NCBI GenBank assembly: GCA_964016885.1
Contig: OZ024740.1
Location: 178,746,001 to 178,810,000 of the forward strand
Length of the DNA: 64,000 nt
Origin: Eledone cirrhosa
Taxonomy: Eukaryota
Direction of reading: 5' to 3'
How positions within the stretch are numbered: position 1 is the first letter of the stretch; every line of letters begins with the position of its first letter. Below are positions 1 through 64,000 of the stretch, one piece after another. The position numbers were made by a program, and so were the translations under genes. Under the pieces are notes generated by a model. The model searched no databases. It was given only the letters and a program-made list of their open reading frames with translations, and was not told the origin of the DNA.

Positions 1-1482
1 GAATGATTTAAGACGAAAGAATAGCATTTGAGAGAGATTTGGTTGATAATACTATCCCATCTATCAACATGTGGAGACTCCCACACCGCTTCATTTATCT
101 AGGTTATTGTTCTTGCTTTTGTTTATCCCAAAGTCGGATCGGATTATGGGTATTTATCAAAAGGATTCCTGTGTTAATGAGGCTGTGGTGAATTGGCTGC
201 AATATTAGGTTGAACAATCACGTGTAGGCTTCCTCATACTTTCGGTCACGTTATCATTACAAGTACATCTGGTGTCAAAATCACCTTTTCTACTCTAACT
301 GTTGCTGTAAAATGTGGCAGGTCCGGTCTAAAATATAAATAATTAACTTTCCAGTAAGTATTACGCGATTAGTTTAAACAGTAGAATAGCAAGTTACACT
401 ATCCAAAAACACAAAAGAAACCGTCATATTAGCTATACATTTATTTTGGTTGAATATCAGTGAACAGGTAGGGTGTGATTTTTTCAGAGGGATTTAGCTG
501 TTCTTTCTAACAAGTTGTACATGCGTGTACAGTCTGTCTCGTTTGTCTATTTAGTCGATCATATTTAATATTTAACAATCCTCTACCATTGAATGCTCAT
601 TAATGCGGGTTGTTCTACACAATATCATAACAAAGAATAAAATAAAACAGATTCAGCTGGATTGATCATATTGAGCAGTCCAACCAAAATTGCCCTAAAC
701 TTACAGAGATTGAATTGCTGTTTTGTCAGAATAAATCAATAATTTTGTAACACATTAACAAACTTAACATGATCAAATCCAGGATTTACATTATCGTTTA
801 CATTATATATATTTATTTTTCCTTTTAATTAACTATATTGTAGCAATGTCAGATTTTATCTTTAGTTTTATTAATGACCAGCAGAAATATAAACAGCAAA
901 TCGATATTTTAAACATATCGATTTCGGAAGCAAGTTTCCAATTTTTTATCACGTGTTTTACAAGAAATAATCTCTTGTTATACAATATTTAATCTCTTTT
1001 CCCAAACACACCAGCAACAATTATAGAATGTTAATATCATTTAGAAATATAAAAGCCTCGGACATATGCCACATAGTATTTGACCTGGATCTTATCCTTC
1101 TGAGATCAAATGACGCCAGAACTAATAATATAAAACCAAAAGGAAACTACACTGATGCCTGTGTTTTTATTGGCAGCCTGACAATAAATGTTTCAACACA
1201 ATTTTCCACTAAGAAATTTGCAAAACAAATAAAAAGACGATATATATATATTAAAAAAATGTAGGCATAACTAAAAGAGCAAGCAACACATAATGAGGAA
1301 ATTAAATGATGCCGATGGGTCGCGAATCCTCTTCCCGCCATGACTCGGAATCTGGCAAGCGAGCCGCACCTCATTCGCCTTCATCACAAGGATGAAGCCG
1401 TTGACCACTTGAAAGATTGTTACCAAGATGACAAAGGAGTCTCATCTACCCCAGATTTGAAATCCGACTGATCTTACTAGGC

Positions 1483-1592
1483 AGAAGAAGAAGAAGAAGA
1501 AGAAGAAGAAGAAGAAGAAGAAGAAGAAGAAGAAGAAGAAGAGAAGAAGAAGAAGAAGAAGAAGAAGAAGAAGAAGAAGAAGAAGAAGAAGA
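1483..1592 (+). repeat. (GAA)n microsatellite
   Basis: Seen directly. Confidence 0.98.
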
Positions 1593-2191
1593 AATTGATC
1601 GACAAGATCCCAGACCTCATTCACTTACCGATTGCGGTGGAGGGCCACAAATCGGACCAAGAAACAATGACGAAGTAGAAGAGAGAATTATTTGAAATTT
1701 TACTTCTAGTTATAAGATACCAATAGTAAATATAGCACTTGAAACTTGCGTAATAGCGATATTTTATTTTCTAGCATAAAAAACGTAAACGGCATTTCAA
1801 ATAATCTTCATAAGATCATGTCTACATACTTTTGCATCTGTATGCGTGTGTTCGTATATATATATATATATATATAAATACCAGGAGTACTTTTGTGATA
1901 TAAATTATCAGTTCAGAAAATTAAAAAGAAACAGGGGTAATTGTAAAGAACTATTACCGATGACTAAAACTGCTGATGGTGGATGTCATCGGTGATATTT
2001 GGTAGTGTTAAGGTAAGTATTGTAACTTAACCTACCATGATAACTTGCCAAAGGGTGTCAGCCTAAGTCTCAAAGCTCTTACACATGAATATGTACTGGC
2101 AAAAAGGTTAGACGCCGAAAATTTATGACATTCAGCTGGGAAATTCAGAATTAGCTGTAGTTATGATTTCGCAATTAGGTCTGCCAAAGTT

Positions 2192-2221
2192 GGGGTGCGC
2201 CTTATATGCCGGAAATACGGT
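2192..2221 (-). mobile_element. Isolated Tc2/pogo-like terminal inverted repeat
   Basis: Reverse complement reads CCGTATTTCCGGCATATAAGGCGCACCCC. Confidence 0.45.
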
Positions 2222-2370
2222 GTAAAAATATGTATATATCGATCTGCTAACATGTAGATCTGACTGATCAGCCAGTCTGCTAATATGCAAATCAGGCCGA
2301 TCAGTCACTGTGTATTTTTGAAAATAGCATATATTTTCACTAGCTCTGACAGTTTGACAGGTGAATAGTG

Positions 2371-2418
2371 GGCTGTACTGATGAAGGGTGATACCCAGAA
2401 ATATTAGCGTCTGTAGTT
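2371..2418 (+). ncRNA. Degenerate hammerhead motif
   Basis: ggctgta-CTGATGA-a-GGGT gat ACCC-a-GAAA-tattagc-GTC-tgtagtt (stem I rich in G-U pairs). Confidence 0.5.
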
Positions 2419-3370
2419 CTGTTCACATACCAACACAAGAGCAAGAATGAAGTGTTCATTCTACTGACATGGCTATGAAATTGAGACTTGTTTGCATAAT
2501 TGCAAACATATTCGAAAAACTCAGATTACATTTATTGTATTCAGCCATGTAGAGCGAAAATTTATATATAAATATAATGTATTTATATATTTACTCTCAT
2601 ATATTTACTCTTGGTGCAACAGATATGAACTTCCCGATATAAGGTTTTACTCGCATTGTTTATTTTTTTTATATATGAATATTGATTGTTTCTTGTATCT
2701 CATTCTGTTATTTTGCCCGAGAAAATATGTGTCATCAAACGATGTACACACATGGATATTTTTTCAAATTCCAATTGAGTTCTAGCACGTGAACTGAATT
2801 CCTTTTAGAATTCATTGTCCTGCGCAGGTAATGTTTTTTTTTGCGGTAGTCTTCTTCATCATTTTTGAATCAGTTTGAGAATTTGTTTAGAACTGCTAGA
2901 ATAGCAACCTGGCAGCTACCTCAAGCACTGATGGTGATTATCACTAGATACTGATGTTGATTTGATTATCAATATTAGTATTATTGGGCACCCACTGAAG
3001 AATTATAAGAGCCCACTTGAATAAGTATCTGCTGATCTTATACAAGCTTCTGCATAAATTGGTATAATTTCACCGAAATTGTAGGAATCTTATGATGAAA
3101 CGAGACGTCCGTCTGGGAAGAGATATATTCGATATATGTCATGAAATAATACAGCCAATTTTCCACACAATACAATTAGTTAGCACCCCGAACATTTAAT
3201 TAGGAATATACTCACTTATTTCCTAATGTTTGTTGAGTGAGTTGGGATTTGGCCGGAGTATCGCTATTAGCGTTCTCCGATAATGTATTTATATATATAT
3301 ATATAGAAGTGGTAACACAACAGTTAGTTCTGTTGTCTACCACTACGGATATTACCTTCCAGTGTTCTAA

Positions 3371-3433
<63 letters not shown>

Positions 3434-3494
3434 ATATATGTGTGTGTTAGTATATATTACCCTATAAGCCAACAAACATGACAACACACACTCA

Positions 3495-3583
<89 letters not shown>

Positions 3584-3588
3584 ATATT

Positions 3589-3694
<106 letters not shown>

Positions 3695-4189
3695 TAATAA
3701 TAATAATAATAATAATATTTTTAAAACACCATGATTTGTATGACAATATTTTGGCCAAAAAAACTAGTGTTTCCTTTATTCAAATACATCAAGATGATAT
3801 AGATATTAAATTTTCATTCTTTGAAATCTTTATACAACAGTGCAAAAATCGAGAGTTTTTGCTATCACGATTTTTAACAATTGTTTTCTATACTACAGTA
3901 GATGAAGTTTTCTGGAGATTTCTTTTCAGCATCTGTTTTCTATTGCACCTTTTTGGAAATGAAAACATTATCAAATCTAGTGGAAACTGGATTTCCACAT
4001 TTTTGTCAAGAAAACATGAACATTTTGAACGTTCGTTTGTAGCATTGAGATTTCGTATAATGCTTTTTTCCGTAAGGATCGAGCCAGTTGTCGTAATATA
4101 GAACGCAGCAGGCACAGCTATACAGCTCTGCACCTATGCTTTGACACACAATTGATCTAACAAATATAGTAACGAAATTCTCCACAAAT

Positions 4190-4263
4190 TTCACACTAAC
4201 CTCTACATACGTAAGTACGCGATAAAAGGATTTGGAATATATTAAACTTGAATATACACACAC

Positions 4264-4347
<84 letters not shown>

Positions 4348-4405
4348 GTTTAATATATTCCAAATCCTTTTATCGCGTACTTACGTATGTAGAGGTTAGT
4401 GTGAA
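4190..4405. repeat. ~65-bp inverted repeats flanking a (TA)n tract
   Basis: ttcacactaacctctacatacgtaagtacgcg...cgcgtacttacgtatgtagaggttagtgtgaa. Confidence 0.9.
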
Positions 4406-4617
4406 TCTTTTTTGTATAGCAAACCATGTAAACCTTCTTTCCTGATTTATTATTACTCCAAGTGTTTACAACATAGGAATTACAGCATACCCGCAGCATC
4501 ACTATGAAAACGCCTTGTTGAGTCAAACCAAGCCAAGCGTTAATATCATCCACTACCTGGAATACCATAACTGGACTTCACCTAAGTGGACTGCTTTTAA
4601 CTATTATTTGTTAATCC

Positions 4618-4710
<93 letters not shown>

Positions 4711-4770
4711 TATAAATCTGGAAGGTAATATCCGTAGGGGTAGACCACTCAGTCCATGAGACGAGTTAGG

Positions 4771-5313
4771 TAGAAGTAGTAAAACAACAGTTAGTTCACC
4801 ATACCGAGAACAATTGTTTCACCTTAGCGGACCTTCAACTCGTACTGGTCATGGTTATACGGAACAGGAAGAACAACCGTATGAACGCGCATGCGCAGAA
4901 ACGGTCACTTCACCCAAGCGATACAATGCCACAGGCAAAAAGTGTAAGGGAGATAACTGCAAAAGTCCGGAAAAGATGTTCGAGTTCATAAGAAAATTAG
5001 AATGTTGTATCCAATCCGGAGCTTTGTAGTTATGCAAGAGCTGTTTCCAGACATGTGGACAACGTGAGAAGATTTCCTACTTGAATTGAATCAATCCTAT
5101 TGCGTAACCTCCTTAGAATATTTATCCTTTCTTCAATACACAGTCTACAAGACGGATTGCCGCTAGCGTATGGCTTGGACCTAGTGATGGCTTTCCCTTG
5201 AATGGAGTAGTCGATACCTGAGTCTTTGAGGGACTATGCGTGGCTCGCGAGTTTCGTGGATGAACGTTTGTTCGACATGAACCGACCTTTAGGTCCACTT
5301 AAAGTGCTACTGC

Positions 5314-5317
<4 letters not shown>
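4771..5317. mobile_element. Non-autonomous DNA element with short terminal inverted repeats; diverged copy at ~57785-58095
   Basis: TAGAAGTAGTA...TACTGCTTCTA ends. acaacagtta(g/a)ttcaccat..ccgagaa..ttcaccttag and cgtatggctt(g/a)gac are shared. Confidence 0.5.
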
Positions 5318-5374
<57 letters not shown>

Positions 5375-5378
<4 letters not shown>

Positions 5379-5892
5379 TAAACGGAATAGAAAATGCTGA
5401 CAAATTGTTCACAGTGAAAAATAGTTTAATTAGGAATAAGTGAGAATTAGTAATAGTATTGGTTAGTATTCAGTTTTGGTTTTAAGTTTTACCGGTTGCG
5501 CATTTCTAATGCTTTTCAAAAATAATTTTGAGATAGAGCGTCCGTGGTGTTTGCTCTGATCGGATTAGTTTTGGGAATTCTACCTGTTTTTATGTTAAAA
5601 AAGTGGCTCCAGCGGTATTAAAATAAGTTTTGCGCCAATTCGTGTTGCAAAAATTCTTGTGGTCAAAACAATTTTGATTGGTCGGTAGAGGTCATGTGAA
5701 TGTAAAAAGTTGATTTTGCGCCAAATGTAGGTTTGTGTCGGCTGACTGAGAAATAAGTCTTTCACAACAAATATGTGTGTGTGTGTGTGTGTGTAGTAGT
5801 AGTTATAGTAAAGAGGTTCGTTGTTGTGATAATGGTCAGCAGGGATGTGTGTGCGGACCACAGCCTGTTGACAGTTCAAATGCCTATTAAGA

Positions 5893-5991
<99 letters not shown>

Positions 5992-6098
5992 CAGAGTAAT
6001 TCGTGGTAGAGGGATGGTCAGTAGGAATGTGTCTGTAAGAGTGTGGGGGATATTTTAACATTTTAAAAGATATTTTTCAGCTCTTGCCTTATACGTAG

Positions 6099-6136
<38 letters not shown>

Positions 6137-8655
6137 CTCTAAGTATGTTAATGTACGCGTGTGTATGTGTGTGTGTGTATATGTGTGTGTGTGAGAATGT
6201 GTGTGTGTGGGTGGACCAGTATTTTTTTCTGGTAAAATGGTGTACATTATTCGATATTTTCAGTAAAATCGATTCCCTCAATAGAACATCAAAAACCTTA
6301 ATAATAAAAGGTGTGAAATGATATATAGTATTGGCATAATACCAAGGTGTGTGTGAGTGTGTGTGTGTGTCCAGATTGTACGTACTGCAAGGGGGATCCA
6401 TTAGCCCTTGCCGTATTGGAATACCTGTGCACAAATAACATCAGCAGACAACCCCTCTACCCCAAACATTTTTTAGACACACCACACAGATACAGGCAAA
6501 CAAAATAACACAAGACAGGGAGGAGAAACCGATAGTAATAAAAATTATCAATCTTACTAGTGCAGAACCAACACCCAACCTTACCAACTTACTCTCCAAA
6601 GGTCTTAAATTCACACCGACCCCACTACGTCCTAACTACTATGAAATGAAGGAAGACATCACAGACTTCTGTAGAAAGTTACGACTCAGTGAAGAACTAT
6701 TCGAACAGTACAATGAGGGTGAATCATTAGCCAGAAATAGAAGCAATTACACCCCATCAAAGGGTAGAAATAAAATCCTGGACGAATTCTGTGAACACAT
6801 CACAAACTTCCCTTACCAACACTTGCACAGACAAAAACACAAGCCAAACCTCAACAAGAAAGAATGGAAAGAATTAAATAGATTAAAAACCGACAGAACC
6901 ATTACAATTAAAGAGGCTGATAAAGGGAGTACAGTAGTCCTAATGGAGACAGAATTCTATATCAACTTAGCGCTCTCCACTTTGGAAAACGAAACATACT
7001 ACGAAAAGGCTGAACACTACAATCAACAGAAAATTATGAGAAACCTAAAAACTCTGATCAACCAATACAAAGAAGGACTCACTAACAAGGAATTCAGCTT
7101 CATCACAGACTTCACAAGTAAATCCAGCCTTTTCTACGGTATCCCTAAAGTACATAAAAGCGAATTAATAAGTAAGGCATGCAAGGAAGCTACAGACATA
7201 GTCATCAATGTCCCCTCACCCAATGATCTCAAATTAAGACCTATAATAGCAGGCCCCGCTTGCGAAACCCAACGCCTTAGCAACTTCATTGATACCCTTC
7301 TCAAGCCTTTTCTCAAACACATCAAATGCTATATAAGGGACGACCTAGATATGCTCAATCACCTCCCTAATATGCCACTTTCTGAACAAACCGTACTAGT
7401 GACGTTCGATGTAGTCAATCTATACTCTAACACCCCCCACAACCTAGGAATAGAAGCTATCCAATTCTGGCTGGATAATTACCACAATGAACTCCCACAA
7501 CGCATCAAAAAGGAATTCGTGATAGAGGGACTCAAATTTATCTTGGAGAACAATTACTTCGTTTTCAATAACAAACCCTACAGGCAGAAATCTGGGACCG
7601 CTATGGGAACGAAAACAGCCCCCACTTATGCCAACCTAGTCATGGGATACCTGGAAATGACCCTCTACACTAAAGTCCTAAACAAATTTGGAAACACTCT
7701 CCACTTACACATAGAAAGGAACTGGAAGCGATATCTAGATGACTGCTTCATCCTTTGGCACGAAAACATCGAGAAACTTAAAGAATTTCACACCCTTATA
7801 AATGGGCTCAACACGAATATTAACTTCACGATGGAATACAGCCATCAACGACTCCCCTTCTTCGACATCCTCATTAAGATCCATAACAAAAAAATAGAAA
7901 CAGACATATACTACAAGCCCACAAACTCTAAGCAATATCTTCCTTTCAACTCTTGCCACCCTAGACACGTTAAAATTAATATTCCCTACAACTTAGCCAA
8001 GAGAATCTGTACTATAATCTCCAATAAAAACACCTGCTACTTACGGCTACAAGAACTAAAGGACACACTCATAGGCAGGGACTACCCTGCATCACTAATT
8101 GACAATGGAATCCAACGTGCCCTAAAATTCAGTACTCAGGACCTTAGACACCCTAAAGTAAATCAACCGAAACTAAAAGCTCTTCCATACATCTCCACAC
8201 ACAACCCCCTCAACAATGAGGCCTTTGACACCATCCTCCAGAACATCCCTGTGTTGAAAAAGGACCATAGAATGAACCAAATCCTACGAACACACGATAT
8301 CATAAAGAGCAAAAGACAATCTAAGTCAATGAAAAACATCCTAACACATGCCAAAGTACTGCCAACCACAACAACGAAACCCACAGTAAAAAAAATGCGA
8401 TAGACCCAACTGTGGCATTTGCATCAACCTAATAGCGGGTTCGGAATTCTATTTCAAGAAGGACAACGTTTTATAGTAAAACACAATTTCACATGCGCAT
8501 CAGAAAATATTTGCGCATCATAAAAACGGGTAGAATTCCCAAAACTAATCAGATCAGAGCAAACATCACGGACGCTCTATCTCAAAATTATTTTCGAAAA
8601 GCATTAGAAATGCGCGGCCGGTAAAACTTAAAACCAAAACTGTATACTAACAATA
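5375..8655 (+). mobile_element. Penelope-like retroelement (Neptune-like) with inverted pseudo-LTR at 5' end, inserted in (TA)n
   Basis: Contains the RT ORF. 5455-5594 is the reverse complement of 8520-8655. Left end abuts (TA)n. The same terminal sequence forms the palindrome at 56322-56720. Confidence 0.85.
6439..8511 (+). pseudogene. PLE reverse transcriptase ORF (track ORF 6646-8403), frameshifted in the Cys linker and truncated before the GIY-YIG motif
   Basis: Frame is open from 6439 (IINLTS..LLSKGLKFTPTP). Motifs: ADKGS, FYGIPKVHK, LRPII, VTFDVVNLYSN, YRQKSGTAMGTKTAPTYANL, RYLDD, LPFFDI, SCHPRH. After 8395, shifted frames give KCDRPNCGICINL and HNFTCASENI, then the sequence jumps to pLTR. 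Confidence 0.92.
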
Positions 8656-9597
8656 GTTAATAATAGTTAATAGTTAATGCGTAAGGGGAGGTAACTAGCT
8701 GGTTTTCTTAGTTAAATTTATTATCCTAAATTACATTAATGGTGTTTCAAATAAGTGCCTATCATGTGATGTTATAAGTAATTTCTAGATTATGTTACTT
8801 ATCTATAGGTTACAGTGTTGTCTATTAAGAAGTACTAAAGGTGTATATATCAGGATGATTACCTTCTATTAGGGGGTGTCATATCTGAACATTCTATAGC
8901 TACTTACCTCCCCTTACGCATTAATTCCCCTTGGTCACACACACACTTCCGGAATATAATATCATCACACAAAACTAAACAACATGATCTATTAATTAAG
9001 AATCGACAAGATACTGTTTATAACTTGGTTATATGCTGAACCATCGTGGATTATATAATAGACCCGTGGTCTATATATTGCGTCTCATGGATTATGTGAG
9101 TGGTGGTGTGCGCGAAGACAGTGGCACTGTTTTGCCTACGATATAATATCTTTTATAATATGTTTGATATTTTTGATATTTTGGTGTTTCTCTACATTCG
9201 GGACTGTTTATCATACAGGTGTATGCGAAAAAATGATTTAATAATTCAGCCCACATAATAATATCGATTGCCTGCTTCAACTGCCTGACCCTGCCAGTAA
9301 CAATCTGACGCACTCTAATCCTGTATAAATAAGACACGCGTGCATGCTACACGTGAGATTGTTTCATACACTGACTACTCTAAACTTTCCTCTTGCTTTA
9401 TCTTCACAAACTGCCAATGCTTCATTTTTATTTATATTTTTATTTATATTTTTATTTTTATCCTTTAACCTTTATATGTAAATTGCCATGCTATATCATT
9501 TTGATGTCTGTCATCCCACTGTGGGTCAATATGTGCATATGTTTTTATATGTCTCTTGTGTTGAAAAGGAGGTCAAGTATGTTATAGATCACTAAAT

Positions 9598-9650
9598 AGT
9601 TGCTCCGAAGAATCCAAACCTCGGTTTGGAGGAAACAATTGTAAGCAAAT
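9598..9650 (+). ncRNA. Minimal type-I hammerhead ribozyme motif (core variant CCGAAGA)
   Basis: ttgct-CCGAAGA-a-TCCAAACC tc GGTTTGGA-g-GAAA-CAATTG-TA-agcaa. Confidence 0.7.
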
Positions 9651-9682
9651 AAATGATTTAAACTGAACTTTGATTATTGTAA

Positions 9683-9782
<100 letters not shown>

Positions 9783-10917
9783 ATATATATTAGATATATG
9801 TTATATATATTATATATATGTTATATATATTATATGTTAATCTGTCGATACAATAGCTACAGTTTTCATAACTCAGACTTCTGGCTGGGAATGTTGCCTT
9901 ACAATGAAACCTATGCGTGTTCTCCAATTGAATTTGTTCAGCAAATTGTAAACAACGAGATCGAAATTACTGGATAATTATGTAAACCCGTATTATTATA
10001 ATTAACTTCGAAAATGTTTTCTTTAATTATGGTCAAGTGCTCCATATTGATGAAGTCATGCTGCTATATTAAGCGGTACAGCCAACCTCATTCAGTCCAC
10101 TACTGTTGCTGTCATTTGCTGACCGAGTAGCAATTACTACCAAACGTGGGAACGGGCACTAACTTCAACATTTAGTGCAACGTCGGTTTTCAGAAACCCC
10201 TCAACTACTGGTCAATGACCGGAAATTGTTGGTTATAGCTGATCACTCAACCACCCTCAGCTTCCTCTTTACATATTAACCCTTCCACTCACTACCAATA
10301 TCATCACTTTACGAACACCCCATTTTATCCAGTTCTTCATATAAACTCATACTTTCCACCAATTTATACAATTATCTCCCTCATGTTTATTTATTTATTT
10401 ATTTTGATTCGTACTACCCCACCCCTTTTTTCTGCCATACTTTTAACACATACACACCTACCACCTTCATTCTGTCCACCTATTATACCCACCCCTTGTT
10501 TTACACAGATCACTTTATAAACACATACCTTTTATCCAGATCTATTTATAAAGATTTACTTTCTACCACAACTATTAATTTGCACACTTTTTTCTCCCCC
10601 ACATATTGATTTTATATTATTTTAGTTATAGCGTCCCCCATTTCCTTACATACCCACCATGTTTTAAGTGTATATACCTTTTTAATTTTATTTTTATGTC
10701 ATTTTTATAATTGAGTGTGTTTCCTCACTTAGTTCCCCTATAATGTTTGTCTTAAGTATGTGTATACCCATATGTACATATGTATGCGTGCGTACACATG
10801 TGTTTACATGTACGTGTGGGTACGTATATGTATGTATGTGTACGTATGTATATGGGGTTGCTTGTATACATCTATGTGCGTGTACATGCCTACGGTTGTA
10901 TGTGGGCGTATGTGTGT

Positions 10918-10973
<56 letters not shown>

Positions 10974-11180
10974 GTATATCTATAAATATAATTTTTTACT
11001 TGCATTTCATTACTTGTATTCATGTTCTTTTGCGCGTGGATCTGTGTTTATATCTTTACCAATTTTGCGTCCTAGTTTGTGTCTATATATATGCATGCGA
11101 ATATATGTATGTGTGTATGTGTGTACTACGTGTGTGTGTATATATTTACGTGTATGTACATGTATGTGTGTGTATGTTTG

Positions 11181-11256
<76 letters not shown>

Positions 11257-11417
11257 TATATATATATAAATGGAAAAAATGAAACGAAATTTCATTTCCA
11301 ACTCTTAGTGCGCCTGGCCGATTAACTCAGTCGATATGCAAATTAGGCTGCTCAGGCGTTAATATGCATAAGGAAAGTATATACTTTCAGACGTTCAATC
11401 ATCTGGCAGGAAGGTAT

Positions 11418-11460
11418 ACGGTGCTGACGATAGCTAAAAAGCTTGAAACTAGTACATTGT
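11418..11460 (+). ncRNA. Minimal type-I hammerhead ribozyme
   Basis: acggtg-CTGACGA-tAGCT aaaa AGCTt-GAAA-CTAG-TA-cattgt. Same family at 46364-46406(-) and 46895-46937(+). Confidence 0.8.
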
Positions 11461-11667
11461 TCCTTTGTCAGTGTTGAACAAAAGGGCAACGATGGTTGGT
11501 AAACACAGTACGGCTTAATTCAGGATGTTTGTTTACAAACAAACCGAGCATTATAATAAATGTTCGGTAAATCCATACCTACATATATATATGTGTGCAT
11601 GTATGTATATATATATATACATACTACTGTACGTCTGTATACATATATGTATGTACGTATACATACT

Positions 11668-11703
<36 letters not shown>

Positions 11704-11733
11704 TACTTATATATATATATATGTATATATATG

Positions 11734-11825
<92 letters not shown>

Positions 11826-11944
11826 TATACATATATGTATGTGTGTGTAAACATTTATACGTATGTTCGTGAGTGTAAGCATTTATACGTATGTAGACTT
11901 TGTGTGTGCGCGTATATAAGTATTTTGATTCGTTGTAAGAATGT

Positions 11945-12133
11945 GCGTAGACGTATGCATATAACTGTACACACGTACACATACATATACACACATATAT
12001 ATATATACATATATATATATACATACATATATATATATAAATATATGTATATGTATGTATATATATATATGTACATATATATATGTGTGTATATGTATGT
12101 GTACGTGTGTACAGTTATATGCATACGTCTACG
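11945..12133. repeat. Palindrome of degenerate (RY)n sequence
   Basis: cgtagacgtatgcatataactgtacacacgtac...gtacgtgtgtacagttatatgcatacgtctacg. Confidence 0.8.
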
Positions 12134-12519
12134 TATCCGTATGTATACTTATGCGCGTGTGACCCTTTTTGTTTTGTCCTCTCACATATATTGTTACGTG
12201 TGTGTGTAAATATTAATGTGTGAACGCATATATATGTATGTGCATGTACGTGCATGTGTATATGTATCCGTATGTATGTGTACATATATATATATAGATA
12301 ATTATATTGATAAATATATACATATATTGATAAATACATTTTGTCTATATGTGTATATATTTATAATTATGGTTATGTTTATATTATAAAGTTTTATCTA
12401 TGTATATATTTGTGTGCGTGTTTATGTATATATATGATTATTTTTTATGTGTGTGTATATATATATATATGTATGTGTCTGTTTCTCTCTCTATATATAT
12501 ATATGCGTATGTGGGTATG

Positions 12520-12561
<42 letters not shown>

Positions 12562-12577
12562 CACATACGCATATATA

Positions 12578-13247
12578 TGGATTTTACCATAAATTCCAAG
12601 GGTCCAGGTTAGTTATATATATGTGTATATGTATATATATATATGTATGATTATATCATTTATTTTGTCTGACCTGTTTAGCTTGACTTGTCTTTTGGCT
12701 TAGGTGGTTAATGCTTTCTTGGCCGCCTTCTCAGTTTGTATGGCGTTTATAACCTATGTTTATAGCTCTGGTGTTTTAGCCATTGAAGCGCTTGCCAACA
12801 TGACTCCGAATTTGCGTTACGTTTCGCTTTTTCTACCCGCCGGAATGCGATTCTCGCTGAATTTATATTTGTATTAATCTCCCGAGTCTTACAATTAACC
12901 TGTTAATAATTCTATTGACAGATTAATTGCATAAGTTTATTTTGAAAACTACCTGGTTGAGTGCTTATTCGATTTGTGCTATTTATGCAATTTTTTGCAT
13001 GCTTTACACATACTGAATTCATTTGCCAAATTCCGGGGGTTTTCCCCTGTGAGTTACACATGTGCTTTTACAAAACACTGTGTCATCCACAGGACTGGTG
13101 CAGAACAAAATACATGTTGATAACATGATATTCCTCGTTCGATCATTATACCAAAAGCTTATTGTTTTAAGCAGACAGTATTATTAATTTAGGTGTCGCA
13201 GAAACCAAATACTGGATTTTACCCTCGATTCCAAGGGTCCAGGTTTG

Positions 13248-13305
<58 letters not shown>

Positions 13306-13512
13306 ATATATATATATGAATATGTCATTTATTTTGTCTGACCTGTTTAGCTTGACTTCTTTTTTGGCTTAGGTGGTTAATGGCTTCTTCACCGCCTTTA
13401 TAACCTATGTTTATTGCTCTGGTCTTTTTAGCCCATGGAGCGCTTGCCAGCATGACTCGGAATTTGCGTTACGTTTCGCTTTTTCTACCCGCCGAAATGC
13501 GATTCTCGCTAA

Positions 13513-13520
<8 letters not shown>
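12578..13520 (+). repeat. Diverged direct repeats (~12578-12868 and ~13213-13520)
   Basis: tggattttacc..ttccaagggtccaggtt..ttttgtctgacctgtttagcttgac..atgcgattctcgct occurs twice. Confidence 0.85.
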
Positions 13521-13587
<67 letters not shown>

Positions 13588-13654
13588 ATGTGTGTATATA
13601 TATATATATAATATTAAAATATAAATATTAATAAAATACATGTTCTTTTGATCA

Positions 13655-13717
13655 ATTACATTTTATTATACATATTTCGGATGTACAACAGTACGTCCTC
13701 ATCAGACAAAATATAAT
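13655..13717 (-). ncRNA. Minimal type-I hammerhead ribozyme (left arm of fold-back)
   Basis: Reverse complement of 14248-14310. Confidence 0.8.
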
Positions 13718-14247
13718 GATGCATGACATACCATGAGATGTTAAATGGTTAAGATTTAATCAAGGTAGTGATTAACCCGAGAGAAAATTTTACTTATATA
13801 GCCTAAGAAAATGAGAAAATGCGAAAACGTAATAAATTCATTAGAGAATGTGTGAGTAAGAAAACACGTTGCTTACTGTAACTGTTCTAAAAGTTTTTAA
13901 AATGTATGATACTACGATATATCTAGGAAAACGTCTCATAAATAATGAAAGCCAGTGATAGCCACTGGAAACGGATTTATAAAGAGGGAAAGATAATGGG
14001 TGGCTATCACTGGCTGTTATGATTCATGACACGTTTTCCTAGATATATCGTAGTATCATACATTTTAAAAACTTTTAGAACAGTTACAGTAAGCAACGTG
14101 TTTTCTTACTCACACATTCTCTAATGAACTTATTACGTTTTCGCATTTTCTCATTTTCTTAGGCTATATAAGTAAAATTTTCTCTCGGGTTAATCACTAC
14201 CTTGATTAAATCTTAACCATTTAACATCTCATGGTATGTCATGCATC

Positions 14248-14310
14248 ATTATATTTTGTCTGATGAGGACGTACTGTTGTACATCCGAAATATGTATAAT
14301 AAAATGTAAT
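14248..14310 (+). ncRNA. Minimal type-I hammerhead ribozyme
   Basis: attatattttgt-CTGATGA-GGAcGTAC tgtt GTACaTCC-GAAA-TATGTA-TA-ataaaatgtaat (12-bp stem I). Confidence 0.85.
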
Positions 14311-14444
14311 TGATCAAAAGAACATCTATTTTATTAATATTAATATTTTAATATTAATAACTCCGGAAAATTATTTTTCGTAGAGTGCTTTCCATCTACT
14401 GTAAAACTCATTCTTTGACATAATAATTGAATATCGTTTAACAC

Positions 14445-14496
<52 letters not shown>

Positions 14497-14537
14497 ATGT
14501 GTGTGTGTGTGTGTGCGTATTATATATAATATATATA

Positions 14538-15191
14538 TCTCTATATATATATAAAACAAACAATGTCTGTGTATCTGTTTCCCTAAAACTCGAGAAGTAC
14601 CCAACTCTTTTTTTTCAAACTTTACACATGTAATACGTATGGCCCCGTGAATGTTTTGAACAGAAATAATTTTCAAATTATTTAGTCCTAGGGATCGAAT
14701 TAGTGAAGTGGCCAATGTCTGTACATAATGAGGGTGTGAGAGAAAGAAACGGAGAGGCGAAGTGACGAAGTGGCTCTTTACTCCTCCTCCTGGAGCTCCC
14801 CATTTGGCTACCACAATGGTAAATTCAAATCATCCAGCATCCGCTAAAATAATGTTATAAGCGCTACAGTGGACAGACAGGTACGTTATCGCTCTTCTTA
14901 ACAAGTCCGGTTTACCTTTACTATTTTTCCTAACATTTGCTTCCTTTGGTTAAAGGTGAACACACACACGACCCTTTCATAGCCCCCCCCCCCCTTCCTC
15001 CATGAAATTGGAAACTTATTTTGCTCACAACAATTATTTTTTTATGAACTCAGAATTGATTTCATCGTGTGTCCCAATTGAAGAATAAATTGAATTTAGA
15101 ATAATACATTTCTAAACAACATATTTTTTCTCTTTTCTTCTAATATTAAGGAACAATTTCATTCCCGGGCAACGCCGGGTGCTTATGCTCG
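14538..15191 (+). mobile_element. Non-autonomous Helitron
   Basis: 5' TCTCTATATATATATAAAAC; 3' hairpin CCCGGGCAACGCCGGG then CTcG. 5' part shared with 42806-42720(-). Confidence 0.7.
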
Positions 15192-15251
15192 TATATATGG
15201 TATTTCAACAAATATATATATTTCGAAGCACTCGACAAGTTTTCTGGAGTA

Positions 15252-15540
15252 TAATAAATAGAAACTATATTTATAAAACCATATTTATTCTATTATATAT
15301 ATTTCAAGAGTACCAACAGTTTGGTACGCTCTCCTCAGATAAAATACAAAGTTTGTTTTATTAATATTGACATCCAGGAAGGAGATCTTAACGGTTATCC
15401 AGGAAAAAATTGAACCGTTAAGATCTCCTTCCTGGATATTTGTATTTTATCTGATGAGAGCGTACCAAAGTTTTGGTACCCTTGAAATATATATAATAGA
15501 ATAAATATGGTTTTATAAATATAGTTTCCATTTATTAATA
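15252..15540. repeat. Fold-back pLTR element with nested inner palindrome (15372-15437)
   Basis: Arms are reverse complementary, with a hammerhead in each. Confidence 0.8.
15443..15503 (+). ncRNA. Minimal type-I hammerhead ribozyme
   Basis: tattttat-CTGATGA-gagcGTACCAAA..TTTGGTACcctt-GAAA-TATATA-TA-atagaata. Inverted copy at 15286-15346. Confidence 0.8.
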
Positions 15541-15914
15541 TCATTGTTATATATATATATATTTATTAATTATTGCCCCCCCCCCTTTCGTTGTCAACCC
15601 GTCCTTTTATGTCTTTTTTATATTTTTAGTTTTTTGATTTTATTTATCTATTTCCATTTCTGTTCCTCTCGCTACTTACCCAGTTAGATTTTATGAATGT
15701 GTGTGTGGAGTGTTTTGTACGTATGCGGTTTCATGACTATACATGTGTGTGCGGTTATGTATCCGCATGCATGTTTATATGTTTGTGTGTATATATATCT
15801 TTACGATTACGTCTATGTGCACACTTAAGTGTAAGCGTGCGCGTGTGTATGAGCATATGTATGTCTGTGCGTGTCCGTGCGTGTTTATACACATGTTTTT
15901 TATGTGTTTGTGTG

Positions 15915-16011
<97 letters not shown>

Positions 16012-16100
16012 CGAAGGAAATGTGGTAAGGAACCAGGTGGACCATAACGCACCAAAGTACTCAATACTTAGGGTAGTAGAGTGGGTAATAGGAACAAGTT

Positions 16101-16154
<54 letters not shown>

Positions 16155-16155
16155 C

Positions 16156-16230
<75 letters not shown>

Positions 16231-16562
16231 TATATTTATATGTGTATGTATGGAGAGATGTGCGCATGTATATTTATACGTCTATATTGAGTACGTGTGT
16301 GATTGTGTGCCTGTGTGTGCGCATATGTCAGCGAAAGATCGAATGTATATGTGTGTATTTACATTTCCATGTAGACGCACATATACTTATGTGTGAATGT
16401 ATAAGTTTACGTACTATTACGTAAATGCGTGAGGTTGTGTATGTTTATGTATTTAGATATTTATATATTTTTTTCTCCTCAATTTATGCCCGTTATATTA
16501 TTTCAGCCTCACTTTCATTTATCCTAAACCCTGTTTTCAAATCCATATCCCATTCAATAATA

Positions 16563-16630
16563 AAGTTATTCTGATGAATGAAGACAGACATAAGTGTCAA
16601 GCTCTTCAAGAAACCATTGGTAAATGAATT
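16563..16630 (+). ncRNA. Type-I hammerhead ribozyme motif
   Basis: ttatt-CTGATGA-aTGAAGA..TCTTCAa-GAAA-CCATTGG-TA-aatga. Confidence 0.78.
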
Positions 16631-16654
16631 AATTTCCTGATGCTATTTATTACA

Positions 16655-16690
<36 letters not shown>

Positions 16691-16691
<1 letters not shown>

Positions 16692-17011
16692 CCAAAGATT
16701 AATATGGTTCATTGATTACTCAATGAATACAGTTTTATAATAGATTAAAAGCACTCAACAGTGAAATTTCCCTGGAGTTTTTAATATTATTCAAAATTAA
16801 CAAATGAAGATATTCACATAATATTTCATCCTTATCATGATAAATAGAAAACTGCCGGAGATTACCCATGATTTATATAGAGACGACATATTATTTATTG
16901 TAGAAAAAACATAATAATAGCGAATTAAATAAAGTAAAGAAAATAATTATAGAATTTTTTTTAAATTACGACCTGACATTAGAAGTTGAAAATAACAATA
17001 AAATAGTTAAT
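16691..17011 (+). pseudogene. Degenerate PLE RT fragment
   Basis: LYRDDILFIVEK..ELNKVKKIIIEFFLNYDLTLEVENNNKIVN, between (TA)n tracts. Confidence 0.6.
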
Positions 17012-17511
17012 ATATATATATATAACAAATAGTAGCAAGGAAAAAGTCATTTTCTGTAGAAAATGTTGAAGAGATAATGTTTCAGGTGCGGATATGCAGA
17101 ATATTATGGTATGTTTATGTACATTTTTCTTCTAACTTTGATTGTTTACCTAATTTTGTATGGTTGGCTATATGTCTAATCGATTTCTACGGGCTATTAG
17201 AAATACTAGGTAAATCTTCTGTGGGTGTTGATCGCAGATAAAATAGGTATCATTTATTTATCTATTGTATCTTCATAGGTGCATTTTAAACTTACAGCTC
17301 GTTTAATTGATTTTTTGTGTGGTTAATTATGCTGATTGGGAGAGGAAATACTGTATACATTTTATCAAATGATTCTATGGACTTACTTTTTTATATATTG
17401 CTCTGATTGTTGATTATTTAATTAATTAGTTCGTCATTGAGCCACACCGTGAATGGTTGCCAAACACACATATATATATCTATGGCTCTGTCTAATTTAT
17501 GTATATGTAAA

Positions 17512-17798
<287 letters not shown>

Positions 17799-18352
17799 GG
17801 CATAATTTGGAATCTCGCAGTCGGAATAGACAAGGGACTGTCTGATATATCCTTGCTTAAGTTTTTGTTTTATAGTGTTTTGTCCTACTATAAAGATAAA
17901 ATAAGCAAGTTCTATTTTATTCGCATGAAAATTTAGCACACATAGAGACTCGTCCGCACTCCCCATTGCACACTTGAACCTGGAAACGGAGCCCAGTTCA
18001 ATATGCCATATAACTTCAGTGTTTCCAATAACCTAGCTAAGAGCGTTGTAGCTGTAGCAAGAGCGTGTATCCCATCGTTACGCAATAGTTTATACTTCTC
18101 ACCACATTCAATATTAAAACCAACACTTTAACAGTTTGCAGATTGCATGCTACCATTGGAAATACTCTCGAACAATCCCTTCCTTGTGTTAAATTTCAAC
18201 TGTTAAAATGACAGTTGTCTATGTAAAGTATTCAGTCTCTTCAAATCAGATTTATATGGAGTATCTGCAAAACTCCAAGTTGGTATTGGAAGAAAATCCC
18301 ACAGGACTCACTGCAAATAATTACAAGTATCATTATTGCCAGCATCTTCAAC

Positions 18353-18474
18353 CTGACTCTTGCGATCTTGTCGATCGCATCATTATAAATAAAAATGAAA
18401 AACATAAGGGCTGAACCCGACTCTTGCCATCTTGTCGATCGCATCATTAAAAATAAAAATGAAAAACATAAGGG
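18353..18474 (+). repeat. Tandem duplication of ~63 bp
   Basis: gactcttgc(g/c)atcttgtcgatcgcatcatta..aataaaaatgaaaaacataaggg occurs twice. Confidence 0.9.
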
Positions 18475-19229
18475 GAAAATCCAGCTTCCTGTTTCAATTC
18501 AAGTGGATACAGAAAATTAAAAAAATACCTTCAAATAAAAATTCGGTTATCGTCGATAAAGGTGTTCAATTCTTCAGCAGGCAATAAAGTTACAATTTAT
18601 TCTAGTACAGTAGATCCTTGTATTAAAGCTGCTGGTGATAACATACATAGTGGTTAAATGTAGTGTCCAACAGTTTATATTGGAACCAGTTTCATCTGGA
18701 TACGTTAAAAACATCTAAAACCTCATGGCTCACCAGCAGTAATACATAGGCTTCGGATTTATTAAATGTATAACTTTACATCGATTTAAGAATTTTTGCT
18801 GACGTTTCGGATTAATCGTAATTTTCGTGACCACAAAATCTTTTTTTTATTTCTATTGCCCAAAGCTACAAGACAAATAAAAGAATCCGAGTATAAAGAA
18901 CAACATCATGGTGAATAAAACATAATCTTTGAAGAAGAAAAATAAACAAGGTTCACATTTACTTATAAAACATTTCTTCCTACGTAATATATATATATCG
19001 TATATTTCCACAATTCACTATGTACACACGCGCACAAACACACACACGCACACACACACACACATACACATACATATGTGTATATAGTGTGTGACTGGGT
19101 GTGTATGTCTGGGAGATGCACGTGTATTTATGTAGGTACAAATATAATTATGTATCAAGACGATAACAGGTTTATATAAAATACAGGTACATACGTGAAT
19201 ACACATGCTCACGTACGTGTATGTATGTA

Positions 19230-19270
<41 letters not shown>

Positions 19271-19974
19271 GCATGTATTTACATATATATGCATAGCTGT
19301 GTGTGTGTGTAAATCCATCTTTGCTAATGTTTTTCCATTCTAGGATATTTCTAAAGATGGCTTAATATATGAATTGAAGATTGGCTAAGCTGGTAGCGTC
19401 ATCTTTCCTAATAATCTAATATTCCGTCTCAAAGTCTATTTTCTATCTGTCTCCAGCACTTTCTTTTTGTATTTACAAACACACACATACACACGCACGC
19501 ACACACACACAGACATATATATATATATATATATAAATATATGTGTTTGTTAAGTGTATTAGTTAATTACAAGTAATGGCGGTGTACCGTTTGAAACACC
19601 TAATGCTGTTACACAAAATCAGGAGGCGGGTTGTAAACAAGTACGTCCTTTTTCTACATAATCTGCTTCCTTTTCGATACATTTGATTCAGCGCTACACT
19701 AGCTTGCGTATTCCCTCTGAGAAGAAGCTTTTCATTGGTCACGGATATATATATATATAAAACAGAAATAGGATTTCGCTGCAAGCATAGCTTTATATAA
19801 TATGTATGAATATTTCGTATCTCCCAGGAAATACGGTTTTAGGAAGCCGTAGCTATGCAAACACCCTATGCTAATGCCCTCTGGTGATGTCCAGCAGAAG
19901 CAAGGGGGACAACCGTCTAACTGGCTTTCGTCAGGACGGTCCCTCTCACCGCTTGCGACTGCTGCACTATATAT

Positions 19975-20045
19975 ATCTTTTACTCTTTTACTCTTCTACC
20001 TGTTTCAGCCATCCGGCTGAGGCCATGCTGGGGCACCGCCCTTGA
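19975..20045 (-). mobile_element. OK-type SINE 3' fragment (other fragments at ~33760-33900, 40695-40770, 50700-50845)
   Basis: tgtttcagccat..ggctgaggccatgctggggcaccgcc with (AAAAGAGT)n-like tail; family assignment is from memory. Confidence 0.55.
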
Positions 20046-20048
20046 GTA

Positions 20049-20134
<86 letters not shown>

Positions 20135-20334
20135 GGGAAGGAGCAGGACCCGAGGGCTGAGCTCCGGACGTTTCAACAGCTACATCCGGATCTAGCTGTC
20201 GAAACGGCCGGAGCTCAGCCGTAGGGTTCCTGACTCCTTTCCTATTACTCTACTACTCTAAGTATCGAGTACTCTGGTCCGTTATGGTCCACCTGGTTTC
20301 TCACCACACTTTCTTTGTTATGTATATACATATG

Positions 20335-20435
<101 letters not shown>

Positions 20436-20442
20436 ATATATA

Positions 20443-20670
20443 TATTTATTAAAATAACAGATTAAAGTTTAAGCAAAGAATCGCTGCTTTCACCCTAAAC
20501 GGGATCTTCTGAAACTCAGAGGATCCCGTTAAGGGTGAAAGCACCGATTCTTTGCTTAAACTTTAATCTGTTATTTTAATAAATATTTGCTCTACGGTTC
20601 TTATATATTTGATATATATTTATCCTTATCGAGCCCTCTTTGGATTTTAGTCTTCAAATTTATTATTATT
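20443..20670. repeat. Fold-back (~70-bp arms, 20443-20586) plus tail, in (TA)n
   Basis: ttaaaataacagattaaagtttaagcaaagaatcg...cgattctttgcttaaactttaatctgttattttaa. Confidence 0.85.
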
Positions 20671-21655
20671 ACTATATATATATATATGACAAAGAAAGTG
20701 TGGTATATATATGTATATATATATATATGTATATATATATATGTGTGTGTGTGGTTATGTGTGTCTGTGTGTATGTGTGTGTGTATTTATGTATCTACAT
20801 CTGCTTAATGTCCGTCTCTCTTTCTTCCCTTATACACATATATGTGTACGTGTTTATTGTATACAAGTTGGTGCACTGCGGCGTGTTCAAAGTTATATTA
20901 AGCATTACATAAATCCCCTTAAAATAAGTACAGACTCAAATATAACCGACTGAAGCCTTAAAGGCCGTGCCTCGTCATGAATTCAAGAAGTAAAAGTTCA
21001 AAAAATAAAAACATACCACGATGCATATGAATTATGAAAAGACAAATTACACTAAAACATATAAGAGAAAATGTTACCTTAAGCAGTTACGCTCAAGAAT
21101 TACCATTATTTGAGACACTCAACCTGTTTACATAACCATAAATATATCTTTTCATTTCAATGGTAGAAAAACTCAAATAGATATTTCTCTATTTATATTG
21201 TTTTTTTTTTTTTCGGTAGATTGGGATTTAATTTCGAAAATGCATTTTGAAACCAATAATAATGTAAAGTTGTGTCAACAAAAAATAGGCATATTTATTC
21301 TATTGCATCCTCATGCACACTCAAACATACACACACACACACACACACTCATGCATATATATATAAGTGTATATATGTGTGGGGAGAGAGAGAGCGGGGG
21401 GGGGATAAAAAGAGGGAGAGAGATAAAGAGAGAAAGGGAGAGAGAGAGAGAGAAATATTTGGCGCGGAGATATGTAATTGTGCGATGAAAAATCGGAAGA
21501 AAATTTTAGAAATGTATATAAACTCGATATACATATATACAGAAATACAAAAGTGATAATTTCTATGCAATATTTATTTCCAAATCGACTGTCATTTGAT
21601 ATATCTAAATTATTTCTTTGTTGTTGCTGCTGTTATCATTATTGTTATCGTTGAT

Positions 21656-21763
21656 TTCTTCTTCTTCTTTCTTCTTCTTCTTCTTCTTCTTCTTCTTCTT
21701 CTTCTTCTTCTTCTTCTTCTTCTTCTTCTTCTTCTTCTTCTTCTTCTTCTTCTTCTTCTTCTT

Positions 21764-21793
<30 letters not shown>
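21656..21793 (+). repeat. (CTT)n microsatellite
   Basis: Seen directly. Confidence 0.98.
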
Positions 21794-21794
<1 letters not shown>

Positions 21795-22653
21795 TCATTG
21801 CTATTGCAGCATTTTATGAACTTATATGGTTGATTTTTTTTTAAATTTTATAAATGTAAGCATGTCGTTTGCTCTTTTCCCATGTAAAAACGAAACAAAC
21901 AAAACACAATTTGATTTTGTTGTTGTTTTCCCTTTCCCACAATTTTGTAGAATTATTGTCATGTCAAAATTATATTTTGTCTTCTTCAAATATCTGTTTT
22001 TGATATTTGTCATTAAAAAAAGAAATTTTCACAACTTTTTCTCATAATTTTATGTAATTTAAGTACTTTTTATTTCTTTTTAATTCCAGCAAAATTTTCA
22101 AAATTAATGTGTGTCGGGAAGGGGTCCGGGGAAAAAAGAAATGCAAAGTCAAAATAATATGAGTTAATATTTTTCAATAAACAAATAAATAAATAAGAAA
22201 AAAATGATTAGAAAAAATATTATGTAAAGCGAATTGCATGTACTTCTAATTCTTTCAATAAATAATTCATGGCAAATTGCGCTGAAGAATATATATACGT
22301 GCATAATCAAGTGTCAATATTTATCTGTATAAGATTACAAGTATTTGACTTAATCATTATCGATATGCATTAATAATACGTTACTAATTAGTAAATAATC
22401 TGGACGAAAATGTCCACATTCTTGATTGCTGAGTGAAGTACGTAGTGTATAGATGGGTGGTTTGTTGGGAGGTTGGCTGGGCTGATTGGTTGTATGTAAA
22501 AGAGAGAGAATGGTTGGGTGGGTTGATTAGTTGAATGTATGAGAATTATTTTTAATTAGATTTAAGTGGCCATATATCGGATGTGGTGAAGTAGTAAATA
22601 GAACGGTTGCAGAGTATCACGAAGTCTTGCACATATAACTAAAACTATATACA

Positions 22654-22710
<57 letters not shown>

Positions 22711-22840
22711 CTGTGTTTGTACATGTGTGTGTATGTGTGCATATATATATATATAGTGTGTTGGGGGTTGATGGATAGAAAGAGAGAGAGAGAGAGAGAG
22801 AGGAGGAGAGGAAGAGAGGGAGAGAGAGAGTGGGAGAAAG

Positions 22841-22944
<104 letters not shown>

Positions 22945-23163
22945 ATTTCAGTAAAATATTTTTCGATTTCAATGAAACTAATTGTCTATTGATTTTCGTG
23001 CAATGTATCTATGCAATGTATGTTTCTCCTTCCGCTATGAATACTCACGCATTACATATAATAGGCATCCCAATAAATATGAAATGCTATGCATTCATAA
23101 TTATACATATATATATGTGTGTTGGTGGGTTCTAGCTGTGTGTATGTGTATAATACACATATA

Positions 23164-23215
<52 letters not shown>

Positions 23216-23401
23216 TAAATTTAACACTCAATGGTAGGATCATAACCGTATAAAGAACTCAATGTAATCCGTATGTAGAAGATTTCGTGAAGCAAAGTTT
23301 AAAATACAAAGATTTTATCAACGATATAATTCAATTGGATACAGAGTCAAAATAGAAATATTAAAACAATGAAATTAAACACAAACATTTTAATTCATAG
23401 T

Positions 23402-23551
23402 AAAACTCATTATTTTACGATCGTTTCTGGGGGGTAGTTCCCTGTATGTTCATTCAATTATTGATCTATGTAAAACATATTACAAAATATCATAGTAAGA
23501 AAAAGATACATACGTCTTCACTACCCGCCGTCTTCAGAAATAATGAGTTTT
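23402..23551 (-). ncRNA. Split hammerhead (about 100-nt stem/loop II), left arm
   Basis: Reverse-complement copy of 25758-25906 with GGcGGGTAGT/ACTACCCcCC stem II. Confidence 0.75.
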
Positions 23552-24839
23552 GTTTATTGAAGAATACAAAAAAACATACATATGAATAAGTAAAGTTTTA
23601 TAACCAGGTTGAAATTGACCAATGTTAAGAATGGAAAGGGGCAGTATAAATCCTTAAGGTTGGTGGTAGTAGATGAATAAATAGGCCATCAGTGGATAAT
23701 GTATCAGATGTCTTTTAAGAAAAGAAATGAGAGTTGTTAGTGTAAATGAAATTAGGCATATTGTATATAAAGGTGTTGATGGTCAAAGAAGATTACGGTT
23801 GGAGGAAAAGGGGTACTGAGATTAGTGTGTTACATCAAGTAGAATGTAATAGAACAATCTTAAAATGTTAGTTATTTCTTTGTTGGGAGGAATAATTTGT
23901 TCTAAAAATATTTAATATAAAAAATATATACACGTATACTCACACATGTTTATATATAGGCATACATTTATGCATATACATATACACACACAGATATACA
24001 TATTCACACACACACCTATACTCACACATTTATTCACCTATATCTTTTTCTATATTTGTTTAGTTGTATTTATAATATATGAATGTCCTTCTAATTTTAT
24101 GGTTACATACTAAAATTAATTCTTGTCTTTTATTTAATAGAGTGTCCTTCGATTTATTAATTTGAACATTTCTTGAGAACATAGTCCGCACTCCTTTCTA
24201 TTGCTCCCCTGATAAGAAATTGCTCTCTTAAGAATCTTCCAAGTTTGGTTATATTTAATATTATTCTTTTTACAATTATTAACTGCTTCTGCTAAAGAAG
24301 TGGTATTTGCTAATTTTGTGTTTCGGAAACTGTGGGTGTGTGCATAAAATCTCGATTTAAATGGATTAGAAGTAGATCCTATACAGGATTGATTAGAGTC
24401 TTTAATACAGTAAAATTTTCTTACTCCACATAGAGCAATATACAACAAAAAATAAATGCATATAACATCTATAAATGTAAAAAAGCTCCATCTATACCAC
24501 ACACAAGATAACTATGGTAATACTACAACGCATAACCTGAATATTACTGCATACCCACCTGATAGATCCGCTCACTCACTTCACCAGCACAATATAGCAG
24601 ATTACAACCAACTACCATCTTCCTCTTCCTTAATAGGGACTAAGATTTATATACCCAATCTAACTAATAGCATCCAAAACAACCATGATTCTATAAACGC
24701 TATATCAAGTATAATTTCACCTACTAGCAACAATTCGGATTACAACCACCATACCGTAAACCCTTCTCTCCCAAATAAAAAGATAAACACAAATACTAGC
24801 ACTATTATTGAGAATATGGATAGCACATCTGAAACGCTA

Positions 24840-25245
24840 AATGCAAACGGTTGTAATTGTAGAATAAAAGATAATTGCCCGTTAAATGGAAATTGCTTAA
24901 TTAATAATATAGTATATATATATGTAATCACCACTAAAGACTCTAATCAATCATTTTTAGGATCCATTTCTAATCCATTTAAATCGAGATTTTATGCACA
25001 CACCCACAGTTTCCGAAACACAAAATTAGCAAATACCACTTCTTTAGCAGAAGCAGTTAATAATTGTAAAAAGAAGAATATTAAATATAACCAAACTTGG
25101 AAGATTCTTAAGAGAGCAATTTCTTATCAGGGGAGCAATAGAAGGGAGTGTAATTTTTGAAAGTAATTTTTGAAATTACTAAATCGAAGGACACTCTTTT
25201 AAATAAAAGACAAGAATTAATTTTAGTATGTAACCATAAAATTAG
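24840..25245 (+). pseudogene. GIY-YIG endonuclease domain of Naiad/Chlamys-clade PLE (degenerate)
   Basis: CNC-x4-CPLNGNC linker, FKxRFYxHxxSFR, WKILKRA, LNKRxE..C.HK C-terminus. Inverted partial copy at 24100-24404. Confidence 0.85.
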
Positions 25246-25757
25246 AAGGACATTCAAATATTATAAATACAACTAAACAAATATAGAAAAAGATATAGGT
25301 GAATAAATGTGTGAGTATAGGTGTGTGTGTGAATATGTATATCTGTGTGTGTATATGTATGTATATGCATGTATACGTGTATATATTTTTTATATTATAT
25401 ATTTTTAGAACAAATTATTCCTCCCAACAAAGAAATAACTAACATTTTAAGATTGTTCTATTATATTCTACTTGATGTAACACACTAATCTCAGCACCCC
25501 TTTTCCTCCAACCGTAATCTTCTTTGACCATCAACACTTTTATATACAATATGCCTAATTTCATTTACACTAACAACTCTCATTTTTTTCTTAAAAGACA
25601 TCTGATACATTATCCACTGATGGCCTATTTATTCATCTACTACCACCAACCTTAAGGATTTATACTGCCCCTTTCCATTCTTAACATTGGTCAATTTCAA
25701 CCTGGTTATAAAACTTTACTTATTCATATGTATGTTTTTTTGTATTCTTCAATAAAC

Positions 25758-25906
25758 AAAACTCATTATTTCTGAAGACGGCGGGTAGTGAAGACGTATG
25801 TATCTTTTTCTTACTATGATATTTTGTAATATGTTTTACATAGATCAATAATTGAATGAACATAAAGGGAAATACCCCCAGAAACGATCGTAAAATAATG
25901 AGTTTT
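25758..25906 (+). ncRNA. Split hammerhead (about 100-nt stem/loop II)
   Basis: aaaactcattattt-CTGAAGA(25772)-...102 nt...-GAAA(25881)-CGATCG-TA-aaataatgagtttt (14-bp stem I). Confidence 0.75.
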
Positions 25907-25961
25907 ACTATGAATTAACAGTTTTGTGTTTAATTTCATTGTTTTAATATTTATATATATA

Positions 25962-26000
<39 letters not shown>

Positions 26001-26120
26001 TTTGTAATAATTTGGAATGTCCTGGATATTCTTGATGATTATATACGAACGAAATTGTTCCATTCCTTCAGCCGCCAAATCTGAGTGAAATGAATATTTA
26101 TATTCTCTACTAAAATGTTC

Positions 26121-26306
<186 letters not shown>

Positions 26307-28167
26307 ACATTATGGCATAAGTTATTTCGTAAATGTGTTATCCATCGTTTTCCGCTTAGAGTATTCTAGTTCTTAAGTCAACTGCACTGTTCGTCTCTCA
26401 TAATATATATAGCCTCATATTTCATATATACTTTGAGTGTTTAAAAAAGAAAAACTGATGGGTAAGCTCCTCTGCATATAGTGCTTACCTGGATGAAATT
26501 ATTTATCAGTAGCACTAACATAGCGTGATTTCATAATAAGGATGTATATGAAGGCATACGCGGTGTGTTTATGGATAACAAACATATATGACCCGGAAAT
26601 GTATGTAAGCTATGTATAGATTATATTAATATCAGTATCGAGTGAGGAAATGTCACTGATGATAGAATAAACTTATCATGAAACAGTAGTTTGTGGTGTT
26701 TTCCCCCGCTTACTAAGCTAGCCATGCCGTGATCGCAACTTAAAATCTACAGAGCGAAACTTATATTTGAATATTTGAAACATATGCATCAACATATCCT
26801 ATATGTCTTTCATGCACACTTATTATGTACCCACTATGTTATTGCTGATTATTCAAATCGATGCCATGCACGAATTATAGGCAAATGAAATCCCTAAGTA
26901 GAGGATTTACATGCAAAACTTATAAAGTCTATAGCTTATTATAATCTCACCATTAAGTTAGTTAACGTGACTAATGATGGAGTAAATCATTTTGAAACAC
27001 GAATGACTGACTTTCTCACATGGCGGCTACAGAGATGCCTATAACATGATCACATATTACGCTCCTCATATAAATGTATATATGGAAGCTTATACAGTGT
27101 GTTTATGTATAATAAACATATACACATCTATGATAGTATTACTGCATGCACTATATGGAAATGATCCTATACTGCATATGTTCTATACAAAAAAGCATTT
27201 CGTCCATTGCTACAAATGTTTTCATACAAGTTTAACACACAAACCTCGAAGCCCGTTGCTTATCTTGGCCGTCTAATTGTACTTGAAATAGGAAAAATAA
27301 GCTCTTTTCACATTATCACTAATTAGATTTTTCTGTTCAGTGGACGTACACATCTACGCAAATGAAACACACACTAAACTGATGTTTTCACATTTTCTTC
27401 GTGGTGAAGCGATAGCAACACCCCAAACAGGAAAAAATTTACTTTACTGCATATAAAATCCACATGCAAAAAAGCAGTATCAACAAAATCCTAGCTACAA
27501 TTTAAATATTCAGTTTACTGGTACTTTATGTTATCACCCCCGCAAAGAATAAAAGCAAAGATAACTTTGGTGGGATTTCAACTGAGAAAGTTATTTTTTC
27601 TGTTTCTGTATATTTCTAATGTATGTTACCAAGAAGAATGTATATTTGTATGACATAATCATTAAAACAAAGTGTTAACACTTCAGTTAAGACTATTCAT
27701 GTAGATCATAGATAGTAGGGAAATTCAAATTCTATTAATGAATGGGGATTAGAGTTATTTATATGGACTCTTCCAAGATATGCTTTATGACAGAGTATAT
27801 ATAATTAATAGGGGAACCGATTATTAAATAAAATAATTAGCTGTATTGGTCAAACCAACCACTGTATTCTAGAAACTACATTATTATAACCTATACAGTG
27901 GTCTGAAACAAAAATAATAAACAAATCCCTACCTCACATCCCTGCCTCGACTAATTTTAAGACGGTAATATCACAGTAAAATAGTTATTGTTATTAACTC
28001 AGTTTGGGAAGCAACTTTCTAGTTGGTCTGGAGAAACTTTGACAACTAAGAATACAATATTGTACTCTTGCTAATAATTGTAACTATTATGAAGAAATCT
28101 GTTTGGTTTTTACCGATGTAAATATAAAAGCTTTTAAAGATGGAATTATAATAGCTCTTAAAATAAG

Positions 28168-28350
28168 AATTGTTGTTGTTTAACCCCAAATCTGCTCTGA
28201 TTAAGTAAAGTTATGATGAAAACGTTCCAGGCATGATTTGTCCAATTTATACTTTTCTTTTTTTTAAGACCAGGAGCGGTGATTTGAGCAATAGTTAATG
28301 CCTTTTACTAGCATGTCAAGCGAAGGCACAAACGCACCATCGTTGACCCA
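28168..28350. mobile_element. Old Nin-domain-like SINE remnant (relatives at ~20-80, 470-545, 33000-33150, 50940-51145)
   Basis: ttgttgttgtttaacccca..ctgatt..tatgatgaaaacgttccag..gatttgag..ctagcatgtcaagcga pattern recurs. Confidence 0.45.
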
Positions 28351-28910
28351 CTGTTTCTTTCTAATATTTCATGTATTGATATCAAATATAATTACTTCCA
28401 TAATAGTTATACAAAATGTCTGTATTTTTAAGTCGATGCAGAAATAAGCGAACATCATGAAATTTTAAATAGAATACTTGACACATAAAATTGAGATTTG
28501 GGTTTCGACTGAATGGCTGTTTCTGATTTTATTTGAGCTCTTCTTCCAGGATAAAGAAAATACGGTCTTTTACCTGCATTGGCTGCACGTAAAACTGTAA
28601 AATTAGAATGAATTAAATATTTCGTAAATGCTTTTCACATAGATTGAATTCTATGCAAATACCTTTGACTCAAGTCTGCAGCATAGCTGAAAAAAAAAAA
28701 ATGAATGATTGCTGCTGTAGTTAGATCACAATTTAATGATTTTGAATAAAGAGATGCTCGCAACTATTTAGATATGGCATTTAAAATATTTCCTGAAAAA
28801 GCAAATGCCAGAAATTACGGATAACTATTTGAAAACAATGAATGAAATCATTGTTTCTGTAATTGAGGTTTTTATAGAGACCGGATTATTAATGTAAATG
28901 TGCTGAAGCA

Positions 28911-29003
<93 letters not shown>

Positions 29004-29024
29004 GAGAGAGAGACAGAGAGAAAG

Positions 29025-29475
29025 AGAGAAAAGGTGAAGTTGGAAATAGCACGGAAAATATATTTTAGGGTCTGTTTTTCTTTTTGTTTCCTTTCTATGA
29101 TTCGTCAAAGTGACATCATTGAACATATGAGAGGGAAAATTCTTTAAAAGAAAATTTTATAATATATATAAAGTATTACCGGTTTCGATGTATTATTAAA
29201 ATTCATCTTATCAAATGTTGAGTATTAACATATTTTTAATTGTAATACTCAACATTTGAATTTTAATAATACATCGAAACAGGTAATACTTTATATATAT
29301 TGTAAAACTTTTTTAAAAAGAATTGTCCCTCTCATATTTTCAATAATATCAATTTGATGAATCAAAGAAAAAAGAAAAGAAAAACAAACCCTAAAATATA
29401 TTTTCCGTGTTATTTCCAACTTCACCTTTTCTCTATAACCAGTCTTTTGTATATAACCTTACTTCCCTTTTCTTA
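29025..29475. repeat. Imperfect fold-back (~200-bp arms, 29025-29434) plus tail
   Basis: agagaaaaggtgaagttggaaata...tatttccaacttcaccttttctct. Degenerate TTGATAA..GAAACCGGTA on minus. Confidence 0.8.
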
Positions 29476-29854
29476 TATATATATATTTATATATAAAGTT
29501 ATAGATATATATATGTTGCAACTGGTCACTTTTAAGCTCTATGAAGAATTAATAAATTAAAAAATCAGAGCAATATATCATAAATCATGTCTTTAGAATC
29601 ATCAGATAAAATATATACCAATTCTTCTTCTAATTAGCATAATTAACAATATAAAAAATTAATTAGATCAAGCTATAAGAAGAAAGGCTCTTATGGAGAA
29701 ATCTCCGACAAATAACCGAACGTAGCCTCTTCGCGGTGGCCCCGATCGAGTATTTATCCAACATTTCGACAGCATGTAGAAACTGACTAAATATATCATC
29801 AACCATACACAATTAGGTGTAAAATTAAACATAGAAAAAATGCGTACCTACCGT

Positions 29855-29941
29855 AATTATATCTCTACCATGGTTTCATCCCTATTTTTAGACATCCAAA
29901 TAATAGGAATGTCCTGAGTTAGGATTCATCAGGAGACAAAT
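29855..29941 (-). ncRNA. Hammerhead with extended stem II, left arm
   Basis: Reverse complement of 30961-31047. Confidence 0.78.
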
Positions 29942-30121
29942 TCAAAATCAGACATCTAGTTTTTCAATCCAATCCCGCCAAAAATAGATTCAAAAGTGGC
30001 TAAGAATCGCTATGTGGCTGTGGTCAAGCCAGAAAGAATGTGATTGGTTGCTTACGGCGGGTATTTGGCTGCGCTTTCTAGCAGCAAGCCTACCCGCCGT
30101 AAGCAACCAATCACATTCTTT

Positions 30122-30214
<93 letters not shown>

Positions 30215-30960
30215 CGCATATACACACACATACTTCATATTTTATATCAGCATTTGAGTTGATACCTGACACTTCATGACCTTTTTACAAATGTCATGTT
30301 TAGATATAGGGAAATAAGATAAACATTTCACAACACAAACAAACGAACGAAAAACTGAAATATTGCCTTAATTTTTGTGATAAGATTTTTATATTTAATT
30401 TACTTTATTTACAACGTAATGTGCTTTCTTCATGTCAATATTGAAACTTTATTTCAAATCATTTTAATTCAAAAAATGTATATAGATATAATTTTGTTAT
30501 ATTTTCTTTTGAAAGTCAAATATTTTAGTAATCTCTTTCATATAGAGAAATGTTTTCTACACGAATAAGAACGGGAAATGTAGTAAATAACATATATATT
30601 CGTTTGTTTGCTGATCTATTGACAACAAACCGAAAAGTGTATTCCCTCCTTCGTCGTTGGACTACGTAAAAGGTGATATAAATATGTACAGCATGCAGAA
30701 ACAAAGCTTGTGTGTACTGCTGTAAATATATGCCAGGTGTCTGAAAAGAAAATCATCGACAGTGTAAATATTTAATAATCTCCCGATAGGTTGAGATTAA
30801 ATTTGGCGATATTTGGCTGCGCTTTCTAGCAGCAAGCCTACCCGCCGTAAGCAACCAATCACATTCTTTCTGGCTTGACCACAGCCACATAGCGATTCTT
30901 AGCCATTTTTGAATCTATTTTTGGCGGGATCGGATTGAAAAACTAGATGTCTGATTTTGA

Positions 30961-31047
30961 ATTTGTCTCCTGATGAATCCTAACTCAGGACATTCCTATT
31001 ATTTGGATGTCTAAAAATAGGGATGAAACCATGGTAGAGATATAATT
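30961..31047 (+). ncRNA. Hammerhead with extended (48-nt) stem II
   Basis: tgtctc-CTGATGA-ATCCT..ggacattc..ggatgtct..GGGAT-GAAA-CCATGG-TA-gagata. Confidence 0.8.
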
Positions 31048-31396
31048 ACGGTAGGTACGCATTTTTTCTAAGTTTAATTTTACACCTAATTGTGTATGGT
31101 TGATGATATATTTAGTCAGTTTCTACATGCTGTCGAAATGTTGGATAAATACTCGATCGGGGCCACCGCGAAGAGGCTACGTTCGGTTATTTGTCGAAGA
31201 TTTCTCCATAAGAGCCTTTCTTCTTATAGCTTGATCTAATTGATTTTTTATATTGTTAATTATGCTAATTAGAAGAAGAATTGGTATATATTTTATCTGA
31301 TGATTCTAAAGACATGATTTATGATATATTTATATATATAAATTATTTCCGTAGAAAAGGTAAAGGAAAGAAGAGTGCTTTATGTATAGTACAGAG

Positions 31397-31458
<62 letters not shown>

Positions 31459-31666
31459 GTGTTTTAGTAAGTGTGTATGCGTTTCGTACACACATAAAAT
31501 TGTAGCAGTATTAGGAGCCATGATTAATTCCTGATACCTAAAGTTTTCCTGCGGTTAACCATTCCATACTTACCCAATGGTAAGTCTTAAATAATCTGAT
31601 TATTTCAGGATCACTGCCAGAAACAGTTAGATATAAGGAAATATTCCGGTTTACTAACAGAGAATG

Positions 31667-31703
<37 letters not shown>

Positions 31704-31792
31704 GCGCACACGCGCACAGGCATATATATATACATACATATATATCTGGAGAGAGTTTAAATTAGTGATATATATATATATGTATATATACA

Positions 31793-31870
<78 letters not shown>

Positions 31871-33377
31871 TGTATGTGAGTGTTTCTGTGTATATGTGTG
31901 ATGAGAGAGAATGCAGGGCGTAGAGCATCTGACAGATTTATAATGTATGAATATAGTTATAAATGCATTGGTGCACATTGCCTGGTTTACGGTTATTTAA
32001 ATATCAATGTTACGTTCTGAGATGTAGAATCATAAAATTGACAATATTCTGTAACTAAAGATGCCCGAAGCAAGACGAATATATATATATATATATTATA
32101 TAAAACTTGATAAGTATTTTAGAAAACAGCTGTTGTTTGTAATTCTTAGGACAAAATTTACACTAAGTTCACTAAGTTCAACATTAGTTTTTAAGATTTC
32201 TGGTGTTGTAATATTTCAAAGCACTAATACTGTGGTTATTGTTTCCATCGGTATCTGTAAGGCAATAAAAGTGGCGAATATATAGTCACACCACCTGTTA
32301 GAAATTGCAGCCGGATTCTTTTCACATCTTACTCCTCCCTATTAAGAGGGCGAAAACATTGCATATCTTTTATAATCAGCACTAACTGAGTAAGAAGAGT
32401 TAAACAATAATAACAAGACCAGTTACATAAAAACCATAGTTGTCGGATTTATAGCGCATCTGGTAAGTTTGCAGACTCGTTAGAGAGTGTGACGATTTGT
32501 TTGATGATATTTATTTCGATACCCTGCAAACTGTGCTCATATCCCATCAATGTCAACTTTGACATTTTTCCTTCCTCTATTTATAAATAATTACTGGTAA
32601 AGAGCGGAGAACTAGCGGTGTCGTTTGTGGGTTAGAGAGGATACCTTGCTATATTTGTTCCGGCATATGTCTCACTGAATTCTCGGAGATAATTTGTTGT
32701 CTTTGAAAATACTGTCCCTTGGATACCTTTAGTAAAGTCTACTCTGTTGCAAACGGTTGGACTAAGTCTTCACCTTGAGGGCACCTCCTTTCCCTCCCAC
32801 CTGTCATGAAGACCTCTGATAATTGACAACAGCACTGCCTTTTTTCTAACTGACTAAAGATATATTGATGGTTCCTAACATATAATCTACGGGTTACAGT
32901 GAATGTGATATTTAATGTTGTTTAGATTTTAAAATACGCAGTAGATTTAAGTTCTACAATGTGCAACGTAATGTTTTATCATTCATCTTGTGGCTCCTGG
33001 TGGAATGCGATTCAAGCATTGATTATATTGTTTTTGTTTAGGATAGTGTACATCCAGACTAGTCTATCTAATGTGCCCTTTTATTTTGACTGTAGGTGAA
33101 GATTTGTTAGCTAATCTTAGTAGGTCAAGTGATGTCTTAGAGTCTCCTTCAAAGGTTTATCGTATTAAGAAGTCGGGGCACACTTCACAGATAAGTATGC
33201 TTTTTCGTTAGCTTCTGCTGCGGCTTTCGTGGGAGCCTGGGGTTTCTAAGAGATCATTTAAAAAAATATCCTACTTTCAATATTAAACAAACCTTTAACA
33301 ACACAGGTCCTATTCATAACATTCGCAACTTATATTCGAATTAAAGTGAAGATAAATCCCATTATCATTTTCAAAGG

Positions 33378-33570
33378 GGCGGTTGATTGGCAGTATCGGT
33401 AGAGGGTATGACGCCATGCTTTGCAGCAAAGAGTCACGACCATTTATGGTTTGAGGTCAAAGTCCACTGAGATTAACTTTGCATTTCATCTTTACGGGTT
33501 CGATAAGATAAAGCACCAGTAATACACTGGGATAATTGTTGGCCTTGTAACAAAAGTAGAAACAATTATC
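33378..33570 (+). mobile_element. OR-type SINE (older copies at ~27490, 32450, 32610, 35930, 41190)
   Basis: ggcggttgattggcagtatcggtagag..gaggtcaaagtcc..tttgcatttcatc..cgataagataaagcaccag. Confidence 0.75.
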
Positions 33571-36500
33571 ATTTTCAATGTCACACGGACTAGTGTTAAC
33601 AGTGGATATAGTTACCCTCGGACTTGTGAAATATCCCAAATACTTTCAAAAGTGTTTTCGCCGCTAAAGTCATCCAAAAGACAAGTGGTGTAACTAATCT
33701 GGGTGAGGGATTAGGAATACCAAACTACAACAATAGTCATTCTAACGAAATTTTACTTCACCCACATTTCACTTACAACTGACTGGACAGCCCAAAGTTA
33801 CGATAGCTGTTACCTGTCTGAGATTCAGTACAGTGGGATTGAAGGGGAAACCACATATTTACTAAATGAAATTCTTCAACACAGATCCATTCCTTTGGAC
33901 ACCTACGAATTATGTATACTGTTAGTACAATCCCTAGCCTTTATGGTAGACCTAATTCACTATCATATTTAAAACAACCACCTGATCCGTGTGGTTTTAA
34001 GCCGAGTGCACTCACTTGTGAAATTTCGAATCAGTTTCCATATTCCTACACCAATCATATTCTTTTTTAACGCAGACATTGAATCATAGGTCTTCTGGCT
34101 CATTATCGGTCGCATCGATCAAACTAGTGAGGGACTGGTGAATTTGAGGGAAACGATGTTTCTTTCCATGGCTAACTCATATAAAACATAGTAATTTGGT
34201 AAATTGGCTGGTAGTATTATAGACTATTTATTAATGTTCCGAAACTATTTCTTTCTGAGAAACATCTATTTTCTACACACTTTAAAAACTTTCACATCAT
34301 TTAATCTATAAATCTCTTTCTCTGTTATCATCATTGAAATCAAACCAGTATACTAACACCTTCAAATGTCTATGCGGTAAATTTCTAGTTGTATTTTCTC
34401 ATCATTAGCATTGTCGCATTGATTATTGGCTTTTCATATTTCTGTTTAAGAGATCTCATATTTTTGAAGGCATTTTCGATAACTAAGATTACTCCTCTAT
34501 GAGATTTAAGAACGGCACTGTCATAACGATGCTATATATATTTTCTATAGAATATGGGAAAAAGCATATTGGTGTCAGTAGAAGTGTCAATGAAGTGCAA
34601 CAAGTAATATAGATATTTAAACGAGACAATCTATTCGATCGCTTTCAAATAAAAAACACAGCAGCATAATACTACCTCAGTTGAAACTTTACCATCATAT
34701 ATTAGTAAGAAGACCTTATATAATAATGTGTACTTACGTACTGTATCTGAAACAAATAATCACACATAGGGAGTGGTCATGGTTCCAAAGCCTGTGATGG
34801 TGCTAAACAAAACTGAGGAAAACGAAGACAATCCATATTATTAAACCTATTATAAATGGCTTTGATTTATTATGATATTTTGGAATGCTCCTAGACTAAT
34901 AAGTACTTATTCTACATCTAATATCGATATAACATCATTAAGTTTCACACGTGAAGCGCGTTTCGCGGTCGATCAGCTCAAGATACGATTGGTTGTGATC
35001 GTGCTCGACTCTGGAATCGATAGCTCATCAGACTTGTGGATTATCGAATAAACGTAGGTATCTCTGCGACAACATTAAATATACTTAGTGTTGCCAATTC
35101 ATACTCAGTTGTGATATCAGAGTATCTGTTGGAGTTCATTCGTGGTTGGTATGTAGTATAGATTTTAGCCGTGTCGGCAAGTTATTAGTAGAAAAGTAAA
35201 CAAGAAGACAGAAAAATATACAAATTCAAGAAAGCAGGTACATAATTTTGGTACCAGCCTAGGTTGGTGCGTTGAGTTCCGTCAGTAAGGGCGATAACAT
35301 AAGTCCCAAGCTCCAGAATTCTGATGCAATAACTAGTCAAAATGGAATAATATATATGTATTAGGTCAACCATGGAAGGACGACAGCCCGCGTGACCCTA
35401 TTCAAGGACTTTGGCACAATACAACCAAGCTAACAACGAATATGAACAATTGTAATACAAAGAAAGATTCGAAAACATCCAAGAAGATTAATGCCTTTCA
35501 ATAAACGTGGTAGAGGAAATTTTCAAGAATTTCATATAATTATATTAAAAAAAACATAACTACTTCAAAAGAACATCGTCACGAAGATTCCAATATATAG
35601 TGATGGAACGAAGAATATGACTGGCCGTTCATAGCCTTTCTCGGACTGATCATTGGTATATAAAATCCCCATTGCATTGAAATGGACATAAACAGAAAGA
35701 AAGAGAAAAAAAAACACGGTACACATACGTCGATTCTTTCAGCAAATATTTAATGATCTCAACAGATGCTGAGACACATAGACCATGCCAACAGTCGAGG
35801 GAATAAGAAGAGATCTGCTGCTCGACATGCAAACATGCGCAGATTTGACTGATTGATTGATTCAACCTCATCATCAGTAGAATTTCTATCTTGTCAAAGC
35901 AAATAGAACAATTCTCACATAGATTGATTTCAATTTAGACACAAAGCCAACAGATAATGGGGAGGGAAAAGTCGATTACATCGAAAGCAGTAGGTAACAG
36001 ATCCTGTATTCCATTGGTGCTAGAAGGATTATAGGTAAAGCTGACTCCAGCAGGATTTGATGTTAGAACATACCTGGCTAAAACTAAACGCTTCAATTCA
36101 ATTTGCCCGACGTTCCAATGAATCAACCACTCCACAGCCCTTATATATTTTTTTTTCAATAAAATGAAATGTAAAGTATTCAAGTATTTGAATTAAATAA
36201 ATATCTTTGTTTAAAATTGACTAATCATATAGTGTTCAGGTGATCAATCATGAAGTATTACAATACTTCAGTCCGATTTTGTTTCGTCACAATACAGTCA
36301 CGTCTTAAAGAAGACAATCATAAATCATTTTGCCTCCTCAAATGCGTTAAAGGAAATAATATAGCTATTGTGAATTGCGTCGTAATCCATTTCGTTTGAA
36401 ATATTATTCTTGTCGGTGCCATGTTGTAATTAATTCTAGAAGAAATTAATCAAAGCGATTATTTTAGTAAACTGATAATATTACAATGCAAATTGAATTT

Positions 36501-37042
36501 CATTATCTGAAATTAGTTCTTCAAACTTAATTTTAAAATCATTTTACAATAATGAATTAATAGTAACATATTCAAACTACTATAAGGGCATCTTAACTTG
36601 CTAAGCTATGTCAAAATTGTGGTACTTAGAAGTGCATTAAAGATGTCGGCACTCCAAATCCACCAATTGTTATTAGTGAGAAAACGAGGATCAAATTTTG
36701 AGGTAACTGCAAATGCATGTTTTCTGTGTTAATTCCTGTACAGGTCCATACAAATAGATTAAGTAGGTTTCAAACGTTGTTTCGATAATTAAATTTTTTA
36801 TATTACATTTCCATGCACAGGTTTCCCAAATTAACTGCATTTACAATGGCAAGGATAACGAGGGATTGTTTGTGCATCTTAGGCAGACAAATATTACTCT
36901 AGAATCTATTTTTATCGAACGCATCCTTTCTTTATTTTAACGTCAATGTTTAAGATCTTCGTTGATATATATGGCACAAGTGAAAATACATTCATAAGCA
37001 CATACTTACGTAGGTACATGCAGTCATAAATACATATACATG

Positions 37043-37108
<66 letters not shown>

Positions 37109-37249
37109 CACCACCACTACACACCTCACACCCTTTCACCACTTGTTTCATTTTAACTTTTTTACCCTCTAAAAAAAAATGCCCCCCCCCCCTTTGATGT
37201 CTTTCCATCACTCCCACTTACACCCTCAGAACTCTTTACCTGCACACTT

Positions 37250-37283
37250 TTCTCCTGATGAAGGGCTTATGCCTGAAACGTCG
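37250..37283 (+). ncRNA. Minimal hammerhead core (3' strand of stem I lost)
   Basis: CTGATGA-a-GGGC ttat GCCT-GAAAC-GTC. Confidence 0.55.
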
Positions 37284-37385
37284 TCCCCCACCTCCCACTC
37301 TCAAGCATGATAATATTAACACTTTGTACTGCCTCTTCGCTTCGTTTTTGTTTTTTTTGTTTTCTGTTTTAACTATAATATATAT

Positions 37386-37424
<39 letters not shown>

Positions 37425-37864
37425 ATACGTACGTACATATATTAGGGCTTCTCTAGTTTGCACCAAACGAAGTATTTACAATTGAAAATATCCTCTCCTA
37501 TGTGCAATCTTAGGCGGACCTTTTATATGGAAGCCTAGCAGTCACTCATGCATGCAAGTCTCCCCCTCTTCACTACCTATAATTTCCAATTGCCGATAGA
37601 GTGAGTCCACAAATGAAATCAGAAAGCAAAGAGCCTGCTCACTTTCGTCGTACTAAGATTGCATCAATCCATTGCCCATTACTTTTACATTATTTATTTA
37701 TCCCAAAGTGATAAAGGCTACAATTGACATCGGTGAGATTTTAATTCAGAGTGGAGAGAGCCGGAACAAGTTCTGTGAAGTTTGTAATTCGAGTGCTCAG
37801 GAGTCTGCCATATACACTGACATACATTGATATGCACACACAGACACACACACACACACACGCA

Positions 37865-37941
<77 letters not shown>

Positions 37942-38074
37942 GCAGAAGTTATATTTAATTTGTTGGGATTCCAACAAACTTAAATGTTTATAACTAATAT
38001 AGAGCACTCAACAGTTTACTGGAGTAAATATTCAATATATTAATAAATGGAAACTATATTTATAAAACCATAAT

Positions 38075-38140
38075 TATTTTATTATATATATTTCAAGGGC
38101 GATCAAGACAATATTGGTGCGCTTTCATCAGATAAAATAT
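38075..38140 (-). ncRNA. Minimal hammerhead, same family as 15443-15503
   Basis: On minus: tattttat-CTGATGA-aagcgc..gccctt-GAAA-TATATA-TA-ataaaata. Confidence 0.7.
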
Positions 38141-38278
38141 AAAATTTGTTTTATATATATATATTTCTTCCGAATGAAGCAGTTTTAGTCCTGTAGAAGC
38201 CATTTCTATATTAAATATTCATACTCTGCTATGTATTGAGTAACTTACTTACTGTGGTTACCCCCGATTGAACCCGGG

Positions 38279-38388
<110 letters not shown>

Positions 38389-38618
38389 TGGCCAACATTG
38401 TACCTTGAAACATTCGGTAGCGCTTTTGGTTCCGCCTCCGAACATAAATAAATAATATACTATATCAGCTCTCACACCTGGTTGAGCAGTGTTTTCATTT
38501 TTCATTTTTCACATCTGCGGATGTTTTTCTCACTCACTTACTCACTCTCACTCTCTCTCTCCCTCTCTCTCTGTTTCTCTCTCTCTATATGTATATATAT
38601 ATATATTTATATACATAT

Positions 38619-38677
<59 letters not shown>

Positions 38678-40825
38678 AATAAATATATATATATATATAT
38701 ATACATGTATATATATATGACACACTACGTTTCCAGGATACATGCTATTTGCCCAAAGTTACCTTCGTGACGTTTGCATAAATGACTGAATATTTGTGAA
38801 TGTGCTGTGTAAACCTTTCAGATGGTGTTTATTGTGAAGTGATAAAGATTAATTTCCTTCTCCATTCTTCGAGGCAATTACTGTAACTACTATTGCATGT
38901 GAGACCAGTAAAACCTCTAATTAAGCAGTAAGGATTTTGATAGGCTGCCAAATGCCCACTGCATTCCCTACTATAATAATTCAATGCCATCCGTAAATAA
39001 CACTTTCTCTATTCATCATCATTGCTTTTATTTTCAGTACTCTTTTGCTATTAAACTACCTTGAGGGATGTAACCATGATGAGTCTCTGCTATCTCTCTT
39101 TATTTTCTTGCATGATCTGATATTTCGCTTCAGATTTCAAATGCATTTAGTGTCCAAAGTAATTTTAAAAATCAACAACTTCATGAAAGATTTCTATAAA
39201 ATAAAAATGTGGAATTACTACCAAACTGAATTTCCTTTTACACTTATGTGTTATAAACGTGCAGCAGTGTTGTTTCATTTAAGTCCATGACCTATGCTGT
39301 AGTAACTTCAAGCGACTCTTCCATCTCATTCGTATTTATACTAAATATCGTCCAGTAATAATCATTTGAATTTTACTGATTTTCAAATTTAGTTAGCGTC
39401 TTTTGTCCTGTAGTGACTACTTCCCCGAGAGAAAGCAATCCTAGGACTACACTCATTATTTCCACCTAAGCTTTTGATTCGCGTAATATAATCTGTAGAA
39501 ATATCAAAATAATTCTTTTCTTTTCTAGTTTCAGGTGCATCTCATTGATTTAGTCATCCATATCGACTCTCAGTACTTCTCTTTTAAATACGTACTGTAA
39601 ACTGTACTTTGAACTTAGAGAAAAAGCCCCCATAGTTTGCCATCATAGTTTCTTAAATATTATTATTTTTGAAAAGTTGTCTTGATAAATTTAAACTTTC
39701 GTTATCATTTAAACTTTCTTTAAAAGTATTTTCTTAAAATAATGTAAATTATGTAGGCAGCACATAGATGCTGAAATATTGACTCTATCAATTTTCAATG
39801 TGAACAAACGGAATAAATGTGTTTTCTATATATTTTTACATTTGATACATTCTTAACATGTTTTTAATTGATTCTATAAATTACATTTCAATTGCATGTA
39901 TGATTCAGTTACAAAATCTGTGTAGTTCAGACTTTTTGTCAATCACGCCAAATACTTTGAATGTTTAAAAATGTTTCGCGTTATAATTGCAGAATTTTTA
40001 TATATTTTCTGAATTATATATGTCCGAACATCCACTATCGCTCTTGAATATTCAATTTTACTACAAAACGTTCACTTATTTTCTGGGACCCAGGGGTAGG
40101 CCTAATGAGGTATCAGATCAATAGTAAGCGCAAAGCTCAAAATACACATGTTATGTTGAAATAGAGCTGTATTTTTTGTGAAGGACCGTATATTGAGACT
40201 CCAAAGGAAGACTGGATCCAGTTAACATAAATGTAGAAACTGGTGCCATGAGACTTCCTCTCGCTATGAACTTGGCCAAGACTACTATCTATATGACTTT
40301 TGTGAATACCATGAACATTTTCGATTCATATTTCACACTCTTAAAATTTTGAAGTGTATTTTGAAGTGTATTCTTATATATCACCCCGTTAGTCGCATGT
40401 ATAATCAAATATTTTTTGCCATAATTTCTGTGAAATGTATACTTATTTCAATTAAAATGTCAGTAACATTTCTTATACATACACCTTTTACTCTACAATG
40501 TTTAATATTCAAAGTAGCTCCGCATCAGGGCCCACTTTGAATACTTAACTTAACTGGTAATTACTATATAACGAATTTTAGATAAAGGTTGCATATGATA
40601 GCTCCCTTTCAATCATCTCTATATTAGCAACATCCGTCAACAAAAGATTGATTGAGCTATGTGGCATAAAAGATGCAGAATTGACGATTTACGGTATATT
40701 TATTCTATTGGTCTCTTATTGTCGAATTGCTATGTTATAGGGCATAAACACAACCGACACAAATGTAAACACATACACATATATATGTGTCTGCCCGCCC
40801 CCTCAATCTATTTTATTTCTCATTC

Positions 40826-40863
40826 TTTCTTCTGATGAAGGACTCGCGTCCGAAACGTTAAGA
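40826..40863 (+). ncRNA. Minimal type-I hammerhead ribozyme
   Basis: tctt-CTGATGA-a-GGAC tcgc GTCC-GAAAC-GTT-aaga (palindromic AACGTT in place of stem III). Confidence 0.75.
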
Positions 40864-40947
40864 CCCTCTTCCTGCTATATCAAGCGTTAACCTAATATAT
40901 ACCCTCCATATACTGTACCGATTGTGTTGTTATTTCTGTTTACCTTT

Positions 40948-40986
<39 letters not shown>

Positions 40987-41653
40987 TATATATATGCATA
41001 TGATGAATTCCTGCCATTTCAGTCAAATAAATTCCCCTAACAAAACATTGTGTTCATTATCTATAGAGTTCATGCTGTAGAAATTTCACAAACACGCTCT
41101 CATATCATATCATTTACCGCTGGACAAGTAAATCACTTAGTCACATGAGAAGATAGTATTAGTGAGAAGTAACAATTCCTTGTCTTAATGTTCCTGCAGC
41201 AAATTGACTGATTCATTAGAGCGTAAGACAAAATGTTGTGGGTTACTTGTTATAACTCTCTGGGCTCTGAGCTCAAATCCCACCGTAGTTAACATTGCTT
41301 TACATTCTCTAGGGATTGATAATTTAAGTGCCAATCCAGGTGGAATTGTTAATGCATCAAGGGATATGTCCATCTCCATCACCTAAACTTTAGGTGATTT
41401 TTGCCTCAATCTGATATCCTTGAATCATTATATCTACGTCTTCCATTTCAAGATAACTTGCACCCTCCCTCCAAATATTCCCTGAGACTCTGAAAAGAGC
41501 CTTTGTCACTGCTCGTCCTTCCGTGACTAAATAATAAAGAAAAACAATACAATTTGATACACATGTTTTCCACTAAGAGTATAATTATGTTGACATCTTC
41601 CAAGTTTAAGTTAAGCTGTATTTTTCTTACTTCACATCAATATATATATACTA

Positions 41654-42806
41654 CTAGCAGCAGGCCCGGCGTTGCACGGGGTAGCAAACGTGAAATAGCA
41701 ACGCGCATATGCAAAGATTGAGGAATGTAGCTGTGTACTTTTTGAATTCCCTTATTCTCAGGGAATGATTGTTCATCTACTGGAAACGTAGAATACCAGC
41801 AGGCCGAATCCAGAAGTAGCAGTGTCAGTGAGCTGATTACGGAAATCCTGTTTGCGAAAGGAGTAAGTAAGTGTTGTGGGGTGATGTATGTCGTAAGTCT
41901 GTTCACGAATTACGTCAAGGATGCGACGTAGTCAATTATATGAAAACCAAGTAGGGATGTACGTTTAAGTAGGGATATTGAGATGACGAAATCTGCGAGG
42001 CAACGCAGTTGCAGCAGAAGGGGGTCATAGTGCAATTAGTACAAACGCTGGGCGGCACTGGTTGCACAGCGTTTACACAGCAACAAAGGTGCGACAAAAG
42101 GGGTCACCATGGAATTAACACAACCGCTTTTCGGTGTACTGGCACAGGGCGTTCATACTGCGGTGTAGGTGCAACAAAAGGGGTCTTAGTAGAAGTAGCA
42201 CAGACGTGAGTTTTACGGTGTCAATAACACGACAACGTACATAGGGCCCGGATTTGCGCATGATGAAAGCACGAAGCGTCAACAGGGCACCGAAACAAAT
42301 TTTAAGGTCCTTCTCATTTCCTCAATCCCCCGAAAAGGGTCCTGCTTAAAAGTAAGTAAGTGTTGTGTCCTCTGTTAAATAAACCAAATTTTTAACGAAA
42401 TATTATACGCTACTTGCCATTTTTAAGTAGCGTTTATATTGAAAATAAAATGGCATGTAATGCTCACTGCTAATTCGTAAATTTCCTGGAAACCATTAAT
42501 GAAATCGGAAATGTTTTTGTCCACAGCAATTCGAGGGGACTAACTAATGTGTGCTGCAAATTTCGAAGAAATCGGCTGGCTTATCTTTAAGTTACGCCTC
42601 AAAAATGCCTAAAAATGCCTTTAAAATGCGTTTTTTCGCCTAATGTAGACTCTAGGGCAGAAAAAGTTAAAATGTGTTTAGCCCATTGCACTTCAAGAAA
42701 TATAGGTAACGCATGTGTAAAGTTTGAAAAATATCTGTCGGGTACTTCTCGAGTTTTAGGGATTTACACAGACAGACAGACATCCTCTGTTTTATATATA
42801 TAGAGA
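41654..42806 (-). mobile_element. Non-autonomous Helitron
   Basis: On minus: 5' TCTCTATATATATAAAACAG...3' CCCGTGCAACGCCGGG-cctgctg-CTAG|T. Confidence 0.8.
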
Positions 42807-44228
42807 CCACCACCGGGTGGTTTTCTGCTAGTCTATATATCTAAAACAGAGAATGTCTGTCTGTCTGTCAGCTCACTAAAACTTGAGAACCATTCAACCG
42901 ATTGTTTTCAAACTTTAGACATGTAATACTTATGGTCCTGTGAGTGTTTTGAGCAAAACTTATTTCAAGTTTTCAATGCCCTAGGTACCGCATTAGGCGA
43001 TTTAGCGTTCTCTCTATATAATTCTTAGTCTTTCTTTTTAGATAGATACATAGATATAACGTTGCGCCCTTATAATATCTGTCTGTATGTCTGGTTGTCT
43101 GCATTACGTCATTATGACGCGCTCAGTGTGTGTGTATATATATATGTATCGTAATGCAGACAGCAAGACATAGCTTTCCTTCCCCTCTTCCAGCGTCTCT
43201 CTCTCTCCCTCCCGCTATCCCCCTCTTGTAGTCTGTCTCTTTCTTTCACTCTCTCTCTACGCGTCGGACAGACAGACAGAGAAATTGCTGGTTATATATT
43301 ATAAGAAGACTAGCAGAAAACCACCCGGTGGGCGGTTTTCTGCTAGCAAATCTAGTGTATATACTGATATTGTTGAGATTTGGATGAGAAATGTTTTCGG
43401 CACCACATGTTCACCGTCTCTCGGTGTATCTTTTATGCATGTATAAATATATATGTTATCTATACGGTGAAATCTTTGAAATAAATATATGTTAAAACGA
43501 AAAAGGAGAAAATAAATAACTGGCGGTTAGAAAAAAATATTCCTATGAAATTTTAATCATACCATTAGGTGTGAATAAGGAAATATTTTTTTATTGTCAA
43601 AACAAATATTCAAAAGTTAAACTTCAATTTTTTGAATTATTTCCAATTTTTTCATGAAATTGAACACTGGACATTGGCTGCTGGAAATGGAAATTAAATC
43701 GTATTTAATTGTATTTAAATTTCTAACCTTATTTTATTATTTATATTTTTTCAATAAGAAATAAAAAAAAACAACAAAAATTGAAGGAAAAAATTGAACA
43801 AACCAAACGTAGGTTATGGAACTGCGCAATCTGATTAATAAATTACCTCATCAGCAGCAACCTTCTTCAAATGGTCCTTATTATCAGCAGTAACAACCAC
43901 AAATTCAATGGCAACCTTCTTCAAACCACAAATTCAATGGGAACCTTCTTCGCATGGTGTCAAGTCAGAACCGCCTCGAACTGCTTACTTCTGGCTTGTG
44001 CAAGGTGTCTCTATAGCAACCAGCGATTCCCTCGGCCTCAGTGACCAAAGTCAGTGGAGAGGGGAAGGTAATGTTTCTGTAGCACGTGTTTTAGCGTCTA
44101 TTCACTCTCTCTCTCCCTCCCGCTATCCCCCTCTCGTAGTCTGTCTCTTTCTTTTACTCTCACTCTCTCTCTACGCACGTGTTTCCACTGTCGGACAGAC
44201 AGAGAAATTGCTGGTTATATATATAAGT
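42807..44228. mobile_element. Cluster of nested/tandem Helitron fragments
   Basis: Hairpin+CTAG termini at 42807-42831 and 43310-43346. TC 5' end at 42832. Duplicated segment 43195-43305/44095-44227. Confidence 0.65.
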
Positions 44229-45219
44229 AGATTTAGTAGTACGTAATTATAATGTTCGTATATTTACTTATTGATATGCATACTAAAACTTAAGGGCACA
44301 ATGGTGAAGCTATATGCACCAAAGTAACTTCAAAGTGAGTTGAAAATATCCGAAGTTGTCTCTTATAAATATCGAATAAAAAATATTGTTGGTCATTAAA
44401 AACATAGAAATAAATACGGCATTATCTATTCGTAGACTTTAGAGAGATTCTTAAATTGAGTTTCATGAAAATTTGGAAGGTTCTGTTAGAATGTAAAATC
44501 GTTGATTTCATTTGAAAATTGTTTCAGTTCAGCCAGAGAAACGGCTTGAATGAGTTAACCCATGATGAAAAGTATTCTATCCGTGAATATCCCGTTTTTA
44601 TTTACATGTATTTAACCCCTGATAATATATCTACTCTTACACTGTCGAAGATTTTCTTTTCAGACACCTGGCATATATTTACAGCAGTACACACAGGCTT
44701 TGTTTCTGCATGCTGTACATATTTATATCACCGTTTACGTAGTCCCACGACGAAGGAGGGAATACACTTTTCGGTTTGTTGTCAATAGATCAGCAAACAA
44801 ACGAATATATATGTTATTTGCTACATGTCCCGTTCTTATTCGTGTAGAAAACATTTCTCTATATGAAAGAGATTAGTAAAATATTTGACTTACAAAAGAA
44901 AATATAACAAAATTATATCTATATACATTTTTTGAATTAAAATGATTTGAAATAAAGTTTCAATATTGACATGAAGAAAGCACATTACGTTGTAAATAAA
45001 GTAAATTAAATATAAAAATCTTATCACAAAAATTAAGGCAATATTTCAGTTTTTCGTTCGTTTGTTTGTGTTGTGAAATGTTTATCTTATTTCCCTATAT
45101 CTAAACATGACATTTGTAAAAAGGTCATGAAGTGTCAGGTATCAACTCAAATGCTGATATAAAATATGAAGTATGTGTGTGTATATGCGTATATATATAT
45201 ATATATACACACACACACA

Positions 45220-45304
<85 letters not shown>

Positions 45305-45574
45305 GTATAAGCACAGAAAATTGATTATTTCACTTTTTATACCATCGTTTGCGAAACTTGTTTGGATTTTGAAGTTCAGATTGATCTGCGGAAAAGGTTT
45401 GAATTTTGAAATTTTAATTTGTCCAGGTACCACGGCTATTTGCCAATATGAGTTTGTGTATATTGATTTATTATTTTAAATCGATACAGGCAATTAGTTT
45501 ATTTCATTCTAGCTAACTTCGTCTTTTACAATACAAACACTTAGATGTTTATCATATATTAATTTATATTAACT

Positions 45575-45637
<63 letters not shown>

Positions 45638-45647
45638 GGATATATAT

Positions 45648-45990
45648 AAAAAAAATTTTGCTCTACATGGCTGAATACAATAAATGTAATCTGAGTTTTT
45701 CCAATATTAATAATAACATTCGATTAGTTTGCAAACAAGCCTCAATTTTATAGCCATGTCAGTAGAATGAACACTTCATTCTTGCTATTACTGACATGGC
45801 TATAAAATTGAGGGTTGTTTGCATAATTGCAAACGAATCGAATGCTATTATTAGAGGTTAACTTTGCCTTTCATCCTTACGGGGTCGATAAAATAAAGTA
45901 CCAGTAATGTAATGGGTAATTTGCTGGCCTTGTGCCAAAAGAAGAAAGAATTATTAATATTCGAAAAACTCAGATTACATTTATTATATA
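45648..45990. repeat. Fold-back element interrupted by a SINE fragment (~45853-45950); same family as 2438-2570
   Basis: tactgacatggctat(g/a)aaattgag..aaactcagattacatttatt is shared and inverted. Confidence 0.7.
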
Positions 45991-46363
45991 TATATATATA
46001 TAAATGAAAAGTATAGAAATTATTGTGAGCAAGAAGCCAACAGTATTTCATAATATATAAGTGACTATAGCGTCAAAATGGAATATATATATATATATAT
46101 ATGGAAAAAATGAAACGAAATTTCCTTTCCCACTCTTAGTGCAGCTGTTACTTAAATATACGTATGTATACGTACATATATATATGTATACAGACGTAAA
46201 GTAGTATGTATATATATACATACATGCACACATATATATGTGTACGTATCGATTTACCGAGCATTTATTATAATGCTCGGTTTGTTTGTAAACAAACATC
46301 CCGAATTGAGCCGTACAGTGTTTAGCAACCATCGTGGCCCTTTTGTTCAATACTGAAAAAGGA

Positions 46364-46406
46364 ACGATGTACTAGTTTCAAGCTTATTAGCTATCGTCAG
46401 CACCGT
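46364..46406 (-). ncRNA. Minimal hammerhead (11418 family)
   Basis: On minus: acggtg-CTGACGA-tagctaataagctt-GAAA-CTAG-TA-catcgt. Confidence 0.8.
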
Positions 46407-46894
46407 ATACCTTCCTGCAAGATGATTCAACGTCTGAAAGTATATACTTCCTTATGCATATTAACGGCTGAGCAGCCTATTTTGCATATCGAGTGAGTTA
46501 ATCGGTCGGGCGCACTGAAAACGATAAATGGAAAAAATGAAACGAAATTTTATTTCTCACTCTTAGTACGGCTGTTACTTAAATATAAGTATATATACGT
46601 ACATACATATATGTATACAGACGTACAGTAGTATGTATATATATACATACATGCACACCTATATATATGTACGTATGCTGACGATAGCTAATAAGCTTGA
46701 ATGGTACACATACTTATATTTAAGTAACAGCCGTACTAAGAAGAAAAATGAAATTTCGTTTCATTTTCTCCATTTATCATTTTCGGTGCGCCCGGCCGAT
46801 TAACTCACTCGATATGCAAATTAGGCTGCTCAGCCGTTAATATGCATAAGGAAAGTATATACTTTCAGACGTTCAATCATCTGGCAGGAAGTAT

Positions 46895-46937
46895 ACGGTG
46901 CTGACGATAACTAATAAGCTTGAAACTAGTACATCGT
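46895..46937 (+). ncRNA. Minimal hammerhead (11418 family)
   Basis: acggtg-CTGACGA-taactaataagctt-GAAA-CTAG-TA-catcgt. Confidence 0.75.
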
Positions 46938-47261
46938 TTCTTTGTCAGTGTTGAACAAAAGGGTAACTATAGTTGCGAAACACTCTACGGCTTAATTCGG
47001 GAAGTTTGTTTGCAAACAAACCGAGCATTATAATAAATGCTCGGTAAATCCATACGTACATATATATATATGTGTGCTTGTATGTATATATATACATACT
47101 AATGTACGTCTGTATACATATATATATGTACGTATACATACTTATATATATATATATACTTGAGGTCGACCGGCAAAGGTAGAAGATGCTGGATGGCGTT
47201 CGTCCTCCGGTCTTTGGTTTTCAGCCCCATAGATTTTATCTATTGCATTCACTTATTATAT

Positions 47262-47312
47262 TTCGAATACCTGATGATATCACCGGATTCATACGGAACC
47301 CGGTCATTGAGA
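47262..47312 (+). ncRNA. Degenerate hammerhead motif in a PLE pLTR remnant
   Basis: CTGATGA-tat..ata-c-GGAA-CCCGG-TC-attgaga; GAAA is mutated. Confidence 0.45.
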
Positions 47313-47370
47313 TGATCATAGTATAATAAACCTTTCAAGGATTTACACAAATCCAGCCTCCTGTCATTTC

Positions 47371-47401
<31 letters not shown>

Positions 47402-47429
47402 GTAATAATAAATATATATATATATATAA

Positions 47430-47825
47430 GATCAAAACAAGTATCCTAGTTTTACTTTGTGTCGGTTAAAGATGGAGCGGTATTTATGACCTATGGGAAA
47501 GTGTCTATCTAAGAGGGCTAGAAATTTTTCGACTACATTGGTTTTAACCTTGAGTGAGAAGGGATGAGAGAACCAGATAGTTTTGTCTATTGTAACGCTT
47601 TCTTTTCTTATTGCTGTTGTTGTTAGTGGGAGAGTAAGTGATAGGTTGCGAGAAGCCGCTGTTAGCTAATATAGCCTTATTAGAGGGGAGGTTTTAGATT
47701 CTAGTACTGATATTATTTACGAAGTTTCTAAAAGCAGTGGGAGTGTGGCATGAGTCCTTGTGAATGTAATGAGTTTTTCGTTTAGCTTATGGAAGGGTCT
47801 GTCGATGTCTGTGCGAAGGTCTAAA
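47430..47825 (-). pseudogene. Naiad-type PLE RT thumb/linker fragment
   Basis: Translates across frameshifts as LDLRTDIDRPFHKLNE..YIHKDSCHTP..WFSHPFSLKVKTNVVEKFLALLDRHFPIGHKYRSIFNRHKVKLGY. Confidence 0.8.
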
Positions 47826-47852
47826 TTAATGTACTAACTGTTGTGTAACCAC

Positions 47853-47921
<69 letters not shown>

Positions 47922-47925
<4 letters not shown>

Positions 47926-48112
47926 AAAAAGTATGACCCCGACGGCAGAACTCAAGCCGTTTCGACGGCTATTTCTGTCCAGAAATAGCCTTCGAAACGG
48001 CTTGATCTCTGCCGTGGGGGTCATACTTTTTCCTATTTCCCACTCTACTACCCTAAGTATTGAGTACTCTGGTGCGGTATGGTCCATCTGGTTCCTTACC
48101 ACATTTCTTTTG

Positions 48113-48114
<2 letters not shown>
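47922..48114 (+). mobile_element. Short (TA)n-targeted element family (hairpin + ~80-bp tail)
   Basis: Copies at 20131-20320(+), 16010-16103(-), 49433-49510(-) and 56776-56888(-). All share ...gagtactctggtgcg(g/t)tatggtcca(c/t)ctggttccttaccaca... Confidence 0.8.
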
Positions 48115-48184
<70 letters not shown>

Positions 48185-48289
48185 ACAGGGAGAAAGAGAC
48201 GATTATGAGGAAGAAAAATATATTTTTTTCCCTTTTTTTATTTCTCTCTCTTTTTTTCTGGGAAAATGATTAAAACGAAAAGATGATTA

Positions 48290-49078
48290 AAACGAAATGT
48301 TTTACTTTGTGTGAAGTGTTAAGGTATTAGTTGATTTATTTATTATTTAACAATGGCATTTATTTATCTATTTATATATTTAACAATTGTCTATTACCGG
48401 TTTCAGCATTTTTATGCATTATCAAATGATAGTGATATGTATTAGTGTGGTGTCGCACATGTTAAAGAGAAGGTGCAGAAAAAATAATGTTATTTCAAAC
48501 AAGGTTTATGAAGTGAAAAAAAAAAAAAATAAATAAAAATAATAAATTTAAAAAAAAAAAAATAAAAAAAAATAAAAAAGAAGAAAAAAAAATGGGCATA
48601 GTTCTTGAAGTTAAACAGATAAAAATGTGTTAATATAGCAAGAGTACTTAGTTGATCGATGATTCCATGATGGAGGCAAATGGTGGACTGAGGTTTGATA
48701 TGATTTCCCTTTTTAGAGAGTTAATATGCAGGGGAAAGCAATTCTTGCTGGATGATATTTAATTTATTTAAGAAAAATGATTAGGTAGGGTGTGAGGGAG
48801 GTAACTCTTGTAAATGTTTGATTGTTTGTTAGTTTGGTCCGATATTTAGTGCATTAAGTCGAGGTTGGAATTTGTTAATGAAATATGTTTCCTTATTGGT
48901 ACGATGGATGAAAGTAGCGTTGTCTATGAATTTGTAAATGGGGAAAATTTAAAAGTTTGGATGTTGCTTGTGTATACAATTGGCGATATGTTCACTAAAT
49001 GCAATCTTTCTGTATTCCTGTATTTTAATTTGTAATTTATGGACGGTCATACGTTGACGGAGGCTGTTTTTTGTCTGT

Positions 49079-49086
<8 letters not shown>
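48290..49086 (-). mobile_element. 5'-truncated PLE 3' end (GIY-YIG C-terminal half + pLTR with degenerate hammerhead)
   Basis: 49086-48855 reads YIGQTKNSLRQRMTVHKLQI..EHIANC..IFPIYK..KETYFINKFQPRLN. Hammerhead-like TTGATAA..GAAACCGGTA at ~48391-48432. Confidence 0.8.
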
Positions 49087-49135
<49 letters not shown>

Positions 49136-49394
49136 GTGAGGCTTTTTTTTTACAAAATGAAAAAAAAACGAGATGTCCTACACGAGTGAAAGTATAAGGA
49201 AAAAAGATGAAATCGAAAATGCAACTGGAGTCTTTTTTTTTTAAATATATATTTAGTTGGTTCATTTACTGGTTTCGCAGTTCTTGTGCTTTTCAAAAGT
49301 AGAATTGAGATAGAGGGTTTGTGATTTTTCTCGCATATATATATATATATATTAATATATACATATACACACATATATGCATATATATATATGC

Positions 49395-49430
<36 letters not shown>

Positions 49431-50049
49431 GTAACGAAGGAAATGTGGTAAGGAACCAGGTGGACCATAACGCACCAAAGTACTCAATACTTAGGGTAGT
49501 AGAGTGGGTATACATATATATATATACAAATATTTTAAATATATTTGTTACTTCAAACTCTTAACAATATTTCAATATATGTTATTATTTCAAACTCTTA
49601 ATTCCCGCTCCTTAATATCTACTTCCCCTCCACCACACTCTACAACATGCGGTCATATCACCACCACCACCCACCCTCTCTCTCTCTCTCTCTACCCAAC
49701 CCAGATACATATATAAGACAAAGTAATTCACTTTCGCCAAACTTGTGGCTGTAACTTCATTCATTCATGGTTATAATGTAATGTACTCATTTTTCTACCT
49801 CTTCTAACATACGCCTAACTCCATAGTCAGTCCTTCCAACAGCATTTTTAGTCCTTCCAATAGCATTTTTTTCAATCCTCTTTCTATTCCCCATGTATTT
49901 TCCAAAACAAATCTCTTGTATTTCTGTCATGCTTGTAAAATTACGGAAGTTTTTGGACGTATTTTACTAAACAAATCTTGTATTTTTGTTCGTTAATACG
50001 GGGTTCTCACTTAAACCTATCCTTGTTCGTTAATACGGGGTTCTCACTT

Positions 50050-50243
50050 AAACCTATCCTTTGGGAGCCCCTACATGGACACACTAGAAGAGGAAGACCA
50101 AGGTTAACATATGTTGATGCCCTAAGGACAGACACTGGTCTGTTGGAGATGCAGGATATGGCAGCGATAATGAGGGACAGAGACCGCCGGAGAGAACTCG
50201 TCCATGGATCTCGGGAATTTTACCCGCCTTAGATAGATAGATA
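50050..50243 (+). mobile_element. RTE-like LINE 3' end with (TAGA)n tail
   Basis: ILWEPLHGHTRRGRPRLTYVDALRTDTG..MRDRDRRRELV is a typical RTE C-terminus. Preceded by a ~35-bp tandem duplication at 49987-50062. Confidence 0.75.
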
Positions 50244-52246
50244 TGTATATATATATATACATATATATATATATTTATGGAAGCCCATAAATAATTGTGA
50301 TGTGTGTGTATACGAATATAGATTTGGCTTGTAGATAAGATGGGTAACGAAGATTTGAGTTCATCCATCATACTACACCTAGGACAGACTACAAGGACAG
50401 ATGAAGCTAAACATATTCAGATTGCATCACATAATTAAGATAAGTATATACGTGTTGTTGAGATTATCCGACTCAAGCTTAGTATTGTAAATACAGTGAA
50501 TTATATTGGATCTTCTCTCGGCTGTGATGATGAACATTTAGTTACTCAATCAATGTAAAGTCCGACTCGATAAATTTCCATAGACGTTCTGAATATTACA
50601 CAGGCATGTGTAAGCTTGATGTAATTCCAAAGCGGAATCAGAGTGATACAATGTGACAAGTTTCGGCCTTTGCATTCTAGATACAATTCATCCTATGTGG
50701 TGCCATACTTTCTACCTAATTTCACTGATATGGCAGGGGTCTACCCGAAGCTATAGTAAGAACAATTTCTCAAGCGGCCAGGTAGTGGAACCGATCCCTC
50801 ACGGCTGCTTGAAAAACAGCTGAATCACCCAACTATTCCTGCATCCCAGAAAAATGATCCAAATAAAATAAATACCTAAATTAAAGGTTTATGAATTAAT
50901 AGGTTGACCACATCGTCATAAAAGCTCAAAGAATAACACCACCACAGCCGTTCTAAATATTGAGAAAACCTAATATATCACCTGCCTGTTGGAAATAGAA
51001 AAACTTCCGCAAACTCTACCTTACATTCTTAAAAATGAAGAAACCTATTGTATAATGTGTATACAAATAACAGGGTTATCTGGGCTGGAACACCCAAGAT
51101 AATATGCATTCTCAATCATGGATGATCTGAACTTAAAAATCCATAGCAACTTACATACATTGTAATTCGGACAGACTCTGCTCTATTCGGCAAGAATTAT
51201 TCACAAAATCTGAGAGTTGACGACAAATTGTTATTAAATAACTAGGCTATAACCTTTAGATATAAACATAGATATCTAATGTCGATAATGGCGATGTTGA
51301 TGATGTTTATATTGTGATGGTTGTAGTGGCTGTTGTTGTTGTTGGGGGTGGTATTGGTAGTATTAGTTGTTTTGATAGTAGTGGTGGGGTTGGTGATATG
51401 ATCGTACTGATTCTGATGGACGTCATGATGACGGCGATCATAATTATAAGGATAACAATGACGAGAAGCTGAATAAATAAGAGGAAAACAAAACAGATGT
51501 AAAACGAGATGTATAACAAAGACGACCACAACAACAAGAATAATAACAACAAGGAACTGCAATAAATATTAACAATTTTATAAAATATAACAAACAGAAA
51601 CACACACACATACACAAACATAAACACACAGAGAAAAAGACATTAGAATTTATTTATTTACAGTTTTCTGATTTTTTGTATCAATTTCTATTGGAACTGC
51701 AAACAAGAAACTATTATTACAAGAATCAACGGAAATTAATATTGAGAAAAAATGTTGGAAGATGAAATGAAATGAAATAGAAACTAGCATACGATTGAAG
51801 AACTGTTCTCGAAAAACACAAAACTAATTTAAAATGATAATCTCTATTTCACTGTTATCGAAATTTTATAAATTTCTCCGAAGTTGTCTCTTTTATATGA
51901 AATGCTTTATAAACAGAACCAATGTACATACATTAACACACACACACAAACATATACATACATATGATGGCCGCCTCCTCGTTATCGAGTATGGCCATTG
52001 CACGATATACCATCATTAATAATTATTAATTAATTCTATCGTGCAATGCCTGTGCGTGAAGATTATTTGTAAAGTGAGGAAAGACTGTGCACTGAGCCAA
52101 TTCCACTCTCTGAACGACAGTAACTAGAACCCGAAAAGAAGAAAAGATCAACATCATCGGTAACTACATACAATCCACTTCCTCCAGGCGTGAACCTAAT
52201 ATTATTGCGTAATTTTGCATTCTGTATTTTGCTTGTTTCATATATT

Positions 52247-52318
<72 letters not shown>

Positions 52319-52359
52319 ATATATATATATAGTATTATTAATATTTCATACACTTATTA

Positions 52360-52408
52360 TGTACGCGCAACGTTAGAATTCGGGGGTCTAATTATGGCCA
52401 CCACTGTA
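52360..52408 (-). mobile_element. Isolated Tc1/mariner-like terminal inverted repeat
   Basis: Reverse complement reads TA-CAGTGGTGGCCATAATTAG. Confidence 0.45.
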
Positions 52409-52479
52409 TAGGGAAGGAACCAATTCAATGCTGGTTTCTCTGGCGCCCAATGTGAGGCCCACTGTTAAGTGCATGAAAT

Positions 52480-52900
52480 TTTAATTATACTCCTAACTAG
52501 GTTTTCTGTGATTTTCTTTTGTTTTAGGTGGGGTGTGTGTGTTAACGTCTATATATCTAAGGGATTCGTTAGGTTTGTGGTATTGGTAGTAAAGGAAAGT
52601 TTCTAATGTAACGTCTATAACGTTGGCCCAAGTAATGTTAGATTTAATCGTATTTCTAAAGCCTAGATTGCGGAAGAAAAAATATAAGTTCTTCCGAAAC
52701 CCATTGCTGAATTGGAGGGGACACCTTGTGCATGGCGAAGAGGCCCACGTCGCAGTACAGTGCAGCGGTTATTCCGTTAAGAATCTTCACTTTTTGTAGG
52801 ATGTACAGGCCGACCAGGTCGCTTATTTCTCCGGAGTAGTTCGCTCCCATGCTATCACTGAATGGGGTATATCCATTTGCAGAAAGCTGGTGTTTTCTTT
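52480..52900 (-). pseudogene. Naiad-type PLE RT core fragment (degenerate)
   Basis: FSDSMGANYSGEISDLVGLYIL..ALYCDVGL resembles FDVTMGSYDGAExCELVGLYIL..GLYRDDGL. Followed by IDVTL..YHKPNESLRYIDVNTHTPP. Confidence 0.75.
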
Positions 52901-53054
52901 CCCCGGCAGTTCCTGGAACCAAGAAATTACCTCCGAAGTTCTACTTCAGAGTGGGTGTGGTGCAGCTGTACGCAGTGATGGAGTTATTTGGACGAGGGTG
53001 TGTGGGCGTTCGGGTGTTTGTGTGCGTGGTGTAGAAAGTATGTATGTACGTATG

Positions 53055-54230
53055 TTATCTCTTTCTCTTAATTTCGAGTATATTTTTTTTGACCGGCCAC
53101 CTTCCTGGTGGCAAGGTTGTAAAAGAAAAGAAATTGTCATCCCTTGAATCGCAAGAATGTTTTGCAAATTTTGAAGGTGCCAGCTATCGCAGCCATTTGT
53201 AGACTATGAATTAGGGAGCTGCGCTTTTTGTCCGCAAATCCAAGTTCAGTCATACTTTGGTCCAAGCGGGTTGGTATATAACCCGTAGCTCCAATAATGA
53301 TGGGTATGAAGCTAAAGGTGTATCTTGGATAGTGGATTTGTAAACTCCTCATCAACGTAGATGTCCTCCTTCTCCTGTATTTTTCTGACAACGTTTACAT
53401 CAAGTGGGCAGCTGATCTCCACAACAGAATACGTTTTCAATGTGTGGTCCCAAACAACAATATCAGGCCGGTTGTGCTTTAATTTGGTGGCAGTTTTTAT
53501 TTTCAGGTTCCACCAGTATTCCTTAGTGCCATCTGTCTCAATATATTCTTCCTCGTTTGTTGTTAATTTTGTTTTCCGAAGTGCGTTCCAGATGGTTCTA
53601 GCTATCCCATCGTGTCTCATGGGGAGGTAGTAGCGAGATGACATTATTTCGCAGCTGGCAACAATGTGGCTTACATCCTCGATCTTTGTTTTACATAGCC
53701 TACATTTATTGTCAGCTGCTGGCCCTCCTCTTTTGTGCAGCAGATATTTGGTAGGGAGTTCTTGTTCCTGTATTGCATAGAGATATCCCTCAAGGTATGA
53801 TGTCATAAACTTGTCGGAACTCCATGCCAGGCTTTTTGAGTGGTTTATCCTCTCCATGTTCTGTGTTTTACGTCTCAAGTATCCATGCACAACTTTTTCT
53901 ATAAATTGGTCAATTTTTTTTATCTTGTTTGAACATTGAATAGGATCTTCCGATTTCTCTGGGTGAGAGATTTATATCAGGCTTTATTCCATATCTCTCC
54001 TCCAGATCAGTCGCTATTCTAATGATATTTTTTTTTCATGCTCATAAACCTGGGCTAGATGGTTGCCAACCTTTTTCCTGTTAAAGGTGTTGCTTCAGTG
54101 TTACTATCCGGGTCTCATATGTTTTTAATATTGATTTTAAACCCCGGCCACCTTCCTTGCGTGAGAAGTATAGCCTATCCACATCACCATTGATGTTAAA
54201 GTTCCCAGTAACACTGAGAAGTTTGCGAGT
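53055..54230 (-). mobile_element. 5'-truncated R4/Dong-like copy 1
   Basis: Near-identical to 62035-63215. Flanked by (TATG)n. Small frameshifting deletion near 53356. Confidence 0.92.
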
Positions 54231-54237
54231 ATGCATG

Positions 54238-54271
<34 letters not shown>

Positions 54272-54273
54272 TG

Positions 54274-55027
54274 TTTTCTCTTTCTCTTAATTTCGAGTAT
54301 ATTTTTTTGACCGGCCACCTTCCTGGTGGCAAGGTTGTAAAAGAAAAGAAATTGTCATCCCTTGAATCGCAAGAATGTTTTGCAAATTTTGAAGGTGCCA
54401 GCTATCGCAGCCATTTGTAGACTATGAATTAGGGAGCTGCGCTTTTTGTCCGCAAATCCAAGTTCAGTCATACTTTAGTCCAAGCGGATTGGTATATAAC
54501 CCGTAGCTCCAATAATGATGGGTATGAAGCTAAAGGTGTATCTTGGATACTGGATTTGTAAACTCCTCATCAATGGTCCGTAGATGTCCTCCTTCTCCTG
54601 TATTTTTCTGACAACGTTTACATCAAGTGGGCAGCTGATCTCCACAACAAAACACGTTTTCAATGTGTGGTCCCAAACTACAATATCAGGCCGGTTGTGC
54701 TTTAATTTGGTGGCAGTTTTTATTTTCAGGTTCCACCAGTATTCCTTAGTGCCATCTGTCTCAATATATTCTTCCTCGTTTGTTGTTAATTTTGTTTTCC
54801 GAAGTGCGTTCCAGATGGTTCTAGCTATCCCATCGTGCCTCATGGGGAGGTAGTAGCGAGATGACATTATTTCGCAGCTGGCAACAATGTGGCTTACATC
54901 CTCGATCTTTGTTTTACATAGCCTACATTTATTGTCAGCTGCTGACCCTCCTCTTTTGTGCAGCAAATATTTGGTAGGGAGTTCTTGTTCCTGTATTGCA
55001 TAGAGATATCCCTCAAGGTGTGATGTC

Positions 55028-55029
<2 letters not shown>
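54274..55029 (-). mobile_element. 5'-truncated R4/Dong-like copy 2
   Basis: Same 3' end, CCHC and RLE coding region. Flanked by (TATG)n. Confidence 0.92.
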
Positions 55030-55058
<29 letters not shown>

Positions 55059-55112
55059 TGTATGTATGTATGTATGTATGTATGCATGTATGTATGTATG
55101 TATGTATGTATG

Positions 55113-55602
55113 TTTTCTCTTTCTCTTAATTTCGAGTATATTTTTTTGACCGGCCACCTTCCTGGTGGCAAGGTTGTAAAAGAAAAGAAATTGTCATCCC
55201 TTGAATCGCAAGAATGTTTTGCATATTTTGAAGGTGCCAGCTATCGCAGCCATTTGTAGACTATGAATTAGGGAGCTGCGCTTTTTGTCCGCAAATCCAA
55301 GTTCGGTCATACTTTGGTCCAAGCGGGTTGGTATATAACCCGTAGCACCAATAATGATGGGTATGAAGCTAAAGGTGTATCTTGGATACTGGATTTGTAA
55401 GCTCCTCATCAATGGTCCGTAGATGTCCTCCTTCTCCTGTATTTTTCTGACAACGTTTACATCAAGTGGGCAGCTGATCTCCACAACAGAACACGTTTTC
55501 AATGTGTGGTCCCAAACTACAATATCAGGCCGGTTGTGCTTTAATTTGGTGGCAGTTTTTATTTTCAGGTTCCACCAGTATTCCTTAGTGCCATCTGTCT
55601 CA

Positions 55603-55606
<4 letters not shown>
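55113..55606 (-). mobile_element. 5'-truncated R4/Dong-like copy 3
   Basis: Same 3' end and RLE coding region. Flanked by (TATG)n. Confidence 0.92.
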
Positions 55607-55633
<27 letters not shown>

Positions 55634-56262
55634 TGTATGCATGCATACATGTATGTATTGTATATAGATTCAGTCCGGTGCATTGAGTTGCATCTATTTG
55701 AGTCAAAATGTAACTTAACCATTCAAGAAACAGAGATCTATCAAATAGCTACCAGATTGAAATGTGGTGTCTTTAACTGGCTGATGTTCCGTTATTGAAC
55801 GAATCTGCTCTGGATTTAATTTATAATGAAGTATCAAAAGAATAGATCGTCGTCGCTTGAGTGTTTTTGAAAAATACTCGACCTACGACGATATTCTCTT
55901 TTATACGCATGCTCTGTTAAAACCAATAAAAAAAAGACACTACCATATGTCATTGCATATGTTGCCCTTATACATTTTTGCCGTGTATAATAACATAAGA
56001 AAAGATAGTAAAGAATAAAAGAGTTGGTTAACCATTATAACAAGTATGTGTTATTTCATTGAATATTCAGCGTTAAGTGTAAAGACATTTGCTGACAATA
56101 TAGAGCATCAATTATATTACATTGCATTGTCTTCCATTCAAATCTGTAAGTAGATGATGAGAAAAAGATGATTCATTCTTTCCGTTTTCTTAAATTGTTT
56201 ATGTATATGTGGTGAACAAAATTGACCTTCATATTTGTAGACGATATAAGCCTCTCTCTCTA

Positions 56263-56321
<59 letters not shown>

Positions 56322-56326
<5 letters not shown>

Positions 56327-56753
56327 TAAACGGAATAGAAAATGCTGACAAATTGTTCACAGTTGAAAAATGATTTAATTAGGAATAAAAGAGTATTAGT
56401 GATTGTATGGGTTAGTATTCAGTTGTGGTTTTAAGTTTTTAAGTTTTTACCGGTTGCGCATTTCTAAATGCTTTTCAAAAATAATTTTGAGATAGAGTGT
56501 CCGTGCTGTTTGCTCTGATCAGAGCAAACAGCACGGACACTCTATCTCAAAATTATTTTTGAAAAGCATTTAGAAATGCGCAACCGGTAAAAACTTAAAA
56601 ACTTAAAACCACAACTGAATACTAACCCATACAATCACTAATACTCTTTTATTCCTAATTAAATCATTTTTCAACTGTGAACAATTTGTCAGCATTTTCT
56701 ATTCCGTTTACCAATATATAATAACTTGTGTGTTACACCTCTATTCTTTTAAC
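56322..56753. mobile_element. Apparently perfect ~400-bp palindrome of the Neptune-like pLTR plus ~33-bp tail
   Basis: Centre TCTGA|TCAGA at 56518/56519, no spacer. Arm matches 5375-5560. Confidence 0.9.
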
Positions 56754-56884
56754 TATATATATATATATATATATATGGAAGAAAGTGTGGTAAGGAACCA
56801 GATGGACTATAACGTACCAGAGTACTCAATACTTAGGGTAGTAGAGTGGTTAATAGGAAAATGTTTAACCCCGACGGCAGAGCT

Positions 56885-57035
<151 letters not shown>

Positions 57036-57670
57036 ATATATAATATTATATATATTATATATATATATGTATATATATATGTATATATTTGTTTTGCTGG
57101 AGAATATTGCCTGTAGACAAATGTTAGAACATGATTGCCTATTTACAAATGATGTGGATTCCCACGATCATAAGTTTTATATGTTGGTGCTAATATATTT
57201 TTTTCTATTCTCTCTTTCATACCATAACCAAGGCATTCCATTTGCAATCAGTCCTGCATATTTTAATACAGCAATAACAAACATATTTTTACAGATTGTT
57301 ATATTTATATCTTTTATAAAGTCGGATATCTTACTGTGATTATAACTCGATATTTTTCATTTACGCATATGTTTATATACATACAAGAATTATAGAAATT
57401 CATGCTATTTTCCTTCTATTTTCCTTCGATATTATGATAGTGCAAATTGCTACTGGACAAAATTGTTCGTAATCATATTCCTTCATGTAAAGATATATAT
57501 CCACCTATATAACAGGCTGAATGTAAGCATTCTCAGCTAACGGTTTTAATACGAACGAAATATGTTCGTAACTATCACTGAAAATGTTAAGTAAGATTAG
57601 ATCTCCCCTAACCTTGAAAATTAAGAATTTCTGGCGTACGTCATTCAGTGCATGATCATCATCATCTTCC

Positions 57671-57701
<31 letters not shown>

Positions 57702-58574
57702 CATCTTTCTGTCTTTATATATACCAGGTGCACTTTTCAAGCACATTTTTAAAATCATTTTCCTTTCATATATATATATATATAGTTTCACAACAGTTAA
57801 TTCACCATTTCCGAGAATAATTTTCACCTTAGTCGGATCATCATCTCGGTTTTAATGGGACTGTACGGAAAAACAGTAGTACGAATATGTAGTGTAGGCG
57901 AAGTCACTTCGGAATCCATGTTATTCAGTCCAGAATATAATAGATTATTCATGTTTGACAGTCTAGAGCTTAGTGATTACGTAATAGGTGTTTCCAATCC
58001 TGCGGACAACGCAAGAAAGGCTTATTCCTTGAATCTAGACAAGCGCTATTCAATGCACAAGATGGATTCCCATTTCCGTATGGCTTAGACGGAATTGTTA
58101 AAAGCCAGTGTGGTTTCTAAGTTAAAATTCAACCTCCTTATGCCATGAAATGTGATCGCAGGAATGGAAAGACCAAAAGAAAAATAGGTCCCTTGTTCCG
58201 ATCCGACAATCAGCTTCTTTGCATATATTTATGTGGAAATTAAAATAACGTTATTTGTTGTTTGCTTATTTTACCTGAAAAATCGGCGTGAAATAATGTA
58301 ATCGTATTAACCTGAAGTTCGTTTTTTTTATTCTCACTCCACCGTCTATATAATAATGATGATAACTACAATACTTGTTTAATGATAGATGTAGTGAAAC
58401 CTTTGGGTTTGAAATCAGAATATAAAGAGATGACGAACAGCACACGCCCGACAAGCACAACGGACCAAATATTCACACTGCCGTATGTATATACATATCA
58501 GTCAGCTGATGAAGCGAATTGAATTGATAAAAGATAAATATAATTGTGAATAAAGGAATCCCTATTTAAGAAAA

Positions 58575-58965
58575 CACATATAAATGTTTCTACTTTTGGT
58601 ACAAGGCCAGCAATTATCCCAGTGCATTATTGATTCTTTATTTTATCGACTCCGTAAGGATGAAAAACAAAGTTAACCTCGGCGGAATTTGAACGTAAAG
58701 GGCCATAACTCTATGCTGCAAAGCATGGTGTCTGACGCTCTAGCGATACTGCCAATACAACACATATAATTGTTTCTACTTTTTTGGCACAAGGCCAGCA
58801 ATTACCCAGTACATTACTGGTACTTTATTTTATCGACCCCGTAAGGATGAAAGGCAAAGTGAACCTCGGCGGGTTTGAACTCAGACCGTAAAGGGACGTA
58901 ACTATGCTGGAAAGCATGGCGTCCGACTCTCTACCGATACTGCCAATCCACCGATACAAAACATA
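58575..58965 (-). mobile_element. Two tandem tRNA-derived SINEs (Octopus OR-type)
   Basis: On minus: A-box-like GGATTGGCAGTATCGGTAGAG, B-box GAGTTCAAACCC, core GAGGTTCACTTTGCCTTTCATCCTTACGGGGTCGATAAAATAAAGTACCAG. Confidence 0.8.
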
Positions 58966-59789
58966 TAATGCTGGCAAAGGAGAAAACATTTAACATCAAA
59001 ATACAGCAAAGGCGAGTGATAAAACTGAGTTCAATTGTTTACTATTATACAATAATCTAACTGGCGAAACTTAAAAGATTGAATACAAACGTAATATTTC
59101 ACATAAAATGAAACGTCCTTATTGGTCCCAAAATTAATTAGGGAGAAACAAAATTACTAGCAAGCGAAAATTGTAACATATCTAAATAAATATTAAATAG
59201 TTCCTTTAGTAAAAATAAAGAATATGTCAATAATGATATGTACATATTAAACACACAGCAAAGATAGTGTCATATAATATTCATATTCTTTAAACTAAAT
59301 CGTTTGATGTGAGAGATTTAAACAACATAAATAGGTATAGTGCAATGCAAAACAATATTATTAAATGCACAGTTTCAGAGGAAGAAACATATCTATTCCT
59401 AAATTATATATGTATTATAGATAATATACGATAATTACTTTCCGAATAATAACTTGGCGAACTTTGAAGATATATCAGTGCAAAAAAGCAAATAGTATTT
59501 GGTTAATGATTTCATGAAGAACAATAAATATTACGAATTTAAAGTGTGCTCCGTGCGACGTCAGATATTGAAAAAAAAAAACCTTCTGTTGATAAAAAAA
59601 ACACCTTAATTAGTATTTCTTGTTCGAATTGTTAAACAACCAGAGCCCGACATCTTTCTAAACATATTTGCATTATATAGGAAAATAACGCGTACCGCTC
59701 ATCATTGAGAAGAAAAGAAATCTATGGGCGATTTTTATAACGTACCCTTCAAACACTTTATCATTGATCAAATATGGTGATCAAATATT

Positions 59790-60236
59790 ATTGAACAAAG
59801 TGCAGTGGATTGGCAGAATCAATAGAGATTCGGATGCCCTGTTATGAGGCATTGAGTTACGGCACTTTACATTCCGAGTTCAAATCCTGCCGAGGTTAGC
59901 TTTGCCTTTCATCCTTACAGTGTCGATAAAACCAAGTACCAGTGACGCACTAGGGTCGATTTAATCGACGTTCCGGTCCTGTTCAGATTACTGACCTTGT
60001 GTCTAAATTAGAAACCATTATTGAACAAAGGGCAGTGGATTGGTAGAACGTTGGACAAGATGCTTTGCAGCATACAGTTACGTTCTGAGATAAAATTCCA
60101 CCGAGGTAAGCTTTGCCTTTCATTTTTAAAGAGTCAATAAATAGAGTAGAGTACCAGTAACGCACTGGGATCAATGAAATAGACTTTCTCCTCCCCCAGA
60201 ATTGTTGGTATTGTGCCTAAATTAGAAACCATTATT
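59790..60236 (+). mobile_element. Two tandem OR-type SINEs
   Basis: Same A/B boxes and core; both units start ttattgaacaaag. Confidence 0.8.
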
Positions 60237-60914
60237 GATCAAATACACGTTGTCCTCTCTCTCACAAAATTGAACCAACTTAATGATATTTTATTTTAAG
60301 AGTCAGTGCATTGGTCCATTTTTCTAACATTTTATTGGGAAGTGATAAATTTCACACTGTGTAGGATGCTGTATTGCACTACACAATGAGACGAAATTTA
60401 CAACAAAGCCTATGCAGACGGCTTCAATCCGAGAACAATAAGAAATATGAAAACTTTCTGGCCTATTCTTAAAACTCAATTTAAAACTCAATTTAATCTT
60501 GTAAATCTCTGTAGGATGTTTGACATCTTGACAATCAGCATGGTACAAAATAATGTAAAATATATGAGGAAAAAAGAAATACCATTCATTTACTCATGTA
60601 CTTAGGTTGGTTTTAAAATATATTTGATTTAGTGGGGTGTTGACTATGCTAAATATATTTTGTGGAACTTTCAGAAATATCAATCGTAGTGTAGTCACTA
60701 AAACACCACAATGTAAAGTAACTTTAGGCATTAAAGACACCAAGTTAAGAGAGAAATAAATGAAACTGTTCATTGTATTCACTCTCAACACTAAAAGTGA
60801 GAGCAAACGTAATCTGTTCAGAATAGCACGCAAGATCAATTTGAAAATTATACGGTTCAAAATTCTATTACTGGCACCATTTGAATACCTCAAAATATAA
60901 TCATAACAATGTAG

Positions 60915-61140
60915 AGCAGTGGATTGGCAGTAGTTGGTAGAGTGTCAGTTGGTAGAGTGCTTTGTGGCATACAGATATGAATCTTTACGGTCTGAGTTCA
61001 AATCTCTCTGAGGTTATCTTTGCCTTTCATCCTAATAGGTGTCAAGAGAATAAAGTACCAGTAACGCACTAGGGTCAATTTAATCGACCTTCCCTTCCGC
61101 CAAATTGTTGGCCTTATATCTAAATCATAAACCATTATCA
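60915..61140 (+). mobile_element. OR-type SINE
   Basis: gtggattggcag..ctgagttcaaatc..tttgcctttcatcc..aagtaccagtaacgcactagggtc. Confidence 0.8.
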
Positions 61141-61531
61141 TTACAGTTAACTATACCATATTTATTTCATTAGCTTGCTTATTTTCATCCACGTAGCAGA
61201 GTTTTAGAACTGAATGTTTTACATCTTTCGTGTTGTGTTACTGTGCGGTAATCCTCGATAGTATTGCTCATACTATATTATCCTGGATGTATTTAAAACA
61301 CGTGAAACTCGTCAGCATTGGGGCGTGTGATTTTGTATACTGAGAATCATCACAACACATTGTAGAATTTTGTTAATATATACAATCAGTATATATTTAT
61401 TCATTGACAGAAAAAGACGAATTTGTGACAACAGGCTATCATTTATCCCTTCATTCCTTGTGAAACGAACGAGCAAAGCGGGATGTAACTCTTTCTATGT
61501 ATGTATGTATGTATGTATGTATGTATGTATG

Positions 61532-62016
61532 TTGGACATCCGGCAGGACTAAAAGCAAAACCTGTCAAAGGGCAAAGGAGCTCTTAAGAGTCAATGGCCA
61601 TCCAAAATCACCGGGAGAGATGACCCCTTAGCCTTTGTCAAGGCAGAATTCTAGGAAAACTCTGATATAACACCTGCAACCCTGATGGTATCCAATGATG
61701 TTGACTTGTTCTTCTTTTTGGTAAATATCACCTTGGTTAAGAGAGTGGGACTGGCTTTGTGCAGTGCCTTTGCTCACTATAAAAGCTTCACGGCACAGGC
61801 ATTGCTTTATATCTTGAGATCTCTCTGCACTTGTCGTCACATGGTAACATGGGCCCAGCACTATGTGTCAATAATTGTCACAAGTGTAGTATTTGTACCA
61901 GAGTTTTTAAGTCGCTGGCGGGACTAAAAAGTCACACTCGTTCAGCGCATCGGTAGGGATTCTCATACATGGATATAAAGTAGTGGGCGTACTCGAAAAC
62001 GAGTTGGCAGCCACCA
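61532..62016 (+). mobile_element. RTE-clade LINE 3' end with C-terminal C2H2 finger and (ATGT)n tail
   Basis: 61879-61956 encodes HKCSICTRVFKSLAGLKSHTRSAHR*, then a short 3' UTR and ATGT repeats. Related 3'-end fragment on minus at ~51950-52005. Confidence 0.7.
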
Positions 62017-62034
62017 TGTATGTATGTATGTATG

Positions 62035-64000
62035 TTTTCTCTTTCTCTTAATTTCGAGTATATTTTTTTGACCGGCCACCTTCCTGGTGGCAAGGTTGTA
62101 AAAGAAAAGAAATTGTCATCCCTTGAATCGCAAGAATGTTTTGCATATTTTGAAGGTGCCAGCTATCGCAGCCATTTGTAGACTATGAATTAGGGAGCTG
62201 CGCTTTTTGTCCGCAAATCCAAATTCGGTCATACTTTGGTCCAAGCGGGTTGGTATATAACCCGTAGCACCAATAATGATGGGTATGAAGCTAAAGGTGT
62301 ATCTTGGATACTGGATTTGTAAGCTCCTCATCAATGGTCCGTAGATGTCCTCCTTCTCCTGTATTTTTCTGACAACGTTTACATCAAGTGGGCAGCTGAT
62401 CTCCACAACAGAACACGTTTTCAATGTGTGGTCCCAAACTACAATATCAGGCCGGTTGTGCTTTAATTTGGTGGCAGTTTTTATTTTCAGGTTCCACCAG
62501 TATTCCTTAGTGCCATCTGTCTCAATATATTCTTCCTCGTTTGTTGTTAATTTTGTTTTCCGAAGTGCGTTCCAGATAGTTCTAGCTATCCCATCGTGTC
62601 TCATGGGGAGGTAGTAGCGAGATGACATTCTTTCGCAGCTGGCAACAATGTGACTTACATCCTCGATCTTTGTTTTACATAGCCTACATTTATTGTCAGC
62701 TGCTGGCCCTCCTCTTTTGTGCAGCAGATATTTGGTAGGGAGTTCTTGTTCCTGTATTGCATAGAGATATCCCTCAAGGTGTGATGTCATAAACTTGTCG
62801 GAACTCCATGCCAGGCTTTTTGAGTGGTTTATCCCCTCTATGGTCTGTGTTTTACGCCTCAAGTATCCATGCACAACTTTCTCTGTAAATTGGTCAATTT
62901 TTTTTCTTGTTTGAACATTGAATAAGATCTTCCGATTTCTCTGGGTGAGAGATTTATATCAGGCTTTATTCCATATCTCTCCTACAGATCAGTCGCTATT
63001 CTAATGATATTTCTTTTTTCATGCTCATAAACCTGAGCAAGATGGTCGCCAACCTTTTTCCTCTGTTGAAGGTGTTGCTTCAGTGTTACTATCCGGGTCT
63101 CATATGTTGTTAATATTGATTTTAGACCCCGGCCACCTTCCTTGCGTGAGAAGTATAGCCTATCCACATCACCATTGATGTTAAAGTTCCCAGTAACACT
63201 GAGAAGTTTACGAGTTCTAACATCCATCTCACTTAGTTCTTGCAATGACCAGTTCAGTAGGCCAAATGTTGGCTTTATAATTGGCACAGCATAGGTATTG
63301 TGGGCAATGTATTTGTTATATGCTGACAGTTCTGATGACCATATTTTTTTTACTCTTCTGAGGTATTCAGTTCTGGTTCTCTCCTTATTTATGGGTCCAT
63401 CATATCTGACATTCTCATCCTGTCCAAGATATCTGTAGTTGTCACCTGACTGCAGAGGTTGTATTGTCAGGCCGTTCATATCTAGATTTCTAGAGGAGGG
63501 CACAGCTCTTCCACGTTTTACTGCCAAATATGCACACTTGGACTCACCAAATTTCATTTTGATGTCGGTTGAAAATTGTGTAATGAGGTCCAATTGTTTC
63601 TTGATGTCATTGATATTTGGCCCATACAACTTCAGGTCATCAACAAAGAAAAGATGGGAGATACTTCTGGGCCCACTTCTTTGTCCACCTTGTTTCCTGA
63701 GTAGGTAAGATAGTGGATTCAGTGAGAGAACGAAGAGTAGTACTGACAAGCTATCACCCTGAAAGATGCCCTTCTGGTAATGTATCCTATCAGTCTTAAC
63801 CTGCTCCTTCTCACCTCTAAGGATCAAATTGGTGTACCAGTTCTTGGTCAGGCGTTCAACAGCAGCTATTAATGGTTGTGGGACTTTAGCTAACTGTAAA
63901 GCCTTAATAATCCACCCATGAGGTACACTATCAAATGCTTTTTGATAGTCCAGCCACACGACAGTCATGTTTCTGCGATTCTTTGTTGTTTTTTCCTGAA
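62035..64000 (-). mobile_element. R4/Dong-like non-LTR retrotransposon (RT + CCHC + restriction-like endonuclease), runs off window end
   Basis: WLDYQKAFDSVPH, GIFQGDSLS, HLFFVDDLKLY, YRYLG, RLYFSRKEGGRGL, CRLC-x8-H-x4-C, RHD, RPDIVV..VEISCP. 3' end fuses with (CATA)n. Confidence 0.92.
62116..63968 (-). pseudogene. R4/Dong-like ORF interrupted by TAG at 62982-62984 and a 1-nt frameshift near 62900
   Basis: Track ORFs 62982-63968 and 62116-62874 are one gene. The copy at ~54000 has GAG instead of TAG and an in-frame A-run. Confidence 0.88.

What the first reader, a model, noticed from the sequence alone, without database searches (positions are those of the whole stretch)
25758..25906. Split hammerhead with ~100-nt insertion in loop II linked to a Naiad-type endonuclease
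Seen: 14-bp stem I, CTGAAGA and GAAA 102 nt apart, a G/C-rich basal stem II, further GTATGT/ACATAC pairing (best in the 23402-23551 copy), CGATCG stem III and a GUA site. As I recall, expanded-loop HHRs have been reported for Naiad/Chlamys PLEs. Standard models would miss this one, and the insert could be a structural or regulatory domain.
Basis: partly seen in the sequence, partly recalled or inferred. Interest (0 to 1): 0.7.

Follow-up and report, generated by a model that had tools for sequence, protein, structure and literature searches.

The report
Long-armed hammerhead overlapping a retrotransposon promoter
This is a hammerhead (predicted self-cutting) RNA motif at the end of a broken Penelope-like jumping gene of the Hydra type; its second arm is stretched to about 100 bases in thousands of copies, a fold kept at its base by paired mutations, and the same bases likely double as the element's internal promoter, while the RNA is likely copied mostly uncut.

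Summary
The motif is real: a 14-bp stem I, both core halves 102 nt apart, a palindromic stem III and a GUA site. The insert is not private. At least 5,115 core motifs with 70-116 nt spacers occur genome-wide against 0 controls. All 12 subfamily consensus arms fold as one unbranched rod, with compensatory pairs at the base. The host is not Naiad but a Hydra-clade Penelope-like element (RT, then C-terminal endonuclease). Published Hydra arms are 26 nt or less. The window's copy is a dead 5'-truncated insertion with an inverted arm. Copies of the sister family often start 3-9 nt before the core, mostly at an initiator-like TCA. In this family AGACGT lies exactly +28 from that position, matching the Penelope downstream promoter element; the sister family lacks it. 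Few copies start at the cut site (about 33 against 2,432). So the arm is likely a dual-use leader on a slow, dimer-dependent ribozyme. Cleavage and expression are untested. The scan noted long-armed Hydra hammerheads before, here and in other genomes. New variant of a known kind; interest 0.5.

The parts
25758..25771 (+). Stem I, 5' strand
   Evidence: 14 of 14 pairs with 25893-25906
25763..25767 (+). Initiator-like TCATT; inferred transcription start at A25765, 7 nt before the core
   Evidence: 5' ends of sister-family B copies peak at this position (10 of 47; 20 of 47 within 3-9 nt), several behind an extra G; 2 of 5 unbiased family A copies start 6-7 nt before the core. The initiator consensus is recalled.
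25772..25778 (+). Hammerhead core, 5' half (CUGAnGA)
25779..25880 (+). Expanded stem II: 102-nt predicted unbranched rod (C.A first pair, two G-C pairs, C.C mismatch, then four helices with internal loops)
   Evidence: family consensus z -3.08; 4 of 7 counted basal pairs compensatory between families A and B
25792..25797 (+). AGACGT at +28 to +33 from the inferred start: candidate downstream promoter element inside the first internal loop of the arm
   Evidence: matches the first six letters of the Penelope element RGACGTGY (PMC2377424 passage); RGACGT occurs at 2.6e-4 per position in the window
25796..25843 (+). GT...AG stretch of 48 nt with donor-like GTATGT and acceptor-like TTTTACATAG: possible retained mini-intron, unsupported so far
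   Evidence: no spliced DNA copy of family B, no such joint in contigs
25881..25892 (+). Core 3' half GAAA, palindromic stem III ACGAUCGU, GUA triplet; predicted cut after 25892
   Evidence: swapped dimer -87.4 against -76.6 kcal/mol for two monomers
25893..25906 (+). Stem I, 3' strand
24404..25955 (+). 5'-truncated Hydra-clade Penelope-like element (linker, endonuclease, 3' UTR, hammerhead), ending about 60 nt after the cut site in (TA)n
   Evidence: 91% identical to the full-length copy in L038; 3' end class +48 to +66
24456..25276 (+). Remnant ORF end: CxCx5C linker and GIY-YIG endonuclease, frameshifted near 25130-25160
   Evidence: intact relatives in L035 and L014; Pfam GIY-YIG E 0.0014 for L035, below the curated cut-off
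23207..24403 (-). Inverted, more truncated copy of the same element, running about 205 nt past the cut site (one-sided tail of about 140 nt) into (TA)n
23402..23551 (-). Second hammerhead copy, arm of 103 nt equal to the family consensus

Best explanation
This is the type I hammerhead motif in the terminal repeat of a Hydra-clade Penelope-like retrotransposon, with stem II grown into a predicted rod of about 100 nt that likely serves as a dual-use leader (promoter in the DNA, folded arm in the RNA) on a ribozyme predicted to cut slowly and only as a dimer. Shown: host clade, anatomy, copy numbers, compensatory pairs in the basal 7-13 bp, high sequence conservation of the tip between families A and B, two 3' end sites downstream of the cut site, a pile-up of 5' ends 3-9 nt before the core in family B, and few starts at the cut site. 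Inferred, in order: (1) RNA polymerase II starts inside the 5' strand of stem I, and in family A the first internal loop of the arm supplies the downstream promoter element, so the hammerhead is the capped first 130 nt of the RNA with only a 7-bp stem I; the 14-bp stem exists only in the read-through 3' copy. (2) The palindromic stem III needs a second hammerhead, and the monomer tends to misfold, so cutting is slow and most template RNA stays uncut. (3) Reverse transcription starts at two sites about 60 and 205 nt past the cut site and runs back through the arm, which gives the two arms and the one-sided tail seen in the window. (4) The basal helix is selected to keep the core junction; the conserved tip is likely a binding site for the element's own protein next to those priming sites (weakest step). 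The copy at 25758 is a dead insertion.
For: Clade. Family-wide arm. Fold: 12 of 12 subfamily consensus arms (58-106 nt) fold as one rod, z -1.7 to -7.0, while 7 of 7 control windows from the same UTRs give z -0.3 to +1.4. Covariation: A+B 61 cells changed on both sides against 26 in shuffles, 4 of 7 basal pairs; 57-62 nt group 9 pairs in all, 4 of 7 basal; B alone 2 of 13 basal pairs. Tip: 28 of 30 columns identical between A and B while most of the 3' UTR does not align credibly. Start site and promoter; an unrelated family (E1) has the same hexamer AGACGT exactly +28 from its own 5'-end pile-up 35 nt before the core; D. virilis Penelope has an internal promoter with RGACGTGY (PMC2377424 passages). 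Uncut template: 62 hits with other bases before the cut site, 16 of the first 30 true starts, against 2,432 read-through copies; in vitro, anole Poseidon inserts from unprocessed RNA and starts at two internal sites (PMC11167929 passages). 3' ends: 17 of 34 at +48 to +66, 15 of 34 at +201 to +208, 1 into the ORF, 1 at +7. Dimer; low dimer-dependent activity of PLE hammerheads (PMC4209133).
Against: No cleavage or expression data. Covariation is confined to the basal helix and stem I: the 12-bp middle helix of B has 0 of 12 pairs changed on both sides, the distal helices of the 57-62 nt group 1 of 12, and the pair-count measures do not beat the shuffles (265 and 328 of 500); copies are related, so cells overcount events. 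RNAalifold found no arm in 16 old family F copies and only the base plus two small hairpins in 15 family G copies. Family B, with the same start position, has TGAAGG at +28 and its nearest look-alike 3 nt later; F and the 32-nt family are one base off; G and H show none (read). The start in family A rests on 2 of 5 unbiased copies plus homology to B. The E1 sample was partly picked by a query holding the upstream bases. Many 5' ends are fold-back junctions, whose position is ambiguous by a few bases. Very short cDNAs from cut RNA may insert poorly, which would hide cleavage. Sister Hydra families thrive with 11-36 nt arms, so a long arm is not required in general. Protein binding has no direct evidence.
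Confidence: 0.5

Rival explanations
1. Tolerated growth: only the basal helix matters; the rest of the arm is neutral sequence added by slippage and fold-back during reverse transcription, kept paired just enough not to disturb the core.
For: Arm lengths form a ladder from 11 to about 105 nt across families; arm sequences of A/B, F, G, H and E do not resemble each other; private duplications and fold-backs inside the arm are visible; distal covariation is nearly absent.
Against: The tip is 28 of 30 identical between A and B, whose endonucleases are only about 70% identical. No family exceeds about 110 nt (148 hits against 48 controls at 118-148 nt; those listed are private duplications or unrelated single hits). 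Short-loop deletion copies of the long families appear as singles among the first 100 listed, not as amplified subfamilies.
Confidence: 0.25
2. Splice switch: the arm hides a 42-48 nt retained intron; its donor GUAUGU is paired with ACAUAC, so folding of the arm decides between unspliced template RNA and spliced mRNA.
For: Donor scores 8 of 9 in B, 7 of 9 in F, 6 of 9 in A, with acceptor-like ends in all three; the stretches conserved between A and B are the donor, a branch-like TGAT and the acceptor; D. virilis Penelope has a 75-nt intron 46 nt after its start.
Against: 0 spliced junctions of family B in the genome; no GT-AG joint in the contigs of 3 runs of one sample; no such intron fits G or the 57-62 nt families; 42-48 nt is short. 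Penelope-like elements keep their introns in DNA copies, so the DNA blanks are weak.
Confidence: 0.12
3. Active ribozyme with a relocated tertiary contact: the conserved C.C or U.C mismatch at the fourth pair of stem II docks on stem I in place of loop II, the ribozyme cuts efficiently, and the products circularise.
For: A pyrimidine mismatch at that position in A (29 of 34), B (49 of 53), E (18 of 18), c6 (5 of 5) and F; core and palindrome conserved in all families; U.U or C.A at the first pair also occurs in published Hydra and PLE-X motifs.
Against: G, H and c5 lack the mismatch; few copies start at the cut site; stem I is an unbroken helix with no bulge to dock on.
Confidence: 0.12
4. One reading: a split hammerhead of a Naiad element, or a private secondary insertion in an ordinary hammerhead.
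For: The endonuclease remnant has a Cys-rich linker, as Naiads do.
Against: RT precedes the endonuclease and all Hydra diagnostics are met; the arm is fixed in the family.
Confidence: 0.01

Closest known systems
Hammerheads of Hydra-clade Penelope-like elements, including Hydra-1_Obim (PMC8557442; sections 6 and 11, File S1 and S2 tables read)
   Same: Type I motif near the 3' end after a C-terminal GIY-YIG endonuclease; palindromic stem III; often a mismatch at the first pair of stem II; (TA)n targets; inverted truncated copy and one-sided tail.
   Different: Core-to-core spacer 26 nt or less in the listed Hydra motifs and about 54 nt at most in the whole table (spike-moss PLE-X1), against 93-106 nt here; tail about 140 nt rather than 30-40; element about 4.2 kb rather than under 3 kb.
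Minimal hammerheads of metazoan PLE terminal repeats (PMC4209133; parts 1-2 of 4 read)
   Same: Same position, dimer-type palindrome, longer than usual helix II, low activity.
   Different: Helix II of 6-8 bp with a conserved G10.1-C11.1 pair; here a 30-bp interrupted rod that opens with C.A and a long stem I.
D. virilis Penelope internal promoter (PMC2377424; passages read)
   Same: Start site in the terminal repeat, downstream element RGACGTGY, splice donor shortly after.
   Different: Shown by reporter assays there; inferred from insertion ends here, and absent in the sister family B.
Anole Poseidon in vitro system (PMC11167929; abstract and passages read)
   Same: Two reverse-transcription start sites downstream of the hammerhead that define the tail; uncut RNA as template.
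   Different: Other clade, short stem II, ORF starts inside the ribozyme; here the ATG is about 290 nt after the cut site.
Discontinuous Clec2 hammerhead of mammals (passages in PMC6155905, PMC6765202)
   Same: Core halves separated by a long insert.
   Different: Type III, insert of 150-1500 nt in helix I, single-copy host gene, cleavage shown.

Membership tests
Type I hammerhead ribozyme | Core CUGAnGA, GAAA and NUH at a three-way junction, open stem I | tested here: met
Type I hammerhead ribozyme | Stem II closed next to the core by a purine-pyrimidine pair (G10.1-C11.1) | tested here: not met
   C.A in 31 of 34 A and 37 of 53 B copies; but U.U and C.A occur at this place in published PLE motifs, so this lowers expected rate more than membership
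Type I hammerhead ribozyme | Loop I to loop II tertiary contact | tested here: inconclusive
   no short loop II; a conserved pyrimidine mismatch at pair 4 in five groups, absent in three
Type I hammerhead ribozyme | Match to an Rfam hammerhead model | tested here: not met
   short-armed loci were missed as well
Type I hammerhead ribozyme | Self-cleavage at the NUH site | not testable with these tools
   only an indirect genomic footprint, which is weak
Metazoan PLE dimer-type hammerhead | Palindromic short stem III allowing a swapped dimer | tested here: met
   ACGAUCGU; computed dimer 10.8 kcal/mol below two monomers
Hydra clade of Penelope-like elements | Single ORF, RT then C-terminal GIY-YIG endonuclease | tested here: met
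   L038, L031, L035; Pfam GIY-YIG weak
Hydra clade of Penelope-like elements | RWK-like and DKT motifs | tested here: met
   RWRA and DKT in L038; definition
Hydra clade of Penelope-like elements | CxCx5C linker, CxxC and CxH, no CCHH | tested here: met
   alignment A5
Hydra clade of Penelope-like elements | Insertion into (TA)n | tested here: met
Hydra clade of Penelope-like elements | RT tree placement with published Hydra proteins | not tested
   only an endonuclease tree of 13 in-genome rows was built
Naiad clade | N-terminal endonuclease, CxC domain, DKA motif, no canonical hammerhead | tested here: not met
Initiator plus downstream-element promoter | RGWYV-type element at +28 from the initiator A (spacing rule recalled) | tested here: inconclusive
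   exact in A and E1, one base off in F and the 32-nt family, not met in B, G, H

The most novel reading that the evidence does not exclude
Hydra-clade elements of this animal lineage have turned hammerhead stem II into a 60-105 nt multifunctional platform at the capped 5' end of their RNA: the same bases act as the internal promoter in DNA, damp self-cleavage, dock the reverse transcriptase beside its two priming sites and, in families A and B, lock a mini-intron by pairing its donor, which would explain both hammerhead retention and intron retention in Penelope-like elements.
Probability: 0.15. Interest if true: 0.75.

Novelty: new variant of a known kind. Interest (0 to 1): 0.5.

Why it matters
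What hammerheads do in Penelope-like elements is stated as unclear in the papers read. A natural series of stem II lengths from 11 to about 105 nt in one clade of one genome, with sister families that differ by compensatory changes, allows direct tests of cleavage rate, protein binding and promoter function. It also shows that descriptors with 7-17 nt spacers miss thousands of motifs, so some elements scored as lacking a hammerhead may need a second look.

Tried and rejected
Neptune clade: my first reading, dropped after the Hydra diagnostics. Kink-turn: the first internal loop of family A resembles a Kt-7 type kink-turn (recalled consensus), but B has a different loop, so it was set aside. 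Rfam: no hammerhead among the 150 of 283 rows shown for the window, 0 of 4 matches at the locus, 0 matches in 8 loci. Expression: no RNA holder listed; three runs of one sample and unknown kind hold families A and B, gave no splice joint and cannot show ends. Spliced family B copy: 0 hits; the family A junction was not searched genome-wide. Linking families E, F, c5 and c6 to an ORF failed: the fetched copies are short stubs or head-to-head pairs. Endonuclease tree (13 rows, 144 columns): A and B group (96/98), while G, H, the 32-nt family and one unassigned row stay unresolved, so one or several origins of the long arm cannot be told. Metagenome scan: 6 related loci, of which 3 hold an intact hammerhead (4 motifs, spacers 10-14 nt), so no long arm was seen outside this genome there. 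Pairing of the arm with the stem III palindrome was considered and dropped: it would block the core and is 4 bp in A and B. Lunse et al. 2017 is not held and Arkhipova et al. 2017 was not seen; either may describe longer stem II variants. Only some parts of the PMC8557442 supplement were read, and bioRxiv supplements are closed.

Full report
Observation. A second copy lies inverted at 23402-23551. It folds far better than shuffles (z -4.08); the given copy less so (z -2.16) because of three private changes. Rfam finds no hammerhead here, nor in loci with 11-nt and 32-nt arms.

Host element. The window lies in a 3.0-Gb animal genome, likely a cephalopod (inference from the Hydra-1_Obim resemblance and earlier notes). 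The motif ends a 5'-truncated element at 24404-25955, joined head to head to an inverted copy at 23207-24403, all in (TA)n. Longer copies give an ORF in the order RT, thumb, CxCx5C linker, GIY-YIG endonuclease, with RWR and DKT motifs. These are the diagnostics of the Hydra clade in PMC8557442 (section 11 read). Naiads have the opposite order and are reported to lack canonical hammerheads (passages and section 6). The window's endonuclease is frameshifted, so this copy is dead.

The insert is a family trait. A DNA search gave 1,315 candidates, of which 40 were scored, all 91% or more identical; 34 family A motifs in the fetched loci carry the arm, mostly 101-103 nt. Genome-wide patterns gave 1,285 hits at 70-100 nt and 3,830 at 101-116 nt, with 0 reversed-pattern controls. 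A looser pattern that excludes C after the core gave 2,879 against 53 at 55-85 nt and 1,046 against 31 at 86-116 nt. Above 118 nt there were 148 against 48; those listed are private duplications or unrelated single hits. Clustering 184 motifs gave several unrelated arm sequences of 53-105 nt. Families A, B, G and H link to Hydra endonucleases, as do families with 11-nt and 32-nt arms. In the published table the longest Hydra spacer is 26 nt and the longest of all about 54 nt (File S2 read). Of six related metagenome loci, three hold intact motifs, with spacers of 10-14 nt.

Structure. All 12 subfamily consensus arms fold as one unbranched rod, z -1.7 to -7.0; seven control windows from the same UTRs give z -0.3 to +1.4. 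On a structure I wrote by hand, 10 family A and 24 family B copies (of 34 and 53 held) show changes on both sides in 4 of 7 basal pairs, 61 cells against 26 in shuffles. Thirty copies of the 57-62 nt group show the same in 4 of 7 basal pairs. The limits: the number of covarying pairs does not beat the shuffles, related copies inflate cell counts, the middle helix of B has 0 of 12 such pairs in 22 copies, and RNAalifold recovers no arm from 16 old F copies and only part from 15 G copies. The tip is conserved in sequence instead: 28 of 30 columns between A and B, whose 3' UTRs mostly do not align. The first pair of stem II is C.A in A and most of B, and the fourth is a pyrimidine mismatch in five groups. 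Mismatches at the first pair are common in published Hydra motifs.

Cutting. The monomer prefers a fold that pairs the core away, by 2 kcal/mol, and a swapped dimer through the palindrome is 10.8 kcal/mol below two monomers, as expected for PLE hammerheads (PMC4209133, parts 1-2 of 4 read). If cut RNA were a common template, copies should start at the cut site. For family B, 62 hits had other bases there; of the first 30, 16 were true starts, 13 still had the ribozyme and 1 was an inversion. Against 2,432 read-through copies that is about 1.3%. By contrast 20 of 47 B copies with an intact core start 3-9 nt before it, 10 of them at the A of TCA and several behind an extra G (seven rows at 9 nt were read-through copies of another subfamily and are not counted). 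Family A copies end at two sites past the cut site, 17 of 34 at +48 to +66 and 15 of 34 at +201 to +208; the window has one of each. This fits the anole Poseidon work, where reverse transcription starts at two internal sites on unprocessed RNA (PMC11167929, abstract and passages). Short cDNAs from cut RNA may insert poorly, so this is indirect.

Promoter overlap. Counting from A25765, positions +28 to +33 read AGACGT, the first six letters of the downstream element RGACGTGY reported for D. virilis Penelope (PMC2377424 passages); the +28 spacing rule is recalled. The hexamer class occurs at 2.6e-4 per position in the window. An unrelated family, E1, has AGACGT exactly +28 from its own pile-up of 5' ends, there inside stem I. 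Family B does not fit, F and the 32-nt family are one base off, and G and H show nothing. The idea arose after seeing the data. A donor-like GTATGT follows directly and could open a 42-48 nt intron in A and B, but no spliced form was found.

Mechanism. Most likely the hammerhead is the capped start of the element's RNA and recurs in the read-through 3' repeat. It cuts slowly and only in pairs. Its long arm is held at the base by selection for the junction, carries promoter letters in family A, and probably presents a conserved tip to the element's protein beside the priming sites (0.5). Rivals: tolerated growth (0.25), a splice switch (0.12), an active ribozyme with a relocated contact (0.12).

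Novelty. Hammerheads in Hydra elements are known. Arms of 90-105 nt were not found in print in the library searched. Other papers were seen as passages only (PMC13725137, PMC6765202, PMC6155905, PMC7936874, PMC10085705, PMC13159263) or part 1 of 5 (10.64898/2026.07.22.740005); Lunse et al. 2017 is not held. Earlier notes of this scan describe the same class in this genome and others; they are unchecked and not counted as support, and the docking wording follows them. Verdict: new variant of a known kind, interest 0.5.

Noticed in passing
window 2378, 14260, 15451, 16571, 30970, 46901 (+ strand core starts) and minus-strand cores near 38131, 29932 and 15338: At least nine other hammerhead motifs of other families, with spacers of 13-48 nt; the 48-nt family occurs as an inverted pair.
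   Followed up: partly
window 25751-25756: AATAAA 16 nt before the core, conserved between families A and B, just upstream of the inferred start site.
   Followed up: no
window 23207-23345 against 25955: The one-sided tail of this family is about 140 nt, much longer than the 30-40 nt described for PLEs.
   Followed up: partly
L250:476-2460, L257: A sister Hydra family has a 3' UTR of about 2 kb before its 32-nt-arm hammerhead.
   Followed up: partly
L038:4739-6520, L035:5734-6140: Family A has two long low-complexity Asn/Ser/Thr/His-rich inserts in its ORF, around the RT thumb, which make the element about 4.2 kb.
   Followed up: no
window 25783-25795 with 25863-25877: The first internal loop of the family A arm resembles a kink-turn (recalled consensus); not conserved in family B.
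   Followed up: partly
L262-L291: Family E copies are mostly short head-to-head pairs whose centres lie near 35 nt before the core.
   Followed up: partly
window 6439-8403: 654-aa open RT frame of another Penelope-like element with a DKG motif (Pfam RVT_1, E 2.5e-6).
   Followed up: no
window 53312-55748 and 62116-62958 (minus strand): Several repeated fragments of one non-LTR retrotransposon C-terminal region with a zinc knuckle and restriction-like endonuclease motif (label from recall).
   Followed up: no

What the first reader, a model, noticed from the sequence alone, without database searches (positions are those of the whole stretch)
30123..30767. PLE fold-back has captured ~640 bp of local DNA from 14 kb away
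Seen: the spacer of the 29572-31330 palindrome, starting in a (TG)n/(TA)n tract, is a near-identical reverse complement of 44637-45290, which otherwise looks like ordinary unique sequence. The left junction also has a short direct copy (30063-30122 = 30811-30871) forming a nested hairpin. Inference: several template switches during integration, including onto a nearby chromosomal segment or the same pre-mRNA via microsatellite microhomology. It also creates a 14-kb-range inverted repeat able to form dsRNA or promote inversion.
Basis: partly seen in the sequence, partly recalled or inferred. Interest (0 to 1): 0.75.

Follow-up and report, generated by a model that had tools for sequence, protein, structure and literature searches.

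The report
Ribozyme retroposon traps nearby host DNA
A 644-base piece of single-copy DNA is duplicated, back to front, inside a head-to-head insertion of a common ribozyme-bearing repeat 14 kb away; it was likely copied in while the two half-made ends of the insertion were being joined, a rare but ordinary accident with no sign of function.

Summary
The duplication is real. 30125-30767 is the reverse complement of 44637-45279 (633 of 643 bases), has exactly two genomic matches, and is supported by reads of three other individuals. The flanking arms are not a coding PLE. They are a non-coding 658-bp tandem repeat with a type I hammerhead motif (a non-LTR retrozyme), likely moved by Penelope-like enzymes. 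They are not a fold-back either: the left arm runs 84 bp further than reported, and each arm holds unit positions the other lacks. In 36 of 44 two-armed family copies one arm ends near unit position 657 and the other near 83-105. Most likely both target strands primed cDNA, and one cDNA end switched template twice, to the other cDNA and then to chromosomal DNA 14 kb away, through 0-4 bases of microhomology. Only 1 of 43 other two-armed copies holds captured local DNA, taken from its own flank. No host gene or exon was found to support a pre-mRNA template. Host-DNA capture between PLE repeats and L1 templated insertions are published; the traced, distant donor is what differs. The scan had already noted twin priming and a mirrored flank on other DNA of this genome.

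The parts
29030..29480 (.). Older palindromic high-copy repeat (PLE-like end, family not identified); its (TA)n tail is the insertion target
   Evidence: Palindrome 29030-29429; 2121 candidates; 29 other copies end at the same point and run into TA-rich tracts
29473..29483 (+). 11-base TA-rich direct repeat also at 31330-31340; possible target-site duplication, too low in complexity to be diagnostic
   Evidence: Sequence
29488..30063 (-). Left arm: retrozyme unit positions 84 to 1 (the 'tail', 29488-29571), then 658 to 167; 3' end points outward
   Evidence: shares 6 letters found in at most 7% of other copies with the right arm
29859..29938 (-). Type I hammerhead motif in the left arm
   Evidence: Motif scan; span mirrored from the right-arm copy
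30062..30123 (+). Short switch piece, unit positions 138-199, identical to 30810-30871; 2-base overlap with the left arm
30124..30767 (-). Captured host DNA, 644 bp: (TG)35(TA)10 plus about 550 bp of two-copy sequence, reverse complement of the donor
30768..31330 (+). Right arm: retrozyme unit positions 96-658; no overlap with the captured DNA at its 5' junction; 3' end in TA-rich DNA
30964..31043 (+). Type I hammerhead motif: 6-bp stem I, CUGAUGA, long stem II, GAAA, short palindromic helix III, GUA cleavage triplet
   Evidence: Rfam gave no hammerhead match; the free fold differs from the hammerhead fold
44637..45291 (+). Donor segment, non-coding, with no retrozyme beside it; ends in (TA)9(CA)6GA(CA)35

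Best explanation
A non-coding hammerhead repeat sits head-to-head in a TA tract with 644 bases of nearby single-copy DNA between its arms, and that DNA was likely copied in from 14 kb away while two separately primed cDNA ends were being joined. Shown: the anatomy, the two-copy status, the family-wide rule of one end near unit position 657 and the other near 83-105, and that neither arm can be a simple copy of the other. Inferred: a Penelope-type RT/GIY-YIG enzyme nicked both strands of the (TA)n target and primed one cDNA at each of two fixed sites of the retrozyme RNA. The left cDNA stopped at position 167, annealed through 2 bases to the right cDNA and copied 62 bases. It then slipped through 2-4 bases onto the donor's CA tract, copied about 600 bases, and was joined without overlap to the right cDNA end at position 96. 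The same path run from the other strand fits equally well. Whether the element's RT or a host repair polymerase did the copying is not resolved. The product is likely inert.
For: Two copies only. The spacer copy is bounded by element sequence on both sides and the donor on neither. Of 44 two-strand insertions among 80 sampled, 36 have one end at 650-658 and one at 83-105, none has two of the same kind, and 8 are other; 18 of 24 in the pattern-sampled set; three rows were corrected by eye. In 16 of 31 the tail-less arm is longer than the body of the tailed arm. L013 and L132 join this repeat head-to-head to the 3' part of a coding PLE, so two RNAs can supply the two arms. Short inverted element pieces at the junction recur (L019, L042, L098). 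L141 has the same layout with 180 bp of its own flank, 100% identical locally over a 169-bp query versus at most 93% elsewhere. Arm-arm (5/492) and copy-donor (8/571) divergence are alike. A PLE protein cleaves and extends both target strands and has two start sites in vitro (PMC11167929, parts 1-2 read).
Against: No empty allele or outgroup was seen, so that the two flanks were once adjacent is not shown; the 11-base direct repeat is TA-only. Capture is rare: 1 of 43 other two-armed copies. The enrichment test for local duplicates at 5' junctions was not significant (3 of 37 against a 3.0% background, P = 0.10), and two of those three proved to be dispersed repeats. For many sampled copies only 1.5 kb of flank was held. 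No autonomous PLE sharing this repeat as its pLTR was found. Timing at integration cannot be told from later repair at the palindrome centre.
Confidence: 0.62

Rival explanations
1. Later repair: a two-armed insertion formed first; its palindromic centre then broke and was patched by host templated insertion of the 62-base piece and the donor segment, with no role for the retro-enzyme in the capture.
For: Gives the same final structure. Fold-back and distant templated insertions occur at ordinary breaks in yeast (PMC11724301, abstract only). In 884 kb there are 13 other two-copy pairs not tied to inverted arms, though some are probably low-copy repeats.
Against: Divergence of arms and of copy versus donor is similar, and the short piece is 62/62 identical. 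Small inverted junction pieces are common in this family, which points to switching during integration.
Confidence: 0.16
2. The RT jumped onto a nascent RNA that spans both sites and reverse-transcribed about 600 bases of it.
For: Either strand's RNA fits one of the two possible synthesis paths. PLEs copy unspliced host sequence in trans (PMC3846280, passages). Complex L1 insertions hold pieces of several RNAs (PMC11702581, passages).
Against: No host-gene domain in 77 + 145 ORFs scanned across 284 kb, only RT and transposase-like hits and one sub-threshold Chs7 hit; short exons would be missed. The exon-like stretch in the donor has no credible homologue. None of the 8 differences is an A-to-G or T-to-C change in the copy relative to the donor's + strand. 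L141's capture starts at the nick site itself, which DNA explains more simply.
Confidence: 0.12
3. A 13-kb inversion with staggered or replicated breaks duplicated the segment at both breakpoints, with retrozyme arms inserted at two different nicks.
For: Inverted duplicates flanking a segment are what such inversions leave (recalled, not from a call). Retro-mediated inversions occur with L1 (10.1101/2024.08.27.596794, passages). Flank contiguity could not be proved.
Against: Needs three new junctions and a duplicated end. The two outer ends follow the single-insertion 84/657 rule. Joining the flanks gives the TA tract in which other copies of the older neighbour end.
Confidence: 0.07
4. Mis-assembly, or a dispersed repeat seen twice by chance.
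For: The DNA search can miss diverged copies. No listed X1 contig piece bridged the junction.
Against: Two matches only. Paralog-type letters at about 50% in each of three other individuals, and junction-crossing read geometry.
Confidence: 0.02

Closest known systems
Host DNA captured between Penelope pLTRs in Adineta vaga (Arkhipova et al. 2013, PMC3846280; abstract and passages seen)
   Same: Unrelated host sequence between two direct repeat pieces with an inverted copy 5' of them and a one-sided tail; non-coding captures between solo pLTRs are mentioned.
   Different: There the unit is read as mobilised in trans from a pLTR-framed transcript, with a clear TSD, and the passages seen name no local donor. 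Here the donor is traced 14 kb away in cis, has no element beside it, and the carrier is a non-coding retrozyme. The composite has not spread (2 copies).
L1 'templated insertions' and twin priming with switching (10.1101/2024.08.27.596794; passages)
   Same: Two primed ends, an extra inverted element piece at the junction, and a duplicated genomic segment inside the insertion (22 cases reported).
   Different: Those templates are typically under 250 bp and within 15 bp of the site, like L141 here. This one is 644 bp, 14 kb away, germ-line, and from a PLE-type element with two fixed priming sites and no poly(A).
Animal non-LTR retrozymes (PMC7229834, passages; 10.64898/2026.07.22.740005, part 1 of 5)
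   Same: Non-coding tandem unit, type I hammerhead per unit, low G+C, proposed PLE derivation.
   Different: The unit is 658 bp against about 300; the term 'inverted' does not occur in PMC7229834's main text; no capture is described in what was read.
Canonical EN+ PLE insertion unit (PMC8557442, passages; PMC11167929, parts 1-2)
   Same: Partial tandems, adjacent inverted 5'-truncated copy, tail at one end, (TA)n targets, hammerhead.
   Different: No ORF; the tail is 84-102 bases rather than 30-40.

Membership tests
Non-LTR retrozyme | Tandem repeat unit, dimers to multimers | tested here: met
   658-bp unit in arrays, for example C1:92.99-93.02 Mb
Non-LTR retrozyme | Type I hammerhead motif in the units | tested here: met
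   Motif in both arms; core intact in 74 of 82 units that cover it; Rfam did not detect it
Non-LTR retrozyme | Non-coding, G+C under 45% | tested here: met
   Longest stop-free stretch 51 codons, G+C 33%
Non-LTR retrozyme | Self-cleavage of the RNA | not testable with these tools
   Needs run-off transcription
Non-LTR retrozyme | Expressed as monomeric circular RNA | not tested
Autonomous Penelope-like element | ORF with RT and GIY-YIG endonuclease | tested here: not met
   No ORF in the unit; no significant match of the unit to two genomic PLE proteins
PLE-type insertion architecture | Inverted 5'-truncated copy with a tail at one end only | tested here: met
   36 of 44 two-strand insertions, none with two equal ends
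PLE-type insertion architecture | (TA)n target | tested here: met
   Outer ends in TA tracts
PLE-type insertion architecture | Target-site duplication | tested here: inconclusive
   11-base TA-only direct repeat
PLE-type insertion architecture | Identified autonomous partner sharing the 3' end | tested here: inconclusive
   No shared pLTR found; two head-to-head fusions with coding PLE ends
Templated insertion at a retro-integration site (L1 type) | Genomic segment duplicated inside the insertion | tested here: met
Templated insertion at a retro-integration site (L1 type) | Typical template under 250 bp and within 15 bp of the site | tested here: not met
   644 bp, 13.9 kb away; typical values
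pLTR-framed transduction (Adineta type) | Source locus where the host DNA is already framed by the repeat | tested here: not met
   No repeat match beside 44637-45291; only 2 genomic copies

The most novel reading that the evidence does not exclude
This is the birth stage of Penelope-mediated host-DNA capture. The element's own enzyme, not host repair, reaches a second (TA)n/(CA)n tract kilobases away in cis, nicks or invades it, and copies host DNA between its two cDNAs. That creates in one step the repeat-framed cargo that PLEs are known to mobilise in trans. With about 100 palindromic loci per Mb in the sampled region and capture in roughly 1 of 50-100, such events would be a steady source of short local duplications whose donor distances map the three-dimensional reach of the integration complex.
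Probability: 0.2. Interest if true: 0.6.

Novelty: new variant of a known kind. Interest (0 to 1): 0.33.

Why it matters
How PLE inverted insertions form, and how host DNA first gets between PLE repeats, is described as unresolved in the papers read. This locus gives a donor-recipient pair with base-exact junctions, showing that capture can occur without read-through from a repeat-framed source. It is one event with no sign of function, so its value is as a test case and as a template for a genome-wide count, not as a new system. The 14-kb inverted repeat is unremarkable in a region with about 106 palindromic loci in 884 kb (rough count) and 49% of bases matching repeats in my sample.

Tried and rejected
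Unmasked self-BLAST was swamped by microsatellites; redone masked. Rfam returned only microsatellite-driven microRNA-type matches below gathering score. The repeat homologue downstream of a PLE ORF in L074 is nested in that element's TA tail, not its pLTR, since three other copies of that PLE shown lack it. The 70%-identical sister family (17126-17442) is also a tandem repeat; PLE protein matches occurred in only 3 of its 30 loci, away from the unit. Apparent captures in L140 and L116 are dispersed repeats; L146 is a duplication breakpoint. The junction-enrichment test was not significant. The left flank could not prove flank contiguity because that older family ends at the target. The idea that the donor holds a coding exon (acceptor-like site at 44663, weak Chs7 hit E 1.5e-4) failed: no homologue, no paralogue, sub-threshold Pfam, and three hits summed over repetitive proteins; the Atlas look-up gave no answer. 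Arm-arm divergence was lower than to the nearest other copy in only 7 of 23 insertions, so that test is uninformative family-wide, though here it is 1.0% versus 2.5%. The other window duplicates at 53-55.6 and 62-63.2 kb are LINE pieces. Paper searches: (5 of 6 terms) found none; one search found PMC3846280 and PMC11167929 as the only PLE papers; some searches gave the other papers cited. No description of a traced, kilobase-distant donor in a PLE insertion was found in these searches; subscription journals and supplements were not seen.

Full report
Observation. The spacer 30125-30767 is the ungapped reverse complement of 44637-45279 at 633 of 643 bases, with 8 differences in the 571 bases outside the TG/CA tract. 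A search of the 3.0-Gb own genome with 44640-45180 returned 2 matches from 2 candidates, both in this window; a six-frame search gave the same two. The short piece 30062-30123 equals 30810-30871 at 62 of 62, and the arms match at 487 of 492.

Is it real in the population? The run search found three contig sets from one sample, possibly the assembly's source, and three ddRAD runs of other individuals from one other study. Laid on 30560-30900, the spacer-type letter was 24/44, 20/39 and 20/35 at 30577 and at 30584; 14/25, 11/21 and 11/20 at 30658; 20/25, 11/21 and 13/20 at 30671; and 0/21, 0/14 and 0/10 at 30708. About one half in every individual is what two homozygous loci give. Molecules begin at the SphI site 30692 (21, 12 and 10), and loose ends of median 33-40 letters occur at the AATT site 30803 in 13, 14 and 9 reads. 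That fits 150-base reads crossing the junction at 30767|30768, but it is my inference from tables, and RAD reads may be PCR copies. The spacer-type letters at 44876 and 44892 were absent from the one individual tested (0 of 25), so part of the 1.4% difference is private to the assembled copy. Reads with the spacer letter at 30671 and donor letters further in occur (6 of 25 in X4), without the reciprocal class; this suggests polymorphism or conversion at the donor, not an inversion allele, over an interval of only about 95 bp. Against: no listed contig piece of X1 bridged the junction (124 pieces not shown).

What the arms are. 30768-31330 belongs to a family with 3922 candidate places, best copies 96-98% identical, often in tandem. 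The period is 658 bp, G+C 33%, with no stop-free stretch over 51 codons. Each unit carries a type I hammerhead motif with a palindromic helix III (fold drawn), and the core is intact in 74 of 82 units covering it. Rfam does not detect it and the unconstrained fold is different. By the definitions in PMC7229834 (passages) and 10.64898/2026.07.22.740005 (part 1) this is a non-LTR retrozyme; cleavage and circular RNA were not tested. Coding PLEs are abundant in the genome (32,784 candidates for a window fragment; ORFs, recognised as PLE by recalled motifs, since Pfam gave no family). None was found with this repeat as its pLTR, but L013 and L132 join it head-to-head to the 3' part of a coding PLE.

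Anatomy. From left: an older repeat ending in (TA)n; left arm 29488-30063 (unit 84 to 1, then 658 to 167); unit 138-199 in sense; the 644-bp capture; right arm, unit 96-658; TA-rich flank. The left arm has 84 bases the right lacks, and the right has 96-166 that the left lacks, so neither is a fold-back copy of the other. Both share six letters present in at most 7% of other copies, so they come from one template lineage or were homogenised later. Among 80 distinct insertions, 44 have both strands: 36 have one outer end at 650-658 and the other at 83-105, none has two of a kind, and 8 are other (three rows corrected by eye); in the pattern-sampled set on contig C1 it is 18 of 24. In 16 of 31 the tail-less arm is longer than the body of the tailed arm, while several others are near-perfect hairpins that could be true fold-backs. 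This matches the inverted copy and one-sided tail of PLEs (PMC8557442, passages) and the two start sites and two-strand extension shown in vitro (PMC11167929, parts 1-2).

Junctions. Left arm to short piece: 2 shared bases. Short piece to microsatellite: 2 bases if the switch was into the pure tract, 4 if at the donor's interruption, with one extra dinucleotide either way; the copy has (TG)35(TA)10 where the donor has (TG)35TC(TG)6(TA)9. Capture to right arm: none. An 11-base TA-only direct repeat at 29473-29483 and 31330-31340 is compatible with a target-site duplication but is not diagnostic.

How common is capture? Of the 43 other two-strand insertions, one (L141) has foreign DNA over 30 bp between its arms: an inverted 180-bp copy of its own flank starting at the target (TA)n, 100% identical locally versus at most 93% to other members of that repeat. 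Two further candidates were dispersed repeats, and the enrichment test before their removal was not significant (3 of 37, P = 0.10). In 884 contiguous kb there are 14 pairs that are two-copy within my sample; only this one lies between inverted arms, among roughly 106 palindromic loci.

RNA or DNA template? No host-gene domain was found among 77 window ORFs and 145 further ORFs (120 of the 230 filtered ones from the flanks, 25 from the window) across 284 kb; short exons would escape. An exon-like stretch in the donor had no credible homologue. None of the eight differences has the A-to-G pattern in the copy. A DNA template is therefore preferred, not proved.

Mechanism. Most likely (0.62) both strands of the TA target primed cDNA at the two fixed sites. 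One end then switched to the other cDNA and to the donor 14 kb away before the ends were joined; the polymerase is unknown. Rivals: later repair of the palindrome centre (0.16), RT jump to a nascent RNA (0.12), inversion with duplicated breakpoints (0.07), artefact (0.02).

Comparison and verdict. Host DNA between two direct pLTRs and one inverted pLTR is reported for Adineta Penelope elements (PMC3846280, passages). Templated insertions and twin priming with switching are reported for L1, usually under 250 bp and within 15 bp (10.1101/2024.08.27.596794, passages; PMC11702581, passages). What differs here is a traced, repeat-free donor 14 kb away, a 644-bp length, a retrozyme carrier and presence in all four individuals examined. 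The searches found no such PLE case; supplements and subscription journals were not seen. Earlier scan notes on this genome already describe twin priming, retrozyme-PLE fusions and a mirrored flank; none was listed near this locus. Those notes call the genome octopus-like, which I did not check. The feature is real, rare and mechanistically useful, but it is a single and probably inert event: interest 0.33.

Noticed in passing
L141:3751-4335 (G000 C1 about 357.80 Mb): Second two-armed copy of the same retrozyme with a 180-bp inverted copy of its own flank between the arms, starting at the target (TA)n.
   Followed up: yes
L013:1501-3240 and L132:4451-5600: Retrozyme arm joined head-to-head, within about 15 bases, to the 3' coding part of a PLE; candidate mobilising families.
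   Followed up: partly
L039, L116, L138, L140 (5' junctions): The repeat's 5' end abuts other high-copy repeats without a TA tract; possibly insertions whose two arms come from different retrozyme or PLE RNAs.
   Followed up: partly
window 13640-14325, 15252-15537, 38033-38160: Other palindromic or single elements with type I hammerhead motifs on one or both strands.
   Followed up: no
window 23362-25946: Head-to-head pair of coding PLE 3' ends, arms 92% identical.
   Followed up: partly
window 17126-17442: Sister tandem family about 70% identical to the 658-bp unit, 3412 candidates, with the same two-armed layout.
   Followed up: partly
window 47432-47830 (-), 5014-5272 (-), 52526-52996 (-): Decayed PLE ORF fragments.
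   Followed up: partly
window 53058-55603 and 62036-63998: Four 97-99% identical 3' pieces of one LINE family, each ending in (TATG)n; three are stacked in tandem.
   Followed up: partly
window 46191-47112 with 11269-11582: A 920-bp palindrome whose arms match a single-arm copy 35 kb away at 93%; family not identified.
   Followed up: no
G000 C1 92.985-93.016 Mb and C4 175.57-175.64 Mb: Long tandem arrays (tens of units) of the 658-bp retrozyme, the C1 array beginning with a strand switch.
   Followed up: no
L122-L124 and L146/L147: The same retrozyme insertion with identical flanks recurs 120-230 kb apart: segmental duplications, one inverted.
   Followed up: no
flanking region, 161590-191398 in window-extended coordinates: Two inverted two-copy pairs (699 bp and 253 bp cores, 92-96%) 21-28 kb apart, not bounded by element arms; perhaps an older inverted duplication.
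   Followed up: no

Follow-up and report, generated by a model that had tools for sequence, protein, structure and literature searches.

A cluster of three co-oriented repeats in a 64,000-nucleotide stretch of the Eledone cirrhosa genome (hereafter the window; contig OZ024740.1, positions 178,746,001 to 178,810,000) is very probably a stack of three separate, 5′-truncated insertions of a recently spread 4.2-kb retrotransposon that has the R4/Dong protein layout and targets (TACA)n, likely by RLE nicking of the TATG strand. The family to which these copies belong is a recently spread, microsatellite-specific RLE retrotransposon that works like Dong but falls outside Dong as strictly defined, its target being (ACAT)n and not (TAA)n. 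The features on which the argument rests are located in the window as follows.

53038..53054, minus strand: degenerate (ACAT)n tract downstream of copy 1, the 3′ remnant of the target array
53055..54230, minus strand: copy 1, 1176 bp, 5′-truncated at element position 3041
54231..54273, minus strand: (ACAT)n spacer of 43 bp, both the 5′ flank of copy 1 and the 3′ flank of copy 2
54274..55030, minus strand: copy 2, 757 bp, truncated at element position 3466
55031..55112, minus strand: (ACAT)n spacer of 82 bp between copies 2 and 3
55113..55606, minus strand: copy 3, 494 bp, truncated at element position 3729
55153..55169, minus strand: 3′ UTR hairpin GCCACC-AGGAA-GGTGGC of copy 3, with a putative role; the same in all four copies in the window
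55607..55658, minus strand: (ACAT)n tract upstream of copy 3, the 5′ remnant of the target array
61496..61531, plus strand: (TATG)9 tract at the 5′ side of an oppositely oriented second element
61532..62018, plus strand: 5′-truncated copy of a repeat of ~650 bp found in TATG/AT arrays, facing opposite to the Dong-like family
62019..62034, minus strand: (ACAT)4 tract downstream of copy 4
62035..64000, minus strand: copy 4, the 3′ part of a full-length 4221-bp element that runs on to G000:C1:178812255

Copies 1 to 3 lie on the minus strand, end at a common 3′ terminus and are joined by (TATG)n, and the three co-oriented, 5′-truncated copies described in the initial annotation are thus borne out at lengths of 1176, 757 and 494 bp. 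Copy 1 is the oldest, with 34 differences from the young majority sequence, a frameshift, and a haplotype and 3′ end of the older-subfamily type; copy 2 has an intermediate haplotype and 12 differences; and copy 3, which codes for the C-terminus of the RLE followed by the 81-nt 3′ UTR, has none. The earlier division of the four copies into two source lineages is only half right: copies 3 and 4 do group together (1 difference in 494 positions), but copies 1 and 2, while having in common five older-subfamily alleles and one rarer allele, are distinguished by two diagnostic sites and have 12 differences over 757 positions, such that three haplotypes are present rather than two. The haplotypes of copies 1, 2 and 3 are all different and each is also found in unlinked copies, and we therefore regard the three as separate insertions, in agreement with the original proposal of independent, co-oriented events.

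A single insertion that was duplicated or converted locally could also yield a row of copies, as could the survival of array copies by selection and not by targeting. The six alleles that copies 1 and 2 have in common, one of them rare, and the presence of segmental duplicates elsewhere (L366 and L368) point in this direction, but we find such an origin scarcely credible given that the truncation points differ and each is directly joined to repeat, that the diagnostic haplotypes differ and recur at unlinked positions, and that copy 3 matches the youngest class at every position. Selection would furthermore leave unexplained the single orientation of the copies and their avoidance of the far commoner (AT)n and (AC)n arrays, whose coverage in 400 kb of background sequence is 27 times and 5 times that of (ACAT)n, respectively.

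The fourth copy does lie in another repeat tract, as had been noted; it begins at 62035, after (TATG)4, and is a full-length element of 4221 bp. It ends 2255 bp past the window, where its upstream flank is (ACAT)13. It carries the young haplotype and is interrupted by one frameshift and one premature stop. The oppositely facing element at 61532–62018, which by resemblance is putatively RTE-like, has no noticed ORF and builds tandems of its own (L209–L238), and an Rfam search with the ~650-bp sequence returned nothing near threshold. Its end motif, or a related one, is met within 200 nt by 21 of 94 copies of the Dong-like family. A near-perfect, spacer-free palindrome with arms of ~200 bp also lies in the window at 56320–56717 (centre 56518/56519), beside an (AT)n tract, and is either a fold-back element or an assembly artefact.

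The specificity for (TACA)n suggested by the window is supported by copies sampled elsewhere in the genome. We assembled a selected set from two samples, one of the youngest copies and one of older-type copies, both chosen by identity, which together with those in the window comprised 99 insertions. Five that lacked the 3′ end or fell below 93% identity were dropped, as was one whose 5′ flank could not be read, leaving 93, of which 79 are 5′-truncated and 14 are full-length. At least three perfect, co-oriented ACAT units are found within 40 nt upstream of the 5′ junction in 87 of the 93 (74 truncated and 13 full-length), an arrangement seen at 0.14% of positions in a background of 400 kb made up of 40 evenly spaced 10-kb stretches. 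An unselected sample was taken from the first 48 end-motif hits on C1, among which there was one chance match and three that could not be aligned (two old copies and one stub within an ACAT tract). The same 5′ flank is present in 30 of the resulting 44 elements, and in two more once later insertions are allowed for. The 14 exceptions include these two, two that represent one duplicated locus with 85% identity, and otherwise copies below 92% identity or degenerate tracts. Array orientation is reversed at one unselected locus (L353) and at one in the selected set (L032), and the 5′ flank of a single selected copy, L100, is not repeat. By a manual count from listings, ACATACAT occurs within 6 nt at 60 of 78 intact 5′ ends on C1, and in reads from three other samples truncated copies continue into GTATG repeats. 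Among reads from four samples no joint crossed a copy in the stack and no empty allele was seen there. The contrary pattern, in which most copies would have non-repeat 5′ flanks, was looked for in both the selected and the unselected set and was not found; because the co-oriented ACAT tracts at 5′ junctions are so far above background, we conclude that the repeat is the target and not a tail.

A tail is what would be expected if (CATA)n were encoded by the element, with the 5′ tracts being the tails of neighbours or having been made during insertion. The 3′ ends do enter ACAT in 90 of 94 cases, and the pure 5′ tracts, with a median of 13 units, far exceed typical arrays (24 of 31 background runs have 3 units). 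Against this, solitary copies with a wide variety of 5′ truncation points carry the tract (74 of 79), and the 3′ tract is frequently just 1–3 units. The most direct evidence comes from a host repeat of which 28 of 30 paralogous copies are element-free while containing pure tracts of 4–21 units, indicating that the arrays predate insertion. In two of the three occupied copies of this host repeat the tracts on the two sides sum to 25 and 27 units, which is more than the maximum of 21 for the first pure tract in the empty copies and is again in keeping with a tail, but in L202 the sum is 13 units and the element sits within the host array with host sequence on both sides. We had considered that long 5′ tracts are necessarily made by the element, and dropped this given the long tracts in the empty host-repeat copies. 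Repeat made by the element is thus largely refuted as the sole cause, and the tail as a whole is very improbable, with some lengthening of tracts through short target duplication or slippage being possible. The pure tracts in the empty copies (L179–L208) end at ~20–21 units, like the tracts beside insertions, and there is possibly a length ceiling for the ACAT microsatellite in this range.

Examination of the junctions provides hints as to how the target is used. The 79 junctions of truncated copies comprise 46 clean ones, 31 with additional or mismatched bases and two that lack an anchor; when the count is confined to the clean junctions, leaving out the other 33, microhomology of at least 2 nt is present at 29 of 46, compared to a null of 18.5% (p = 3e-11). 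For the copies in the stack the microhomology reported previously as 2–4 nt is indeed present, and its size is 3 nt for copy 3 and 2 nt for copy 2 by script, and 2 nt by eye for copy 1, whose junction the script left unresolved. Full-length copies have a single start position preceded by a variable run of A, and the 3′ register is nearly fixed.

The repeats on the two sides of the insertions are unequal in length, with a pure tract median of 13 units upstream and 4 downstream. In the 82 insertions that have no shared tract, 62 are longer upstream and 19 are longer downstream (p = 1.5e-8), and the two sample sets are alike in this regard. At sites with a short 3′ tract the unique sequence beyond the tract is absent from the 5′ junction, as judged by eye with the aid of variant units, and a target duplication, where one is visible, is at most about 2 units. 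A long target-site duplication is therefore ruled out where the 3′ tract is short, since the unique sequence behind the tract is not duplicated. A few two-sided repeats, at L032 and L105, are possibly higher-order arrays of greater age.

R2 binds on the upstream side of its own site, and we infer by analogy that the longer upstream tract in the Eledone family reflects a requirement for an extended stretch of repeat to be bound on that side of the nick; the asymmetry may be increased by a short duplication or by subsequent slippage. The putatively Myb-like N-terminal domain would attach the protein to the array on the upstream side of the cut and so account for the longer pure tract there, and the RLE would then nick the TATG strand. 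Reverse transcription would be primed at this nick, with the RNA copied starting at its 3′ UTR, these steps again being modelled on R2, and the finished or truncated cDNA would be joined to the upstream repeat by 1–5 nt of pairing or with a few added bases. The insertion would thereby split the array such that a long pure tract stays upstream as a further target, and later copies would be expected to stack head-to-tail because this tract remains available.

Stacking of this type is not confined to the window. Among the first 100 hits there are eight pairs of neighbours less than 3 kb apart, seven of them on the same strand, where 0.5 are expected, and at least two copies are present at 12 of 78 other loci, co-oriented in all of them. 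The order within the window, with the oldest copy furthest downstream and the youngest furthest upstream, is what reuse of the long upstream remnant would produce; other stacks show both age orders in a biased sampling of intervals. There are also two same-strand pairs of intact 5′ ends 4.2–4.3 kb apart on C1 (G000:C1:87759279/87763563 and 353639108/353643345), which suggests the presence of head-to-tail full-length dimers.

The intact natural copy L057 is 4222 bp long and consists of a 631-nt 5′ UTR, a single long ORF of 1169 aa and an 81-nt 3′ UTR. A Pfam search with the ORF identifies a reverse transcriptase (RVT_1, E = 3e-24) and a zf-RVT match below threshold, with no APE domain, and among named proteins the nearest is one of Argonauta hians (65% identity over the RT region). 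An alignment of 77 rows places a CCHC finger at residues 985–1002 (C985, C988, H997 and C1002). The RLE motif follows, with P1064 and D1065 each conserved in 69 of 70 homologues, E1080 as the second acidic residue (either D or E in the rows displayed), and K1096 in 67 of 67. An AlphaFold model of the protein (pLDDT 88.5) has R2 proteins as its best Foldseek/PDB matches (E 7e-34, TM about 0.55–0.58), and the RT-finger-RLE fold is indeed like that of R2 from Bombyx, zebra finch and turtle (PDB 8gh6, 9nl3 and 9nl2), although R2 differs in having N-terminal zinc fingers and a 28S rDNA target, and is 16–19% identical in structural alignment. NeSL and CRE likewise have N-terminal zinc fingers; no C2H2-like motif is present in the first 400 aa of the Eledone protein. 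There is instead an N-terminal three-helix domain (pLDDT 85) with two invariant tryptophans, for which most of the top structural rows are Myb/SANT or related proteins (Zeste, TRF1, Cdc5L). The match is weak (best Z 5.7, rmsd 2.5, 64 residues aligned, no Foldseek E < 0.001), and the model thus weakly suggests that the domain is Myb-like. A diverged Myb/SANT-like N-terminal domain has been described for R4/Dong elements (PMC7998251), and the Eledone element has their protein layout, with a putatively Myb-like N-terminus, RT, CCHC finger and RLE.

The hairpin noted previously in the 3′ UTR was recovered in every copy in the window and is identical in 189 of about 215 rows, with some one-sided changes retaining a G-U pair and others breaking pairs; no two-sided compensatory change is seen across these rows. 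The fold of the whole 3′ end has z = −2.2 and that of the 5′ UTR z = −2.0. When the 5′ UTR was searched against Rfam no ribozyme was found, the sole matches being to miRNAs and snoRNAs, driven by repeats and far below threshold.

The genome of E. cirrhosa is large (3.0 Gb) and microsatellite-rich, and the family is abundant within it. A 14-nt motif from the 3′ end has 6139 occurrences genome-wide and its reversed control 248, corresponding to about 6,000 3′ ends, while a 17-nt motif from the 5′ end has 346 occurrences. Of 39 loci recovered in an initial search, 6 have an intact frame. Changes that define lineages are 27 synonymous and 20 non-synonymous whereas private changes are 109 and 294, respectively (p = 4e-5), a substitution pattern that indicates a lineage under purifying selection. 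The intact frames and this enrichment of synonymous changes among subfamilies are both in good agreement with the earlier description of the family as young. Two unlinked copies (L363:4365-4460 and L364) have been broken by related short elements at the same internal site, near element position 3985 at ATTATT, and a segmental duplication with its two parts about 1 Mb apart (L365–L368; C1 34.4 Mb and 35.4 Mb) includes L366 and L368, which are 99% identical over 5 kb.

Related elements are present in the same genome. A second family with about 50% protein identity also has 3′ ends in ACAT, in 13 of 15 distinct rows; it is older and has a longer 3′ UTR (L269–L288, L317–L325), and several main-family copies have its 3′ end on their upstream side, facing the same way. 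There are in addition at least two Dong-like families flanked on both sides by (TAA)n (L239–L268, L309–L316, L327, L328), with 29–33% identity to the TACA family, one of which has many intact frames of 1216 codons. Identity to a Pediculus RT is 31%. The nearest outside relatives are the (TAA)n-flanked elements and the Pediculus RT at about 30%, both closer than R2. Among 80 metagenome loci (TACT)n is at the contig end in three of the seven closest relatives and TAA in none of these, and the other 73 have (TAA)n in 15, (TTA)n in four and TACT in none. The three TACT elements (L369, L371 and L372; 46–58% identity over the RT) are single contigs with one end visible in each.

We constructed a quick tree with 67 of 121 eligible rows and a FastTree with 76 rows. 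In both, the TACA families form one long, fully supported branch from which the TAA families are separate; the TACT elements join this branch in the FastTree. Because the trees are unrooted and lack named R4, Dong, NeSL and HERO sequences, membership of the R4/Dong clade rests mainly on architecture. One reading of these relationships, which we consider about equally likely to be right or wrong, is that a deep, unnamed R4/Dong branch switched from (TAA)n to (TACW)n, with TACA in two E. cirrhosa families and TACT in three metagenome relatives, and that it needs a long pure upstream tract and builds stacks through a self-renewing target.

The relationship between protein and target also bears on whether the protein chooses the site at all. 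Targets might instead be set by RNA-DNA pairing, with transcripts that read through into (CAUA)n priming wherever a TATG array is nicked or has slipped strands, such that the endonuclease would not have to recognize the repeat. The fixed 3′ register is accommodated by this scheme, in that it could come from pairing of a read-through RNA instead of from a fixed nick, and so is the occupation of the same arrays by an unrelated short element in opposite orientation; the arrays around full-length copies could, moreover, be co-transcribed. Pairing alone does not predict the longer upstream tract, and the conserved catalytic residues of the RLE and the purifying selection on the lineage count against it. 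So too does the correspondence between target and protein tree, with TACA and TACT on the branch and TAA off it, although a self-reinforcing tail would also be heritable. We therefore view pairing as improbable and favor nicking by the RLE within (TACA)n.

Known targets include (TAA)n for Dong elements and ACAY microsatellites for Waldo elements (PMC3812793), and the RLE clades are mostly target-specific, with Togen and some HERO families residing in microsatellites (PMC4640811); a survey of elements with R2-type endonucleases (Fell 2025) is described in PMC13580325. The TACA family is similar to Dong of Bombyx mori, DongAg, DongBg, ostracod Dong1/2 and the R4 clade in having a single ORF with RT, CCHC finger and C-terminal RLE, in lacking an N-terminal zinc finger, in its putatively Myb/SANT-like N-terminal helices and in inserting into microsatellites (PMC7998251, PMC3812793), and differs from Dong in occupying (TACA)n rather than (TAA)n. 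With Waldo (WaldoAg1/2 and WaldoFs1, of the R1 clade) it shares a target, as ACAY includes the TACA repeat (PMC3812793), but Waldo is known from insects and is an element with two ORFs and an apurinic-type endonuclease, in contrast to the single ORF and C-terminal RLE described here, and the use of the same repeat by both would be convergence. Dong-R4 elements are expanded in coleoids (PMC8967140) and are the largest recently active LINE class in O. vulgaris, with five recently active families and 1129 near-full insertions averaging about 4.2 kb (PMC13282606), which is also the length of the TACA family. In O. bimaculoides there is a Dong consensus with a full ORF and few new insertions by short-read MELT (PMC9115989). 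The passages of PMC13282606 and PMC9115989 consulted do not state a target site for the octopus elements, and the word "target" does not occur in PMC13282606. Literature searches turned up no R4 element with specificity for (TACA)n or (TACT)n; Repbase or supplements may hold one.

The initial annotation raised the prospect of a site-specific integration tool, for which the family is a weak candidate: the microsatellite that it targets is dispersed, with 43 perfect arrays of at least 12 bp in the 400 kb of background, and the value of the element for this purpose is low because these are multiple sites and not a single safe one. Its interest is rather in how RLE retrotransposons change targets, an open question that has mostly been studied in R2. 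A single genome with intact-frame (TACA)n and (TAA)n families, and with (TACT)n relatives one base away, offers direct domain swaps. If the switch to (TACW)n is real, the TAA/TACA/TACT series would serve to locate the residues that set the repeat, in the Myb-like or the nuclease domain, and polymorphic insertions would be largely missed by short-read callers. If octopus Dong elements are also in microsatellites, the few new insertions reported in O. bimaculoides (PMC9115989) may be an artefact of mapping.
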